NCBI GenBank assembly: GCA_965215505.1
Contig: OZ244065.1
Location: 4,800,001-4,864,000, forward strand
DNA: 64,000 bases
Reading direction: 5' to 3'
Source: Capsulimonadaceae bacterium
GTDB lineage: Bacteria > Armatimonadota > Armatimonadia > Armatimonadales > Capsulimonadaceae
Position numbers and translations under genes: made by a program. The notes below the pieces were generated by a model. The model made no database searches. It was not told the origin of the DNA and saw only the letters and a list, made by a program, of their open reading frames with translations. Every line of letters begins with the position of its first letter. Within the stretch, counting starts at the first letter, position 1. Of this stretch, positions 1-64,000 are shown piece by piece.

Positions 1-1
1 C

Positions 2-1174
2 TTCACCGACCCGCAGGTGGAGGAGTACGACACGCTGACCAGTGAGGACAAGTGGAACGAGTACGCCGATGTCATCCTCGCCAACCCGCCCTTCATGTCC
101 CCCAAAGGCGGCATCAAGCCGCACAAGCGGTTCTCCGTCCAGTCCAACCGCAGCGAAGTCCTGTTCGTGGACTACATCGCCGAACACCTGACCCCGGCGG
201 GCCGGGCGGGCGTGATCGTCCCGGAGGGCATCATTTTCCAGTCGGGGGGCGCGTACAAGGACCTCCGCAAGATGCTGGTGACGAAGCACCTTGTCGCCGT
301 GATCTCGCTGCCCTCGGGTATCTTCCAGCCCTACACCGGCGTTAAGACCAGCGTCCTCATTTTCGACCGGCGCAGGGCCAAAGAGAACCGCAGTATTCTG
401 TTCACCGAGATCAAAAACATCGGCTTCAGTCTGGGCGCGAAGCATACCCAAATTGACGCGAACGATCTGCCGCAGTCACTCCTTGACTACCGTGCCTTCC
501 GGGACGGGCAGGCAATTCATTCTGGCATCTCGTTCACTGTCCCGAAGGAGAAGATCGCAGCCAACGGTTACATCCTGAGCGCGCAGCGTTACCGTGCCTT
601 GGCTCCTAGAGGTGACGGTTTCCGCTTCCTCGCCTTGTCAGAGGTTTGTACTATAGAGAAGGGAAAGTCGTCCAGCACTAAAACTAAGCCGGGTCCATTC
701 CCGTTGGTCCTAACGGCTGAAACGCGCGGTTTCTCTGATCACTATGACTTCGAAGGCGACGCTGTGTGTGTGCCGTTAATTTCCTCGACTGGTCACGGAA
801 AAGCCTCAATCAAGCGAATACACTATGCCGCCGAGCGGTTCGCGCTGGCGGACTTGATGGTGGCTTTAAGGCCTGTTGACCCAGATACGTTAGACACGCG
901 GTTCCTGTTCCATGTTCTGAACCAAGTTAAGCCAGCCTTAGCGGGCTTGATGTCCGGGGCCGCTAATGTGTCCATGAAAGCATCCGATCTAGGGGACTTC
1001 CAAATTCCTATCCCTCCTCTCGCCACGCAGAAGGAGATCGTGGCGTATCAGCATCGTGTCGATGAACTCAGGCGCGAGATAGCTGAGCAGGAACGGAACA
1101 TTACTGAGGCCATCAGCCGCGTGTGGGGTGACAACGGTTCCGTAGTGGAAAGTGACGCGGAAGACGTAGAATGA
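2..1174 (+). CDS. N6-adenine DNA methyltransferase (HsdM-like) fused to one HsdS-like target recognition domain; 5' end lies outside the window
   Basis: Frame is open from base 2 (FTDPQVEEYDTL...). Catalytic motif ILANPPF, then GRAGVIVPEG and ISLPSGIFQPYTGVKT typical of Type I M subunits. C-terminal Methylase_S-like region ends IPIPPLATQKEIV...ISRVWG. Confidence 0.9.
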   Translation, partial: FTDPQVEEYDTLTSEDKWNEYADVILANPPFMSPKGGIKPHKRFSVQSNRSEVLFVDYIAEHLTPAGRAGVIVPEGIIFQSGGAYKDLRKMLVTKHLVAVISLPSGIFQPYTGVKTSVLIFDRRRAKENRSILFTEIKNIGFSLGAKHTQIDANDLPQSLLDYRAFRDGQAIHSGISFTVPKEKIAANGYILSAQRYRALAPRGDGFRFLALSEVCTIEKGKSSSTKTKPGPFPLVLTAETRGFSDHYDFEGDAVCVPLISSTGHGKASIKRIHYAAERFALADLMVALRPVDPDTLDTRFLFHVLNQVKPALAGLMSGAANVSMKASDLGDFQIPIPPLATQKEIVAYQHRVDELRREIAEQERNITEAISRVWGDNGSVVESDAEDVE

Positions 1175-1527
1175 CACATTCAACAGCCCTCATCTCTGCG
1201 CTATCCGCGAAGTATGGTATCCAAGAAACCGACGTGATAGGAATAGCCGTGGCTGTTTTGAAGGACTTACATCGCGTTGCTGTGCAGGGCGAACAAGGAC
1301 CTATGACCGCGCTTTACGAGTGCAAGTGGCTACTCGACGAGGAAGGGCAATACCATCTTGTCGGAGTTGTCGCCGAGCTTATGAGAGAGGAAGCCCCGGA
1401 TTACTACAGAGGGCTGATAGAAGACGTTTTCCGATATGTTAGCCCCGAGCGTGACCTCCGGAACGAGGGGTTGAAGCGCTGGGTGAATGAGAAACAATCA
1501 AGCCGCGCTGTAAACGACAGCGATTAG
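1171..1527 (+). CDS. Hypothetical protein, 118 aa, coupled to the methyltransferase
   Basis: ATGA overlap with the upstream stop; AT-richer codon usage like the adjacent TRD; no recognisable motif. Confidence 0.6.
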   Translation: MTHSTALISALSAKYGIQETDVIGIAVAVLKDLHRVAVQGEQGPMTALYECKWLLDEEGQYHLVGVVAELMREEAPDYYRGLIEDVFRYVSPERDLRNEGLKRWVNEKQSSRAVNDSD

Positions 1528-1647
1528 GCCATCGTGGCGGAGATCGAGGAGGAGCAGCGGCTGGTGGCGGCGAGCAAGGAACTGGTGCGGCGCTTCGAGG
1601 CCAAAAGCAAGGACGCCATCCGCCGCGTGTGGGGGGAGGGGGCGTAG
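1528..1647 (+). pseudogene. Stranded C-terminal coiled-coil tail of an HsdM-S protein
   Basis: Reads AIVAEIEEEQRLVAASKELVRRFEAKSKDAIRRVWGEGA* with no evident RBS or start of its own; parallels the end of the methyltransferase (EIVA...EAISRVWGD). Confidence 0.75.
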
Positions 1648-1651
1648 GGAG

Positions 1652-1845
1652 AGGAGTCCCCTCCCCCCGCCCCTCCCCACTGCGTGGAGAGGGGAGCCGG
1701 AAGAAGAACGTGCCGGGCCTTGTCCGCGTCAGCCTTCCTCGGATCGGACTGGTGCCTTTTCTCGCTTCCGGCCTCCTCTAATTCCCCACTCGACTTCTTA
1801 CTCCCCTCTCCACGCAGTGGGGAGGGGCGGGGGGAGGGGACTCCT
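1652..1845. repeat. REPIN/MITE-like element with 45-bp perfect inverted repeats
   Basis: 1652-1696 (aggagtcccctccccccgcccctccccactgcgtggagaggggag) is the exact reverse complement of 1801-1845; each arm contains its own small hairpin. Confidence 0.9.
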
Positions 1846-1881
1846 TCCGCGTCCCTCCCCGGCCTGGAGACCCATGGGCCA

Positions 1882-2124
1882 TCATGGCCCGTCTGCCCCG
1901 AGCCAGAAGTCGTGCGGGAGGGGGGCCTCAAAATCCTCCGCGATCCAGTACCGGCCCGCGTGCAGGCCCGGCGTCCGGGGGGACTGCCGCACCGCGTTAT
2001 CCTCCGCCTCGGTCTCGCGCAGGGCAAGATGCTGGATGTACCCGGCCACATCCCGACCCTCGCGGGCGGCCCGGCGCGTCAGCCGGTCTGCGGCATCCAG
2101 CGGCAGTTCAATGGTGATGGTCAT
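1882..2124 (-). CDS. DUF2281-like putative antitoxin (VapB type), no adjacent toxin
   Basis: RHH-like start MTITIELP and C-terminal RTPGLHAGRYWIAEDFEAPLP motif. Confidence 0.7.
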   Translation of the reverse strand: MTITIELPLDAADRLTRRAAREGRDVAGYIQHLALRETEAEDNAVRQSPRTPGLHAGRYWIAEDFEAPLPHDFWLGADGP

Positions 2125-2218
2125 AGGGGAGTATGCCTGATGTAGAGGCCGTAGGGGTTATCCTGGTAAAGTCGCGCGGCGGGCAGACTTGGTCATGTCC
2201 CGCCGCAAGGCCCCGCCC

Positions 2219-2247
2219 TTGACAACCGCCGCGCGGGCCTCTATAAT
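2219..2247 (+). promoter_or_regulatory. Perfect-consensus sigma70 promoter of the glycoside hydrolase operon
   Basis: TTGACA (2219-2224), 17-bp spacer, TATAAT (2242-2247); about 60 nt upstream of the GH3 ATG. Confidence 0.9.
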
Positions 2248-2310
2248 AGCAATACATACCCCCGTCAATGCCCGCGCGTGAACGCCCACGCGCCCCGTAA
2301 GGTCTTTCCC

Positions 2311-5301
2311 ATGTCCCGGAACAAAACCCATCTCGCCCGCGCCGGACTCGCCCTGCTCGCCGCCTGCTCCGCCGCCTCGGCCTTCGGGCAGGCCCCGACG
2401 CCGCCCTACCAGGACCCGAAGGCCCCCCTGGAGGCGCGCGTCAATGACCTCTTCGACCGGCTGACCCCTGACGAGAAACTGAGCCTGCTGACCGGGACCG
2501 GCTTCACCACGCGGGCCATCCCCCGGCTCGGCGTCCCCGCCATGGCGATGGCGGACGCCGGGCAGGGCGTCCGGGGCGGCATGGACACCACGTTAGGACC
2601 CGCCACCCTTTTCCCCGCCGGAGTCACCATGGCCTCCACCTGGGACCCCGCCCTGGTCGGCCGCATCGGGGCGGCCATCGGGCAGGAGGCGCTTAACAAA
2701 GGCACGGGCGTACAGGTCCTGCTCGGCCCCGCCGTCAACATCCACCGGTCGCCGCTCGGCGGGCGCAACGGCGAGTATTTCAGCGAAGACCCCTACCTCG
2801 CGGGCCGGCTGGCCGTCGGCTACATCCAGGGCATGCAGAGTACGGGCTGCGCGGCCTGCATCAAGCACTACGCCGCCAACAACGAGGAAGTGGACCGGGA
2901 CAACGTCAACGTCCTGGTCGGCGAGCGCGCCCTGCGCGAGATCTATTTGCCCGCGTTTGAGGCGGGCACGACGGAGGGCCACGCCTGGACCCTGATGTCC
3001 TCCTACAACCGGATCAACGGCCCCCACGCCACCGCCAACGAGTACCTGCTGACGGAGGTGCTGAAAAAGGGGTGGGGGTGGGACGGCATGGTCATGTCCG
3101 ACTGGGGCGCGGTCCACGAAACCGCCGCCGTCATTGACGCCGGCAACGACCTGGAAATGCCCGGCCCCGGCTTCCTCGTGCCGAAAAACGTCACGCCCGC
3201 CTTGTCGCGCGGGACGACGACGCAGGCCGACATCGACGCCAACGTCCACCGCATCCTGCGCGCCATCCTCCGCGTCGGCCTGCTTGACGGCCCGCGCACC
3301 CCCGACCACGCCCTCGTCAACTCGCCCGAACACCAGCGTTTGACGTTCGAGGCGGCCTCCAAAGGCATCGTCCTGCTGAAGAACGCGGGCGGCGTCCTGC
3401 CGCTGGACGCCGCAAGGATCAAGTCCATCGCCGTCATCGGGCCGGCCGCCGTGGACATGCAGTACGGCGCGGCGGGCAGCCCCGGCCTGACGCCTTTCTA
3501 CTCCATCAACCCGCTGCAAGGCATCCAGGACGCGGTCGGCCCCTCGGTCGCCGTCAGTTATGTGCGGGGGACGCAGACCGGGACGCCGGTCCCCGCCCCC
3601 GCATTCCTCCTGCCCGACGGCTCCGGAATCGGCCTGCGGGCGGAGTATTTCGCCAACAAGAACCTGGAAGGGACGCCCGCTCTGGTCCGCACCGACGCAC
3701 AGATCCAAGAGGACTGGAACACGAATTCCCCCGCCCCGACCCTGCCGCGCACGAATTTTAGTGTCCGCTGGACCGGTAAGCTGGTCGCGCCGAGGACGGG
3801 CCGCTACGCCCTGTCCCTGACCGCCGACGACGGCTGCCGCCTGTTCCTGGACGGCAAGCAGCTCGTCAACCACTGGATAGACGGCGCGGCCTCCCCGCAG
3901 ACGGTCGGCGTGGACCTGGTCGCGGGCCGTGCCTACGACCTGCGCGTCGAGTACTACCAGAACGGCGGGCTGGCCGTCGCCTCGCTGGACTGGATACTCC
4001 CCGGCCAGGCCCGCTTCACCGAGGCCGTGGAGGCCGCCCGCAGGTCCGACGTGGCCGTCGTCTGCGTCAGCACCGAGGGGACCGAGGGCGAAGGCAATGA
4101 CCGGCCCTCCATGGACCTACCCGGCGACCAGGACGCCTTGATCCAGGCCATTGCTGCTGTGAATAAGAAGACCATCGTCGTCCTGAACAACGGCACCCCC
4201 GTCACCCTGACCGCCTGGCTGGAGCGCGTGCCCGGCCTGATTGAGACCTGGTTCCCCGGCCAGGAGGGCGGGCACGCGCTGGCCGCCGTCCTGTTCGGCG
4301 ACGTCAACCCCTCCGGCAAGCTGCCCGACACCCTGGCCGCTCGGCGCGCGGATTACCCCGATTTCGGCCACTTCCCCGGCACGAAGGGGCATGTGGACTA
4401 TGCTGAAGGCATCTATGTCGGCTACCGGCACTTCGACAAGGCGAAGATCGCGCCCCTGTTCCCCTTCGGCTACGGCCTGTCCTACACCACCTTCCGCTAC
4501 GGCGCTTTGACGCTCGACCGGACGACGCTTGCGCCCGACGGGACGGTCACGGCGAGCCTCGACGTCACCAACACGGGCCGCCGGGCCGGGGCCGAGGCCG
4601 TCGAGCTGTACGTCCACGATCCCAGCCCCAAGATAGACAAGCCGGTGCGCGAGCTGAAAGACTTCGCGAAAGTCGAGCTGGCACCGGGCGAAACTAAGTC
4701 CCTCACCTTCATGCTAAAGCCGCGCGCCCTGGCTTACTGCGACGTTCCCGGCAAGCAGTGGAAGGCGGACGCCGGCGACTACGACATCCAGGTCGGGGCA
4801 TCCTCCCGCGACATCCGGCACCAGGCGCGCGTGCGGCTGGCCGCCGACTACACCCAGCCGATCCCGTTCCTGGGCGAGGTTAGGCCCGCCCCGACCGCCC
4901 CCGCCCGGACGGAGAAAGACCTCGCCGCCGGCCGCCCCGTCACGGCCTCCTCCGTGCAGGACCCCGCCCTCTACAAGCCGGAGGGTGCCGTGGACGGCGA
5001 CGACGCCACGCGCTGGAGCAGCGCCGCCTCCGACCCGCAGTGGATCGCCGTAGACCTGGGCAGCGTCACGCCGGTCAGCCACGTCCTGCTCAACTGGGAG
5101 ACGGCCTACGCCGCCGCCTACAGCATCCAGGTCAGCCTCGACGGCAAGACCTGGACTGACGTCTACAAGACAGCCGACGGTGCGGGCGGCACGGAGGAGA
5201 TCAAGTTCACGCCCACTCCCGCCCGCTTCGTGAGGATGTACGGCACCAAGCGCGCGACCACTTTCGGCTACTCGCTGTTCAGCTTTGAAGTCTACCGCTG
5301 A
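2311..5301 (+). CDS. Secreted GH3 beta-glucosidase-like enzyme with PA14, Fn3-like and C-terminal F5/8 type C (CBM32-like) domains
   Basis: Signal peptide; GGRNGEYFSEDP, KHYAAN and MSDW nucleophile motifs; PA14 (FSVRWTG, ADDGCRL); YAEGIYVGYRHFD; AVDGDDATRWSS...WIAVDLG. Confidence 0.95.
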   Translation: MSRNKTHLARAGLALLAACSAASAFGQAPTPPYQDPKAPLEARVNDLFDRLTPDEKLSLLTGTGFTTRAIPRLGVPAMAMADAGQGVRGGMDTTLGPATLFPAGVTMASTWDPALVGRIGAAIGQEALNKGTGVQVLLGPAVNIHRSPLGGRNGEYFSEDPYLAGRLAVGYIQGMQSTGCAACIKHYAANNEEVDRDNVNVLVGERALREIYLPAFEAGTTEGHAWTLMSSYNRINGPHATANEYLLTEVLKKGWGWDGMVMSDWGAVHETAAVIDAGNDLEMPGPGFLVPKNVTPALSRGTTTQADIDANVHRILRAILRVGLLDGPRTPDHALVNSPEHQRLTFEAASKGIVLLKNAGGVLPLDAARIKSIAVIGPAAVDMQYGAAGSPGLTPFYSINPLQGIQDAVGPSVAVSYVRGTQTGTPVPAPAFLLPDGSGIGLRAEYFANKNLEGTPALVRTDAQIQEDWNTNSPAPTLPRTNFSVRWTGKLVAPRTGRYALSLTADDGCRLFLDGKQLVNHWIDGAASPQTVGVDLVAGRAYDLRVEYYQNGGLAVASLDWILPGQARFTEAVEAARRSDVAVVCVSTEGTEGEGNDRPSMDLPGDQDALIQAIAAVNKKTIVVLNNGTPVTLTAWLERVPGLIETWFPGQEGGHALAAVLFGDVNPSGKLPDTLAARRADYPDFGHFPGTKGHVDYAEGIYVGYRHFDKAKIAPLFPFGYGLSYTTFRYGALTLDRTTLAPDGTVTASLDVTNTGRRAGAEAVELYVHDPSPKIDKPVRELKDFAKVELAPGETKSLTFMLKPRALAYCDVPGKQWKADAGDYDIQVGASSRDIRHQARVRLAADYTQPIPFLGEVRPAPTAPARTEKDLAAGRPVTASSVQDPALYKPEGAVDGDDATRWSSAASDPQWIAVDLGSVTPVSHVLLNWETAYAAAYSIQVSLDGKTWTDVYKTADGAGGTEEIKFTPTPARFVRMYGTKRATTFGYSLFSFEVYR

Positions 5302-5362
5302 CCTCTATCATCGCCCACACTCCGCGCCCGTAAAGGCGGGTATCATCCTAGGAACACAGCAC

Positions 5363-7822
5363 ATGACATTCACATCAACACTCCGCGCCTGGCTCGCCCC
5401 CGCCCTGCTGGCCGCCGCTGCGACCGCCGCCCACGCCGCGCCGGGGCAGCTCACCGTCCAGGTGGACAAGCCCGGCGTCAAGATCAGCCCCACCTTCTTC
5501 GGCCTGATGACCGAGGAGATCAACCACGCCTACGACGGCGGCCTGTACGGCGAGCTGATCCAGAACCGCGCCCTCAAGGACGACCCGAACGGCCCCGCCC
5601 ACTGGTCCGCCGTTACCAGCGGCGGCGGGACGGGCACGGTGGCCCTGGACACCGCAAACCCCATCGCCGGGACCGCGCTGACCAACTGCCTGCGGCTGGA
5701 CATCACCGCCGCCACGGCGGGCCAGCACGTCGGCGCGGCCAACGAAGGCTATTGGGGCATCCCCGTCAAGCCGAACACCACTTACCGCGCTTCCTTCTAC
5801 GCCAAAGCCGGCCCGGCCTTCACCGGCCCGCTGACCGTGGACATCCAGAGTGCCGACGGCGCGGACGTCCGCGCCACCGCCCAGGTGCCCGCGCTGACCG
5901 CCGACTGGAAGCAGTACACCGTCACGCTCTCCACGGGTGCCGCCGCCCCCTCCACGGCGAACCGCTTCGTCATCTCGGCGAGCGGCGCGGGCACGGTCTG
6001 GCTGTCTCAGGTTTCGCTCATGCCGCCGACCTTCCACGACCGGCCCAACGGCAACCGCATCGACCTGATGCAGAAGATGGGCGACATGCAGCCCGCCTTC
6101 CTGCGCCTGCCCGGCGGCAACTACCTGGAAGGCAACACTCTCGCCGAGCGGTTCGAGTGGAAGGACACGATCGGACCCGTCGCCCAGCGGCCCAGTCATC
6201 AAGGGCCGTGGGGCTACCGCTCCACCGACGGGATGGGCCTGCTGGAGATGCTGGAGTGGTGCGAGGACCTCAAAATGCAGCCCGTCCTGGCCGTCTTCGC
6301 CGGGTACGCCCTGCGCGGCGACCACGTCGCCCCCGGCCCCGACCTGACCCCCTATGTGCAGGACGCCCTGGACGAGATCGAGTATGTGACCGGCGACGCC
6401 AGCACCACCTGGGGCGCGCGCCGCATCAAGGACGGCCACCCGGCCCCGTTCCCCCTCACCTATGTGGAGGTCGGCAACGAGGACAACTTCGACCGCTCGG
6501 GCAGCTACAGCGGCCGGTACGCCCAGTTCTATGACGCCATCAAGGCCAAGTACCCGAAATTGCAGATCATCGCCACCGCCCGCGTCCAGGGCCACACGAT
6601 GGACGTGCTGGACGACCACTACTACCGCTCGGCGGCGGAGATGGCGCGGGACGCGGGCCACTACGACAAGACCGACCGGAACGGCCCCAAGATCTTCGTC
6701 GGCGAGTGGGCCTCCACCGAGGGCAGCCCGACCCCGACCATGCAGGCCGCCTTGGGCGATGCCGCCTGGATGACCGGCATGGAGCGCAACTCGGACGTCA
6801 TCGTCCTGGAGTCCTACGCGCCCCTCCTCGTCAACGTCAACCCCGGCGCGCGCCAGTGGGGGACCAACCTCATCGGCTATGACGCACTCAGCAGCTTCGG
6901 CTCGCCGTCCTACTATGTGCAGAAGATGTTCGGCACCAACCGGGGCGACACCGTCCTGCCCGTCACCCTCGTCCCGCAGGGCGGGGACGCGCCGGTCGCC
7001 GCCCCGCTGCCCACGGGCAGGATCGGCGTCGCCACCTGGGCCACGCAGGCCGAGTTCAAAGACATCCAGGTGACGCAGGGCGGCAAGACGCTCTACTCCA
7101 AGGACTTCACCTCGGGGGACGCCGACTGGGCCTTCCGCCAGGGCACCTGGGTCGCCGCCGACGGCGTCCTGCGGCAGACCGGCACCCTGACCAACTCGCG
7201 GGCCACGGCGGGCGATGCGGCCTGGACCGACTACACCTACCACGTCCAGGCCCGCAAGCTCGGCGGCGATGAGGGCTTCCTGATCGCCTTCCACTTCCAG
7301 AACGCCAACAACTACCTCTGGTGGAACATCGGCGGCTGGGGCAACACCCGCACCGCCATCCAGCAGTTCCGGAACGGCACCAACACCCAGCTCGGCCCCG
7401 ACTTCCCCGTGACGGTCGAGCCGAACCGCTGGTACGACATCAAGGTCGAGCTTCAGGGTCGGCAAATCCGCTGCTTCCTGGACGGCAAGCTGGTCGAGGA
7501 GGTGACCGACACGCCCCCCGCCCCGCCCGCCCCGCTCTACGCCGTCGCCAGCCGCGACACGAGATCGGGCGACGTCATCCTGAAAGTGGTCAACACCTCC
7601 CCCGCCGTCCAGCAGATCCAAATAGACCTGCAAGGGGCGCGCGGCATCGCGAAGACCGCCACGGCTGTGGTCCTGGCCGGCGACCCCGCCGACGTGAACT
7701 CGCTCGACGCGCCCGAAAAAGTCGCCCCGCAGACGACGACAGTGACCGGCGTCGGCGCGACCTTCCTCCACGAGTTCCCCGCCCACTCCGTCACCGTGCT
7801 GCGGGTGAAGGCGCGGAAGTAG
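5363..7822 (+). CDS. Secreted GH51 alpha-L-arabinofuranosidase with an extra beta-sandwich insert
   Basis: Signal peptide ending AHA; EEINHAYDGGLYGELIQNR, LRLPGGN, EVGNE, FVGEWA and ESYAPLL motifs. Confidence 0.93.
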   Translation: MTFTSTLRAWLAPALLAAAATAAHAAPGQLTVQVDKPGVKISPTFFGLMTEEINHAYDGGLYGELIQNRALKDDPNGPAHWSAVTSGGGTGTVALDTANPIAGTALTNCLRLDITAATAGQHVGAANEGYWGIPVKPNTTYRASFYAKAGPAFTGPLTVDIQSADGADVRATAQVPALTADWKQYTVTLSTGAAAPSTANRFVISASGAGTVWLSQVSLMPPTFHDRPNGNRIDLMQKMGDMQPAFLRLPGGNYLEGNTLAERFEWKDTIGPVAQRPSHQGPWGYRSTDGMGLLEMLEWCEDLKMQPVLAVFAGYALRGDHVAPGPDLTPYVQDALDEIEYVTGDASTTWGARRIKDGHPAPFPLTYVEVGNEDNFDRSGSYSGRYAQFYDAIKAKYPKLQIIATARVQGHTMDVLDDHYYRSAAEMARDAGHYDKTDRNGPKIFVGEWASTEGSPTPTMQAALGDAAWMTGMERNSDVIVLESYAPLLVNVNPGARQWGTNLIGYDALSSFGSPSYYVQKMFGTNRGDTVLPVTLVPQGGDAPVAAPLPTGRIGVATWATQAEFKDIQVTQGGKTLYSKDFTSGDADWAFRQGTWVAADGVLRQTGTLTNSRATAGDAAWTDYTYHVQARKLGGDEGFLIAFHFQNANNYLWWNIGGWGNTRTAIQQFRNGTNTQLGPDFPVTVEPNRWYDIKVELQGRQIRCFLDGKLVEEVTDTPPAPPAPLYAVASRDTRSGDVILKVVNTSPAVQQIQIDLQGARGIAKTATAVVLAGDPADVNSLDAPEKVAPQTTTVTGVGATFLHEFPAHSVTVLRVKARK

Positions 7823-7835
7823 TCCCCCCGCCTCT

Positions 7836-7872
7836 GATCCTCCCCCCGGCGCTGTGCGCCGGGGGGAGGATC
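7836..7872. repeat. GC-rich 17-bp stem hairpin inside the operon (REP-like or mRNA-stabilising)
   Basis: gatcctccccccggcgc-tgt-gcgccggggggaggatc; no U-tract on the + strand. Confidence 0.75.
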
Positions 7873-7888
7873 GAAAAGGAAACCGAAC

Positions 7889-8038
7889 ATGACCGATCAG
7901 CCCCCAACCGACGGTCCCGTTCCTATGATTAAAGAGGAAACCGTCAAGGACGACGGCCGGACCCTGATCTATTACACCTTTCCCAACGGCCAGGACGACC
8001 CGGCACCGCCTGTCATCCCGGAGGCCGCCCATGTCTGA
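7889..8038 (+). CDS. 49-aa peptide overlapping the galT start (not in the ORF track)
   Basis: RBS aaagga; MTDQPPTDGPVPMIKEETVKDDGRTLIYYTFPNGQDDPAPPVIPEAAHV*; host-like codons; overlaps galT by 8 nt. Confidence 0.7.
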   Translation: MTDQPPTDGPVPMIKEETVKDDGRTLIYYTFPNGQDDPAPPVIPEAAHV

Positions 8039-9011
8039 GCTACGCTGGCATCCTATCCTGGAAGAGTGGGTCATCACGGCGACCCAGCGGCAGGACCGCA
8101 CCTTCTTCCCGCCGCCCGACTACAACCCGCTCGCCCCGACAAAGCCCGGTGGCTTCCCGACCGAGATTCCGCGCCCCGAGTACGACATCGTCGTCTTCCA
8201 GAACAAGTTCCCCTCGCTCCAGCCGCACCCGCCCGCGCCTTCTGTCGAGGGCACCGCCCTGACACCCGTGCTGCCCGCCGTCGGCGAGTGCGAGGTCATC
8301 GTCTATACGCCCCAGTCCGACGCCACACTGGCCGAGCTTCCGTTAGAAAAGATCGAACACCTGGTCTGGGTCTGGACCGACCGCTTTGCCTCTTTGGAGG
8401 CGCTGCCCGAGATCAAGTACGTCTTTTTCTTCGAGAACAAGGGCCGCGCGATTGGCGTCACCCTGGCCCACCCGCACGGCCAGCTCTACGCCTATCCCTT
8501 TATCCCCCCCCGCCTCCAGACCGAGCTGAACGCGGCCAAGAAGCACTGGGACGCGCACGGCACCAACCTCTTCCTGGACGTGCTGAAGCAGGAACTGGAA
8601 GACGGCCGGCGCGTCGTCACCCAGAACGACAGCTTCGTGGCGACCGTCCCGTTCTTCGCCCGCTACCCGTATGAGGTCCACATCACCGCCCGCGCAGCCG
8701 GCAAGGCGGCCCTGACCGACTTCACGCGCGCCGAGCAGCGCGATCTGGCGGCGATCCTGAAGACGGTCCTGGTCAAGTACGACAACCTGTTCAACGTCTC
8801 GCTGCCATACATCATGGCCCTGCACCAGCGGCCAACTGACGGTGGCGACTACCCCCATTACCAGTTCCACATCGAGTTCTACCCGCCGAACCGGACGAAA
8901 GACAAGCTGAAGTATTTAGCCGGGTCCGAGGCGGGCGCGGGGACCTACATCAACGACACTCTTGCGGAGGAGAAAGCCGCCGAGCTGCGCGCCCTGGAGC
9001 CGCGCGTGTAG
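8031..9011 (+). CDS. galT: Galactose-1-phosphate uridylyltransferase
   Basis: ELRWHP...RQDRT, VFQNKFPSL and FENKGRAIGVTLAHPHGQ (catalytic HPH); GGAGG RBS. Confidence 0.95.
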   Translation: MSELRWHPILEEWVITATQRQDRTFFPPPDYNPLAPTKPGGFPTEIPRPEYDIVVFQNKFPSLQPHPPAPSVEGTALTPVLPAVGECEVIVYTPQSDATLAELPLEKIEHLVWVWTDRFASLEALPEIKYVFFFENKGRAIGVTLAHPHGQLYAYPFIPPRLQTELNAAKKHWDAHGTNLFLDVLKQELEDGRRVVTQNDSFVATVPFFARYPYEVHITARAAGKAALTDFTRAEQRDLAAILKTVLVKYDNLFNVSLPYIMALHQRPTDGGDYPHYQFHIEFYPPNRTKDKLKYLAGSEAGAGTYINDTLAEEKAAELRALEPRV

Positions 9012-9027
9012 CCGTCAGTCAACCGCC

Positions 9028-11886
9028 ATGAATAAAACCTTCTCCCTCCTTAGCCTCGTATTCGCCCTGAGCGCGCCCCGCCTCGCCACCCAGGCCGCGC
9101 CCGCCCCGCGCCAACACCTGCGCTTCGACGCGGGCTGGCGCTTCCACCGGGGGGACGCCCCCGGCGCGGAGCGGGCTGGCTTTGCCGACGCCTCCTGGCG
9201 GCGCGTGGATCTGCCCCATGATTGGAGCATCGAAGACCTGCCGCCCTTGACCACGCCCCAGACGCCGAGCCTTTCCGTCGCGGCGGGTCAATGGCGGTTC
9301 ACATTAGGCGACGACCCCACCTGGAAGAGCGCCGACTTCGACGACTCGGCCTGGAAGACCGTCACACTCCCAGCCTACTGGAGTACGCACCTCACCGGCG
9401 ATTTCACCAATAGGTTCGGCTGGTATCGCCGCCGCTTCCCGGTCCCCGCCGCCTTGCGCGGCCATGACGTTCTCCTGCTGCTCGGCAAGGTAGACGACTC
9501 CGACGAGACGTTCGTCAACGGCGTCAAGGTCGGCGGGATGGGGGCCTTCCCGCCGAACTACGAGACGGCATACTCCGCCACGCGCCGCTACCTCGTCCCG
9601 GCCGGTCTGCTGAAGGGCGACGGCACGGACCTCGTCGCCGTGCGCGACTACAATGGCGGCGGCGACGCGGGCATCTACGAGGCCGCCGCATTGCCGGACC
9701 GCAGCGGCCCGTTCGACGCCGAGAGCGAGGGCGGGGCGGCCCAGGGCTTTACCGAGGGCGGCGTCGGCTGGTATCGCAAGCCGTTCGCGCTCCCCGCAAG
9801 CCTCAAAGGCAAGCGCCTGAGCGTGACGTTTGACGGCGTGTACATGGACTCCAAGGTCTGGCTTAATGGGCACCTGCTGGGCACACACCCCTACGGCTAC
9901 ACAGGGTTTTCCTATGATCTGACCCCCTATGCCCGGCTGGGCGGCGCATCGAATGTGCTGGCCGTCCGGGTAGACGCCAGCGGTAAGACGAGCCGCTGGT
10001 ACTCGGGCGCGGGCATCTACCGCCACGTCTGGCTGACGGCGACCGCGCCCACGCACATCGCCCAGTGGGGCGTCTACGTCACCACGCCAAGTGTCAGCGC
10101 CCGAACCGCGACCGTGCGCGTCCGCACGACGATTGACGGGCGGGTCAAAGGGCAGAGCCTGACCCTGCTTTCGATCCTCGTAGATGCACACGGCTTGCCC
10201 GTCGGTGCGGCTGCGGACGGCGGGCCGCGCGTTGCTGAGTCCGGTACGTTGGACCAGCAGTTTGAAGTCGCCCAGCCCCGCCTCTGGTCCCCGGATACGC
10301 CGACGCTCTACCATCTGGTCAGCACTGTCAGCATCAATGGCAAAGTCATGGATCGGACCGAGACGCCGTTCGGCATCCGCTCGCTCTCCTTCGATGCGAC
10401 TCACGGCTTCCTGCTGAACGGCAAATCCCTGAAACTGCGCGGCGGGTGCGTCCACCACGACGACGGCCCGCTCGGGTCGCGCACCTACGACCGGGCCGAG
10501 GAGCGCCGCGTGGCCCTGCTGAAAGCGGCCGGGTTCAATGCCATCCGCACGAGCCATAACCCTCCCTCGCCCGCCTTCCTGGATGCCTGCGACCGGCTGG
10601 GCGTCCTGGTCATGGATGAGGCCTTCGACTGTTGGAAGTACGGCAAGAACCCACAGGATTATGGCCGGTTCTTCGACGCCAACTGGAAAAGCGACATAGA
10701 CAGCATGGTGCAGCGCGACCGCAACCACCCCAGCGTCGCCCTGTGGAGCATCGGCAACGAGATCCCCGAACAGAACGGCCCGGAAGCCGGCCCGCGCGGC
10801 GCGATGCTGGCCGGCGAGGTACGCGCGTTGGACCCGACGCGCCCCGTCTCCCAGGCGACCAACCCCGACGCCGACAAATTGGAGCCGCTGCTGGAACACC
10901 TCGACGTTGCCGGCTACAACTATCAGGCCGGACGGTTCGCCGCAGACCACGCCAAGCACCCGGACCGCGTGTTCGCCCAGACCGAGTCTTTTCCTAATGA
11001 CTGCTTCAACTCCTGGATGCAGGTCGTGGACCACCCCTACGTCGTCGGCGACTTCGTCTGGACCGCCCTCGACTATCTGGGCGAGGCGGGCATCGGGCGC
11101 GACATCTACCCCGGCGAGGGCGGCGGGTTTGTCGGCGATTACCCCTACGCCGTGTCCGGTTGCGGCGACCTCGACCTGACCGGCACCCGCAAGCCGCAGA
11201 GCTACTTCCGGGGCATTATGTGGGACACTGGCCCGCGCGTCGTCGCCTTCACGGACGCCGTAGCCGAGGGCGAGCCGGGCTACAAGGTCAGCGGCTGGGG
11301 CTGGCCCGATGACCGCGCGAGCTGGACCTGGCCCGGCTCAGAAGGCAAAAACCGGACCATCCGCGTCTACGCCAACACCCCCCGCGTCCGCCTGCTGCTG
11401 AACGGCCGCGACTTGGGCGAGAAGGAGACGACGCGGGCCACGCACGACACGGCTACTTACACCGTCCCCTACGCGCCGGGCGAACTGGCCGCCGTCGGCC
11501 TGGACGCGGGCGGCAAAGAGGTTTCGCGCTGGACCCTGAACACGACCGGCCCGGCCGCCGCCCTGCGCCTGACGCCGGAGCGTACCATCATCGCCGCCGA
11601 CGGCCAGGACCTCGCCTACGTCCAGGTCGAGGCCCTGGACGCGCAGGGCCGGCTGGACCCGAACGCCGCCGCCCTGGTCCATTTCTCCGTAAGTGGACCG
11701 GGCCGGATCGTCGCCGTCGGCAGCGGCGACCCGCGCAGCAAGGAGAGTTTTCAGCAGCCCCAGCGCCGGACCTTCCGGGGCCGTTGCCTCGTCATCCTCC
11801 AGTCGTCCGAGCGCGCCGGGACGCTCCACCTGACCGCCCAGGCCGACGGCCTGAAAGGCGCGGCCACGGCCGTGACCGTGCGATAG
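9028..11886 (+). CDS. Secreted GH2 beta-galactosidase-like hydrolase with an inserted jelly-roll domain
   Basis: Signal peptide; VDLPHDWSIE, FDGVY, SRWYSGAGIYR, NAIRTSHNPP, RDRNHPSV and WSIGNE motifs. Confidence 0.93.
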   Translation: MNKTFSLLSLVFALSAPRLATQAAPAPRQHLRFDAGWRFHRGDAPGAERAGFADASWRRVDLPHDWSIEDLPPLTTPQTPSLSVAAGQWRFTLGDDPTWKSADFDDSAWKTVTLPAYWSTHLTGDFTNRFGWYRRRFPVPAALRGHDVLLLLGKVDDSDETFVNGVKVGGMGAFPPNYETAYSATRRYLVPAGLLKGDGTDLVAVRDYNGGGDAGIYEAAALPDRSGPFDAESEGGAAQGFTEGGVGWYRKPFALPASLKGKRLSVTFDGVYMDSKVWLNGHLLGTHPYGYTGFSYDLTPYARLGGASNVLAVRVDASGKTSRWYSGAGIYRHVWLTATAPTHIAQWGVYVTTPSVSARTATVRVRTTIDGRVKGQSLTLLSILVDAHGLPVGAAADGGPRVAESGTLDQQFEVAQPRLWSPDTPTLYHLVSTVSINGKVMDRTETPFGIRSLSFDATHGFLLNGKSLKLRGGCVHHDDGPLGSRTYDRAEERRVALLKAAGFNAIRTSHNPPSPAFLDACDRLGVLVMDEAFDCWKYGKNPQDYGRFFDANWKSDIDSMVQRDRNHPSVALWSIGNEIPEQNGPEAGPRGAMLAGEVRALDPTRPVSQATNPDADKLEPLLEHLDVAGYNYQAGRFAADHAKHPDRVFAQTESFPNDCFNSWMQVVDHPYVVGDFVWTALDYLGEAGIGRDIYPGEGGGFVGDYPYAVSGCGDLDLTGTRKPQSYFRGIMWDTGPRVVAFTDAVAEGEPGYKVSGWGWPDDRASWTWPGSEGKNRTIRVYANTPRVRLLLNGRDLGEKETTRATHDTATYTVPYAPGELAAVGLDAGGKEVSRWTLNTTGPAAALRLTPERTIIAADGQDLAYVQVEALDAQGRLDPNAAALVHFSVSGPGRIVAVGSGDPRSKESFQQPQRRTFRGRCLVILQSSERAGTLHLTAQADGLKGAATAVTVR

Positions 11887-11912
11887 CTCACTGCCGCGCC
11901 CAAGGAATACAT

Positions 11913-14453
11913 ATGCGCTTCGCCCTCTCCGCTGCCCTCGCCTTCCTTGCCGCTCTTGTACCGACCGCCGCCTGCCATGCCGCCGCGCCGCCGACGCCCC
12001 CCGCCATCACCACCGACGCGGACGGCGTGACCATCCATGGCAAGCGGACCATCCTGTTGATCGGCACCTTCCAGCCCTCCCGCACCGACCCCTCCGACTG
12101 GGACCGGAGGCTGGGACAGTTCGCGGGAAGCGGCTACAATACGATAGACTGCCTCGTGCCCTGGAACTTCCACGAGCCGGAGGAAGGCCGCTTCGACTTC
12201 TCCTCGCCCACGCACGACCTGCCCCGCTTCCTGCGGCTCTGTCAGAAGCACCACCTGTACGTCTTCCTCCGCTCCGGTCCTTACGTCTGCGACGAGTGGG
12301 ACGGCGGCGGTTTCCCCGCCTGGCTCATCCCCAAGGCCGGCCTCGCGATCCGCCGCACCAACCCGCGCTATCTGGCCGCCGTCCGCGAGTTCGTGCGCGC
12401 CCTAGACAAGATCGTCCGGCCCTACCAGATCACGAAAGGCGGGCCGGTCATCCTGAACCAACTGGAAAACGAGCTGGACTATTTCGGCGGGGCGGGGCCG
12501 GACGACGACCGCCGCGTCTACCTCACCGCCCTGCGCGATTACGCCCGGCAGGACGGCCTGGACATCCCTTTGACCGCCTGCGTCGGCGGCCCGAACAGCA
12601 CCGACGGGCCGCTGCGGCGGGCGATGGGGCTTGCCGATGGCATCATCCCCACTGGCAACTTCTACGGCGGCGGCGCGATCGAGGCGCGGGCGCACGGGTT
12701 CATCGCCGCCGTCCACGCGGCCAAGTCCGCAGACGGCGCTTCGCTCGCCGCGTTCCCCGTCGTCTGCTCCGAAACCGGGCGGGACGAGGCCGGGCAGCGA
12801 CGCCTGCTGGCGGCGGGGCTGAAAGGCGTCTCGCCCTTCAACTTCGTGTCCGGCTCGAACTTCCTGTTCAACAACGGCGACACCAACTGGAACAGCCCGA
12901 TCTCCTATATCAGCACGTCCGTGGACTTCGGCGGCATGATCAGCTTCAGCGGCGTCCAGACTGCCAACTGGTACGCCGCCCGCCGCCTGGCCGGCTTCGT
13001 CAACACGGTTTCGGATGCCCTGGGCCGCGCCGCGTCCGACACGAACTGGGAGGGCGGGTTTTCTGCCTCCAACGCCGCCCTCGGGGCCGACGAGGGCGGC
13101 GGCAAGCCCCGCCGCCTGTACCGGCTAGCCGCCCCGAACGGCCCGCAGTTCGTGTTCCTGTGGAACGACGGCGGCAAAGCCCAGCCGACGACGCTGACGG
13201 TCGGCGCGCTGACCCTGCCGCGCCACTCCGCCCTCACCGTCGCGCCCGGTTACGACCAGATCGTGCCGCTAAACCTGTCCCTGGCCGCCTGGGGCCTGCC
13301 CGCTGTCACCCTGCGCTACGCGACCGGCGAGCTTTACCACTGCGAGGAAGAGGGCCAGACGACGACCCTGACGCTGGCCGGGAACGCGGGTGATGAGGGC
13401 GAGGTCAGCCTGTCTGCCGCGCCCGCCAAGGTGTTCGCCACGGGCACCCCTGCCCGCGTCTATGCCGACGGCGGCGACTGGACAGCCGCTTATCGGACCG
13501 GGCAGACGCGCGGCCTGACCCTCTTCTACGGCCCGCGCCGCCTGGTCGTCCGGCTGGTTTCACGGCAGGAACTCGACGCCGTCCCGAACGCCAAGCCGCC
13601 GACGCGCGACCTTCTGGCCGGGGGTGTTTGGCGCACTATGGATGCCGCCGCCCCCGCCGCTTCCGCCGCCCGCTCCTTCGCCGGGCCGGAACCGCCGACG
13701 ATGGAGGCGGTGGGTCTGTGGCACGGCGCAGCCTGGTATCGGTGCGCCTTCGCCGCCCACCCGACTGCGGGCGGTGTGGCCCCCGTCCTCTCCCTGGCGC
13801 ACGCCGGGGACCTCGTGACGGCTTACCTCAACGGCAAATCCCTGGGAACTCAGCGCGGCCTCGGCAGCGAAGTCAAGTTCGACGCGGCGGAGGCGCTTCA
13901 GGAGGGGACGAACACGCTCGCCGTCCGCGTCGAAGTGTGGGGCCACGCGAACTTCGACGACGGCCGCAATCCCAGCCTGCGCCTGAACAGCCCGCGCGGT
14001 TTATGGGGGCCAATCCGCCTGGGCGATGCGCCCCTAAGTCCCGTCGGCGGCTGGCGGGTGTCCGCCGAGGACCCGTCGCCGCCGGCTTCCTTCGCGGGGC
14101 CTGACGGCGCGCTGACCGTTGGCGAGACCGGCCGGGGCACCTGGCATGAACGGACGCTGAAGCTGTCCGGCTCTATCTCCTCCAGGGGCTACGTCCTCAG
14201 CCTGGCCGGGAAGAACGTCCTGGGGCACCTGTTCGTCAACGGCCACCCCCTGGGCCGCTGCCTGTTCGGCCCCGCGATGGACCCGCACATGGCCGGCGGC
14301 CCGTCCGACCTGTTCTACGTCCCCGCCGCCTGGCTTTCCCCCGCCGGTCGCCCCACGCGCCTGAGCGTGTGGACATTGGCGACCGGGCCGGATGCCGCCC
14401 TCACAAAGATGGACTGGACGCCTGTCCCGCCGAACGCCGAGGAAACCCGATGA
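11913..14453 (+). CDS. Secreted GH35 beta-galactosidase-like hydrolase
   Basis: Signal peptide; VPWNFHEPEEGRFDF, RSGPYVCDEWDGGGFPAWL, GGPVILNQLENE. Confidence 0.88.
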   Translation: MRFALSAALAFLAALVPTAACHAAAPPTPPAITTDADGVTIHGKRTILLIGTFQPSRTDPSDWDRRLGQFAGSGYNTIDCLVPWNFHEPEEGRFDFSSPTHDLPRFLRLCQKHHLYVFLRSGPYVCDEWDGGGFPAWLIPKAGLAIRRTNPRYLAAVREFVRALDKIVRPYQITKGGPVILNQLENELDYFGGAGPDDDRRVYLTALRDYARQDGLDIPLTACVGGPNSTDGPLRRAMGLADGIIPTGNFYGGGAIEARAHGFIAAVHAAKSADGASLAAFPVVCSETGRDEAGQRRLLAAGLKGVSPFNFVSGSNFLFNNGDTNWNSPISYISTSVDFGGMISFSGVQTANWYAARRLAGFVNTVSDALGRAASDTNWEGGFSASNAALGADEGGGKPRRLYRLAAPNGPQFVFLWNDGGKAQPTTLTVGALTLPRHSALTVAPGYDQIVPLNLSLAAWGLPAVTLRYATGELYHCEEEGQTTTLTLAGNAGDEGEVSLSAAPAKVFATGTPARVYADGGDWTAAYRTGQTRGLTLFYGPRRLVVRLVSRQELDAVPNAKPPTRDLLAGGVWRTMDAAAPAASAARSFAGPEPPTMEAVGLWHGAAWYRCAFAAHPTAGGVAPVLSLAHAGDLVTAYLNGKSLGTQRGLGSEVKFDAAEALQEGTNTLAVRVEVWGHANFDDGRNPSLRLNSPRGLWGPIRLGDAPLSPVGGWRVSAEDPSPPASFAGPDGALTVGETGRGTWHERTLKLSGSISSRGYVLSLAGKNVLGHLFVNGHPLGRCLFGPAMDPHMAGGPSDLFYVPAAWLSPAGRPTRLSVWTLATGPDAALTKMDWTPVPPNAEETR

Positions 14454-17374
14454 TCCCACTTGTTCCCGCCCACCTCACCTGTGAGTACCGCGCCGACCCG
14501 CGCGGCATTGACGCCCTGCGCCCGCGCCTGAGCTGGCAGGTACAGTCGCCCCTGCGCGGCGAACGGCAGACCGCCTACCGGATACTTGTCGCGGACAGTC
14601 CGCAAGAACTCGCTCGGAGCCGAGGGAACGTCTGGGACAGCGGCAAGGTCCTGTCGGGCCGGACCGTCGCCGTCCGCTACGGCGGCCCGGCCCTGGCCTC
14701 GGGGCGTGTCTGCTTCTGGAAGGTCCGTGTCTGGGACAAAGACGGCAAGCCCTCGCCGGGAAGCGCGCCCGCACAATGGCAGATGGGCCTCCTGCGTCCT
14801 TCCGACTGGCGCGCGTCTTGGATCAGCGCGGCCACCCCGCGCGACACCAAGGACGGGGGACTCACCCTGCCGCCCTGCCCCTACCTGCGGAAGACGTTCA
14901 CACTGGACAGATCCATCAAGCGGGCCACACTCTACGCCACGGCGCGCGGCTTGTATGCCCTCAGCGTCAACCGCAAGCGGGTGGGGGATGCCGTGTTCGC
15001 GCCCGGCTGGACCGACTACACCAAGCGCATCGTCTATCAGACCTATGACGTCACCGGGCGGCTGCACGTCGGCGCGAACACCCTGGGCGCTGTCCTCGGT
15101 GACGGCTGGTACGGCGGCTATGTCGGCTTCGGACGCCGCCGAGATCTTTACGGCGACCGCCCACAGTTTCGGGCGCAGCTCGTGATCGAGTACGCCGGCG
15201 GCAGCCGCCAAACGGTCCTGACCGACGGCTCCTGGCGCGGCGCGGTCGGCCCGCTCCTGCACTCGGACTTCTTGCAGGGCGAGACTTATGACGCCCGCCG
15301 CGCCCCGTCCGGCTGGCGACCGGTCGTGGTCCAGCCCGCCGCCCCGCGCTTGAAAGAAACCGACGTGACCGCGAGGCTCCAGGCGCGGGTTCAGAACGAG
15401 GCCCTGAGCGTCGTCGCCGACAACAAGATCGCGGGCGACCCCGCCTATCTCACGCCCAAACGACTGCGGGTGGACTACACCTTGGGGGGCGTAGCCCATT
15501 CGCAGACTACTGCCGAGGATGCGACGCTGACGATCCCCGGACCCGGCGAAACCCCCGGCCCGCTCGTCATAAGGCGCGCGGTCTACGGCGCTCTGGGTGA
15601 CCCGACCGGCCCCCCCAGCCTCGTCGCCCAAATCGGGCCGCCGGTGCGCGTCACGCAGCACCTCCCGCCCCGCCGCGTGACCCGGCCCGCGCCGGGGACG
15701 TATCTGTACGACTTGGGCCAGAACATGGTCGGCTGGGCGCGGCTCAAAGTCAAGGGCCCGGCGGGGACGGCCGTCCGGCTGCGCTTCGGCGAGATACTGA
15801 ACCCCGACGGCACCCTCTACACGACCAACCTGCGCTCGGCGCGGGCGACCGACACTTACATCCTCAAAGGGCACGGCGTTGAAACCTGGGAGCCGCACTT
15901 CACCTTCCATGGCTTCCGCTACGTTGAAGTCACCGGCTACCCTGGCAGGCCGCGCCCGGACGCCGTGATGGGCTGCGTCGTCGGCTCGGACATGCCCCCG
16001 GCGGGAAAATTCATTTGTTCCCAGCCGATGGTGAACAAGCTCCAGCATAACATCGTCTGGGGCCAGCGCGGCAACTTTCTCAGTGTCCCGACGGACTGCC
16101 CGCAGCGCGACGAGCGCCTGGGCTGGATGGGCGATGCCCAGATATTCGCCCGGACCGCCACCTACAACCGGGACGTGGCGGCGTTTTATGAGAAGTGGAT
16201 GGACGACGTTGACGACGCCCAATCCCCCTCGGGCGGCTTCTCCGACGTCTCGCCGCGCCTCGTGGACGGGTCCGACGGGGCACCCGCCTGGGGCGACGCC
16301 GGCATCATCGTCCCCTGGACCGTTTACCAGGCCTACGGCGACACTGGCATTCTCGCCGCGCACTGGCCCGCGATGACGCGCTGGCTGGGCTACATCACGT
16401 CGGTCAACCCCGACGGCCTGTGGACACGCCGCCGCAACAACGACTTCGGCGACTGGCTCTCCATCGCCGCCGACACGCCCAAAGACGTGCTTGGAACGGC
16501 CTACTACGCCTACGACGCCTCCCTCATGGCGCGCATGGCCCGCGCCCTGGGCCGCACCTCGGAGGCCGCGCGCTATGACGCCCTGTTTGGCCACATCAAG
16601 TCGGCCTTCAATGCCGCCTACGTCTCGCCTGACGGGCGCATCAAGGGCGACACGCAGACCGCCTACGTCCTGGCCCTGCGCTTTAATCTCCTCCCGGATA
16701 CCCTGCGTCCGCTGGCAGCCCAGCGCCTCGTTGCCGACATCGCGGCCAAGAACAATCACCTCTCCACCGGGTTCGTCGGCGTCGGCTACCTCTGCCCCGT
16801 CCTGACCGAAACCGGGCACAACGATGTCGCCTACAGGCTGCTCCTCAACGACACCTTCCCGTCGTGGGGGTACTCCATCAAGCAGGGCGCGACGACCATC
16901 TGGGAGCGGTGGGACGGCTACACCAAAGAAAAGGGCTTCCAGGACCCCGGCATGAACTCGTTCAACCACTACTCGCTCGGCTCGGTCGGCCAGTGGCTCT
17001 ACCAGGACGTTGCCGGGATTGACACCGACCCGAACCAGCCCGGCTTCGCCCATATCTTGATCCGTCCGCACCCCGGCCCCGGTCTGACCCAGGCCCGCGC
17101 CATCTACGACAGCATCCGGGGTCCCATCACCTGCGCCTGGCATACGGGCGGCGCGGGCCTGACCCTGGACGTGACGGTTCCCGCCAACACCACGGCGACT
17201 GTCTTCGTGCCCGCGCCCGGCGGGGCAGATGTGACCGAGGGCGGTGTTCCCGCCGCCCGCGCGCCGGGCGTCTCTTCGGCGCAGCGGGTAGGAGATCAAG
17301 TCGTGGTTTCCATCGGTTCCGGCTCGTACCATTTCCAGGTGCGCCAGGGTGCTGCGACCGAGGCGAGGAGATAA
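14450..17374 (+). CDS. GH78 alpha-L-rhamnosidase with an internal DUF3395-like insert
   Basis: PRLSW, DLGQNMVG, FTFHGFRYVE, PTDCPQRDERLGWMGD, GATTIWERW and MNSFNHY motifs; ATGA-coupled to the upstream gene. Confidence 0.95.
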   Translation: MIPLVPAHLTCEYRADPRGIDALRPRLSWQVQSPLRGERQTAYRILVADSPQELARSRGNVWDSGKVLSGRTVAVRYGGPALASGRVCFWKVRVWDKDGKPSPGSAPAQWQMGLLRPSDWRASWISAATPRDTKDGGLTLPPCPYLRKTFTLDRSIKRATLYATARGLYALSVNRKRVGDAVFAPGWTDYTKRIVYQTYDVTGRLHVGANTLGAVLGDGWYGGYVGFGRRRDLYGDRPQFRAQLVIEYAGGSRQTVLTDGSWRGAVGPLLHSDFLQGETYDARRAPSGWRPVVVQPAAPRLKETDVTARLQARVQNEALSVVADNKIAGDPAYLTPKRLRVDYTLGGVAHSQTTAEDATLTIPGPGETPGPLVIRRAVYGALGDPTGPPSLVAQIGPPVRVTQHLPPRRVTRPAPGTYLYDLGQNMVGWARLKVKGPAGTAVRLRFGEILNPDGTLYTTNLRSARATDTYILKGHGVETWEPHFTFHGFRYVEVTGYPGRPRPDAVMGCVVGSDMPPAGKFICSQPMVNKLQHNIVWGQRGNFLSVPTDCPQRDERLGWMGDAQIFARTATYNRDVAAFYEKWMDDVDDAQSPSGGFSDVSPRLVDGSDGAPAWGDAGIIVPWTVYQAYGDTGILAAHWPAMTRWLGYITSVNPDGLWTRRRNNDFGDWLSIAADTPKDVLGTAYYAYDASLMARMARALGRTSEAARYDALFGHIKSAFNAAYVSPDGRIKGDTQTAYVLALRFNLLPDTLRPLAAQRLVADIAAKNNHLSTGFVGVGYLCPVLTETGHNDVAYRLLLNDTFPSWGYSIKQGATTIWERWDGYTKEKGFQDPGMNSFNHYSLGSVGQWLYQDVAGIDTDPNQPGFAHILIRPHPGPGLTQARAIYDSIRGPITCAWHTGGAGLTLDVTVPANTTATVFVPAPGGADVTEGGVPAARAPGVSSAQRVGDQVVVSIGSGSYHFQVRQGAATEARR

Positions 17375-17375
17375 G

Positions 17376-19769
17376 GTGACGAACCCGGAGGAGCCTAAAC
17401 CCCTTATCGCCGTCATCCCTGCTCCACCGCCCGCCTTGCAGGGCGGCCTGACCATGGGAACAGCGCGCTCCCCGGACGGGCGCGAGATCACCGTCAACAG
17501 CCGGAGCCTCCTGCGTGACGGCCTGCCCTGGCTGCCCGTCATGGGCGAGTTCCACTACGCCCGCACTCCCGAGGGCGAGTGGCGTGATGAACTCCTCAAA
17601 GTGCAGGCGGGCGGCATTGACATCGTGGCCTCGTACCAGTTCTGGATACACCACGAGGAGCAGGAAGGACGCTGGGACTGGTCGGGCCGCCGTAGCCTGC
17701 GCCGGTTCGTTCAGCTCTGCGGCGAGGTTGGCCTGGCGTTCGTCGCCCGCATCGGCCCCTGGTGTCATGGCGAGGTCCGCAACGGCGGCCTCCCCGATTG
17801 GCTCCTGGCAGCGTCCGAAACGCGCACCGACGATCCCCGCTATCTCACCCACGTCCGCCGGTTCTATGCCGAAATCGCCGCACAGCTTCAGGGCCTCCTG
17901 TGGAAAGACGGCGGCCCCGTCGTCGGCGTCCAGATCGAGAACGAGTACGGCGGCCCCGCCGAACACCTGCTCACCCTCAAGCGTCTCGCCCGCGAGGCCG
18001 GCCTGGACGTGCCCCTGTACACCCGGACGGGCTGGCCGGAGCTGAGTACCCCCATGCCCCTGGGGGAGCTGCTGCCCCTCTTCGGCGGCTACCCGGACGG
18101 CTTCTGGGACCGGTCGCTTGAAGAGATGCCGCCCGGCTTCCGGGGCGCGTTCCGGTTCAGCGCCGTCCGCGCCGACGCCGCCATCGCGACCGACCAGCTT
18201 GGCGACCGGGACGCGCAGGAGGAAGACAACCTGCACTACCCCTACTTCGCCTGCGAGATCGGCGGCGGCATGGAGCGCAGCTACCACCGCCGGATTCGCA
18301 TGGCTCCAGCGGACATAGCCGCCCTGGCCCTGGTCAAGCTCGGCTCCGGCAGCAACCTCCAGGGCTACTACATGTACCACGGCGGCACCAACCCCGAGGG
18401 TAGGCTGTCCACGTTGCAGGAGTCCCAGGCCACCGGCTACTGGAACGACCTGCCGGTCAAGTCCTATGACTTCCAGGCCCCCCTGGGCGAGTTCGGCCAG
18501 GTCCGCGCCCACTACCACTCACTGCGTCGGATGCACCTGTTCCTGCGCGACTTCGGGGCGGGCCTGGCCCTCATGCCCTCGGTCCTGCCGGAGAGACGGC
18601 CCGCGCCTCCCGACGACACGGACACGTTGCGCTGGTCGGTCCGGTCGGACGGACGCGGCGGCTTCCTGTTCGTCAACAACTACCAGCGCCTCCAGTCGAT
18701 GCCGCCCAAAGAGGGTGTCCAATTCGACCTGCGTCTGCCGACCGGGCCGCTCGTCGTCCCCAATCAGCCTGTCACGCTCCCCGCTGACTGCGCCCTCTTT
18801 TGGCCGTTCAACCTGGACATGGGCGGCGCGGCGCTTGTGTACGCCACCGCTCAGCTTGTCTGCCGCCTGGAAGATCAGGGGACTGACTACTCCGTGTTCG
18901 CCCAGACCCCCGGCGTCCCTTCGGAGTTCGTGTTTGACGCCGTGGGCCTGTCCGTAGAGTCGGCGAACGGCGAGGTGACGGAGGCGGCGGGCCGAACCCG
19001 CGTCGAGCTACAGCCGGGGACCGAGGCCGCCCTGCGCCTGCGGACGGCGGACGGGCGGCATGTCGCCGTCCTGCTGCTGGATGAGCCGCAGTCTCTCGCC
19101 TGCTGGAAGGGTGTGTTCGCGGGCCGCGAGCGCCTGTTCCTGACCCGCGCCGCGTTGCTCCTCGATGGTGACGACAGTAGCCTGCGCCTCCGCGCCGCCG
19201 ACCCCGCCGACCTGACGGTCGGCATCTTTCCCGCGCCCCCGCCGCTCACGACCGGCGGCGTTCCGGCCCCGGCGCTGCCCGACGGTCTTTTCCACCGCTT
19301 CACCGCCCATGCCGTCCCCGCCGTGTCGGTCGAGGCCACCTGGGAGCAGATCAAGGCCGCCGGCCCCGCCCGCCGGATCGTCCTGGGCAGCCAGGGCGTC
19401 GCCGAAGCACCTTCCGAGGCTGATTTCGAGGACGCCGCCGTCTGGCGGCTGCACCTGCCATCAGATATGGGCACGGACCGCGCCCTGCGGCTCCGCATCC
19501 ATTACACGGGCGATGTCGCCCGCGTCCTGCTCGACGACGTCCTCCTGACCGACAACTTCTACAACGGCGACCCCCTTGAGGTCGGCCTGAAGCGCCACGC
19601 GCCCGACATATACGCGGGCGATCTGCGGCTCCAAATCCTGCCGCTCCGCTCCGACGCGCCCATTCATTTGCCCCAGGACGCCTGGCCGGACGGCAACGCC
19701 GACTCTATGGCGTCGCTCCACTCCATTGAAGTCGTCGAGGAACTGGAAACAGAATTCCGATCCCCGTAG
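17376..19769 (+). CDS. GH35 beta-galactosidase, no obvious signal peptide
   Basis: GTG start after GAGGAG; MGEFHYAR, RIGPWCHGEVRNGGLPDW, VQIENE, YYMYHGGTNP, SYDFQAPLGEFG. Confidence 0.92.
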   Translation: MTNPEEPKPLIAVIPAPPPALQGGLTMGTARSPDGREITVNSRSLLRDGLPWLPVMGEFHYARTPEGEWRDELLKVQAGGIDIVASYQFWIHHEEQEGRWDWSGRRSLRRFVQLCGEVGLAFVARIGPWCHGEVRNGGLPDWLLAASETRTDDPRYLTHVRRFYAEIAAQLQGLLWKDGGPVVGVQIENEYGGPAEHLLTLKRLAREAGLDVPLYTRTGWPELSTPMPLGELLPLFGGYPDGFWDRSLEEMPPGFRGAFRFSAVRADAAIATDQLGDRDAQEEDNLHYPYFACEIGGGMERSYHRRIRMAPADIAALALVKLGSGSNLQGYYMYHGGTNPEGRLSTLQESQATGYWNDLPVKSYDFQAPLGEFGQVRAHYHSLRRMHLFLRDFGAGLALMPSVLPERRPAPPDDTDTLRWSVRSDGRGGFLFVNNYQRLQSMPPKEGVQFDLRLPTGPLVVPNQPVTLPADCALFWPFNLDMGGAALVYATAQLVCRLEDQGTDYSVFAQTPGVPSEFVFDAVGLSVESANGEVTEAAGRTRVELQPGTEAALRLRTADGRHVAVLLLDEPQSLACWKGVFAGRERLFLTRAALLLDGDDSSLRLRAADPADLTVGIFPAPPPLTTGGVPAPALPDGLFHRFTAHAVPAVSVEATWEQIKAAGPARRIVLGSQGVAEAPSEADFEDAAVWRLHLPSDMGTDRALRLRIHYTGDVARVLLDDVLLTDNFYNGDPLEVGLKRHAPDIYAGDLRLQILPLRSDAPIHLPQDAWPDGNADSMASLHSIEVVEELETEFRSP

Positions 19770-19790
19770 GGGCGCCGCTTGCCGCGCCCT
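19766..19790. repeat. GTAG-type REP palindrome
   Basis: gtaggggcgccgcttgccgcgccct, identical to 50473-50497; supplies the GH35 TAG stop; followed by a 17-bp direct repeat (19786-19802 and 19804-19820). Confidence 0.85.
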
Positions 19791-19849
19791 CCTCATCTTT
19801 CCGGCCCTCCTCATCTTTCCAATCCCTCTTGGCACCCCCCGAAAAATAG

Positions 19850-19910
19850 ATGCTAGAAAATTAGCATTTTCCTTGACATCCTGCTCCCAATGTGCTAAAT
19901 TATTAGCATG
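19850..19910 (+). promoter_or_regulatory. blaI promoter with two TGCTA-N6-TAGCA operator palindromes
   Basis: Boxes at 19851-19866 and 19893-19908; TTGACA at 19873-19878, 17-bp spacer, extended -10 TGcTAAATT (hexamer 19896-19901). Confidence 0.85.
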
Positions 19911-20294
19911 GCTACCGACACCGCCCTCAGCCGCCGCGAGCGGCAGATCATGGACATCATCTACCAGCAGGAGAAGGCGACCGCCGCCGACGTGCTGGCC
20001 GCCCTGCCCGACCCGCCCTCCTACTCCTCCGTGCGCGCTTTACTCGGCGTCCTGGAGTCGAAGGGCCACCTGCGGCACGTCAAGGACGGCGCGCGTTACG
20101 TCTACTCGCCCGTCCGGTCCCGACGTGGGGCGGCCAAGTCCGCCTTGCAGCAGGTCATGCAGACCTTCTTCGCCGGCTCGGTCGAGCGGACCGTCGCCAC
20201 CCTCCTGTCCGCCTCCGACGCGCCGCTGTCCGAGGAAGAATGCGAGCGCCTGTCGGCGCTCATTGACCGGGCGAAAGAAGGGGGCAAGAAATGA
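19908..20294 (+). CDS. BlaI/MecI/CopY family transcriptional repressor
   Basis: LSRRERQIMDIIY, YSSVRALLGVLESKG, YVYSP, FFAGS. Confidence 0.95.
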   Translation: MATDTALSRRERQIMDIIYQQEKATAADVLAALPDPPSYSSVRALLGVLESKGHLRHVKDGARYVYSPVRSRRGAAKSALQQVMQTFFAGSVERTVATLLSASDAPLSEEECERLSALIDRAKEGGKK

Positions 20295-22111
20295 GTGAAG
20301 TGCCTCCAGTCCTGACGTGGCTCCCCGTGCTGGGCAGCCTCGCTTTGAAAAGCCTGATCCTGTTCCTTGTCGCGGGCGCGGCCCTGCTCGCCCTGCGGCG
20401 GGCGTCCGCCTCGGCGCGGCACCTCGTCTGCCTCCTGGCGCTGGTGGGCCTGCTGGCCCTGCCTCTCCTGTCTCTGGCCCTGCCGGGCTGGCGGCTTGCG
20501 GTGCTGGCCCCGCCTGCCGCGCCGCCCGCACCCGCCGTGCCGTCTGTCGTTACGGTGCCGGTGCTTGTCCCTACGGAGACGGGAGCGCCGACGAAGGTGG
20601 TCCCCTTCGTGCCCCCGTCCGCCCGGCTCGCCCCCCTCCTGGCCCTGCCGACGCCCGCCCCTGCCCCGCGTCCCTTCCCCTGGCTGATCGCCCTGGCCGC
20701 CCTCTGGCTCGGCGGCGTCCTGATTGCCGTCCTGCGGCCCCTCCTCGGCCTGTGGGGTATCGCGCGGCTCTCCCAGGCCAGCGCCGCAGTCACAGACGCA
20801 TCCATCCTGGCCCAAGCCGCCGAATGCGCGTCCGCCCTTGGCATCAGCCAGGCACCCGCCTTGCGTCAGGCCGATGCCTCCGTCCCGATGACTTGGGGCT
20901 GGCATCGCCCCGTCGTCCTGCTGCCTGCCGAGGCGCGGGACTGGCCCGAGGGCCGCCTGCGAGCCGTCCTGCTGCACGAGCTGGCCCACGTCCGGCGGCG
21001 CGACTGGCTCTCCCACCGGCTGGCCGATGTCGTCTGCGCCCTCTACTGGTTCCACCCGCTCGCCTGGCTCACCGCCCGTCGCCTCAAAATGGAGAGCGAG
21101 ATCGCCTGTGACGACCTCGTCCTGACCTCCGGCGTCGCCGCCCCGGACTACGCCCGGCACCTGCTGGACGTCGCCCGCGCCCTGCGCCCCGCCCCCGCCC
21201 TCGTTCCCACCGCCGCCATCGCCATGGCGCGCACCGCCCGCATCGAAGGGAGACTGACCATGATCCTGGACACCACCCGCCCCCGCCGCGCCCTGACGCG
21301 CCGCGCCCTGCTGACGGTCCTCAGCCTCAGCGCCGCCGCCCTCGTCCCGCTCGCCGTCCTGCGGCTTGAAGCACGGGCACAGGCCGCGCCCGGCGTCATC
21401 CCCGCCCGGCACCTCACGACGCTCCATGTGACCACTGCCACCCCCACGATGGTTGCGGCAGGCGTCATGCCCATCCAGTTGGCGCGAGTCTACACTGACC
21501 TATGGGAACTTCACGGCCTCAGCCGTCGCCGTGTCCAGTTTGCCTTCCGGCTACCTGCTGCCGCGCGGGATGTCACGGTCAAGTATGCGCTGACCGGCAG
21601 CCTGTATTCTTCTTCGGACGGCACTTGGCCCTCGAAGATGCAGGGCACCAGCGGGCAGACAGAGGCACAGCTTAACGCCCAGACCGGCGGGGCGCGCATC
21701 GTGACTGCGACCTTCCCCTCGTCCGTCTCCAAGACCAATGTCCGCGTCAGCACCGCCTCCGGTCACTGGGAAAAGGAAGCCGCCGCCGCCCCGACCCGCT
21801 ACACCGGCTCCAGCGTCACGACCAGTCGCGGCACGTTCATCTTCAGCCCGGTGACGCCGGAAAAAGGCAACATCTGGGGGGTGACGATCACGACCGGCCA
21901 GCCGAAGGAAGACGTCCGCATCGTGGCTATAGACGCGCGCGGCCATGAACTGCTGCCCTCCACCATCGGCGATACGACCGCAGGCGGCCTGGACCAGATC
22001 ACCGCACGGTTCGCCGGTCTGCCCCTGCCGCAGATCAAGGAGTTCCGCGTGGAATCCCGCCCATTCCACTCCGTCGAGTTCAAAAACGTCGCCTTGCGGC
22101 CCGCGAAGTAG
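20291..22111 (+). CDS. M56 family (BlaR1-like) membrane metallopeptidase with a non-penicillin-binding extracellular domain
   Basis: ATGA-coupled to blaI; TM segments; PMTWG, LLHELAHVRRRD, YWFHPLAW, ESEIACDD; then MARTARIEGRLTMILD, a final TM and a beta-rich C-terminal domain. Confidence 0.93.
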   Translation: MSEVPPVLTWLPVLGSLALKSLILFLVAGAALLALRRASASARHLVCLLALVGLLALPLLSLALPGWRLAVLAPPAAPPAPAVPSVVTVPVLVPTETGAPTKVVPFVPPSARLAPLLALPTPAPAPRPFPWLIALAALWLGGVLIAVLRPLLGLWGIARLSQASAAVTDASILAQAAECASALGISQAPALRQADASVPMTWGWHRPVVLLPAEARDWPEGRLRAVLLHELAHVRRRDWLSHRLADVVCALYWFHPLAWLTARRLKMESEIACDDLVLTSGVAAPDYARHLLDVARALRPAPALVPTAAIAMARTARIEGRLTMILDTTRPRRALTRRALLTVLSLSAAALVPLAVLRLEARAQAAPGVIPARHLTTLHVTTATPTMVAAGVMPIQLARVYTDLWELHGLSRRRVQFAFRLPAAARDVTVKYALTGSLYSSSDGTWPSKMQGTSGQTEAQLNAQTGGARIVTATFPSSVSKTNVRVSTASGHWEKEAAAAPTRYTGSSVTTSRGTFIFSPVTPEKGNIWGVTITTGQPKEDVRIVAIDARGHELLPSTIGDTTAGGLDQITARFAGLPLPQIKEFRVESRPFHSVEFKNVALRPAK

Positions 22112-22148
22112 CCCTGCCCCATCAGGGAGCAGAGGCAGGAGACAGGCC

Positions 22149-23111
22149 ATGAAGCGCAAGCCGTATGAACTCGCCCTCTGGGTGGCCCTGCCGATGGCCC
22201 ACACGCCCCGCATCGAAGGAAGGCTACGAATGATCCTCGACGCTGGCCGCCCGCGCCGGACACTGACGCGGCGCGCTCTGCTCGTGTCGCTGGCCGCCGC
22301 GCTCGGGTGCGGAGTGCTGGCCACTTTGGAGCCTGGGAGGCGGGCGCAGGCGGCAGGCACCCCAACCCCGTGGAAGCAGACACTGGCGAACGGGATGACC
22401 GTCGAAGTTCTGGGCGTCTCAGACGCGCCGACGCGACAGCGGGGCGGCTGGTGGAGGCCGGACGGGTCGCCGCTGGCGGGGGCACCATTCGGACGGTATC
22501 TGGAGTCTCCAATCACGGGGCAGGACCGACGGGCTTTCGCCATGCGTGTCCTGCCGTCCCCAAGCGGCCCGCAGTGGGGCTTTCCCATTTATGAGGTCGC
22601 AGGGGCTGCTCTGGTGCGGACCAGTTCCTGGGTGATGATGTCCGATTCGACAAGGATGGTGGGCCTTGATATCGTTTCGGCGGGCGCCGACGCACTGCCG
22701 TCGCCAGGCACACTGCGCTGCGGTGTCGCGGCGGGGACGTGGGAGACGCTGAAATCCGCCAACGTCTCCATCCTCCCGGCGGGGGGCGGGTTCACCTTCC
22801 ATGGACACGCCGGCAGTGTTGTCTTCTCACGTCTGAGTCAGACGCGCGGGAGTGCCATGGTGACTATGAGTGACACTTTCCCGAACGGAGAAGGGGTGTC
22901 CCGAGTTGCGGCGCTGGATGCCTCAGGGAAGACTGTCGAAGGCGATTCCGATGGTGGGGCGGAGACCGGGGCGATGCGCCAGACCGTCATCGTCTTCAGG
23001 GGTATGCCATTAAGCCGCATCAAAGAGGTCCGCTTCCAGGCGCTGCCCTATCAGTGGGCGGAGTTCCGGGGGATCGCCCTGAAGCCGGGTGGCAGTGTGG
23101 CACACCGATGA
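22149..23111 (+). CDS. Membrane or secreted protein made of an M56 post-protease helix and TM plus a domain paralogous to the M56 extracellular domain
   Basis: AGGAG RBS; starts MKRKPYELALWVALPMAHTPRIEGRLRMILDAGRPRRTLTRRALL; ends MPLSRIKEVRFQALPYQWAEFRGIALKP versus LPLPQIKEFRVESRPFHSVEFKNVALRP in the M56 protein. Confidence 0.85.
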   Translation: MKRKPYELALWVALPMAHTPRIEGRLRMILDAGRPRRTLTRRALLVSLAAALGCGVLATLEPGRRAQAAGTPTPWKQTLANGMTVEVLGVSDAPTRQRGGWWRPDGSPLAGAPFGRYLESPITGQDRRAFAMRVLPSPSGPQWGFPIYEVAGAALVRTSSWVMMSDSTRMVGLDIVSAGADALPSPGTLRCGVAAGTWETLKSANVSILPAGGGFTFHGHAGSVVFSRLSQTRGSAMVTMSDTFPNGEGVSRVAALDASGKTVEGDSDGGAETGAMRQTVIVFRGMPLSRIKEVRFQALPYQWAEFRGIALKPGGSVAHR

Positions 23112-24661
23112 GAGTCCCATTACACACGAAAGAAAGACTCGACATGCTCTCGACCGAAACCCGACGCCGCCTGCTCCCGCTCCTCGCGCTCGCCCCGCTG
23201 GCCTGCCTCTCCGGCATGGCCGGCGTGAAGGCGGACCCGGCCCGCCACCCCGCCAAGGAAGACACCTACACCATCACTTCAGTTCTGCGGGTGCTGCCGC
23301 CCGTGGACCCCGCCGCCATGAGCGACGACTTCCAGGACGTGCGCGTTCTGGCCCGAGACAAAGCCTCGGCTACGGTGGAAGTGACCTACTACCCGCTCTA
23401 CCAGCAGCCCGTCGGCGAGGACCCCGACTGGCGCAAGGACGACGCGGGCATGACCGCCTTCCTCCAGCCGACGCCCGCCGAGAACTGGGACGCCGCCATG
23501 CGCCGTGACCTGCTGGCACAGCTCAAGCAGGACGGCATTGACCCGGACGCCCTAACCGACAAGGCCCTCGTCGAGCGGGTCTCCCGCTGGGCCATGCACC
23601 GGGCACATGAGGCGAGCGCCTTCACGGTTTGGGACGTCTATTACCCGGACGGCAAGCCTACCGTTTTCCCCGCCCTGCGCGCGGCCTTCGACCAGCAGAA
23701 GCCCGCCCCGACCTGGACCGACCAGCAGATGTTCGACCAGGAGGCCCTGGGCAAATCCATGTTTTACAACAAGGTCCACGGCTCCTGCACGTCGTCCTCG
23801 ATCTATTTGACCACCATCTTCCGCGCCCTGGGCATCCCCACCCGCACCGTCCTGTGCATCCCGCCGTTCGACCCGAACGACGGCGCGCAGGCGTCCAAAT
23901 TCTACGCGGCCGTCCACGACAACGCCGTGCGCGAAACCGTCCGCGCCGCCCTGGACGGAATGGGAGGCTTCGCCAACCACCTGTTCAACGAGGTCTACGT
24001 CGGCCACCACTGGGTGCGCCTCAACTACGACCGGCTGGGCCAGCCGATCTTGGACCCCGACTATTTCGGCCTGCTGACGCACATCGCGACGAGCGCCGAC
24101 CTGAGCAAGACGCCGCTGGCGCAGACCTGGGGGCTGCGTTATGCTGAGGACGCGCCGGACCAGCCCAAGCTCTCCTCGGTCAACCCGTACATGCTGCTCT
24201 CCGTCAGCGACCACTTCGGCGCGAACGCCCACCTGGACAATCCCGCCGTCCCCATCGCCGAGCTACGGACGGCCACGATCACCGGGCTGCTGCCGAAAAC
24301 CTCGCCTGCCCTGCCCAAGTGGGTCGCAGACGACACCCCCAAAGACAGCGCGTTCGACTTCTTCATCGTCTACAAGGAATGGGTGCCCGGCTCCTACATG
24401 CAGATGCGCGCGTTCGGCAAGCGGGCCGCTCACGATTTCTTACTGACCGCGCCGGGCCGGCGGGATGTCAAGGTGCGGCTGAACGGCACGATGGACAGCG
24501 ATGGTGCCGGCACCTTCCAAGCTTTCGGGGCGCGCATCATGCCCGAAGACAAGGCGAAACTCGTTCCCGGCGTCGCCTACACGCTCACGCCGCAGAACAC
24601 CAGCGACACCTACCGCTGGGCCGTCACGCCCGGCGTGACTCTGACACTGCCCGCCAAATAG
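23108..24661 (+). CDS. Exported transglutaminase-like (cysteine protease fold) protein
   Basis: ATGA-coupled start (alternative ATG at 23144); hydrophobic N-terminus; GSCTSSSIYLTTIFRALGIPTR and NHLFNEVYVGHHWVRLN match the transglutaminase-like Cys and His motifs. Confidence 0.8.
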   Translation: MRVPLHTKERLDMLSTETRRRLLPLLALAPLACLSGMAGVKADPARHPAKEDTYTITSVLRVLPPVDPAAMSDDFQDVRVLARDKASATVEVTYYPLYQQPVGEDPDWRKDDAGMTAFLQPTPAENWDAAMRRDLLAQLKQDGIDPDALTDKALVERVSRWAMHRAHEASAFTVWDVYYPDGKPTVFPALRAAFDQQKPAPTWTDQQMFDQEALGKSMFYNKVHGSCTSSSIYLTTIFRALGIPTRTVLCIPPFDPNDGAQASKFYAAVHDNAVRETVRAALDGMGGFANHLFNEVYVGHHWVRLNYDRLGQPILDPDYFGLLTHIATSADLSKTPLAQTWGLRYAEDAPDQPKLSSVNPYMLLSVSDHFGANAHLDNPAVPIAELRTATITGLLPKTSPALPKWVADDTPKDSAFDFFIVYKEWVPGSYMQMRAFGKRAAHDFLLTAPGRRDVKVRLNGTMDSDGAGTFQAFGARIMPEDKAKLVPGVAYTLTPQNTSDTYRWAVTPGVTLTLPAK

Positions 24662-24688
24662 CCGGAGCCGGGCACGGAAAGGCCGACC

Positions 24689-25972
24689 ATGACACACAAA
24701 CTGACGCCTTTGGACCTCGCGCTGTGGGCCGCCCTGCCGATGGCCCACACTTCGCGCATCGAAGGGAGGCTCCAAATGATCCTGGACCGCACCCGCCCGC
24801 GACGCGCCTTGACGCGCCGGTTCCTGCTGACTGCGCTCGGCCTCGGGGCCGCCGCCCTCGTCCCGCTGGCGATGCTGCGGCCCGCCGCACGGGCGCAGGC
24901 CGCTGACACGCCGCTTAAGCATCACATGACCAGGGCCACGACGCGGGTGTCGGCGGTCAGTGCCGTCCCCGGCGAGTTCGACGCCATGCAGCTTGTCGCC
25001 GAGGGGCGGTCACTCACGCCCCGCGCGGCGGCGGATTTGGAGCGGGCACTGACGCTGCACCCGGACGATTACGCCGCCCACATCCGGCTCCTCGGCTATT
25101 ACGGGAGGCAGCAGTACGAGCCAGGTTTCGGGAGAGCGGCTTACCAAAGGCAGGTGTTCTGGTTCATCCAGAACCACCCGGAGTCGGTGCTGGCGGGGAC
25201 GCCCAACATGGGGCTGACCAGGAGCATCGACGCGGCTGCCTTTGAAGAGGGGAAGACGCTCTGGCTGGCGCAGATTTCCAAACAGCCGACCAACACCGCC
25301 CTCCTCGGCAAAGCCGCCGACTACTGCCTGCTCTCCGATAACCAAGCGGCGGAACGGCTGCTGCGGCAGGCGGAAGCCCTGGAACCGAAAGACGCGCAAT
25401 GGCCCGACAAGCTGGGCCACCTCTATCACTTGCAGGGAGAGGCGCGAACCGCATCCGCCGGTGACAGCCGCCTCTGGGCACAGAAAGCACTCGCCGAGTT
25501 CGAAGCCGCCGCCGAGGTCTCGACGAACAAAACGCTCCAGCACAGCACATCAGCCGATCTCGCGGTGACGGCCTTCGACGCGGGCGACTATGACAAGGCC
25601 CACCGCTACGCCGCCGACTTGTTGCTGCGCGGCCAGAACAAAGAAGGTCAGAGCCTTGACCCGAGCGACGATCTGCATCACGCCAACCTGATCCTGGGCC
25701 TTCTGGCCCTGCGCGACGGTGACACCGCCGGGGCGGAAGCGCATTTGCTGGCGATGGGCCGCGTCTCCGGCTCGCCGGTTCTAGGCTCGTTCGGCCCCAA
25801 CATGCGGCTCGCCCAGGAGTTGCTGAAAGCGGGGAGACGCGAGGCCGTGCTGGCCTACTTCGATGAGTGCGCTAAATTCTGGGCGTTCGACCGTGGGGCG
25901 AAGCTGAAGCAATGGAAATCGCAAGTCAAGAAGGGCGAAGTGCCTGACTTCGGCGGCAACCTCGTCTACTGA
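24689..25972 (+). CDS. Protein made of an M56 post-protease helix and TM plus an alpha-helical TPR-like domain
   Basis: Starts MTHKLTPLDLALWAALPMAHTSRIEGRLQMILDRTRPRRALTRRFLL...ARAQA; helical repeats such as AERLLRQAEALEP and FDAGDYDKA. Confidence 0.85.
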   Translation: MTHKLTPLDLALWAALPMAHTSRIEGRLQMILDRTRPRRALTRRFLLTALGLGAAALVPLAMLRPAARAQAADTPLKHHMTRATTRVSAVSAVPGEFDAMQLVAEGRSLTPRAAADLERALTLHPDDYAAHIRLLGYYGRQQYEPGFGRAAYQRQVFWFIQNHPESVLAGTPNMGLTRSIDAAAFEEGKTLWLAQISKQPTNTALLGKAADYCLLSDNQAAERLLRQAEALEPKDAQWPDKLGHLYHLQGEARTASAGDSRLWAQKALAEFEAAAEVSTNKTLQHSTSADLAVTAFDAGDYDKAHRYAADLLLRGQNKEGQSLDPSDDLHHANLILGLLALRDGDTAGAEAHLLAMGRVSGSPVLGSFGPNMRLAQELLKAGRREAVLAYFDECAKFWAFDRGAKLKQWKSQVKKGEVPDFGGNLVY

Positions 25973-26032
25973 CCTCTGGAGACGGAGGTAGAAAAAGAGC
26001 GAGGCCACCGCTGGCCCCGCCCTTTCTCGTCG

Positions 26033-26305
26033 CTAATTCGCGGGTACGAAAAGCACCATCAGATGCTCCCGCTCCTTGATCTCGTCTTCTATGTCGGTGA
26101 GTAGATCGTAATACTCATAGGCGCGCATCTTCCCGGCTTGCAGCCGGATGGGGATGTACCACCAGCCTTCTTCCAAATGTAGCGCCTCCTCAAGAATTTC
26201 CGGCGCGGTTTCGCCGATGGGGTTGTGTTCCAGGTAAGGGCGGACACGCCCCACGATTTCCTGCGCGACGTTTTCCAGATCGTTCCCCGTGGTCATTGTT
26301 GCCAT
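26033..26305 (-). CDS. Small acidic hypothetical protein, partner of the HEPN gene
   Basis: Starts 1 nt after the HEPN stop with a GAGGAG RBS; no GSxxxG or DxD nucleotidyltransferase motif. Confidence 0.75.
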   Translation of the reverse strand: MATMTTGNDLENVAQEIVGRVRPYLEHNPIGETAPEILEEALHLEEGWWYIPIRLQAGKMRAYEYYDLLTDIEDEIKEREHLMVLFVPAN

Positions 26306-26306
26306 G

Positions 26307-26720
26307 TCAGATCTCCTCCCCGCGCTCCACTCCTAATAGCTGTAGGACTCGGCCCAAGTCACGCGCCGATCTCTTGGCTGCTGCCAGATCCACAATGGCT
26401 GTTGCGACATAGTCCGCTTCGGCACGCCCCCGGTATAACCGCCGCAACGCCTTGTTGATCTCAAAACGTGATACCAGTGAGAGCGTCGTCAAGTTGTTGA
26501 GGACGTAGCCGGGCAATCCGGCGTGTCCAGGATTGTTGCCGCCGTACCCAAGTGTGATCCCCTGCCGGACGAGCGCCGACGTGATGGCTGAGTACGCCGC
26601 GTAGTAGGCCCGGCTCACACTGCTCCGGTAGCATTCCACTTCCAGCAGGCGCTGGGCCGCTTTGCGGCTGTCCCGGCTGATCGCCCGCCACCGCGCCGCC
26701 TCTTCTTCCCGTGTCGGCAT
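26307..26720 (-). CDS. HEPN domain protein
   Basis: SVSRAYYAAYSA and RAEADY motifs; AAGGAGG RBS; extended -10 TGaTACAAT at 26763-26771 on the minus strand. Confidence 0.85.
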   Translation of the reverse strand: MPTREEEAARWRAISRDSRKAAQRLLEVECYRSSVSRAYYAAYSAITSALVRQGITLGYGGNNPGHAGLPGYVLNNLTTLSLVSRFEINKALRRLYRGRAEADYVATAIVDLAAAKRSARDLGRVLQLLGVERGEEI

Positions 26721-26768
26721 CCGCGTCCTCCTTAACTTCTTGGGTCCTCCTCGAACACCGCCATTGTA

Positions 26769-27779
<1,011 letters not shown>

Positions 27780-27786
27780 GATGCGT

Positions 27787-28545
27787 TTATTGTACCCGGC
27801 GGGACGGGTTCCTGGGCTTCTTGCCCAGGCGCGCGGTTTCGTCGGCCAGCAGCACGGCGGGGCGACGCGCCCGGAGCGGTGTCTGGCGCTCCGTCTCGCG
27901 CCTCACCCCCGCTTGCGCGGCTTCTTCCAATGCCGCAAGCCTTGCCAACTCATCCTGATAGCACTCCTCAAGGCGGCTTATGTCCCGGTACTCAGGCTCT
28001 CGGCGGAGCGCTTGGAAATGACCCTCCAGGCACCCGTGTTCGCGACACTCCTCCGCCAGCCAGCGGCCCTGCTCGAAGAGGTAGACGTGGTGCCGTCTGG
28101 CCCTATAGACAGTGTCGCCGTCCTCATCGAGCCGCGCCCGCTGCTCCCGAAGGGTGTGGGCCAGGGTGGAGTGCCGCGCCGCCATGCCGCCGACCATCTG
28201 CCGCACCGACTGGTCGATTCCAAGGGCCGCGTTGCATACGGAGTGGTCGGGCAGCGCCTCCGCGTCATGGCCGATGACCAGGTAGGTGGTGTCCCTATAG
28301 ACTATCAGGTCGCCGACGGCTGCTCCATGAAAAGCGTGGGCGAAAGGGGCGTCTTCGTACACGGTCAGCACCGCCTGGCCTTGTACCGTGAAGTCTTCGC
28401 CGCCCCGCCCGTCTACGATGCCGAAGACCTCCAGGCCACCTTCCGAGAACAGCACCAGTAGCGCGCGCAAGGTAGGCGGCGGGTGAGGGTGTGAGTGATG
28501 TGTCAGCTCCTCCTGAGCTTCCTGCCGGCTAAAACCTCGTGTCAT
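27787..28545 (-). CDS. Hypothetical protein
   Basis: ATG at 28545 preceded by GAAAGGAG; fills the gap between glgP and the ABC ATPase; no motif recognised. Confidence 0.6.
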
Positions 28546-28565
28546 AGCGCTCCTTTCGGGTGTTT

Positions 28566-31013
<2,448 letters not shown>

Positions 31014-31028
31014 AGGTAAAAGCTCTTT

Positions 31029-31364
31029 CTATTTCGTACTTGCTGCGGCCCCTGCCCCTGCTGAGTTCGTCGGGGGTGGGGGCCAGATGTCGTCGTTGGA
31101 AGTAAAGGAGCGGAGGCCGCGCTGCCGCAGGAGTGTCTGTAGCCTCTTCTTGCGCCAATGGTTGTGCCGCCAGGAGGGGATGCAGAGGCCCAAAGTGAGT
31201 CCGATGAGTACGCCGAAAACAGCCCCAATCAGCATCCCCCAATCGTTATCGGCGTGGTTCTGCGGCGTCCCTATGAGGCCCATAGCAGAGCCGCACAAGG
31301 CCCCGACGATGAGGCCGCAGAGGGTGCCTAGAACGGCCCACAAAATTATGCGGATGGTTTCCAT
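31029..31364 (-). CDS. Small glycine-rich two-TM membrane protein
   Basis: Two GxxxG-rich hydrophobic stretches, a basic stretch and a WPPPP tail. Confidence 0.6.
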   Translation of the reverse strand: METIRIILWAVLGTLCGLIVGALCGSAMGLIGTPQNHADNDWGMLIGAVFGVLIGLTLGLCIPSWRHNHWRKKRLQTLLRQRGLRSFTSNDDIWPPPPTNSAGAGAAASTK

Positions 31365-31385
31365 TCTTATCTCGCCAATGGGGAG

Positions 31386-31571
31386 GCCACGGGTTGAAAC
31401 CCGAGGCTGCCAATTGCCCAGCGTCCAGGGGACGCAAGAGAGAAGACATAGGACCGTAGAACATGGCCGCGTAGGGGCGGGGTCCCCCCGCCCTCCTGTT
31501 CTTGTCTCAGGTTATTGTCTTACGTCGCTTCGACGGTGGGCACTTCTCAGCCTCGGGTTTCAACCCGTGGC
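31386..31571. repeat. Composite REP element: 24-bp perfect inverted repeats enclosing a GTAG REP
   Basis: gccacgggttgaaacccgaggctg (31386-31409) and cagcctcgggtttcaacccgtggc (31548-31571); gtaggggcggggtccccccgccctc at 31471-31495. Confidence 0.85.
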
Positions 31572-31573
31572 TC

Positions 31574-31816
31574 CTACTCGGGCAGTTCGCTGATCTCTAG
31601 AACCCCCAACTGCCGTTGCTGTTTAATCTCTTCCCCATCCACAGGACTTAAGGCGTCCATCTGGAAGCTGTAGACAAGATAATCAAACTTCCCGTCATCG
31701 TATGACTGCTTGAAGAGGCGAAGGTCGTCGGCAGGCCAATCATCAAATTGCGACATCCTACCGGCTTTCGTGTAAAAGAATGGCAGGGGTTTCTTGTCCC
31801 ATCCCTTAATCCGCAT
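31574..31816 (-). CDS. Small AT-rich hypothetical protein
   Basis: Overlaps the stop of the upstream ORF; the start could instead be the internal ATG (MSQFDD). Confidence 0.45.
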   Translation of the reverse strand: MRIKGWDKKPLPFFYTKAGRMSQFDDWPADDLRLFKQSYDDGKFDYLVYSFQMDALSPVDGEEIKQQRQLGVLEISELPE

Positions 31817-32132
31817 CTTGTGTAAGACGCCACTCTTGTTTCAGTTGCGCGGCTTGAACCAGATCTGAAAAGGCTTCTTCTATTGTGGCTCGGTCGAGCC
31901 GCATGACTAGCAGATCGGGGCCAATCAGGTAGCGACCACCCAAGTTTTCCCCAGTATGATAGTTCTCCCAATGCGTCCGTTCCAAACACTTGAAGGTCCA
32001 AACATTGAGGGCATAAGCTTCGCCGTTTGACAGGTCGATGCGGACGTTGCAAAAGCCGTCCTCTGGATCATCGTCAATCTTAGCCTCCCAATGCTCAAAC
32101 TCCAGCCAAAGTGTGAAAGGGGTTGCGTCCAT
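31806..32132 (-). CDS. Small acidic AT-rich hypothetical protein, possibly immunity-like
   Basis: 108-aa globular-looking ORF; TATAAT at 32170-32175 on the minus strand upstream. Confidence 0.7.
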   Translation of the reverse strand: MDATPFTLWLEFEHWEAKIDDDPEDGFCNVRIDLSNGEAYALNVWTFKCLERTHWENYHTGENLGGRYLIGPDLLVMRLDRATIEEAFSDLVQAAQLKQEWRLTQDAD

Positions 32133-32201
32133 AGCTGCTTACACTTACGGGTAGTGAGTTCCAGCAGGGATTATACCGCAACGCCGTCCCCCTGTATGAT
32201 G

Positions 32202-32894
32202 TTACTTTCCGGGGAGGCCCAATATGCCTGCCAGTTCCCCGAGCGACCCGATCACATAACCCGGCTCCCCCGCCAGACCCTCCGGCCACGGGTGCCCACG
32301 GTGCAGCCAGGCGGCTTTCATGCCCGCCGCCTGCGCGCCTAGAACGTCTACAGCGGGGTTGTCGCCGACGAACAATATCTTGTCGGGCGGGACGCCCAGA
32401 TGGGACGCGGCGGCCTCGAAGATGGCGCGGGCGGGCTTCTTGCCGCCGAAGGTTTCGGACACGAACAGGCAGTCGGTGCGGCGCGTCAGCCCCAATCTCT
32501 CGATCTTGCGCCCCTGGCGGGCCGATCCGTTGGTGATGACGCCGAAGGGCAGGCCGGCGGCGGCCAGGGCGTCGAGCAGGGTTTCCGTCTCGGCCTCGGG
32601 GGTGATGTGGGCAATGAACTCGTCGAAGAAGACGTCAACGGACCGGGCGGGGACATCGGGCAGGGCGGGGTACAGGGCGTGAAGCCGCTCGAAGATGGCC
32701 GCCTTGGAGCCGTAGCCGTCGGCGTCCATCTCGGTGATCAGGGCGCGGACGCGGCGGGCTTCGCCTGCGTCCGTCAGGCGCAGGGTGTCCCGCAGGTAGG
32801 CGTCGGCCCACCGCCCGAAGGCGGCTTCTCGGTCGTACAGTGTGTTGTCCAGGTCGAACAGGACGGCATCAAAGGGGCGCGGGATTGGGGTCAT
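32202..32894 (-). CDS. HAD-superfamily hydrolase (subfamily IA)
   Basis: VLFDLDNTL, ITNG, KP and FVGDNPAVDVLGA motifs; the start may extend to 32942 or 32945, which would couple it to the upstream stop. Confidence 0.92.
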   Translation of the reverse strand: MTPIPRPFDAVLFDLDNTLYDREAAFGRWADAYLRDTLRLTDAGEARRVRALITEMDADGYGSKAAIFERLHALYPALPDVPARSVDVFFDEFIAHITPEAETETLLDALAAAGLPFGVITNGSARQGRKIERLGLTRRTDCLFVSETFGGKKPARAIFEAAASHLGVPPDKILFVGDNPAVDVLGAQAAGMKAAWLHRGHPWPEGLAGEPGYVIGSLGELAGILGLPGK

Positions 32895-32941
32895 GGGCGT
32901 CTTTCTCGCGGTCCAGCCCCTTGTACCCACTTGCGGGCGCA

Positions 32942-33475
32942 TCACCTGCCCGGCGCGATCTTACGCAGCTCGCGCCGGACCACGGCGTTGCCCGGATAGC
33001 CGTAGGCGGTGAAGCGGACGCCGCCGTCCGGGCCGATGATGACGAGGGTGGGGACGTGATGGACGCGGTAGCGGGCGGAAACCCGGCCCCCGGCGTCGAG
33101 CAGGACCGGGAACGGCACGGTGCTTCCCGTGCGGCGGGCGAACTCGGACAGCCGCGTCCCGTCCACGCTGACGGCGGCTAGGCGGAAGTTCAGCTCCTCC
33201 TGACGGCCCGCCAGCTCCTCCAGCGATGGCATCTCGGCCTTCCAGGTGTCGCACCAGAACGCCCAGAAGTTCAGTATCAGGATATGCCCTTTGTAGTCTT
33301 CCAGATGGACGGGCCGCCCCTGCACGTCCGGCAGGACGAAGGAAGGTGCTTGACTGCCGACGGGCGGCCCGTTCGGCGGCTGGGCGCGCGCTGACCCGAT
33401 GGCACACAGGAGCAGACCCAGCACCATGTAGGGGCGGGGTCCCCCCGCCCTCTTTATCCCTTCTGCTTCTTTCAT
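32942..33475 (-). CDS. Exported TlpA/ResA-like redoxin with a single-cysteine WCDTW active site
   Basis: APSFVLPDVQG, LNFWAFWCDTWKAEMP and the cis-Pro motif VPT; ATGA-coupled to the macroglobulin stop. Confidence 0.88.
   Translation of the reverse strand: MKEAEGIKRAGGPRPYMVLGLLLCAIGSARAQPPNGPPVGSQAPSFVLPDVQGRPVHLEDYKGHILILNFWAFWCDTWKAEMPSLEELAGRQEELNFRLAAVSVDGTRLSEFARRTGSTVPFPVLLDAGGRVSARYRVHHVPTLVIIGPDGGVRFTAYGYPGNAVVRRELRKIAPGR
33428..33452. repeat. GTAG-type REP inside the predicted 5' end of the redoxin gene
   Basis: gtaggggcggggtccccccgccctc, identical to 31471-31495. Confidence 0.85.
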
Positions 33476-36400
33476 GGCCGTTCCCCGATCTTCGCGCGGA
33501 CCAGTCCGCTGTTGCCCCGGATTTCGGGGAAGTAGGTCAAGGAGGCCAGGCCCGGCAGGACCTGGTACGCGCCCGGCGTCTCGGCGCGCAGGCGGTAGGT
33601 CAGCCGCGTGCGACCTTTGGGCAGGCTGTCGAAGAAGAAGGCCACGCGGTCGTCGCGTACCTCCTGGCGCGCGTAGCCCGCCGCCCCCTCGGACGAGTCC
33701 AGGGGGTAGCTGCCGTCCTCGTTGCCGCCGGGCGCGACCTCGCACCCGGCGGGGATGGGGTCCTCGATCTGGACATAGCGGTAGTCGGCGTCGGCGGTGA
33801 TTTCCACCTGCACGTCCATCTCGGACCCGGAAGGCTGGGTGTCTGCCTGCGACGGGTCTTCCGCCGACACGCGGTAGACGCGGCGGACGGCCAGCCCGTG
33901 GCTCTGCGGAAGGGCCTGGGCGGGCGGCAGGGTGGAGGCGACGACGCGGCTGACATAGAGGGTGCCCGACCCGGACTTGTCCACGGTGAGGACGCGATGC
34001 CCGGCAAGTTGGGCGGGCGTCAGGGTCAGCGTCAGGGGCGCGTCATACACGCTCCCGGCCGTGGCCGTCAGGCCGGGGAGCGCCGCGCCGTCGAGGGCGA
34101 CGCGGGCCGTGAAGTTGGGCGACAATTCGCCCGTCGTTCCCAGATACTTCGCCAGGGCGAGGACCGCCTCGGCGGTCGTCCGCGTCGTCCCCCAGGCGTT
34201 CCCCTGACGGTTCCCCATCAGCCAGCGCACGGCGGAAACCAGAACGGCGTCATGCGGCCGGACTGCCAGCAGGGCGCGCAGGACATGAGCGGTGACGGCG
34301 GCGTTGTCGCCGCGCCAGCTATAACCGCCCTCCTCGTCGGTCCAGAAGGCCAGGCGGCCCCGGATGGTGGCCTTGTCCGCCAGACCACGCGCGATGATCT
34401 GCGCCTGCGCCGTGCCGCCGGTCTGGGCCAGCGCGAGGCACAGCGACGCCTGCCCGTAGACGTCCAGGTGGTCCCGCTTGGCGAAGGCTTCTTGCAGGAG
34501 CTTGGCTGCGGCCTTCGGGTCCGCGTCCGAGAGGGCCAGCAGCCAGTCCGCCCGGCGGCCCATCTCCCGCTCCCCGGCCAGCAGGTGTTCCAGGCTCCCT
34601 GCCCCGCGCAAGATGCGCTGGTCATCCACCAGGTAGCCCGCGCGCCGGGCGGCGACCAGCCCGGACAGGACGTAGGCCGTCATGTCGCCGTCGGTCTGGT
34701 CGCCCTCCCACCAGTTCCAGCCGCCGTCCGCGTGCTGGTAGCGGTACAGCCGTTGCAGGCCCAGGTTGACCTGCCTGCCCAGCGCCGCCGGGGGCAGGGG
34801 CCTCGTACTGCGCTGCCCCAGGGCCTGGGCGACGGCGACATCGGGCAGGAACGAACTCATGGTCTGCTCCGCGCAGCCGTAGGGGTAGGAGGTCAGATAA
34901 TCCAGGGCGGGGAACAGCGCCGAGGCCAGGGAGGGGGACAGCGTGAGTGTGACCGTGGCATCGGGCGGTAGGGCGCTCAGGTCGAGGCTGTCATGCCCCG
35001 ACGGGTCCGCAAGTGTCGCCGCCGTCGCCGTCACCATCTTCAGGCCCGGCGCCTGGGTGGGCAGCGTCGTCTCGGTCGCGTCCTGCGCCCCCGCCCCGCC
35101 GTCCGCCGTGACCGTGAACCGGACAGGCCCCGTGACCGTCGCCCGCCAGTCCAGCCGCTCCTGCCCGCCCGCCACGATCTGCACCGTGCGCGCCGCGTCC
35201 CCCGTCACCGTCGCCCCCGAGACGCCCAGGGCGACGTGGACCGTCCGCGCCGTGCCCGAGTAGTTCTGGACGATGGCCGAGACGACGGCCTGGTCCCCCT
35301 GGATGTAGAACCGGGGCAGGGCCAGCCGGACCAGCAGGGGCATCGTCGAAACCGCCTCCGCCGTCGCGCTGCCGACCGCCGTCTGGGCCGTGACCCCGCG
35401 CGCCGTCGCCCGCCAGGTGGTCAGGTTGTCCGGCAGGGCGAACGAAACGCGCGCCGTGCCGTCGGCGTCGGTCACGACGAAGGGGTTCCAGTAGGCGGTG
35501 TCGGCGAAGTTGCGCCGGACCCGGATGGCCTCGGCGGGGGGCGGCGCTCCGGGCGCGGGCGCACGCGGCACGGTCTGGTAGGCCCCGCCGCTGTACTGAG
35601 CGGCGAACGAGAACTCCGTCTGGATTCGGACATCCTGACCGCCGTAGAAGACGCTTTCGGGGTCCGGGGCCGCGTCGGGCGCGAGGGCATAAATACTCGC
35701 GTCCACGACGCCGAGCGACAACTCGGCTGGCACGGGCCGGCCTTTGTAGTCCCGCGTGGTGACGACGTAGCCCGCCGTCTCGCCGGGGTGGTAGCTCCCC
35801 TTGTCCGAGGCCACCGTGATGGACAGCTTCTGCTCCCGGCGCACGACCGAAAGCCGCACCTGCTGTTCGTAGACCTGGTGGTCCTGGACGACGGCGACGT
35901 TGACGCTGACCGAGGGGAACTCGCGGTCCGAAAGCGGCACCCGGATCAGCGTCGAGCGCCGGGTCAGGTGCAGCCGCTCGTGACGCCCCAGCCGCTCGCC
36001 TTCCACGGTCACCAGCGCGTAGGCGTCCGGCCGGGCGGCATGGGCGGGGTCGCCGTGGTCGGCGGCGCGGGCGGGCCTTTTGACCAGGGACGTGTTCAGC
36101 AGGATCGTCGCCGTCTCCCCCGGCGCATATTCCGCCTTGCCCGCGACCAGGGCCAGCGTGGGGAATTCGGCCTCGGCGGCCTCCTCCTCCCCGGCCACCC
36201 AGACCGAGCCGTCGGCGGCGACCTTGTCGTCCTGGGCGTCGAACGCCGACGCTTCCAGGCGTAGGTCGCCCGGACGCGGCGATGAAAAAGAAACCGTCCC
36301 CACCCCCGCCGCGTCCGTGTGGATGTCGCGGGGCGTCACGACTTCCTGGGGCCGGTGCAGGCGGTCATACTTGGTTTCGATCAGCCGGACCCGGACGAAG

Positions 36401-37851
36401 GCCGGGACCGGCCTGCCGTCATAGTCCAGGCTGTGGACCGTCACCAGCACCCGCTCGCCCGCCCGGTAGACCTCCTTGTCGGTTTCCAGAGACAGCCGGA
36501 ACAGGCCCGCCGCGACCAGCGTACTGCCGCCCCCGCTCTGGCTGCGGCGGCTCAGGTCCGTGACCGTGGCGCGCACGGAGAGCGTCCGGTCTGCGGTCCG
36601 CTTCTGCGTCGCGATGTCCAGGTGCAGGTGCCCCTGCGCATCCGTGGTGCCCGACCCGTCGTAGGCCGGCTCGGCGTCCGGCCCGTCGAACTCGATGTGG
36701 TAGGCCACCGGGGCGCCGGCGACCGGCTGGCCGAAGTAGTAGCGGGCGGTGATGTCCACGGGCACCTTGGACCCGCCCAAATAGTGCGGCAGGCCGAACG
36801 CGGCGGCGACGGTCATCTCGGGCTTGCGGTAGGCTTCCACGTCGAACGCGCCGTAGTAGCGGTGTTCGCCGAGGACGACGACCGTTTGCCAGTGCCCCAG
36901 GGTCGGCTCCGAGGCGAGCTGGAAGCTGCCCGCCAGCGACCCCGCCGCGTTTGTCGTCACGGTCTGCCGGGACAGCAGGGCGTCGGTGGCGTCCCGCACC
37001 TCCACGACGACCGGCTTGCCCGCCAGCGGCTGGAGCGAGACGCCGCCCGGCACGGCGGCCGGAGTGCGCGTCCGGATGACGGCCTTGTACTGGACGGTCT
37101 GGCCGGGCCGGTAGATGGGCCGGTCGGTGACCGGGTAGACGCTGTACGGGTCCGGCGCGGGCGGCAGGGAGGCCAGGGCGAAGGCAGGGTCGCCCGCCCG
37201 CCCGCCGTAGACCCACACGGCGTCCGGCCACGGCGCGGGGAACTGGCAGACGCCGTCCGCGTCCGTCATCACTTTGCCCCGCGCTCCGCGCCCGTCGTAG
37301 ACCGTCAAGGCCAGGCCCGGCAGTGGCCGCCCCGTCTGGGCGTCCGTGGCCGACACCAATGTCTCCTGCCGGGACCGCTTCGCCAGCAGGGCGACGTCGG
37401 TGATGTCCAGCCACGTCCGCTTCTCCACACCCGGCGCGCGGGCCGCGATGAGGTAGACGCCCGGCATCAGGCGCGGCAGCGTCACCGCCCGCTCGGCCCA
37501 CTGGTCCGGGTAGGTCTTGCCGACCGGGAAGCGCCAGGAGGCGGCGACCCGCAGGCCCGCTAGGGGGAGCGCCTTCAAAGTCTTGCCGAAGTCCGTCAGC
37601 CCCGCGCTGTTCTTCACCACGGCCGGCAGGTCCATCCGGTAGGCCGTGAACTGGGCCGAGGCGATGTTGTAGGCACTGAGCCGGACCTGCACTTTTTCGC
37701 CCGGCACATACGCCCGTCGGTAGATGTAGACGTCAAGGTTCGGTTTGCTCGCCCTGTGCGGAGCGGCAGGGGCGGCGGCCCGTGCAAACGTCAGGGGCAG
37801 CAGCAGCGCGGCGAGAGTCCATCGGCGAATGGCGTGGGCGGTTTCTTTCAT
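33472..37851 (-). CDS. Bacterial alpha-2-macroglobulin family protein
   Basis: Signal peptide; TDRPIYRPGQ, VRRNFADTAYW, LPDNLTTWR, thioester motif YPYGCAEQ, YQHADGGW and the C-terminal MG domain. Confidence 0.95.
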   Translation of the reverse strand: MKETAHAIRRWTLAALLLPLTFARAAAPAAPHRASKPNLDVYIYRRAYVPGEKVQVRLSAYNIASAQFTAYRMDLPAVVKNSAGLTDFGKTLKALPLAGLRVAASWRFPVGKTYPDQWAERAVTLPRLMPGVYLIAARAPGVEKRTWLDITDVALLAKRSRQETLVSATDAQTGRPLPGLALTVYDGRGARGKVMTDADGVCQFPAPWPDAVWVYGGRAGDPAFALASLPPAPDPYSVYPVTDRPIYRPGQTVQYKAVIRTRTPAAVPGGVSLQPLAGKPVVVEVRDATDALLSRQTVTTNAAGSLAGSFQLASEPTLGHWQTVVVLGEHRYYGAFDVEAYRKPEMTVAAAFGLPHYLGGSKVPVDITARYYFGQPVAGAPVAYHIEFDGPDAEPAYDGSGTTDAQGHLHLDIATQKRTADRTLSVRATVTDLSRRSQSGGGSTLVAAGLFRLSLETDKEVYRAGERVLVTVHSLDYDGRPVPAFVRVRLIETKYDRLHRPQEVVTPRDIHTDAAGVGTVSFSSPRPGDLRLEASAFDAQDDKVAADGSVWVAGEEEAAEAEFPTLALVAGKAEYAPGETATILLNTSLVKRPARAADHGDPAHAARPDAYALVTVEGERLGRHERLHLTRRSTLIRVPLSDREFPSVSVNVAVVQDHQVYEQQVRLSVVRREQKLSITVASDKGSYHPGETAGYVVTTRDYKGRPVPAELSLGVVDASIYALAPDAAPDPESVFYGGQDVRIQTEFSFAAQYSGGAYQTVPRAPAPGAPPPAEAIRVRRNFADTAYWNPFVVTDADGTARVSFALPDNLTTWRATARGVTAQTAVGSATAEAVSTMPLLVRLALPRFYIQGDQAVVSAIVQNYSGTARTVHVALGVSGATVTGDAARTVQIVAGGQERLDWRATVTGPVRFTVTADGGAGAQDATETTLPTQAPGLKMVTATAATLADPSGHDSLDLSALPPDATVTLTLSPSLASALFPALDYLTSYPYGCAEQTMSSFLPDVAVAQALGQRSTRPLPPAALGRQVNLGLQRLYRYQHADGGWNWWEGDQTDGDMTAYVLSGLVAARRAGYLVDDQRILRGAGSLEHLLAGEREMGRRADWLLALSDADPKAAAKLLQEAFAKRDHLDVYGQASLCLALAQTGGTAQAQIIARGLADKATIRGRLAFWTDEEGGYSWRGDNAAVTAHVLRALLAVRPHDAVLVSAVRWLMGNRQGNAWGTTRTTAEAVLALAKYLGTTGELSPNFTARVALDGAALPGLTATAGSVYDAPLTLTLTPAQLAGHRVLTVDKSGSGTLYVSRVVASTLPPAQALPQSHGLAVRRVYRVSAEDPSQADTQPSGSEMDVQVEITADADYRYVQIEDPIPAGCEVAPGGNEDGSYPLDSSEGAAGYARQEVRDDRVAFFFDSLPKGRTRLTYRLRAETPGAYQVLPGLASLTYFPEIRGNSGLVRAKIGERP

Positions 37852-38474
37852 CGTGCGGTTTCCTTCATGCGGACATCGCGGATCGCGAACCACTGCACCG
37901 GGGCGGTCGACCCGGCCCCCGCCCGGATGCGTCCCCAGAGCGGCAGGTTCTCCCGGCGGGCGGTTTCGCCGGACAGGACCACGCCCCAGCGGTCGCCGTT
38001 CTTGACGGCCAGGCCCTCGCGCACGGGGTCCAGCCGGGCGGCATCGGCGGCCGTGATGGGGCGCGGGCGGCTGACGAAGCTGACGATCAAAGTCAGGTGG
38101 GACAGCTCGGCGGGCCGAAGCGGCGGGAAGCGGCGGTCATGCCCCGCCGCCGCGACCGCGCCGGCGATGATCTCCTCGGCGGCATCAGGCTGGGTCGGGT
38201 ACAGACTCCCCATGCAGCAGCGCGGCGACCCGTCCGCCCGCATGGCGCTGACGAACACGGCGGCCGGCTCTCGGAACAGGACGGGCAGCGGACGGGGCGG
38301 CTCGATGACCTCCCGCCGCAGGGCGTAGGCGTCGAACGCCCGGCGGGCGAGGGCGAGGGCGGCGCGCTGCGCCGCCGGGTCCGCCCAGCGCGGGTCGTCG
38401 GCCTGTCCCTGCGCCCCGGCGGGGCAGGGCAGGGCGGTCAGGACCAAGAGCAGCAGCGGTAATAGACTACGCAT
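37848..38474 (-). CDS. AMMECR1-domain protein with an N-terminal signal peptide
   Basis: AVFVS...PRCCMGSLYP, AVAAAGHDRRFPPLRPAEL, GLAV...GVVL; the N-terminus MRSLLPLLLLVLTALPCPAGA looks like a Sec signal. Confidence 0.85.
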   Translation of the reverse strand: MRSLLPLLLLVLTALPCPAGAQGQADDPRWADPAAQRAALALARRAFDAYALRREVIEPPRPLPVLFREPAAVFVSAMRADGSPRCCMGSLYPTQPDAAEEIIAGAVAAAGHDRRFPPLRPAELSHLTLIVSFVSRPRPITAADAARLDPVREGLAVKNGDRWGVVLSGETARRENLPLWGRIRAGAGSTAPVQWFAIRDVRMKETAR

Positions 38475-38480
38475 GTCGTC

Positions 38481-38509
38481 AGTATAGCACGAACCTTCAA
38501 GGTAGTCAA
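38481..38509 (-). promoter_or_regulatory. Near-consensus sigma70 promoter of the AMMECR1/macroglobulin operon, probably leaderless
   Basis: Minus strand: TTGACT, 17-bp spacer ending TGc, TATACT, then 6 nt to the ATG; no RBS. Confidence 0.8.
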
Positions 38510-38755
38510 CATCGCTGAGACGCGGCCCGCAAATAATTTTTCCGGCGCAGGGAGGATAACACCGTCAAGTCACCGAACAGGCAGGCAGCGCCTCGAAAAC
38601 CCTGACGCATCACGCGCCGGACCGTGTCCTAAACCTCCCGCAAAACTTTTTTCACGAAAACCGAACCGTTTCCCGCCTCGCATTCGTACTAGCACCAAAG
38701 GCACCTTCCTGTCCCGGCACTCGCCGGACCGACCTCGCTCCACCCCAACACCGCC

Positions 38756-40351
38756 ATGATCGCTTCTATTGCCAGCAAGCCAAGTGTAAGCCAGCCCGAA
38801 ACGCCCGCCGCCGTCCTGAAGGACGGGTTCGAGTGGGTTGACCTGGAAGACGTCAAGCCGAGCGAGGCCGCCCTCCGGCTCGCGCCCGGCGACTTCGCGC
38901 TCAAACAGCAGGTGCTTCCCCTTGAAATCGAGGGGGAAGTGCTGGTCGTCGCCATCGGGGCACCCGAGTCGCTGGCCGCCGCCGACGACCTGGGCGTCCT
39001 GCTGCACATGCCGACGCGCGCCGTGCTGGCCTCCCCCATACTGGTGCGGGAGAAGATCGAGGAGATCTTCCTCGAACGCATTCTGGCGGGCCTGCCCGGT
39101 CAGAACGAGGAAGGCGGGCTGTCCGCCGACATTGACGAAACCACGGACCTTGCCGACCTGCAAAAAATGGCGGGCGAAACCGCCGTGGTCCAGATGGTCA
39201 ACCTGATCTTCGCCCAGGCCGTCCGGGACGGGGCCAGCGATGTCCATGTGGAGCCTTACGAGCGCGAGGTCAAGATCCGCTACCGGGTGGACGGGATGCT
39301 GCGCGACATCATGAGTCCGCCCAAGCGGATGCACGCCGCCCTGGTCTCGCGCCTCAAGATTCTGGGCGAGATGAACATCGCGGAGCGCCGCCTGCCCCAA
39401 GACGGCCGCATCCGCATCGTCATCGCCGGGCGCAACGTGGACGTGCGCGTCTCCATCGTGCCCACCGTCTACGGCGAGCGGGCCGTCATGCGTATCCTGG
39501 ACAAAGGGACGGCGATGCTCGGCCTGGAAGAGCTTGGGATGCGCCCCGACACCCTAGAGCGGTTCCGGAGCATGATCCGCGTCCCCTACGGCGTCATCCT
39601 GGCGACCGGCCCGACCGGCTCGGGCAAGTCCACGACGCTCTATGCCGCTCTGCAAGAGATCTGGTCGGCCACGACCAACATCCTGACCATCGAGGACCCC
39701 GTCGAGTACCAGGTCAAGGGCATCGGCCAGATTCAGGTCCGGCCCCAGATCGGGCTGACCTTCGCCAACGGCCTGCGCTCCATCGTCCGCCAGGACCCGG
39801 ACATCATCATGGTCGGCGAGATCCGCGACCACGAGACGGCGGAGATCGCCATCCAGGCCGCCCTGACCGGTCACCTCGTCTTCAGCACCCTGCACACCAA
39901 CGACGCGCCCGGCGCGGTGACCCGCCTGCTGGACATGGGCGTCGAGCCGTACCTCGTCGCCTCCTCGCTCACCGGCACGGTCGCGCAGCGGCTCGTCCGG
40001 CGCGTCTGCCCCTTCTGCGCCGTGCCGTCCGCGCCCGATGCGCCTTCGTTAGAGGCGCTGGGCATCACGCCCGCCGACTGGCCCGGCGAGGTGCCCTTCC
40101 GCGAGGGGCGCGGCTGCGACAAGTGCCTGCACACCGGCTACAAGGGGCGTGTCGGCCTCTACGAGCTGTTCCTGGCCGACGAGGCGATCCGCCGCATGAC
40201 CGTGGACCGGGCCGCCTCGTCCGCCATGAAAGAACGGGCCATCAAGGACCAGGGAATGCGGACACTGCTGGGCGACGGCAAGCTCGCCGTGCTGGCCGGG
40301 AAGACGACGCCCGAGGAAGTGATGCGCGTCTGCGCGCGGGAGTCGTATTAA
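38756..40351 (+). CDS. gspE: Type II secretion ATPase GspE/PilB
   Basis: ASDVHVEP, RLPQDGRI, TGPTGSGKST, TIEDPVE, RQDPDIIMVGEIRD, STLHTN and two CxxC pairs. Confidence 0.93.
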   Translation: MIASIASKPSVSQPETPAAVLKDGFEWVDLEDVKPSEAALRLAPGDFALKQQVLPLEIEGEVLVVAIGAPESLAAADDLGVLLHMPTRAVLASPILVREKIEEIFLERILAGLPGQNEEGGLSADIDETTDLADLQKMAGETAVVQMVNLIFAQAVRDGASDVHVEPYEREVKIRYRVDGMLRDIMSPPKRMHAALVSRLKILGEMNIAERRLPQDGRIRIVIAGRNVDVRVSIVPTVYGERAVMRILDKGTAMLGLEELGMRPDTLERFRSMIRVPYGVILATGPTGSGKSTTLYAALQEIWSATTNILTIEDPVEYQVKGIGQIQVRPQIGLTFANGLRSIVRQDPDIIMVGEIRDHETAEIAIQAALTGHLVFSTLHTNDAPGAVTRLLDMGVEPYLVASSLTGTVAQRLVRRVCPFCAVPSAPDAPSLEALGITPADWPGEVPFREGRGCDKCLHTGYKGRVGLYELFLADEAIRRMTVDRAASSAMKERAIKDQGMRTLLGDGKLAVLAGKTTPEEVMRVCARESY

Positions 40352-40360
40352 GCCTCCTGC

Positions 40361-40386
40361 GTAGGGGCGAACCTCGTGTTCGCCCT
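40361..40386. repeat. GTAG-type REP palindrome between gspE and gspF
   Basis: gtaggggcgaacctcgtgttcgccct. Confidence 0.8.
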
Positions 40387-40430
40387 TCCTTCGACTTCGT
40401 TCCCCTCCCAGCTCGTTAGGAACCCGGCAG

Positions 40431-41651
40431 ATGCCCCAGCAGACATTCGCATATACCGCCCTCGACGCCACCGGCGCGCGCCGGGCCGGGGCCATCGAGG
40501 CCGAAAGCCGCGAGGCCGCCGTCGCGCGGCTGGCCGGGGAAGGGCGCTTCGTGCTGGAGATCGGCGCGGCCGACCGCCGCGCCCAGCCGGAACCGGGCGC
40601 GGCCCGCAGCGGCAAGCAGCCCTCCCGGCAAGATCTGGCCCTCTTCACGCGCCGATTGGCAGACCTCGCCTCGGCGGGCCTGCCCCTGGACCGCGTATTA
40701 CAGGTCGTCGCCGACCAGTCCGAGAGCGGGGCTTTGAAGCGCATCTCCGAGGAGGCCCTGACCGATGTGCGCTCGGGTATGCCGATCTCCCAGGCCCTGG
40801 CGAAGCACCCGAAGTACTTCAACAGCGTCTTCACGCAGACCCTGCGGGCCGGTGAGGCCAGCGGCCAGTTTGGGGAGGTGGCGAGCCGGCTGGCCGACTA
40901 CCAGGAGAAGGAAGTCACGCGGCGCGGCCAGGTCACCAGCGCCCTGGTCTACCCTGGCGTGCTGGCGACGACCTCGCTGGGCGTTATCATCTTCCTGATT
41001 ACATTCGTGCTCCCGCGCCTTTCGGGTGTATTCGCCGAGATGGGGGACGACTTGCCGATGACCACGAAGGCGCTTTTGGGAGCGTCCTCGTTCGTGACGC
41101 AGAACTGGATCGTTTTGGTCCTCCTCATCGGCGGCGTGACCGTCGGGGTGCGCGCCTGGCTCGCCACGGCTGCCGGGGCCGAGTCGCGCGACCGCTTCCT
41201 GCTGGCCGCGCCGGTCATCGGCCCGGTCGTCCAGAAGGCGACCATCTCCCGCTTCGCCCGCGTCCTCGGAACGCTGGTCTACGGCGGCGTCCCGATCTTG
41301 GAGGCCCTGGAGATCGCCGGGCTGTCGGCCAGCAACCGCGTCTTCCTCCGCAGCGCCCAGGCCGTGGAGGGCGAAGTCCGGGCGGGCCGGGCCATCGCCG
41401 AGGCGATGCGCGACGCTGGCGGCTTCCCGCCCGTGCTGACCCACATGGTCGGGGTCGGCGAGGAGATCGGCGACCTGCCCAAGATGCTCGGGCGCGTCGC
41501 CGACAGCCTGGACTTTGAAGTGGATACCGGCATCCGCCGCCTGGTCGCCCTGGTCGAGCCGGTGATCGTGCTGTCCATGGGGACTGTCGTTGGCTTCGTC
41601 GTCCTGTCAGTGCTCCTGCCCATCTATCAGGCGCAGAATTTGGTCAAATAA
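40431..41651 (+). CDS. gspF: Type II secretion inner-membrane platform protein GspF/PilC
   Basis: FTRRLADL, AGEASG, ALVYP, VGEEIGDL, LVEP and three TM segments. Confidence 0.93.
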   Translation: MPQQTFAYTALDATGARRAGAIEAESREAAVARLAGEGRFVLEIGAADRRAQPEPGAARSGKQPSRQDLALFTRRLADLASAGLPLDRVLQVVADQSESGALKRISEEALTDVRSGMPISQALAKHPKYFNSVFTQTLRAGEASGQFGEVASRLADYQEKEVTRRGQVTSALVYPGVLATTSLGVIIFLITFVLPRLSGVFAEMGDDLPMTTKALLGASSFVTQNWIVLVLLIGGVTVGVRAWLATAAGAESRDRFLLAAPVIGPVVQKATISRFARVLGTLVYGGVPILEALEIAGLSASNRVFLRSAQAVEGEVRAGRAIAEAMRDAGGFPPVLTHMVGVGEEIGDLPKMLGRVADSLDFEVDTGIRRLVALVEPVIVLSMGTVVGFVVLSVLLPIYQAQNLVK

Positions 41652-41653
41652 GT

Positions 41654-42085
41654 ATGAACATGAGAATCCCTAACCGGTCCCGGCGCGGCTTCACCCTGAT
41701 CGAGATGCTGGTCGTCATCCTGATCCTTGCGATCCTGGCGGCCCTGATCATCCCGCGCCTCATCGGACGCACCAGCGACGCCAAGATCGCGAAGTCCAAG
41801 GCCGACATCTCGACTCTCAGCAGCTCCTTGCAGGAGTACCGGCTGGACAACGACCGCTACCCGACCACCGAGGAGGGCCTGAACGCCCTGCGCGTCCGGC
41901 CCAGCAGCGCGCGCGGCTGGAAGGGGCCGTACACCACCAAGGACATCCCGATGGACGCCTGGGGCAACCCCTACGTCTACCAGTCCCCCGGCCCCGACGG
42001 GCAGGACTTCCTGGTCACCTCCTACGGGGCCGACGGGGCGCCGGGCGGCGAGAACGACGCCGCCGACATCACCAGTGACCAATGA
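41654..42085 (+). CDS. gspG: Major pseudopilin GspG
   Basis: GFTLIEMLVV; YRLDNDRYPTTEEGLNAL, WKGPY, DAWGNPY, SYGADG. Confidence 0.95.
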   Translation: MNMRIPNRSRRGFTLIEMLVVILILAILAALIIPRLIGRTSDAKIAKSKADISTLSSSLQEYRLDNDRYPTTEEGLNALRVRPSSARGWKGPYTTKDIPMDAWGNPYVYQSPGPDGQDFLVTSYGADGAPGGENDAADITSDQ

Positions 42086-42614
42086 ACCGCTCCCGAAGCG
42101 TCCGGGCTACACGCTGATCGAGCTGATCGTCGTCCTGTTCGTCCTCCTGCTGATGACGACTGCCGTCGTGCCGCGCGTCATCGCCCTGCAAAAGACGCGC
42201 CGCCTCAAAGACGTGGAGGCGCGCGTCATCCGCCTCCCCGCCGAGGCCCGGAACGAGGCGGTGCGGACCGGGAAGCCGGTTCGGTTGCGCGTGGAAGGTG
42301 CCGATATGGTCCTGGACCGGGTGCCGCTGAACGGCTCGCCCGAAGAGGTCAAGCGCGTCCCGCTCGGGGCGGGCATTCAGGTAGACGCCGTGGAGCAGGA
42401 CAGTCGGCCCGCCAATACCGGGTCTTGGCAATGGACGGTCTACCCCGATGGCACCGCCGAGGCGGGCGGCATCGAGTTCACCGAAGGCGCGGCCCGGAAG
42501 TCCCTGGCGCTGTCCTCCGACGGCGGCTCCCAATGGGTGCTTGGGGACCTGCCGGACGCCACGCCGGAAAGCTGGCCCGCCGGTCGGCTCCAGCAGCGGA
42601 CTTCAGGCGGCTAG
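42075..42614 (+). CDS. gspH: Minor pseudopilin GspH-like
   Basis: GYTLIELIVV; ARNEAV and YPDG motifs; position in the operon. Confidence 0.8.
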   Translation: MTNEPLPKRPGYTLIELIVVLFVLLLMTTAVVPRVIALQKTRRLKDVEARVIRLPAEARNEAVRTGKPVRLRVEGADMVLDRVPLNGSPEEVKRVPLGAGIQVDAVEQDSRPANTGSWQWTVYPDGTAEAGGIEFTEGAARKSLALSSDGGSQWVLGDLPDATPESWPAGRLQQRTSGG

Positions 42615-42628
42615 GAAGGTTCATCCCG

Positions 42629-43024
42629 TTGAAACGCGGCTTCACGCTGATCGAGGTGCTGGTGACGGTCGTACTCGTGTCCGTCGCGGTCGTCGGCGTT
42701 CTGGGCGGCATCCGCTCCATCCAGGCCGCCGGGGCGCGGGCGCGGGACGCCGACCTCATGCAGAAATTGGTGGCCGAGAAGGTGGGGGACATCCGCCTGC
42801 TCTCGGACCCGACCACGGGCGGGAACGCGGGCGACTTCTCCGACCGGGGCCACGCCGAGATCACCTGGACGGCGGATGTCGAGACGACCGCGACCACCGA
42901 CATGGACAAGGTGACGGTCACGGCGACGCGCGGCGGCCAGTCGCAGGCCTTGACCACGCTGGTGTTCGTCCGCCCGTCCGGGGGGTCGTCTTCGGGATCG
43001 TCGGCGGGGGGCCTGTCGCCATGA
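42629..43024 (+). CDS. gspI: Minor pseudopilin GspI-like
   Basis: TTG start after AGGAAGG; KRGFTLIEVLV; position in the operon. Confidence 0.8.
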   Translation: MKRGFTLIEVLVTVVLVSVAVVGVLGGIRSIQAAGARARDADLMQKLVAEKVGDIRLLSDPTTGGNAGDFSDRGHAEITWTADVETTATTDMDKVTVTATRGGQSQALTTLVFVRPSGGSSSGSSAGGLSP

Positions 43025-43845
43025 ACTCTCCCGTGAAACGGCGGCGGGGCGTGACCCTCATCGAGCTGCTCATCGTCCTGGTCATCACGGCGATCCTGGC
43101 CTCGGCCATCGGGTACGCCTTCACCGCCGAGCTGACCATGCAGCGAATCGAAGAAAGCCGCCGGGCGGACATGGACCGGAGCGACGCGACCGAGCGGCGC
43201 ATCGCGCGGCTGCTGCAAGGGGCGAAGCTGCTCGGCCTCGCCGTCCCCGGCGCGGTCCCCATCCCGACCGCAGCGGGGGCCTCGCCGGCCACGGCGACCG
43301 CGGTCGCCGCCGCCGGTCAGACCACCTACTTCGAAGGGCTGACCGAGGGCGGCGCGAGCGACCTGGGCAGCGACCGGCTGACTTTCACCACGACGGCCCC
43401 GGCCCTGCCGCTGGCCGCACTCGACGGCACGGACGACTTCGAGACGCAGCAGGGGGCGCGCGGGCCGGTCGGCGGCCTGGCCGAAGTCTCCCTGAGCGTG
43501 ACGGCCGTGGGCGATCCGGGCGGGCGCGTCGGCCTGTTCGAGCGCATCCAGCGGCCCAGCGACGCGGATCCGACGCAGGGCGGGACCGAGTCCCTCATAG
43601 ACGCGCGGATCGCGCGCGTCGGCTTCCAGTTCTGGGACGGGGCGCAGTGGGACACGTCCTGGGACGCCGGCACCCCCCCCCGTCTGCCCCAGGCTGTCCG
43701 CGTCAGCTACACGCTGCGGGGCCACCTGGACAGCGACGTCCGCGTCTTCGACGTGCCCATCCCCGCCAGCGATGTGGACGCACAGGCACCGCAGGCCACT
43801 AGTGCAGACGCGGCATCGCCGCAGGGCGCGGGGGCCGGCCAATGA
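43021..43845 (+). CDS. gspJ: Minor pseudopilin GspJ-like
   Basis: RRGVTLIELLIV; FWDGAQWDTSWD...LPQAVRV. Confidence 0.85.
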   Translation: MNSPVKRRRGVTLIELLIVLVITAILASAIGYAFTAELTMQRIEESRRADMDRSDATERRIARLLQGAKLLGLAVPGAVPIPTAAGASPATATAVAAAGQTTYFEGLTEGGASDLGSDRLTFTTTAPALPLAALDGTDDFETQQGARGPVGGLAEVSLSVTAVGDPGGRVGLFERIQRPSDADPTQGGTESLIDARIARVGFQFWDGAQWDTSWDAGTPPRLPQAVRVSYTLRGHLDSDVRVFDVPIPASDVDAQAPQATSADAASPQGAGAGQ

Positions 43846-43858
43846 AAAGAACGCGGCG

Positions 43859-45097
43859 ATGAAAAGAATGCGGCGCGGATACATCTTGGTGCAGGCCCTC
43901 GTCGTCATCGCCGGGCTGCTGGCCCTCATGGCGATGCTGGCCGCCGACCAGCGCACCTCCAACCAGGGGGTGCAGGACCGCCTGCGCCTGCGCCGGGCCG
44001 AGGACGCCGATGATGCCGCCGTCGCCCGCGCGCTGGCCGCCGTGCAGGCCGCCGACACCAGTGTCGTCACCGTGAACGACGACTGGGCCTTGGTGGGCGA
44101 CGGGGGCGGCGAGGAGTTCGACCTGGGCGACGCCACCTTCCGGGTGCAGCTCGTTGACGCCGGGGCGCTCGTCAACCTCAACAGCGCGCCCTCCGCCCAG
44201 CTTGAGCGCCTGCCGGTCACGCAGGAGCAGGTCCACTGCCTGCTCGACTGGCGCGAGCCGCAGTCACAGCCCCAGCCGGACGGCGCGAAGGACAACTACT
44301 ACAACGAGCTGCCGACGCCTTACAATGCCAAGCTCGGCCCGCTCGCCGCCGTGGATGAGCTGCTGCTGGTGAAGGGCTGGACCGGCCAGACTCTCTACCA
44401 GGCCCCCCCCTCGGCGGCCTCGGGCGACCTGCTGACCGACGCCGACGGGACCTCCCTGCCGCTGGCCTCTCTGTTCACCGTAGACAACGGGACGCCGAAC
44501 ACGCGGGCGGACGGCACGGCGCGCATCAACCTGGGACAGCCCGGCGCGGACCCCGAAACCCTGACGCGGGCGGGCGTCAACCCTCAGCTCGCCATGCAGG
44601 TCGCCTCGGGCGCTCCCTACACGTCTTTCAGCGCCCTGCTCGCGCTGCCGGGCATGGAAGCGCAGTCGGCCGGGGCGCTGCTGGACGTGGCGACGTTCAC
44701 GAGCGAGAAAAGGGTCGAAGGGAAGATCAATCTGAACACAGCCCCCCAGGCCGTCCTGCGGACCCTCCCGGACATGACGCCCGGCATCGCCTCGTCCATC
44801 GTGTCCAAGCAGTCATCAGGGTTTCACAAACTGAGCGAGTTGGCCGACCTGCGCGGCGTGGACCTGCCCCGCCTGACGAAGCTGGCCGACAGCTTCACCG
44901 TCGGCAGCGACACCTGGATCGTCCGCGCTTATGGCCGCAGCGGCGGGGTCGGCGTCCCCGTCGAGGCGGTCATCGGGGTGCGCGAGGGCCGCGCCGTGGT
45001 GCTGACGTGGACGCGGCTGAACACGACCGGCATCCCCCTCTGGTGGGGCTGGCCTTCGCAGACGACCTCAACGGCACAGGCGGGGGACGCGCCGTGA
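43859..45097 (+). CDS. gspK: Minor pseudopilin GspK-like
   Basis: RRGYILVQAL (lacks E5, as in GspK); VNLN, LLDWR, DELLLVKG and KINLNTA motifs. Confidence 0.88.
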   Translation: MKRMRRGYILVQALVVIAGLLALMAMLAADQRTSNQGVQDRLRLRRAEDADDAAVARALAAVQAADTSVVTVNDDWALVGDGGGEEFDLGDATFRVQLVDAGALVNLNSAPSAQLERLPVTQEQVHCLLDWREPQSQPQPDGAKDNYYNELPTPYNAKLGPLAAVDELLLVKGWTGQTLYQAPPSAASGDLLTDADGTSLPLASLFTVDNGTPNTRADGTARINLGQPGADPETLTRAGVNPQLAMQVASGAPYTSFSALLALPGMEAQSAGALLDVATFTSEKRVEGKINLNTAPQAVLRTLPDMTPGIASSIVSKQSSGFHKLSELADLRGVDLPRLTKLADSFTVGSDTWIVRAYGRSGGVGVPVEAVIGVREGRAVVLTWTRLNTTGIPLWWGWPSQTTSTAQAGDAP

Positions 45098-45121
45098 GGA
45101 CGACCACATGAGAATGACCAG

Positions 45122-46453
45122 ATGAGAGTAAGCAAAATCCTTCAGTCCCCCGTCCACGTCGAGTGGACGCCGGGCGGCGTCCGCGCGGTCAACATCGCGA
45201 CCCGCGAGACCGCGCAGGGCCTCCGGCTGTCCGACATCGGGCCGATCCTGAACGGGCACGGGCACCCGCTGGTCGGGGTCGGGCGGCGCGACGTGTTCCT
45301 GAAATCGGTGCGCCTGCCCAAAGCGGACCCGGAGGACCTGCGGCGCATCCTGGGAGTCCAGCTCGGCCAGCTCTTCCCGCTGCCGCCGGACCAGCTTTCG
45401 TTTGACTTCTTCCAGACCGCCGACCAGACCGCCGAGGGCTGGCTCACCGTCATCGCCGCCATGCGCGGGGAGGACCTGAAGCGGCTCCAGGCCGACCTCA
45501 AGGCGGCGGGCCTGACGCCCGCCCGCATCCTCCCGGTCGCCCTGGCCGCGCCCGCCGTGGCGGCAAGCGCGGGCAAGGCGGACGCCCTCGTCCTCGAATC
45601 CGGCGCGGCCGGGCTGGCACTGGACGTGGTGCGGGGCGGGGTACTCGTCTTCAGCCGGGTCGTCCCCGGCGCGTCCGACCCGGAGTGCGAGGCGACGCGC
45701 ACCCTGGCCGCCGCCCAGGCCGGGGCGCTGCCGGTCGTGACGGCGGGCGAGGCCGTCGCCGGGTCCGCCCTGGCGGGCGCGCTGCCCGGCTTCGGCACGT
45801 CCCTCAGCCTGCTGCACGAAGCGCCGCCGTTCTCCTTCCGGCTGGCCGAGGACCGCGCGCGGGACCTGAAGAGCCTGGCCGGGGACCGGACGCGGCTGGC
45901 CATCCTCCTGATGCTGTCCGCCCTGCTGCTGGTCGCCCTGGTCTGGGCGGACCGCCAGCAGGCCGCGGCGGCGGCCAAGAAGCGCCAGGGCGTCCTGGCC
46001 CGGCAGCTCACCGTCCTGCGGTCCACCCAGGACGCCGCCGCCGCCGAGGCCCAGAAGGTCTACGGCGTCCAGGACGTGCTGGGCCGCGCCTTCGGCCCCG
46101 CCCAGCCGCTCGGCGACATCGTCTCGGTGGTCGGCGACGGCCTGCCGCCCGGCACCTGGCTGACCGGGCTGGGCGTCGAGCGCGGCAAGCCTCTCCAGAT
46201 CCGGGGCACGGCGACCTCGCCCGGCGACGTGCCGCGCATCGTCCACGCCCTGGGCGCAAGCCCCCGGTTCCGGGACGTCCGGCTGGTCTTCGCCAACAGC
46301 GTCACGATCGGCAAGGCGAAGCTCGTGGAGTTCGACGTGAGCGCCGTCTGCGTCGGCAACCTGCCCCTGTCCGAGCCGGACAAGGCCGGCGGGGTGAACG
46401 CGAGCGCCGGGCAGGCTTCGGGCGACACGGCCGCCCCCGCACCGGGAGAATAG
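45122..46453 (+). CDS. GspL-like / PilM-PilN-like assembly protein
   Basis: Cytoplasmic actin-like region, one TM, coiled coil and a PilN-like domain (LPPGTWLTGL...IRGTA...SPRFRDVRL). Confidence 0.75.
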   Translation: MRVSKILQSPVHVEWTPGGVRAVNIATRETAQGLRLSDIGPILNGHGHPLVGVGRRDVFLKSVRLPKADPEDLRRILGVQLGQLFPLPPDQLSFDFFQTADQTAEGWLTVIAAMRGEDLKRLQADLKAAGLTPARILPVALAAPAVAASAGKADALVLESGAAGLALDVVRGGVLVFSRVVPGASDPECEATRTLAAAQAGALPVVTAGEAVAGSALAGALPGFGTSLSLLHEAPPFSFRLAEDRARDLKSLAGDRTRLAILLMLSALLLVALVWADRQQAAAAAKKRQGVLARQLTVLRSTQDAAAAEAQKVYGVQDVLGRAFGPAQPLGDIVSVVGDGLPPGTWLTGLGVERGKPLQIRGTATSPGDVPRIVHALGASPRFRDVRLVFANSVTIGKAKLVEFDVSAVCVGNLPLSEPDKAGGVNASAGQASGDTAAPAPGE

Positions 46454-46465
46454 GAACAGCCACGA

Positions 46466-47062
46466 ATGATCAGTTTCCAGCGGCGTGAAGACGTCGTGCC
46501 CAGCGTCCTGATGATCCTCTCCCTCCTCGTCCTGGCGGGGACGCTGGCCTACATGCTCCTGGTCCCGAAGCCCAGCGCGGCGGCCGGGGCGCGGGCCTCC
46601 ACCAGCAGCCGCCGGAGGATGGTGGACGACATCGCCGACACCCGCAGGCAGACGCGCCTGGCGCGGGCCGCTGTCCAGCCGCGTCTCTGGCACGGCGACC
46701 CCGAGGCCGTCACGGCGACCGTTCTGTCCCATCTCACCGCCCAGACCGGGCACCGCGCCCTGAAGCTGGCCGCCTTCCGCCCCGACCGCCCGCGCGCCTT
46801 TGAACAGGTGACCGAGCTGCGGTTCGACGCCCAGGTGTCCGGGCCTTATGCGGGCCTCCACTCGCTCCTGGACGGCCTGGACGCGGCCGACAGCAAGGTG
46901 GTCCTGCGCTCGGTCCAGATCACCCTGTCCCAGACGGCGGGCAACACGGTGGCGGCGACCCTGGGCCTGTCGGCCTTCGTCGCGACCGGCCCCGCGCTCT
47001 CGGAACCCCCCGCCGGTGCCACCGCCCAGGAAGTACCGGAGAAGGGAGGCGGACGTGGCTAA
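46466..47062 (+). CDS. GspM/PilO-like protein
   Basis: N-terminal TM, coiled coil and VSGPYAGLHSLL ferredoxin-like motif; position in the operon. Confidence 0.7.
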   Translation: MISFQRREDVVPSVLMILSLLVLAGTLAYMLLVPKPSAAAGARASTSSRRRMVDDIADTRRQTRLARAAVQPRLWHGDPEAVTATVLSHLTAQTGHRALKLAAFRPDRPRAFEQVTELRFDAQVSGPYAGLHSLLDGLDAADSKVVLRSVQITLSQTAGNTVAATLGLSAFVATGPALSEPPAGATAQEVPEKGGGRG

Positions 47063-47669
47063 GATCAGCCGGCCCGCCGTCTATACCGCCGTGGCCGCCG
47101 TCGCCGTCTACGCGGTCGTCCTGCTGACGCAGCCGGACGCGCCCGCCCCGGCCCACAAGAAGCACCCCGCGCGGCGCGCGCGGGCCGACGCGGACGCCTT
47201 TACGGCCGCCGACCTGTCGGCGCACTTCGCCCGCTACCTCGGCAGCAAGCGCAACCCGTTCCTGTCCAAGCTGCCCGCCGCCAAGCCCCCGCCCGGTGCT
47301 GGCGAGCGCGGCGAGTGGAACCTGACCGGCATCAACATCATCAACGGCGTCCCGAACGCGCTTGTCGAGAACAGCGCGACCGGCGACAGCGTGTTCCTGA
47401 AGCCCGGCGACCGCTGGCGCGGCCTGCGCGTGATCTCCATCGGGACCGACGCCGTCGCCTTCCTGAACGCCCTGGGCCAGCAGACGCACCTCGCCTTCCG
47501 CCCGCTCGAAGCCGTCCCGCCCGCGCCGGGCGGCCGCGAGCCGGGCGGCGGCTTCCACCTCCAGGGCCTCGGCACCGTCGCGCCGCTCGCCCCGATGCCG
47601 GTCGGCCACCTGCGCTCGATCCCGGTCCTGCCGCCTTTGTCCTCGCCCCCCGGCATGCAAGGAAGATAA
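47055..47669 (+). CDS. GspC/PilP-like protein
   Basis: GTG after GGAGG; N-terminal TM; RNPF, LTGI...ALVE...LKPGD...VISI. Confidence 0.7.
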   Translation: MAKISRPAVYTAVAAVAVYAVVLLTQPDAPAPAHKKHPARRARADADAFTAADLSAHFARYLGSKRNPFLSKLPAAKPPPGAGERGEWNLTGINIINGVPNALVENSATGDSVFLKPGDRWRGLRVISIGTDAVAFLNALGQQTHLAFRPLEAVPPAPGGREPGGGFHLQGLGTVAPLAPMPVGHLRSIPVLPPLSSPPGMQGR

Positions 47670-47675
47670 CACACT

Positions 47676-50408
47676 ATGAAGTCATTCCGCTATTGGACGA
47701 TCCTGCTTGCCCTGGCCGCCATCGCCGCCGGGACGGAGGGCGACGCCCCGCCCGCGTCCGCCCAGACCGCCCCGGCCGCCGCGCCCGCCGCGGACCCTGC
47801 GCCGCCGCCGGCCCCCCCGCCCACCGCGGACCCTGCGCCGCCGCCGGCCCCCCCGCCCACCGTCACCGTGACCGTCACTCCGGCTGCCCCGGCGGCAACG
47901 CCCGCCGCGACGCCCGCGCCTGCCGCCGCCCCGGCGACGACCCCGCCCGCGACTCTCCCGCCCGCCCCGGTCATGGTGCGCCAGCCTTACCGGCCCGCCG
48001 TGAAGGCCGTCCCCAAAAAGGTGGTCCCCAAGCCCAAAAAGCCCGCCGTCAAGAAGGCCGCAAAGCCCATCCCCAAGCCGCCGCCCCCGTGGACGACCTT
48101 CAACCTCAACCCGAACACGCGCGTCAAGCTGGACTTCCGCAACGCCAACGTGGACGCCGTGATCCACTTCTTGAGCCAGGCCAGCGGCATCGCCATCATC
48201 AAGGACCCCGCGCTGGCCGGGGGCGTGACACTCCAGAGCCCCAAGCCGCAGTCGCTCAACGAGGCCTTCGCGCTGTTCGACGCCCTGCTGCATCTGAAGA
48301 ACTACGAGATCACCAAGGAAGGAAACTTCCTGCTGGTCGCGGCCCGCACGCCCGGCGGCGCGGGCGCTCCCGCCGGCGCGTCCGTCGCCGGGAAACCGGG
48401 CGGGATGCCCATGATGGGTGTGCAGGGAGGCCCCCCCGGCGGCATGCCTGGAGGAATGCCCCCAGGCGGGATGCCCGGTGGGATGCCGGGCGGCATGCCC
48501 CCCGGCGCGATGCCGGGCGGACCCGGAAAGCCCGGCGGGCCGGCCAGCACGGAGCCGGTGCTGAAGGTCTACCTCATCCACTTCGCCAGCGCCACCGAGG
48601 TCGCCCGCGTCGTCACCGAGGTGTTCGGGGCCGCCGCCCCGCCGGCGAACCCGTTCTTCCAGCCGCAAGGCCCCCCCGCGCCGACGGGGAACAAGCCGGT
48701 CATCAAGGCCTCCGCCGAGGACTACAGCAACTCGGTGGTCGTCTACGCGCCCGCCGCCCAGCAGGCCGACATCGCCCTCTTCATCGCCCAGATCGACAAG
48801 GCCTCGGACGAGCCGCAGATCCCGCGCGTCTTCAAACTCCAGTTCGCGCTGGCTTCGGACCTCGCGACCGTCATCCAGGGAGTCCTGAACGACAGCGCCC
48901 CACTGGGCCGGGGTGGGTCCACGACGGCCAAAAAAGACCAGAACCGCAACCAGAACTTCTTCTTCTTCGGCGGGTCGGACAACTCGCAGAACAAGAACGG
49001 GACGGTCATCGCCGACTCGCGCACCAACTCGCTCGTCGTCACCGCGACGGTCGAGAACCTGGACCACATCGCGACCGTGCTGAAAGAGCTGGACCAGCCC
49101 GCCGCCTTCCAAAGCACGACCTGGGTGTATGCCTTCAAGAACGCCCGCGCCGACGTGGTCGCGAACCTGCTCAATCAGTCCTTCGGCAACAAGACCACGA
49201 ACGGCCCCGTCGGCGGGTCGCTGACGAATACCGGCCTGAACCAGAGCAGCGGCAGCCAGGTCGGGCAGACCAGCGGGAACGGCGGCAGCAGCCAGCCGCC
49301 CTCCCTCCAGGGCAACAATGGCAACGGCAACAACGGCAATTTCAACAACGGCAACGGCAACCCGCGCCAGGACAGCGGCCAGTTCGGTTCGAACGGCTCC
49401 AGCCCCGCGACGACCGGGTTTGACAGCCAGGGCCGCGTCGTCAACGTCCGCAGCCTGGTCGGGCTAGTCCTGCTGGTGCCGAACATCGACACCAACAGCG
49501 TCATCGTCGTCTCGCCGCCCGAGGACCGGCCCGTCGTCCAGTCTATTCTGGAGCAGATGGACGAGATCCCCAAGCAGGTGATGATCGAAACCCTGGTCGT
49601 CGAGGCCAACTTGGACAAGGCGCACCAGCTCGGCATCGAGTTCAGCGGGACCCAGAACAACCCCTTCGGCGGCTTCCACGGCACCCAGACCGAGTCGCAA
49701 AACTTCGGGCTGCAAGCCAACACGGCCCAGCCGCAGGGCCTCCGCTACACCCTGGGGGCGGGGCAGTACCAGGTCTTCCTCAACGCCGTCCAGACCGACT
49801 CGCGGTTCAACGTCCTGAGTACGCCGCGCATCTTCACGACCAACAACGCGACCGCCCAGATCAACATCAGCCAGAGCCTCCCCTATGTCACCAACCAGAC
49901 CGTGACCACGACCGGGACCATCCTCTACAACTACAACTTCCTGAGCGTCGGCATCGTCCTGACCGTCACCCCGCGCATCACCTCCAACGGCTATGTGACC
50001 ATGGACGTCACCCAGACCGCCAACGACTTCGTCAGCTACACCAGCTTCAACGCCCCCATCGTCAACCAGCGCGAGGCGCAGACGACCGTGAGCGTCAAGG
50101 ACGGCGAAACGGTGGTCCTGGGCGGCATCATCAACAACTCGGTCTCGCGGACGGTCAACAAGATCCCGTTCCTGGGCGACCTCCCTATCGTCGGCAACCT
50201 GTTCCGGTCCACCAGCAAGACCGACAACAAGACCGAACTCCTGGTCTTCCTGACCCCCCACGTCGTCCGCGACCCGACCGAAGCGCGCCGCCTCCGCACC
50301 CAGACCGAGCAGGAACTCGGCAAGACCACCCAGCAGATGATCCCCCCCGCCCAGAAGCCATTGGGCGGGGAGAAGGCGGACATGGTGGGCGGAGACGGGC
50401 TGAAATAG
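47676..50408 (+). CDS. gspD: Secretin GspD with long low-complexity inserts
   Basis: LDFRNANV N0 domain, three N-domains (ADSRTNSLVV), QVMIETLVVE, LSTPRI, VKDGETVVLGG, KIPFLGDLPIVGNLFR, ELLVFLTP. Confidence 0.93.
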   Translation: MKSFRYWTILLALAAIAAGTEGDAPPASAQTAPAAAPAADPAPPPAPPPTADPAPPPAPPPTVTVTVTPAAPAATPAATPAPAAAPATTPPATLPPAPVMVRQPYRPAVKAVPKKVVPKPKKPAVKKAAKPIPKPPPPWTTFNLNPNTRVKLDFRNANVDAVIHFLSQASGIAIIKDPALAGGVTLQSPKPQSLNEAFALFDALLHLKNYEITKEGNFLLVAARTPGGAGAPAGASVAGKPGGMPMMGVQGGPPGGMPGGMPPGGMPGGMPGGMPPGAMPGGPGKPGGPASTEPVLKVYLIHFASATEVARVVTEVFGAAAPPANPFFQPQGPPAPTGNKPVIKASAEDYSNSVVVYAPAAQQADIALFIAQIDKASDEPQIPRVFKLQFALASDLATVIQGVLNDSAPLGRGGSTTAKKDQNRNQNFFFFGGSDNSQNKNGTVIADSRTNSLVVTATVENLDHIATVLKELDQPAAFQSTTWVYAFKNARADVVANLLNQSFGNKTTNGPVGGSLTNTGLNQSSGSQVGQTSGNGGSSQPPSLQGNNGNGNNGNFNNGNGNPRQDSGQFGSNGSSPATTGFDSQGRVVNVRSLVGLVLLVPNIDTNSVIVVSPPEDRPVVQSILEQMDEIPKQVMIETLVVEANLDKAHQLGIEFSGTQNNPFGGFHGTQTESQNFGLQANTAQPQGLRYTLGAGQYQVFLNAVQTDSRFNVLSTPRIFTTNNATAQINISQSLPYVTNQTVTTTGTILYNYNFLSVGIVLTVTPRITSNGYVTMDVTQTANDFVSYTSFNAPIVNQREAQTTVSVKDGETVVLGGIINNSVSRTVNKIPFLGDLPIVGNLFRSTSKTDNKTELLVFLTPHVVRDPTEARRLRTQTEQELGKTTQQMIPPAQKPLGGEKADMVGGDGLK
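47788..47859 (+). repeat. Exact 36-bp tandem duplication in gspD (ADPAPPPAPPPT twice)
   Basis: ccgcggaccctgcgccgccgccggcccccccgccca at 47788-47823 and 47824-47859. Confidence 0.9.
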
Positions 50409-50436
50409 GCTGGCAGAGGTCGGGCAGCGGAAGAAG

Positions 50437-50512
50437 AGGGTAGGGGTGAACCCTACCCTTACGTCCTGCCTTGTAGGGGCGCCGCTTGCCGCGCCCTCTT
50501 CTCTTGCCGCGC
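50437..50512. repeat. Hairpin and GTAG REP between the convergent gspD and HNH genes
   Basis: agggtagggg-tgaa-ccctaccct (50437-50459); gtaggggcgccgcttgccgcgccct (50473-50497) followed by a partial repeat cttgccgcgccc. Confidence 0.8.
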
Positions 50513-50517
50513 CCCCC

Positions 50518-51372
50518 CTAGGCTTTCGCCAGGTGAACGTCAAGCGCGAGCTTGTCCCGGAACTTGCCGAAGTCAAGGCTGAGATCCAAGTAGTCGAGCG
50601 GCGCGTCGCACCGGTGTACGGCGGTGTGGTGGTTTGGGCAGAGCAGCATTAGGTTCTTCAAATCATCGTCCCCGCCCCGACTGAGCCAGTGGATGTGGTG
50701 GCCGTGGCAGAGGCTGTAACCGTAGATGTCGCGCGGGTCCCAGCGGCAGAGTTGGCAGCGCCCGTCATAAAGCCGCTGTAACTCGTCTACCAACTCGCGG
50801 TTCCGCGTGGGCGCTTTGCTGAACAGGTATTCCTGACGCGCCTCCGCTATGCAGGGGTGTTCCTCATGGAGCAGATCAATGACGGCCTGCGCGTCGCCCA
50901 GCAGCAGAGTCGCCTCTAGACGTTCTTCGGGCAAGAGGCGGGCGCGCGGCTCTTTCGGCAGTGCCCGAGCCGCCGCCGCTAGAACCTGATGGTCGGCAGC
51001 CGTCAGGGGGCGGACGGCGGCATTCCCTTGGAACGACTGGGACAGGATGGCGGCGTCGGACTTGGGCGAGAGATGCCGGATGACCTGCTCCATGTTGGGC
51101 TGCTGCTCGATCTCGAAATACCGAGACCGCGTGAGATCGCCCCAGACGCGGTAAGGCCCGTAGCGGTAGCCGGGCGGGTTCTTGGTCTTCGCGTGGACCA
51201 CCAATTCGGCGGCCAGCACGAAGCGCTTTCGGCTGTTGCGCGTGAAAGCCCACAGGCTGTCGCCGATGCTGAGGTCGTGGAGCAGTCTGTTATTGGAGTT
51301 CAGGTGGAAGCCGACACCATAGTCCAGGTCGCGCCGGTAGTTGTCGCTCCGCCAGTAGTAGAGTAGTGGCAT
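50518..51372 (-). CDS. HNH endonuclease with an uncharacterised N-terminal domain (candidate modification-dependent restriction enzyme)
   Basis: RNRELV...YDGRCQLC...HGHHIHWLSRGGDDDLKNLMLLCPNHH, a McrA-type HNH. Confidence 0.85.
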   Translation of the reverse strand: MPLLYYWRSDNYRRDLDYGVGFHLNSNNRLLHDLSIGDSLWAFTRNSRKRFVLAAELVVHAKTKNPPGYRYGPYRVWGDLTRSRYFEIEQQPNMEQVIRHLSPKSDAAILSQSFQGNAAVRPLTAADHQVLAAAARALPKEPRARLLPEERLEATLLLGDAQAVIDLLHEEHPCIAEARQEYLFSKAPTRNRELVDELQRLYDGRCQLCRWDPRDIYGYSLCHGHHIHWLSRGGDDDLKNLMLLCPNHHTAVHRCDAPLDYLDLSLDFGKFRDKLALDVHLAKA

Positions 51373-51530
51373 GGGGATAGGCCGGGAATCGGCTCGAAGT
51401 ACTCCTCGAGGCCACCGGCGTGTCAGCAGAGGACGAGAAGGCGGAACAGAGTCCCGGCCTTGCGGCAGGGACTCTGTTTTGGGCGATTGAAAGGATGGAT
51501 GCTGAAGAACGGGATGCTTCCCGGCCAGTT

Positions 51531-51764
51531 CTAGTACCCGTGGTGCGCGGCGGAGCGCAGGCGCGCGGCGTGGGCACGCAGCTTGGCGGCCTTGACGCGG
51601 TGGCCCATCATGGCGGCGTGGGCGGCCTTGCGGTCGAGCTTCGCGGCGTGCCTCATCTGGTGGTGCAATGGGTGGAGGACCTGTGCGCCTGCCGGGGCAG
51701 CGAGCGTGCCGAAAGCGAGAGCTGCCAGCCCCAACGCGGCCACAGACTTCTGAAGAATGTTCAT
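51531..51764 (-). CDS. Small secreted His/Ala/Lys/Arg-rich peptide
   Basis: AGAGGA RBS; Sec signal ending AGA; mature part QVLHPLHHQMRHAAKLDRKAAHAA... Confidence 0.7.
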   Translation of the reverse strand: MNILQKSVAALGLAALAFGTLAAPAGAQVLHPLHHQMRHAAKLDRKAAHAAMMGHRVKAAKLRAHAARLRSAAHHGY

Positions 51765-51795
51765 CGTCGTTTTCCTCTACTGCTAGTCCTATGTT

Positions 51796-53069
51796 TCAGT
51801 ACCGTACACTTTTCGCATGAGTCTTACTGACGGCGGCTGAGGTTGCCGCCTGGGGTATTCTTTGTTCCTACCACAGACCAAAGAAAGGCTCCCCATGAGC
51901 GACAACCTCAAGCGCTATTGTGCCACACTCCGTCACCTAAAGCAACTGTATCCGGAGGAGCCGACGGGCAATCTGGCCCGCCACCTCTGTACCCTGGCCG
52001 CCCTGGTCAGCGGCATCGTCGGCAGCAGGAGTTGCCACCTGCCGCAGATCGCCAGGAAGGTGCCCGACGGCAGCAAACACGAGAGCCGCAGCAAGCGCTT
52101 CGCCCGGTTCCTGCAAAACAAGAGCGTCACGCCGGAGACGTTCTTCCTGCCTTACGCCCAGGTACTCGCCGAGAGCCTGCCGCCTGGTCCGCTCGTGCTC
52201 ATCATGGACGGCAGCCAGGTCGGGCGCGGGTGCATGGCCTTGATGCTCAGTGTGCTATACGAACACAGAGGCCCGCAAGGCGACCGGAAGCGGGGCTTCG
52301 AGAAGATGCGGGCCTTGCCCCTGTGCTGGCTGGTCGTCCGGGCCAGGAAAGGCCACTTCTCGCAGGAGCGCCATCAAGAACTGCTGGCCCAGGCCAAGCA
52401 GATCCTTCCGCCACACCGGGCGGTGATCTTCCTGGGCGACGGCGAGTTCGACGGGCCGAGCCTGCTGGCGGATGTCTCGGCAGCCGGGTGGCGCTACGTC
52501 TGCCGCACGGCCAGGAACGTGCTCCTCTCGGAAGCCGACTGGCCCGACGAGACGTTCACGCTCTCGCAGATGATGGCCGACGGCGGCCTCAGACCCGGCG
52601 ACTGCGTAGAGTTGACCGATCTTCTGTTCAGCGCTCAGGGCCTGGGGCCGGTCTTAATGGGCGCGGTGTGGGAGCCGGATCAGGACGAGCCGCTGCTGCT
52701 GGTGACCAACCTTGAGTTCCTGCATGAAGCCCGCTTCTGGTACAAGAAGCGCTTCGGCATCGAGACGCTGTTCTCCGATCTGAAGAGCCGGGGCTTCCAC
52801 CTGGGCCACAGCCATCTGAGTGATCCGCCGCGCCTCTGCCGGCTGCTGATCGCTACTTGTTTGGCCTACTACTGGATGGTCTGTCTGGGCGTCGAGGTCC
52901 TGCGGCGCGGCTGGCAGAAGATCACTCACCGCGCCGACCGGTGCGACCTGAGCCTGTTCCAGATCGGCTTGACTTGGCTAGAACACTGCCTGGATGAAGG
53001 GCGTACTGTTCCCGTCAGGCTACAAGTGCGGGCAGCAAGTGAGACTTGAAGAAAGATGTACGGTAGTGA
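51796..53069 (+). mobile_element. IS4-family insertion sequence, 1274 bp
   Basis: Terminal inverted repeats tcagtaccgtacacttttc and gaaagatgtacggtagtga (16/19 match); 11-bp direct repeat agtcctatgtt at 51785-51795 and 53070-53080. Confidence 0.92.
51895..53049 (+). CDS. IS4-family DDE transposase
   Basis: IMDG, LGDGEF and the YREK signature YKKRFGIETLFSDLK; intact frame. Confidence 0.92.
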   Translation: MSDNLKRYCATLRHLKQLYPEEPTGNLARHLCTLAALVSGIVGSRSCHLPQIARKVPDGSKHESRSKRFARFLQNKSVTPETFFLPYAQVLAESLPPGPLVLIMDGSQVGRGCMALMLSVLYEHRGPQGDRKRGFEKMRALPLCWLVVRARKGHFSQERHQELLAQAKQILPPHRAVIFLGDGEFDGPSLLADVSAAGWRYVCRTARNVLLSEADWPDETFTLSQMMADGGLRPGDCVELTDLLFSAQGLGPVLMGAVWEPDQDEPLLLVTNLEFLHEARFWYKKRFGIETLFSDLKSRGFHLGHSHLSDPPRLCRLLIATCLAYYWMVCLGVEVLRRGWQKITHRADRCDLSLFQIGLTWLEHCLDEGRTVPVRLQVRAASET

Positions 53070-53322
53070 AGTCCTATGTTACGGAGATCGTCAGCGGCCC
53101 CGAACATTTCGGGAAGCGATGCGAGTATTAAAAAAGTTCCGTCTCGGCGGGTTCGTACAAATAATGAATGAAGATTTATGGGTTAAGGGTGGTGCTTGGG
53201 AGAACCAGTGATGTCCATCCGCAACAAAAACGGGTGAAATCAAATTGGGAGAGTTCCGACAAGAGCCTATCGGAGCGTTCCTGGTGTCATAACCACAAAC
53301 CAATGCCCGGAGGAAATAGATA

Positions 53323-54201
53323 ATGTCCACTATGACGTCCACCACACTGCCCGGAGGCACGTTCACGCTTGCCGATGATCTCACCCTGACCCGCGTGGGC
53401 TATGGGGCCATGCAACTCGCCGGGCCGCACGTCTTCGGGCCGCCCGCCGACCACGACGGCGCGCTCGCGGTCCTGCGCGAAGTCGTTGCGCTCGGGATCA
53501 ACCACATTGACACCAGCGACTTCTACGGCCCGCATGTCACCAATCAGCTCATCAAAGAGGCGCTGCATCCCTACCCGGAGCAGCTTCGGCTCGTCACCAA
53601 AGTCGGCGCGCGGCGGGACGCGGAAGGCGGTTGGCCCAGGGCGCTTGCACCCCACGAGCTGCGCCAGGCCGTCCATGACAACCTCGCGAACCTCGGCGTC
53701 AGCGCGCTCGACGTGGTCAACCTGCGGGTCGGCGGGCTGGACGCGCCCGCGCCAGGCTCACTCGCGGAGCCGTTCGAGGTGCTGGCCGAAATGCAGCGGG
53801 AGGGCCTGATCAGGCACCTCGGGGTCAGCAACGTCAGCGCCGAGCAGATCGCCGAGGCGCAGTCCATCGCGCCGGTCGTCTGCGTCCAGAACTTCTACAA
53901 CATCGCCAACCGTCGAGACGATTCGCTGATTGACTCCCTTGCCGAGCAAGGCACCGCCTATGTGCCGTTCTTCCCGCTCGGCGGCTTCTCGCCGCTGCAA
54001 TCCGATACGCTCTCCGGCGTCGCCGCCCGGCTGGAGACGACCCCCATGGCCGTCGCCCTGGCCTGGCTCTTGCAGCGCTCCCCGAACATCCTGCTCATCC
54101 CCGGAACATCGTCCGTGAAGCATCTGCGGGAGAACGTCGCCGGGGCGGCCCTGCATCTGCCCGAGGACGCGCTTCAAGAGCTGAACGGCATTGCCGGATA
54201 A
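53323..54201 (+). CDS. Aldo/keto reductase
   Basis: GYGAMQL, IDTSDFYG, TKVG, GVSN, VQNFYN, IPGTSSVKHLREN; GGAGGA RBS. Confidence 0.93.
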   Translation: MSTMTSTTLPGGTFTLADDLTLTRVGYGAMQLAGPHVFGPPADHDGALAVLREVVALGINHIDTSDFYGPHVTNQLIKEALHPYPEQLRLVTKVGARRDAEGGWPRALAPHELRQAVHDNLANLGVSALDVVNLRVGGLDAPAPGSLAEPFEVLAEMQREGLIRHLGVSNVSAEQIAEAQSIAPVVCVQNFYNIANRRDDSLIDSLAEQGTAYVPFFPLGGFSPLQSDTLSGVAARLETTPMAVALAWLLQRSPNILLIPGTSSVKHLRENVAGAALHLPEDALQELNGIAG

Positions 54202-54208
54202 GCATCCG

Positions 54209-54248
54209 AAAGCCCCTGCCATTCCTCTCGTGGCATGGCAGGGGCTTT
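54209..54248. terminator. Probable bidirectional terminator between convergent genes
   Basis: aaagcccctgccat...atggcaggggcttt stem-loop. Confidence 0.7.
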
Positions 54249-54292
54249 CCTGTGGCTTCTTTATCGGCCGGAGAAAGGATCAAAAAACAGGA

Positions 54293-54868
54293 TCAGGCAG
54301 ACGCCTTCACATTCGCCTTCTTCCGCCGGACCGCCAGGATCAGCCCCGCGAGGCCCAGGGCACCGCAGGAAAAGGCGGCCATGGAGGACGGCTCGGGGAC
54401 GGCGGCAGGAAGGGCACCCGGCCCCACGGTGGAACCGCCCCTGCTGTCGCCGTTGTCGGCGTTCCGCACCAGGAAGGAGTCGGTGCCGGCGGGGGCCGTC
54501 GTCTGGAAGCTGAAGCCGCCCAGGGTCTGCCCCGTCCCGATGTCGGTCGAGGGGTCCGTCGAGAGCCACTGGACGAAGGTGTCGCCGGTCGTATAAAGGT
54601 CAATGAAGCCCGTAGGGGCCGTGATGTTGGTCAGCGCGCTGGTGGTCGGGACGGCGAGATCGAACTCCCCGATCGTTTCCGTGCCGGTGTTGGTCAGGGT
54701 GTAGGTGAAGGTGCTGGGCGTGCCCGGCGTGAAGACCGGGAGGATGGTGACATTGACCTGGGCGCGGGCCGGCCCCGGCAGCCAGACGGCGGCCAGCAGC
54801 GCCAGCGCTAGGGTGATCGTTTTCAACAGGGTGCCCTGTTTCGAGCCGGCAGATCGTAGAAGCAGCAT
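54293..54868 (-). CDS. PEP-CTERM sorting domain protein
   Basis: Signal peptide ending ARA, Thr-rich body, then VPEPSS, a TM and RRKK. Confidence 0.9.
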   Translation of the reverse strand: MLLLRSAGSKQGTLLKTITLALALLAAVWLPGPARAQVNVTILPVFTPGTPSTFTYTLTNTGTETIGEFDLAVPTTSALTNITAPTGFIDLYTTGDTFVQWLSTDPSTDIGTGQTLGGFSFQTTAPAGTDSFLVRNADNGDSRGGSTVGPGALPAAVPEPSSMAAFSCGALGLAGLILAVRRKKANVKASA

Positions 54869-54904
54869 GGAAGTTCCTTTCAGTAGCGAAATGAGACCTA
54901 ACCC

Positions 54905-56170
54905 CTAGTGCGGGACACCCACATAGGGGAACACGTTCAGCGTGTCGCGGTGCGGCCCGACGTTGTCGGTCTCGAACTGCGGCTTTTCTTTTCCGTCGTC
55001 GGGGGCCAGGCCCAGGGCGGGGATGACGGGGCCGAAGATCGTCATCAGGTCAATGTCCACGACGTCGTCGGTCAAGGCCCGCCCGCCGAATGTCCCGCCG
55101 GTGAAGCCCCCGGTCTCCACGCCGAGGTAGGACGCTTTGCCCGGCTGCGACAGGTCGGCGACCAGCACGTCGGGGATGAGCACCGCCGCCGCCACGTTGC
55201 TGATGGCGGCGGACCGGCCCGCCGGGAAGTTGAAGAAGCCCAGGAAGTCGCTTTTGGACTGGCCGGCGTCGTCCGTCGGATTGTCCATGTCGTACACCTG
55301 ATGGCGATTGTTGGTGACCGTGGACAGGATCGTCTTGATGAAGGGACGCCCCTCCCGGTCCTGCTGGGTGTAGCTGAAACTGGGAGCGCCGGTGGGCAGG
55401 CTCGTGGTCTCCCAGAGTCGCACCACGCCCCCGCCGAGCCTCGCCTTGGGCAGCTCGACGACGATGGACAGCACGTTGAGGTTGGCGAAGAAATCCACCG
55501 CCGGGGTGGAGTCGAAGCCCGAGCCGGACGGGAAGCCCCGGAATCCGTTGATCTGCGGCGTGTTGGCGGCCATGATGCCGGCCGAGTTCACCTGGCTGCC
55601 GGTCAGCGGCGTCATGCGGTCCGGGAAGATGCCGTAGAAGCGGTTCAGGTCGAAGAAGAATGGGTCCGAGCGCGCCCCGGCGAAGACCTGCATCCCCGGC
55701 GTCGGCGAGAACGCCTGGTTGATCGTCCCCGTCACAGCGTAGGGGCGGCCCGTCAGCGTCGTGGTCCCGGTTTGAAGGGGCTTGGAGGGGCCTGAGATAA
55801 TAACGCGCTGGCTCGCGCCGGTGCCGGTGAACCGGGCCTGGATGACCAGGTCCTCGACGTAATCGCCGGTGGTGTCTATCTTAAACTGGTACAGGACATC
55901 GGGGTCGAACGAGACATTCCCTCCTTGTCCGGCGGGGATCAGGGCATGGACATCCATGACCAGGACCACGTTGTTTGCGTTGGTAGGACTGGGGAACAGA
56001 TAAGCGTCGGCGATGTCCGCGCCGATCCGGTTGACGTTCGCCGCCGTGTCGGCGGCATCGGCGGCCCGTGCGGTGCCGGAGCTGAGGAGGGGGGACAGGC
56101 AAAGCGAAGCCGCTGCCAGAAGCAGCGCTGCCTTTGTCCGTGTCCGTTTGACGAGGGGCGGGAATGTCAT
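54905..56170 (-). CDS. Secreted DUF4331-like protein
   Basis: Signal peptide; ADIADAYLFPSP, YQFKID, FAGARSDPFFFD, NVLSIVVELP, GRALTDDVVD, FPY. Confidence 0.8.
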   Translation of the reverse strand: MTFPPLVKRTRTKAALLLAAASLCLSPLLSSGTARAADAADTAANVNRIGADIADAYLFPSPTNANNVVLVMDVHALIPAGQGGNVSFDPDVLYQFKIDTTGDYVEDLVIQARFTGTGASQRVIISGPSKPLQTGTTTLTGRPYAVTGTINQAFSPTPGMQVFAGARSDPFFFDLNRFYGIFPDRMTPLTGSQVNSAGIMAANTPQINGFRGFPSGSGFDSTPAVDFFANLNVLSIVVELPKARLGGGVVRLWETTSLPTGAPSFSYTQQDREGRPFIKTILSTVTNNRHQVYDMDNPTDDAGQSKSDFLGFFNFPAGRSAAISNVAAAVLIPDVLVADLSQPGKASYLGVETGGFTGGTFGGRALTDDVVDIDLMTIFGPVIPALGLAPDDGKEKPQFETDNVGPHRDTLNVFPYVGVPH

Positions 56171-56437
56171 CGTGATGCTCCTTGAAGGTAGAGTGCCTAG
56201 CCGCCCTTTGGGCTCGGCCGTTTCACTGCTACGGAGTCATTATCCTCGCCCTGCGTAACTCAAAGCGTAACCAAAACGAAGGATTCTGGGAGAAATTTCA
56301 CAGCATGGATCTCGGCGGCAATGACCTGGAGGCCAGCGGCAGCCTGGGCCGGCGCTTTCCTGGCATCAATGTCGCTGGTATTCGTCTATGTGATTCAAGG
56401 ACTCAACGGCATCGCCGGTTAGGACCCAGGACAGACC

Positions 56438-56470
56438 AGAACCGCCCGACTGTCACAATCGGGCGGTTCT
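56438..56470 (-). terminator. Stem-loop downstream of the amidohydrolase
   Basis: agaaccgcccga...tcgggcggttct, 12-bp stem; U-tract is weak. Confidence 0.5.
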
Positions 56471-56482
56471 CCCGTCTCCCGC

Positions 56483-57676
56483 TTACGCGCCGTTCCTCAA
56501 CCCACCGCCCAATGCGAGGTGCGTGAACATGCCGACGCCGTGCGCCAGCGCGCCGTCGGAGAAGTTGTAGGTCGGCGTGTGCAGGGCCGTCACGTCCGTG
56601 CCGACGCCGAGCCGGAACATCGCGCCGGGGACATCGCGGAGGTAATAGGCGAAGTCCTCCCCGCCCATCGAGGGCGTCTCCAGGAAGGCGACGTTGTCCG
56701 GCCCCAGCAGAGCGCGCCCGACCGCCTCGATGCGCGCCGTCACATCGGCGTCGTTGACGACCACGGGCGGGCCGGGGTCATAGGTGAAATTGTACTCGGC
56801 GCGGAAGGCCGCGCACAGGCCCGCCGCGATCCGCTCCATCTTGCCGGGCATCGAGTTCCGGAGGGTATTGCTGAGGCAGCGCACCGTCCCCTTCAGCTCG
56901 GCAACGCCGGGGATGACGTTGTAGGCGGTCCCGGCGTGGAACTGCGTGACCGAGACGACCACCGAGTCGAGCGGCGAGACCTCGCGCGAGGCTAATGTCT
57001 GGAAGGCGGCGACGATCTGCGCGCCGATGACGACCGGGTCCACGGTCGTGTGGGAGTAGGCCGCATGGCCGCCCTTGCCCCGGATGGTCAGGTCGAAGCG
57101 GTCCGCGCTCGCCATCATCGGGCCGGGCCGGTAGCCGATCTGCCCGATCTCCAAGTTCGGCCAGCCGTGCAGGGCGACGATGGACTCGACCCCTTCCAGC
57201 GCCCCTTCGGCGATCATCGCGTCCGCCCCGCCCGTCGTCTCCTCGGCGGGCTGGAAAAGGAACTTGACCGGTCCGGGCAGGTATTCTTTAAGCTGTGCCA
57301 GGGCGTTGGCCGCCCCCAGCAGGGTCGCCGTATGCCCGTCATGCCCGCAGGCGTGCATGACCCCCGCGCTGCACGAGGCATACGCCAGCCCGCTGGTCTC
57401 CTGGATCGGCAGGGCGTCCATGTCCGCCCGCAGCGCGAACATCGGGCCATCTTTAGACCCCCGCAGTATGCCGGTGACGCCGTGCCCGGCCAGCCCCGTC
57501 CGGACGTCTTCCACGCCCCAGCCGCGCAGCCTCTCGGCGACCAGGGCCGCCGTCTGCGCCTCGGACCCGCTCAGTTCCGGGTTCCGGTGCAGGTGGTGTC
57601 GTGTTTCCACCACTTCGGGTAGAATGCGTTCAATGACCGCGCCAACGGCGGTTGTAAGAAAATCAGTGTCGGGCAT
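56483..57676 (-). CDS. M20D family amidohydrolase
   Basis: LHRNPELS, ALRADMDALP, MHACGHDGH, FQPAEE, GKGGHAA, MGGEDFAYY. Confidence 0.95.
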   Translation of the reverse strand: MPDTDFLTTAVGAVIERILPEVVETRHHLHRNPELSGSEAQTAALVAERLRGWGVEDVRTGLAGHGVTGILRGSKDGPMFALRADMDALPIQETSGLAYASCSAGVMHACGHDGHTATLLGAANALAQLKEYLPGPVKFLFQPAEETTGGADAMIAEGALEGVESIVALHGWPNLEIGQIGYRPGPMMASADRFDLTIRGKGGHAAYSHTTVDPVVIGAQIVAAFQTLASREVSPLDSVVVSVTQFHAGTAYNVIPGVAELKGTVRCLSNTLRNSMPGKMERIAAGLCAAFRAEYNFTYDPGPPVVVNDADVTARIEAVGRALLGPDNVAFLETPSMGGEDFAYYLRDVPGAMFRLGVGTDVTALHTPTYNFSDGALAHGVGMFTHLALGGGLRNGA

Positions 57677-57742
57677 GATGCCAGGCCTTTCCGAGACGAG
57701 GGATACGCTCTTAATTCGCCGGGAGGGCGGCGGGTTCCTGCC

Positions 57743-57923
57743 TCCTATCCCCGGCGCGAGCGCCGACCCTTCCCTCGGAGGGAAGGGTGGGTAAATAGGG
57801 GCCAGGGCACCTCCCCTTTCCAGCCTCACGCGCTCGGTAGGCCACTCGATAAAACAAACCAAACCCTCCATTTACCCACCCTTCCCTCCGAGGGAAGGGT
57901 CGGCGCTCGCGCCGGGGATAGGA
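57743..57923. repeat. REPIN/MITE-like element with 54-bp perfect inverted repeats
   Basis: 57743-57796 is the exact reverse complement of 57870-57923; 73-bp spacer; each arm has the hairpin acccttccctcggagggaagggt. Confidence 0.9.
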
Positions 57924-57933
57924 TCAGAAAAGC

Positions 57934-58899
57934 ATGTCATCATCACTCCCCATCGCCATCTACTACGAACACCCGGACTGGTTCCGGCCCCTCTTCGCCG
58001 AACTCGATCGGCGCGGCACGGACTACGTCAAGCTGGACGCCCGGCGGCACTTCTATGACCCGGCACAAGCGACGCGCGAATACGGCGTCCTGTTCAACCG
58101 CATGAGTCCGTCGGCCTATCTGCGCTCGGACCATCCCGGCATCTTCTACACCCTGGGCTACCTCGCCCACCTGGAGCGGCTGGGGACGCGCGTCGTCAAT
58201 GGGACGCGGGCGTTCACGACCGAGACCTCTAAGGCCCTGCAACTGACCCTGCTGCAAGGGCTGGGCCTGGCCTACCCGCGTGCGCGCGTCATCGGCGACC
58301 CCGCCGCCGCGCCCGCCGCGTCCGGGGGCCTGCGCTTCCCGGTCGTCGTCAAGGCCAACATCGGCGGCAGCGGCGCGGGCGTCGTGCGCTATGACTCGCT
58401 GGAAGAACTGGCGCGGGCGGCGCAGGCAGGCAGCATAGACCTGGGCATTGACAAGACCGCCTTGGTCCAGGAGTTCGTCCCCGCCCGCGACGGCCGCATC
58501 ACCCGCGTCGAGACACTGGGCGGCAAGTACCTGTACGCCATCCACGTCTACACGCCCGGCGACAGCTTCAACCTCTGCCCCGCCGACATCTGCCAGACGA
58601 CGGACGGCGTGGAACTGGCGCGCGGCGCGGCTCCTGCGGACGCGCCCAAGAACAGAATGCGCGTGGAAGGCTACACGCCCCCGGACGAGGTCACCAATGC
58701 GGTCGAGCGCATCATGGCGGCGTCGGGAATAGATGTCGGCGGCATCGAGTACATGATAGACGACCGCGACGGGAGCCTGGTCTACTATGACATCAATGCC
58801 CTGTCCAACTTCGTCGCCGACGCCCCGCGCGTCGTCGGCTTCGACCCTTTCGCGCGCTTGGCCGATTATCTGGAAGAAGCCAGCTCGCGTTTTTCATAG
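57934..58899 (+). CDS. RimK-like ATP-grasp ligase
   Basis: FNRMSPS, FPVVVKANIGGSGAGV, LVQEFV, GGIEY, YDINALSNF. Confidence 0.88.
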   Translation: MSSSLPIAIYYEHPDWFRPLFAELDRRGTDYVKLDARRHFYDPAQATREYGVLFNRMSPSAYLRSDHPGIFYTLGYLAHLERLGTRVVNGTRAFTTETSKALQLTLLQGLGLAYPRARVIGDPAAAPAASGGLRFPVVVKANIGGSGAGVVRYDSLEELARAAQAGSIDLGIDKTALVQEFVPARDGRITRVETLGGKYLYAIHVYTPGDSFNLCPADICQTTDGVELARGAAPADAPKNRMRVEGYTPPDEVTNAVERIMAASGIDVGGIEYMIDDRDGSLVYYDINALSNFVADAPRVVGFDPFARLADYLEEASSRFS

Positions 58900-58973
58900 C
58901 GCAACTCACCGGTAACAAATGGGTGTGTGCCAGACAGTCAAGACGAGATGATTGGATGTAATCAGGCATAGCA

Positions 58974-59234
58974 ATGCGATACCCGATTTTAAGACAAAAA
59001 GAAGTAGCGGAAGCACTGTGGGCATATCGGAATGCCGTGGTGGAAGAGGCCCATACCGACATGCGTATGGAGGCCTTTCTGAGCGAGGCGAGTGACCCCG
59101 CCGTGACGAAGCGGGAGCTGGATGCGCTGGGCGAGCGTTTTGAGGCGGCAAGCGAGCACGCGATAGCGGCAGTCAAGTCAGCCTACGATGCGCTGGAAAT
59201 AGCCCTTCAGGCAACAAAAGACCGGCCTTCGTGA
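58974..59234 (+). CDS. Small helical hypothetical protein
   Basis: AT-richer ORF; GTGA overlap with the next ORF. Confidence 0.5.
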   Translation: MRYPILRQKEVAEALWAYRNAVVEEAHTDMRMEAFLSEASDPAVTKRELDALGERFEAASEHAIAAVKSAYDALEIALQATKDRPS

Positions 59235-59554
59235 AAAGGATCGGGAGATCGGTTACTATGAAAGATGAGCTGTATACTGGCATATGGACGCTCAATGATA
59301 AAGACTCCGGCCTTTTGTTCGCAGCGGTCGGCGCGTTCGGGCCTCCAGATCGAACCGGCATAGTCCGTTTGACTCTGAATAGCGGTCGTGTCAAATGGGA
59401 GGTGGATGAAGAAGGGGTCGTGTCCATTGACTTCCCAGAGCAACAAGCGCGTCAACTGGCGGAACAGCTCTTTGTGGTTGCCGTTAAACTGGAGCATCTG
59501 CGGTTATTGGACCGTAATCGTGTGCGGGATGGGGAAGCTACACCCGAAGGCTGA
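59231..59554 (+). CDS. Small hypothetical protein
   Basis: AT-richer ORF; the start may be the internal ATG (MKDELY) after GGGAG. Confidence 0.5.
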   Translation: MKRIGRSVTMKDELYTGIWTLNDKDSGLLFAAVGAFGPPDRTGIVRLTLNSGRVKWEVDEEGVVSIDFPEQQARQLAEQLFVVAVKLEHLRLLDRNRVRDGEATPEG

Positions 59555-59590
59555 ACCGCCTGCGATCTGACGTGATTAGAAGAGGAATGA

Positions 59591-60613
59591 ATGCGCTACG
59601 GCTACTGGATGCCCGTCTTCGGCGGCTGGCTGCGGAACGTGGAAGACGAGAACATGGCGGCGACCTGGGACTACGCCAAGCGGCTGGCCGTCCGCGCCGA
59701 GCAGATCGGGTTTGACCTGACGCTGATCGCCGAACTCAACCTGAACGACATCAAGGGCACGGACGCCCCCTGCCTGGATGCCTGGTCCACGGCGGCGGCC
59801 CTGGCCGCCGTCACCCACAAACAGGAATTGATGATCGCCGTCCGCCCCGCCTACCATGCCCCCGCCCTGCTCGCCAAGCAGGCCGCCAACATTGACAACA
59901 TCAGCGGCGGGCGGCTGTCCCTCAACGTCGTTTCCTCCTGGTGGGCCGACGAGGCGCGGCAGTACGGCGTGACGTTCGACCAGCACGAGAGCCGCTACGC
60001 CCGCACCGAGGAGTGGCTGGCCGTCGTCAATGGCCTGTGGACACAGGAACGGTTCACGCACTCGGGCGCGCTGTACCAGGTGGAAGACGCCATCTTGTCG
60101 CCCAAACCCGTCTCCAAACCGCGCCCGGTCGTCTACGCGGGCGGCGAGTCCGAGGCGGCGAAGGAACTCATCGCGCGCACCTGCGACGCCTACGTCATGC
60201 ACGGCGACCCGCCCGAAAGGGTGGGGGAAAAGATCGCCGACATGCGCGCCCGCCGGGAGCGACTAGGCCTGCCGCCGATGACCTACGGCGTAGCCGGCTA
60301 TGCCATCGTCCGCGACTCCGAAGCCGAGGCCGAGGCGGAGCGCGGGCGCATCACCGACGTGCAGCAGAACGCGGCGGGCTACTCCAACTACCAGCAGTGG
60401 CTGTCGGGAACGAAGCTCGAACAGCAGGTGTCGCTCGAAGACTACTCCGTCTCCAACCGGGGCCTGCGCTCGGGCCTGGTCGGGACGCCCGCCCAGGTTC
60501 AGGACCGCGTCGGCGCGTTTGAGGCCGTCGGCGTGGATCTATTGCTGCTCCAGTTCAGCCCGCAGTATGAGGAGATGGAGCGGTTCGGGGAGACGGTGAT
60601 CGGGGCGGTCTAG
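59591..60613 (+). CDS. Luciferase-like (LLM) flavin-dependent monooxygenase, SsuD/SfnG-related
   Basis: [52 protein letters not shown]. Confidence 0.9.
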
Positions 60614-61293
60614 TTGCCTTTGCAGGCAGCCGCATTGTCCGGATCAGTGCAGAACCACTTGTCCGGCGGCGTCTGGCCGACGTAGAACTGCTCCATCCGC
60701 ATCGCCTTCTGGTGCCCGTCCATGAAGGCCACGTTGACCAGGCCATTGTGGCGCGCGGCGGGCCGGGCGTCGTACTGGTCGTTCATGTCAACGTCCGGCA
60801 CGTTCAGCTTGTAAGCGTCGGTGACGGGCGAGGTCAGATCGCTCGGGTTGCCGATCGTTCCCACCCCCAGTTCCCCCAGCATGATCGTATTGGAGGGGGA
60901 CTGGAACGCCGCCAGAGTCTGTACCGGGGCATGTGCGGGGTCCGTCAGGTCCGGGAAAGTCAGCTCGTCCAGGCCATACGAATTGGTCTTGTCCGTGCCA
61001 TCGGACGGACAGAGGCGAATCTGGCTGTTTTTGACGAACGAATTGATTATGTCAGGCCACAGGATCGTGTTCCCCGTGGTCAGGTCGGTCACCGCCGTAC
61101 CGGGATATGTCTCGTCATAGTCCTGCGTATACATCAGCACTCCCAGCGCGAGCTGCTTCTCATTAGAGCCGCATGAGGTGCGGCGGGCGTTCTCGCGGAC
61201 CTTCTGGAAGACCGGGAACAGGATGGCAGCCAGGACCGAGATGATGGCGATGACGACGAGCAGTTCGATCAGCGTAAAGGCACGGCGGCTCAT
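60610..61293 (-). CDS. Prepilin-type DUF1559 protein with an H-X9-DG motif
   Basis: [60 protein letters not shown]. Confidence 0.93.
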
Positions 61294-61382
61294 TCTGGTC
61301 TCCTGATGAGAGTGACGACAATCACCGGCATATTGTTCGTGATTGTGGGTATTATGTTCCAGACATGACTAAGGAGGCGAAC

Positions 61383-61847
61383 ATGAACAAGCCACTCTCC
61401 CTGCTCCTCGCACTCGGCGTCGGCGTAGCCCTGAGCGGCTGCGGGAACACCCTGAATGGGGCGAAGCAGGACGCCGCCACCGACACACAGAAGACCCAGC
61501 AGGCGGCCTCGGACGCCGCCCAGACCACGAAGGATGCCGCCGACAAGGCCGCCCAAAGCACCAAAGCCGCCGCCGACAAAGCCGGTCAAGCCGTGGCAGC
61601 GGTGCCGGAGGATGCGGCGGCGAACACGGTGGTCCGGCCCGCCGTCAAGACCGCGATCATCCGCGACCCCGTTCTGGCCCAGCCCAGCAACCTGATCAAC
61701 GTCAACGCCGCCCCCATGGCGATCACCCTGACCGGCCACGTCACCGACGCCTCCATGAAGCAGCGCGCGACGGAGGACGCCCAGGTGGCTTTGAAGAAGC
61801 ACCCCGGCTATAAGCTGACAAACGACCTCGTCGTCGGCGGGCAGTAA
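61383..61847 (+). CDS. Lipoprotein with an Ala/Lys/Asp-rich linker and a BON-like domain
   Basis: AAGGAGG RBS; lipobox LSGC; VKTAI...INVN...ITLTGHV...NDLVV. Confidence 0.85.
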   Translation: MNKPLSLLLALGVGVALSGCGNTLNGAKQDAATDTQKTQQAASDAAQTTKDAADKAAQSTKAAADKAGQAVAAVPEDAAANTVVRPAVKTAIIRDPVLAQPSNLINVNAAPMAITLTGHVTDASMKQRATEDAQVALKKHPGYKLTNDLVVGGQ

Positions 61848-61848
61848 A

Positions 61849-62778
61849 ATGAGCGACGCCGCGCAGGAGCATCTGGCGAGCGCCATGGCCCTAGCGACAG
61901 CCGGGCGGCAGGATGAGGCCGAGGCGGAATACCGCGCCGCCCTGTGCCTGTCGCCCGATCAGGCGGGCGCACACTTCGGCCTGGGCTGTCTGCTCCTGCG
62001 TCAGCAAAAGTCGGAGCAAGCGGTTGTCGAGTTCCGTGCGGCCGTCCGTTCTGACCCGCACCTGCGGGGCGCCTTCAGCATGCTCGGACAAGCGCTCAAG
62101 CGAGTCGGTCGCCACGACGAGGCCGTCGCCGCTTATCGGGCGGAACTGGAGTTCGAGCCGCAGTGCGCGCCGGTCTACTCCAACATCGGCCTCGCCTACC
62201 AGGCAAAGGGGGACCTCTTCATGGCCGTCGCTCACTTCCGCAAGGCGATCGAGTTTAACCCCGAATACGCGACCGCCCATGTCAACCTGGGCAGCGCGCT
62301 TCTCCTGCAAGGCGATACCGATGCCGCCATCGCGGAACAGCGCGAGGCGGTGCGCCTGGACCCGACATTTGCGAAAGCTTACTTCAGCCTCGGCAATGCC
62401 CTGAGCTGTCAGGAAGACTGCGAACCCGCCCTGGGGGCGTTCCATGAGGCTGTCCGACTTGCCCCACAGGTGGCGGTGGCCCACAGCCGCCTCGCCGACC
62501 TCCTTGCGGCTGCGGGGAGGCAGGATGAGGCCATCGCCGAGTACCGGCAGGCCATCCGCCTTGACCCGGAGTACGCACAGGCCTGGGTGAGCCTGGGCGC
62601 CAACCTTTTCCTGCGGGCGGCGGCCGAGGCATCCCCCCACGCGGCAGAGGCCGCGAAAGAAGCATTCGAACAGGCCCTGAAACTCGACCCACAGAACCAG
62701 GACGCAGTCGCGCTGCTGCACGATGTCAACAAAGCCTTGCGGCCAAAGATCAAATTCCCGTGGCCCAGGCGGAAGTGA
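61849..62778 (+). CDS. Tetratricopeptide repeat protein
   Basis: About eight 34-aa repeats of the type AHVNLGSALLLQGDTDAAIAEQREAVRLDP. Confidence 0.93.
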   Translation: MSDAAQEHLASAMALATAGRQDEAEAEYRAALCLSPDQAGAHFGLGCLLLRQQKSEQAVVEFRAAVRSDPHLRGAFSMLGQALKRVGRHDEAVAAYRAELEFEPQCAPVYSNIGLAYQAKGDLFMAVAHFRKAIEFNPEYATAHVNLGSALLLQGDTDAAIAEQREAVRLDPTFAKAYFSLGNALSCQEDCEPALGAFHEAVRLAPQVAVAHSRLADLLAAAGRQDEAIAEYRQAIRLDPEYAQAWVSLGANLFLRAAAEASPHAAEAAKEAFEQALKLDPQNQDAVALLHDVNKALRPKIKFPWPRRK

Positions 62779-62796
62779 ACACTTAGGACCTCGCGC

Positions 62797-64000
62797 ATGA
62801 CCTACCTCCTCCTGCCCGGCCGGCAGATCGTCAACACGCGCTACCAGGAAGAATACCTGAGCCGCATCCTGGGCCGCGACCTCGCCGCCCTCCCCGAAAT
62901 GCTCGGGGACGCGCCCGCCGGGAAGGTGACGGCCCTGGTCTTCGCCGTCACCTCCTGCAACCGCAGCAACAGCCGGTACAACCCGCTGCCGTTCGAGACG
63001 CGGGCCATTCTTGTCTATGAGTTTGCCCGGCGGCTCAAGGCCGACTTCGGCGTGGACTTCCATGTTCTCGGCATCCCGCACTATCCGCCTTCGGAAAAGT
63101 TCGCCGGGCTGGTGCTGAAAGAGGCCGCCGAGCAGACGGAAGGGCGGCTGACGCTGACGCCCGGTAACACGGTTGTGTTCTCCTCCACGCCGCCGCTCAT
63201 CGCCGACTACCGGGGCCTCGGCTTCGCGGTCCTGCCCGGCGAATATGACCCGGACACGAAGACGTTCAGCCAGCCGACACCCAACGTCATCGTCCGGCAG
63301 ATCGGCGAGGAGACGGCCCCGCTCGAAGAGGTCCCCCTGAGCAACAGCACGCGGACCGTCTTCCGGGACTTCCCCGACGCATTGACCCAGATACGGCGTC
63401 TGTTCCATGACCCCATCCTGACCGAGCAGGGCGACCTGACCGAGACGCGCAACTACAGCACCTACACGCGGGACATGGCCGGGGCGATTGACCTCAAATA
63501 CGACGAGATCAGTCCCTTCCTGCGGCCCGGCAAGATCGTGGACGAGGGCTGCGCGGACGGTGCCCTGCTCCAGCGCGTCGCGCACGACTTCCCGGACAGC
63601 GACCTGATCGGCGTGGACCTGTCGGCGGAGATGCTGGCACGCGCACGCGAATCCCAGCGGGCGGGGGCCTTCGGCGGTGCGTTCGTCTTCTTCAAGCAGC
63701 AGAACCTGATGACGCCGGTTTCGGAGGCCCAGGCGGACCGGGCCGACACGATCATCTGCAACTCCACCCTGCACGAGCTGTGGAGCTACGGGGCGGGCGA
63801 CGAAACCGCCCGCGCCTACCTGCACGGCAAGCGTCGCCAGCTCCGGCCCGGCGGCTGCCTGGTCATCCGCGACGTGGTCGGTCCCGATGACAAGGACCGG
63901 CTGGTCCTGCTGGAATGCCTCGCCGACGACGGGCTGGCCGAAGACGACGGCGCGGCCCCGGTCGCTTCTCTCTCCACGCTGGCCCGCTTCAAACGCTTCC
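62797..64000 (+). CDS. Fusion of a nucleotidyltransferase-like N-terminal domain and a class I SAM-dependent methyltransferase; 3' end lies outside the window and it is absent from the ORF track
   Basis: Open frame MTYLLLPGRQIVNTRYQ...LVFAVTSCN...RYNPLPFETR; later KIVDEGCADG, GVDLSAEML, NSTLHELWSY, LRPGGCLVIRD. Confidence 0.8.
   Translation, partial: MTYLLLPGRQIVNTRYQEEYLSRILGRDLAALPEMLGDAPAGKVTALVFAVTSCNRSNSRYNPLPFETRAILVYEFARRLKADFGVDFHVLGIPHYPPSEKFAGLVLKEAAEQTEGRLTLTPGNTVVFSSTPPLIADYRGLGFAVLPGEYDPDTKTFSQPTPNVIVRQIGEETAPLEEVPLSNSTRTVFRDFPDALTQIRRLFHDPILTEQGDLTETRNYSTYTRDMAGAIDLKYDEISPFLRPGKIVDEGCADGALLQRVAHDFPDSDLIGVDLSAEMLARARESQRAGAFGGAFVFFKQQNLMTPVSEAQADRADTIICNSTLHELWSYGAGDETARAYLHGKRRQLRPGGCLVIRDVVGPDDKDRLVLLECLADDGLAEDDGAAPVASLSTLARFKRF

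Follow-up and report, generated by a model that had tools for sequence, protein, structure and literature searches.

The window analysed here, a 64-kb stretch of DNA, contains a tightly packed run of genes, all on the + strand, in the order blaI, M56, orf1, a transglutaminase-like gene, and orf2. The blaI product (19908–20294, +; 128 aa) is a repressor of the BlaI/MecI/CopY family that matches the winged-helix Penicillinase_R family in Pfam (PF03965, E = 6e-28, aa 7–120). The ATG of the next gene overlaps the blaI stop codon as ATGA, and its product, M56 (20291–22111, +; 606 aa), is a full-length BlaR1-like membrane metalloprotease whose Pfam match to PF05569 (E = 7e-29) covers aa 129–325 and reaches profile position 296 of 296. 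M56 combines this domain with an HExxH motif (HELAH, aa 229–233) and a downstream ExxxD, as expected of a peptidase of this family, and residues H229, E230, H233, D238, E270, and D274 are invariant in a 10-sequence alignment.

The genes orf1 (22149–23111, +; 320 aa), with AGGAGA located 8 nt before its ATG, and orf2 (24689–25972, +; 427 aa) encode free-standing back halves that consist of a module shared with M56 followed by an outer domain. Neither contains an HExxH motif or matches PF05569 at E ≤ 0.1, and neither is classed as an M56 peptidase. In the stored annotation, orf2 begins 29 residues downstream of its proper start, a gene-calling error that hides the conserved module. Between these genes lies the transglutaminase-like gene (23108–24661, +), whose ATG overlaps the orf1 stop codon as ATGA and whose product is a predicted exported protein that matches Transglut_core (PF01841, E = 3e-7). 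Because no homolog of this gene was found among 12 related genome loci, we place it outside the conserved cassette and reject it as part of the system.

A consensus scan places a sigma-70-like promoter at 19873–19901 (+; TTGACA, 17 nt, TAAATT; 10 of 12 consensus matches), with a predicted −10 element that ends 7 nt upstream of the blaI ATG. The promoter lies between, and overlaps, two candidate BlaI-type operator dyads of the form TGCTA-N6-TAGCA, at 19851–19866 and 19893–19908 (+), the second of which overlaps part of the −10 element and ends on the first letter of the blaI ATG. These are the only two matches to the motif in the window, against 0.04 expected by chance. Twin dyads also precede blaI in eight of the 12 related genome loci, the other four being cut there, as well as in loci L025, L026, and L027. 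Predicted palindromic operators in the promoter of the repressor's own gene are characteristic of BlaI/MecI/CopY repressors, and the motif search finds no separate dyad before orf1 or orf2, which sit inside the predicted BlaI-controlled operon. The best explanation for the operon is an autoregulated BlaI/BlaR1-type system of an Armatimonadota bacterium, in which a membrane protease cuts its repressor. The nearest related loci carry the labels Capsulimonadaceae or Armatimonadales, and the host is a soil-type bacterium.

This repressor–protease switch belongs to the type with which Staphylococcus senses penicillin. BlaR1/MecR1 signaling is the textbook route to inducible β-lactam resistance, and BlaR1 systems have been described as two-protein systems. 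Our operon shares with Staphylococcus aureus BlaR1/BlaI and MecR1/MecI (8EXP–8EXT, PMC9834060) a repressor of the BlaI family whose own promoter carries operator dyads, together with an M56 gluzincin that has HExxH and ExxxD motifs. It also has a loop–helix–last-helix segment in which a bulky hydrophobic residue and an arginine are spaced much as in BlaR1, and its last helix is followed by a site of AxA type, at the place where signal peptidase cuts BlaR1 (PMC9834060). Unlike BlaR1, however, it has no penicillin-binding sensor domain: Pfam finds no such domain (class D β-lactamase-like, SxxK) in M56, orf1, or orf2, none of which qualifies as a β-lactam sensor-transducer (BlaR1 sensu stricto). 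The outer domains are of β-sandwich or TPR type instead, and such operons carry one to four additional genes for nothing more than the portion that BlaR1 protomers swap in their dimer.

As the first-pass annotation had noted, the outer domains of the two free proteins differ. That of orf1 is paralogous to the β-rich outer domain that M56 carries in place of a penicillin-binding domain (phmmer E about 7e-13). The orf1 protein has no family match in Pfam, and an AF2 model (mean pLDDT 80) predicts an all-β, two-part or tandem β-sandwich. A Foldseek search of the PDB with this domain returned only weak Ig-like matches (best 3fbq, E = 9e-4, TM 0.22) and no ligand clue. The only Pfam matches of orf2 are to TPR.

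A module shared with the M56 protease and its proposed mapping onto BlaR1

Both free proteins open with a module of ≈70 aa (orf1 aa 1–69, 22149–22355, +; orf2 aa 1–72, 24689–24904, +) that is homologous to residues 309–366 of M56 (21215–21388, +), as seen by alignment and tblastn. In M56, the module is composed of a loop (AAIAMARTA), a helix (RIEGRLTMILD), a basic stretch, the last membrane helix, and ARAQA, and the three-way alignment reveals an invariant block, A..MA.T.RIEGRL.MILD..RPRR.LTRR.LL...RAQAA. In a tblastn search of the whole 6.18-Mb genome, M56 and orf2 match with 78% identity over 59 aa (E = 2e-21) and M56 and orf1 with 60% identity over 58 aa (E = 1e-11). These results bear out the earlier proposal that two downstream genes with starts of their own open with an M56 segment and lack any protease domain; of PF05569 they share just the final ≈20 positions of the profile, together with the membrane helix. 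The genome has eight M56 paralogs, and since the remaining significant matches all fall in the same region of four other M56 paralogs, tblastn detects no further free copies in the genome at E ≤ 10.

The free genes were also thought to share a leader that is not present in M56. This is true of the first ≈10 residues (K.TP.D/E.A), which are specific to free genes, but not of the A-A-L-P-M sequence, which aligns with A-A-I-A-M of M56; the Trp and Pro of the leader occur in 17 and 26, respectively, of 70 full-length M56 relatives. Three positions of the module are nearly or fully fixed in free and full-length proteins alike: Met18 (112/113 free, 68/70 M56), Glu25 (111/113 and 67/70), and Arg27 (113/113 and 70/70). 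Proline precedes the methionine in 109 of 113 free proteins versus 26 of 70 full-length M56 proteins, and given its presence in the latter, we dropped the idea that it makes the free loop uncleavable. The most conserved part of the free proteins is the stretch of ≈30 residues, predicted to be cytoplasmic, before the twin arginine.

The local PDB match between M56 and S. aureus BlaR1 (8EXS/8EXP; E = 4e-5) is confined to M56 aa 192–280, within which the residue numbers of HExxH and E270xxxD274 each exceed those of H201, E202, H205, E242, and D246 of BlaR1 by 28. Because the phmmer and 10-sequence profile alignments to BlaR1 both end at M56 residue 280 (BlaR1 252), our mapping of the loop relies on spacing and conserved residues. 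The same offset would place M312 of M56 on F284, the P1' residue of the BlaR1 scissile bond S283|F284 (PMC9834060), and R321 on R293, next to R294. M312 lies 38 residues after D274 and 9 residues before R321, and M18 and R27 of the free halves are also 9 residues apart. The module thus appears to keep the BlaR1-like spacing, in which the P1' residue, bulky and hydrophobic, comes 38 positions after the aspartate of ExxxD and is followed 9–10 residues later by an arginine.

The domain-swapped dimer of BlaR1 was first seen only in 2023. The swap occurs between helices α8 and α9; Arg294' bridges Asp246 of the other chain, with α9 acting on the partner protease domain in trans, and the extracellular loop EL1 binds the sensor domain of the neighboring protomer, likewise in trans (PMC9834060). 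We infer that the module corresponds to the autocleavage loop of BlaR1, to the swapped helix α9, which bears the active-site arginine, to the last membrane helix, and to the AxA site. The first-pass annotation had described orf1 and orf2 as ready-made post-cleavage fragments. Both proteins, however, start ≈17 residues before the residue aligned with P1', that is, before the predicted scissile bond, and for this reason they are, by this mapping, intact back halves with the whole loop rather than post-cleavage fragments.

Conservation, linkage, and exchange of the free halves

Of the 61 matches found with orf2 aa 1–75, 59 lack PF05569, and close homologs of orf2 are 60–87% identical in the first 75 aa. 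A profile search against 1.84 billion representatives returned 1170 matches at E ≤ 1e-3 and 90 at E ≤ 1e-10. Among 192 stored proteins, ≈118 (99 + 11 + 8) carry the module at the N terminus without HExxH, 69 are full M56 proteins, and five are fragments. The free genes all start at the same position, each with its own start codon and ribosome-binding site, and the leader is conserved across about 100 proteins.

This conserved family of proteins, which the earlier annotation had suggested seeking behind blaI–M56 pairs, was indeed found directly behind them in every intact informative locus (21/21 over genomes and metagenomes). M56 lies immediately upstream on the same strand in all 11 genome loci with upstream DNA, with blaI visible in 10, and the free half directly follows blaI–M56 in 10 of 10 intact informative metagenome loci. 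Nine other genomes of the same genus, a set that overlaps with the genome loci just counted, have free halves; in eight of them an M56-type match is no more than about 1.6 kb away, and in the ninth the free half is at a contig end. Operons of this genus have one or two free halves, and that of L025 has four. Most of the free halves found to have the full leader come from a single genus; within the phylum, a match of any kind to the module occurs in 29 of 301 genomes, in most cases via M56 itself.

Over 40 codons, dN/dS is 0.34–0.37 at dS values of 0.53–0.90 (Nei–Gojobori), which indicates that the free halves are under purifying selection and are not decaying copies. Taken together, selection (dN/dS about 0.35), the conserved family, and its linkage therefore rule out a set of decaying duplicates unique to this genome, the outcome on which the initial interpretation was to fall. 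A last conceivable form of that view, that free halves are non-functional remnants of tandem M56 duplications without their 5' halves, can point to the tandem full-length M56 genes of L027 and to one locus sampled twice (L043/L044) that holds a decayed remnant without a protease. It is contradicted by the selection data, the conserved leader and synteny, and the uniform, individually equipped start sites, and we consider it hardly credible.

The same outer-domain subtypes occur fused to the protease and free. P0060 and P0116 have an orf1-type outer domain fused to M56, whereas the type found on the window M56 is free in P0077, P0012, and P0034; the M56 of L012 carries an outer-domain type found free in L005, L010, and L011. 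Two loci have a split protease. In L028, M56 is 294 aa long (Pfam positions 82–250 of 296), and its stop codon overlaps, as ATGA, the start codon of the next gene, whose product has the module at its N terminus. In L026, a 306-aa M56 (Pfam positions 6–275 of 296) is followed by two free halves; this split follows a palindromic insertion and could reflect a recently broken gene. The protease gene in both loci stops before or within the module, leaving the free half as the only source of α9, the last helix, and the sensor. These exchanges and splits lend evolutionary support to the earlier idea of several interchangeable sensors on one protease; its physical counterpart, docking, draws on a weak structure prediction discussed below. 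In a poorly resolved module tree of 63 columns, from which three partial rows of 30 module matches were left out, fused and free labels are clustered (three changes versus 9.2 in shuffles; 0/500 as low), and monophyly of the free halves, that is, a single origin, is neither shown nor rejected (p-AU 0.096).

Proposed docking of the free halves and alternative roles

We propose that orf1 and orf2 are single-pass membrane proteins with a cytoplasmic N terminus of about 40 residues that would reproduce the BlaR1 autocleavage loop, with the invariant methionine at P1', and helix α9, with the invariant glutamate and arginine. This arginine would be the one that completes the active site of the neighboring protomer in BlaR1. 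Beyond this N terminus would come a basic stretch next to the membrane, then the last membrane helix, a signal-peptidase-like site of AxA type, and an outer domain that varies between proteins. The free genes would begin at what is the domain-swap hinge in the BlaR1 dimer, and their products may dock on the M56 core in place of the swapped part of a second protomer. We place them in the swapped position because BlaR1 α9 acts in trans and the BlaR1 sensor binds EL1 of its partner (PMC9834060). Docking might link further outer domains to a single protease–repressor pair, with an effect on BlaI cleavage that could be either activating or inhibitory.

A predicted complex of M56 aa 1–375 with Zn and orf2 aa 1–80 scored an ipSAE of 0.54 (runs 0.54, 0.52, and 0.55), compared with 0.00 for the best of three controls; the runs share at least 86% of contacts, with a partner pLDDT of at least 68. 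In calibration, 58 of 80 solved complexes and two of 110 mismatched pairs reached the mark, but at scores ≤0.60 only seven of the 80 solved complexes passed, and both passing mismatches fell there. Because the BlaR1 dimer has already been solved, the pass may reflect likeness only. The prediction thus hints, weakly, that the back half docks on the M56 protease domain.

Several points weigh against docking: the window M56 has its own complete back half and needs no free half to complete it, the BlaR1 autocleavage loop acts in cis, leaving a free loop in trans without precedent, and full-leader free halves are mainly from one genus. The poorly resolved tree, the decayed L043/L044 remnant, the possible recent breakage in L026, and the end of the BlaR1 sequence alignment short of the loop count against it as well. 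On balance, we lean modestly toward the view that free halves dock as swapped parts and couple extra outer domains to one M56. The broader proposition, that BlaR1-type receptors are modular at the domain-swap hinge, with one core accepting back halves from separate genes, a repressor integrating several signals, and sensors moving by fission and fusion, is put forward tentatively, as a possibility a little short of probable.

The free halves might instead be pseudosubstrate decoys, made only on derepression, whose intact loop would fill the M56 active site and so halt BlaI cleavage again. Their place in a BlaI-controlled operon without a dyad of their own, the complete loop with its P1' methionine, and the frequent preceding proline all suit such a role, as does the steric incompatibility of an occupied BlaR1 active site with BlaI cleavage (PMC9834060). 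A decoy, however, has no need of large, diverse, conserved outer domains, the proline also recurs in full M56 proteins, and in split genomes the free half is the sole source of α9, the last helix, and the sensor; we regard this role as unlikely. Alternatively, M56 may cut the loop of the free proteins, altering their stability or releasing them, which would make them targets rather than inputs. BlaR1 cleaves the equivalent bond (PMC9834060), and the residues around the predicted scissile bond are conserved, including those upstream on the P side. Such a cut would nevertheless take off no more than about 17 residues on the cytoplasmic side, the proteins have no obvious output function, and M56 itself uses the same outer domains as its sensor, which together make this reading quite unlikely. 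The module could also be an N-terminal extension plus a Sec/Tat-like signal peptide on co-regulated periplasmic products that never contact M56. The twin arginine (TRRxLL), hydrophobic core, and AxA motif of the free N termini fit this role, and the last helix of BlaR1 is itself processed by signal peptidase (PMC9834060). Yet all of these features also surround the last helix of fused M56, where it is internal, and a signal peptide does not need the best-conserved ≈30 residues before the twin arginine. We therefore consider simple export improbable.

If the docking reading is correct, separate and exchangeable swapped parts would establish that protease core and sensor half are able to function as individual subunits, and such operons would offer a genetic system for studying how the loop and α9 control the active site. 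The extra sensor-half genes suggest that one protease can work with several plug-in sensors, which would explain how the very large and mostly uncharacterized M56 family gains new sensing domains. Like type II membrane sensors processed by regulated proteolysis, among them single-pass anti-sigma factors, the free halves have a short cytoplasmic N terminus, one membrane helix, and a variable outer domain. The homology of their cytoplasmic part, however, is with the M56 loop and α9 rather than with an anti-sigma domain, and inspection of the ORF list by eye revealed no evident sigma-factor gene around the operon. We found no description of trans-encoded back halves in the literature searched, which included one loosely word-matched search. 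The short M56 proteins of L026 and L028 are reminiscent of sensor-less BlaR-like M56 proteins that have a BlaI-type partner and no outer sensor, such as Mycobacterium BlaR and Pseudomonas aeruginosa PvmS (bioRxiv 10.64898/2026.08.03.742534). The accessible part of that report mentions no trans-encoded back half for those proteins, whereas in L026 and L028 the adjacent gene or genes supply the missing part.

Operon layout and putative promoter

Five closely spaced genes, all on the plus strand, occupy positions 19850-25972 of the window. The stop codon of the first, blaI (19908-20294; Penicillinase_R, Pfam E 6e-28), overlaps the start of the M56 gene as ATGA, and the M56 product (20291-22111) matches Peptidase_M56 over aa 129-325, up to the final profile position (Pfam, E 7e-29); both are ordinary members of their families. 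After 37 nt, with AGGAGA 8 nt 5' of its ATG, comes orf1 (22149-23111), which has no Pfam match and whose stop codon overlaps, also as ATGA, the start of a transglutaminase-like gene (23108-24661, start most likely 23108; Transglut_core in Pfam). A further 27 nt separate this gene from orf2 (24689-25972), for which TPR is the only Pfam match. Neither orf1 nor orf2 encodes an M56 peptidase; their products consist of an N-terminal module shared with the M56 protein and an outer domain, and we term them free halves. Pfam finds no penicillin-binding domain in the operon proteins, none of which is therefore a beta-lactam sensor.

Two matches to the dyad TGCTA-N6-TAGCA (19851-19866 and 19893-19908, plus strand) flank a putative promoter, TTGACA-17-TAAATT, upstream of blaI. 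These are the only matches in the 64-kb window, where 0.04 would be expected by chance, and none precedes orf1 or orf2. The same pair of dyads precedes blaI in 8 of 12 related genome loci (the remaining four end at that point) and in L025, L026, and L027, three further related loci. The gene overlaps, together with the lack of a dyad before orf1 or orf2, suggest a single BlaI-controlled transcript. The -10 element ends 7 nt 5' of the blaI ATG and dyad 2 covers the first base of the start codon (19893-19910), so close that the blaI mRNA may be leaderless or nearly so. The transglutaminase-like product is an exported protein encoded between the two free halves and translationally coupled to orf1; since none of the 12 related genome loci holds a homologue, its gene has probably been inserted into the operon in this lineage only.

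The shared segment and its probable counterpart in BlaR1

The M56, orf1, and orf2 proteins have in common the invariant block A..MA.T.RIEGRL.MILD..RPRR.LTRR.LL, followed in the alignment by a hydrophobic helix and RAQAA. When the three segments were compared with the whole 6.18-Mb genome by tblastn, M56 matched orf2 at 78% over 59 aa and orf1 at 60% over 58 aa, bearing out the first-pass annotation in its description of a shared segment; the only further matches fell in the corresponding part of four more M56 paralogues. With eight M56 genes, whose open frames range from 614 to 1456 aa, the genome seems to rely heavily on this type of signalling; free copies occur only in the operon of the window. 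The DNA of the three segments shows many synonymous differences, with dN/dS of 0.34-0.37 at dS of 0.53-0.90 (Nei-Gojobori, 40 aligned codons). The segments are old copies maintained by selection and not the product of recent gene conversion. Over the 11-codon leader, orf1 and orf2 differ by 4.0 synonymous and 4.0 non-synonymous changes (pS 0.43, pN 0.17). This leader had been described as absent from the M56 protein, which is right only in part, since its AALPM aligns with AAIAM of M56; the leader-position Trp is found in 17/70 and the Pro in 26/70 full-length M56 relatives.

HELAH at residues 229-233 of M56 pairs with H201-E202-x-x-H205 of Staphylococcus aureus BlaR1 (8EXS/8EXP, local match), and the 10 M56 orthologues that were aligned all have H229, E230, H233, D238, E270, D274, M312, and R321. 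E270xxxD274 lies at the same offset, 28, from BlaR1 E242/D246, and this offset puts M312 on F284 and R321 on R293, which adjoins R294. According to PMC9834060, BlaR1 cleaves itself between S283 and F284, within a loop (271-289) that leads from alpha8 into alpha9, the helix that is swapped; the swap is located between these two helices, Arg294 from the other protomer bridges the active-site Asp246, and signal peptidase cuts between G331 and Q332, directly past the last helix. The sequence alignment to BlaR1 (local match; 10-sequence profile) stops short of the loop, and it is from spacing and conserved residues that we infer the shared segment to comprise the autocleavage loop, alpha9 with its Arg, a basic stretch, the last helix, and an AxA site. 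The orf1 and orf2 proteins begin 15 and 17 residues upstream of the Met. They start at the swap hinge with the loop intact, and so are not the ready-made post-cleavage fragments proposed in the first-pass annotation.

Distribution and outer domains of the free halves

A search with orf2 residues 1-75 (E<=1e-3) returned 61 proteins of 250-648 aa, with PF05569 missing in 59 and present in 2; over the first ~75 residues these proteins share 60-87% identity with orf2, and their C-terminal parts diverge. Profile A4, built from window and locus DNA only and searched against 1.84 billion representatives, returned 1170 proteins at E<=1e-3, of which 90 reached E<=1e-10. Among the 192 proteins stored from both searches, 99 carry the full leader at the N-terminus and lack HExxH, 11 form a second class whose leader is shorter or different (..L.L.ALPMAQ.SQ.EGRL), 69 are full M56 proteins, and 5 are fragments; the start of the remaining 8 is annotated at an internal MILD. 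Met18, Ala19, Glu25, and Arg27 are each conserved in 111 or more of the 113 free proteins and in 67 or more of the 70 M56 proteins. The orf2 database entry P0053 (398 aa) and the near-identical P0056 start at MILD, the late start seen in eight database proteins; the 29 conserved residues upstream of MILD (window 24689-24775) place the true orf2 start at 24689.

A pattern scan of species-representative genomes yielded 12 loci in Armatimonadota MAGs, one of which, labelled Janthinobacterium, is probably a binning error. The free gene lies directly behind M56 on the same strand in 11/11 genome loci with upstream DNA, 10 of which also show blaI. From metagenomes, a scan yielded 18 loci, two with M56 only and 16 with a free-type module, on contigs that mostly carry a common accession prefix and may stem from one campaign. 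M56 precedes the free gene in all 10 of the 16 that are intact and informative, two of which (L039 and L040) look identical; blaI is also seen in nine, L032 ending upstream. Four of the 16 are uninformative contig starts, and L043 and L044, which have the same sequence, hold a decayed remnant with outer-domain pieces and no protease. The clustering of free halves behind blaI/M56 pairs, for which the first-pass annotation had suggested a test, is found well beyond the window. The remnant (L043 5540-6706) comprises an M56-type outer-domain piece, a 68-aa free-half remnant that lacks the membrane helix, and a second piece of outer domain; an unrelated opposite-strand gene occupies the expected protease position.

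Across the phylum, 29 of 301 genomes match the module, mostly via M56 itself, as do 10 of 11 in the window's own genus. Nine genomes of this genus besides that of the window, overlapping with the 12 genome loci, have free halves; in eight these lie no more than about 1.6 kb from an M56-type match, and in the ninth they are at a contig end. L025, a genome from another genus of the family, combines blaI and M56 with four second-class free halves. L027 (3410-8777) has one blaI followed by two full-length M56 genes in tandem, the kind of duplication that could give rise to free halves.

By C-terminal part, 115 free proteins divide into one large cluster of beta type (78), a TPR cluster (25), and some small groups; ankyrin repeats, CarboxypepD_reg/Ig-like domains, and DUF2092 also occur. 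P0060 and P0116 carry the orf1 outer subtype as part of an M56 protein, the outer subtype of the window's M56 occurs free in the database proteins P0077, P0012, and P0034, and the outer type on the M56 of L012 is found free in L005, L010, and L011. Outer domains thus exchange between fused and free forms. The AlphaFold2 model of orf1 (mean pLDDT 80; 36 sequences) has low-confidence N-terminal helices (6-12, 20-30, and 37-59), and its outer part (76-309) is modelled with confidence as all-beta, with only weak Ig-like matches to known structures in Foldseek.

Two genomes have a protease gene without a back half. In L028, from the same order, the M56 gene encodes 294 aa (Pfam positions 82-250 of 296), and its TGA overlaps the ATG of the next gene, upstream of which lies GGGAGGAAAG; the downstream gene encodes a leader, the loop-like LTLALES, LEARVRSILD, a membrane helix, and an Ig-like domain. 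Unless an assembly frameshift has intervened, this would be a clean split. In L026, from another family, the M56 gene encodes 306 aa (positions 6-275 of 296, ending ...SQVEGR-stop) and is followed by a long palindrome and two free halves; the truncation may be a recent break. The palindrome (5663-5842, between the truncated M56 and the first free half) is perfect, with about 25 nt per arm, and looks like an inserted hairpin element. A single open frame in L010 (10794-12881) encodes a complete free half, then an in-frame second partial module from IEGR, a further membrane helix, and a third domain; two free halves may have fused here, or a stop codon may have been lost. The first free gene of L007 (8748-9791) has a degenerate module, membrane helix only, and its outer part bears VVPFVSPP..LAPLL.LP, which is also found in the window's M56 (aa ~103-122) and P0060, in the loop between membrane helices two and three, the position of the BlaR1 EL1 loop.

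A proposed model for docking in trans

Among known systems, BlaR1/BlaI and MecR1/MecI come closest, together with the BlaR-like proteins of mycobacteria and Pseudomonas aeruginosa PvmS, which lack a sensor (bioRxiv 10.64898/2026.08.03.742534). We found no report of trans-encoded back halves in the literature, supplements aside. In BlaR1 (PMC9834060), alpha9 and the sensor domain both work across protomers: alpha9 acts on the protease domain of the partner, and the sensor domain binds its EL1 loop. By analogy, a free half, with loop, alpha9, last helix, and sensor, would have the parts needed to engage the M56 core in trans. We propose that it docks at the site of the second protomer's swapped part, which would provide several outer domains for one protease/repressor pair. 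A predicted complex of orf2 aa 1-80 with M56 aa 1-375 plus Zn weakly supports this docking (ipSAE 0.54; runs 0.54, 0.52, and 0.55; best of three controls 0.00), with at least 86% of contacts in common between runs and partner pLDDT of at least 68. In calibration, 58/80 solved complexes and 2/110 mismatched pairs reached the mark; among those that did, just 7 of the 80 solved complexes scored 0.60 or under, as did both passing mismatches. As the BlaR1 dimer is already solved, the score may reflect mere likeness to it.

The free halves might serve as activators of M56, as its cleavage substrates, or as inhibitors, the last in keeping with the block on BlaI cleavage that active-site occupation imposes in BlaR1. 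The segment could instead be a simple export signal and the proteins exported cargo, given that TRRxLL, the hydrophobic core, and AxA look like a signal peptide. The same features, however, are common to the fused M56 proteins, and the AxA agrees with the known signal-peptidase site past the last helix of BlaR1, so this resemblance does not argue for cargo.
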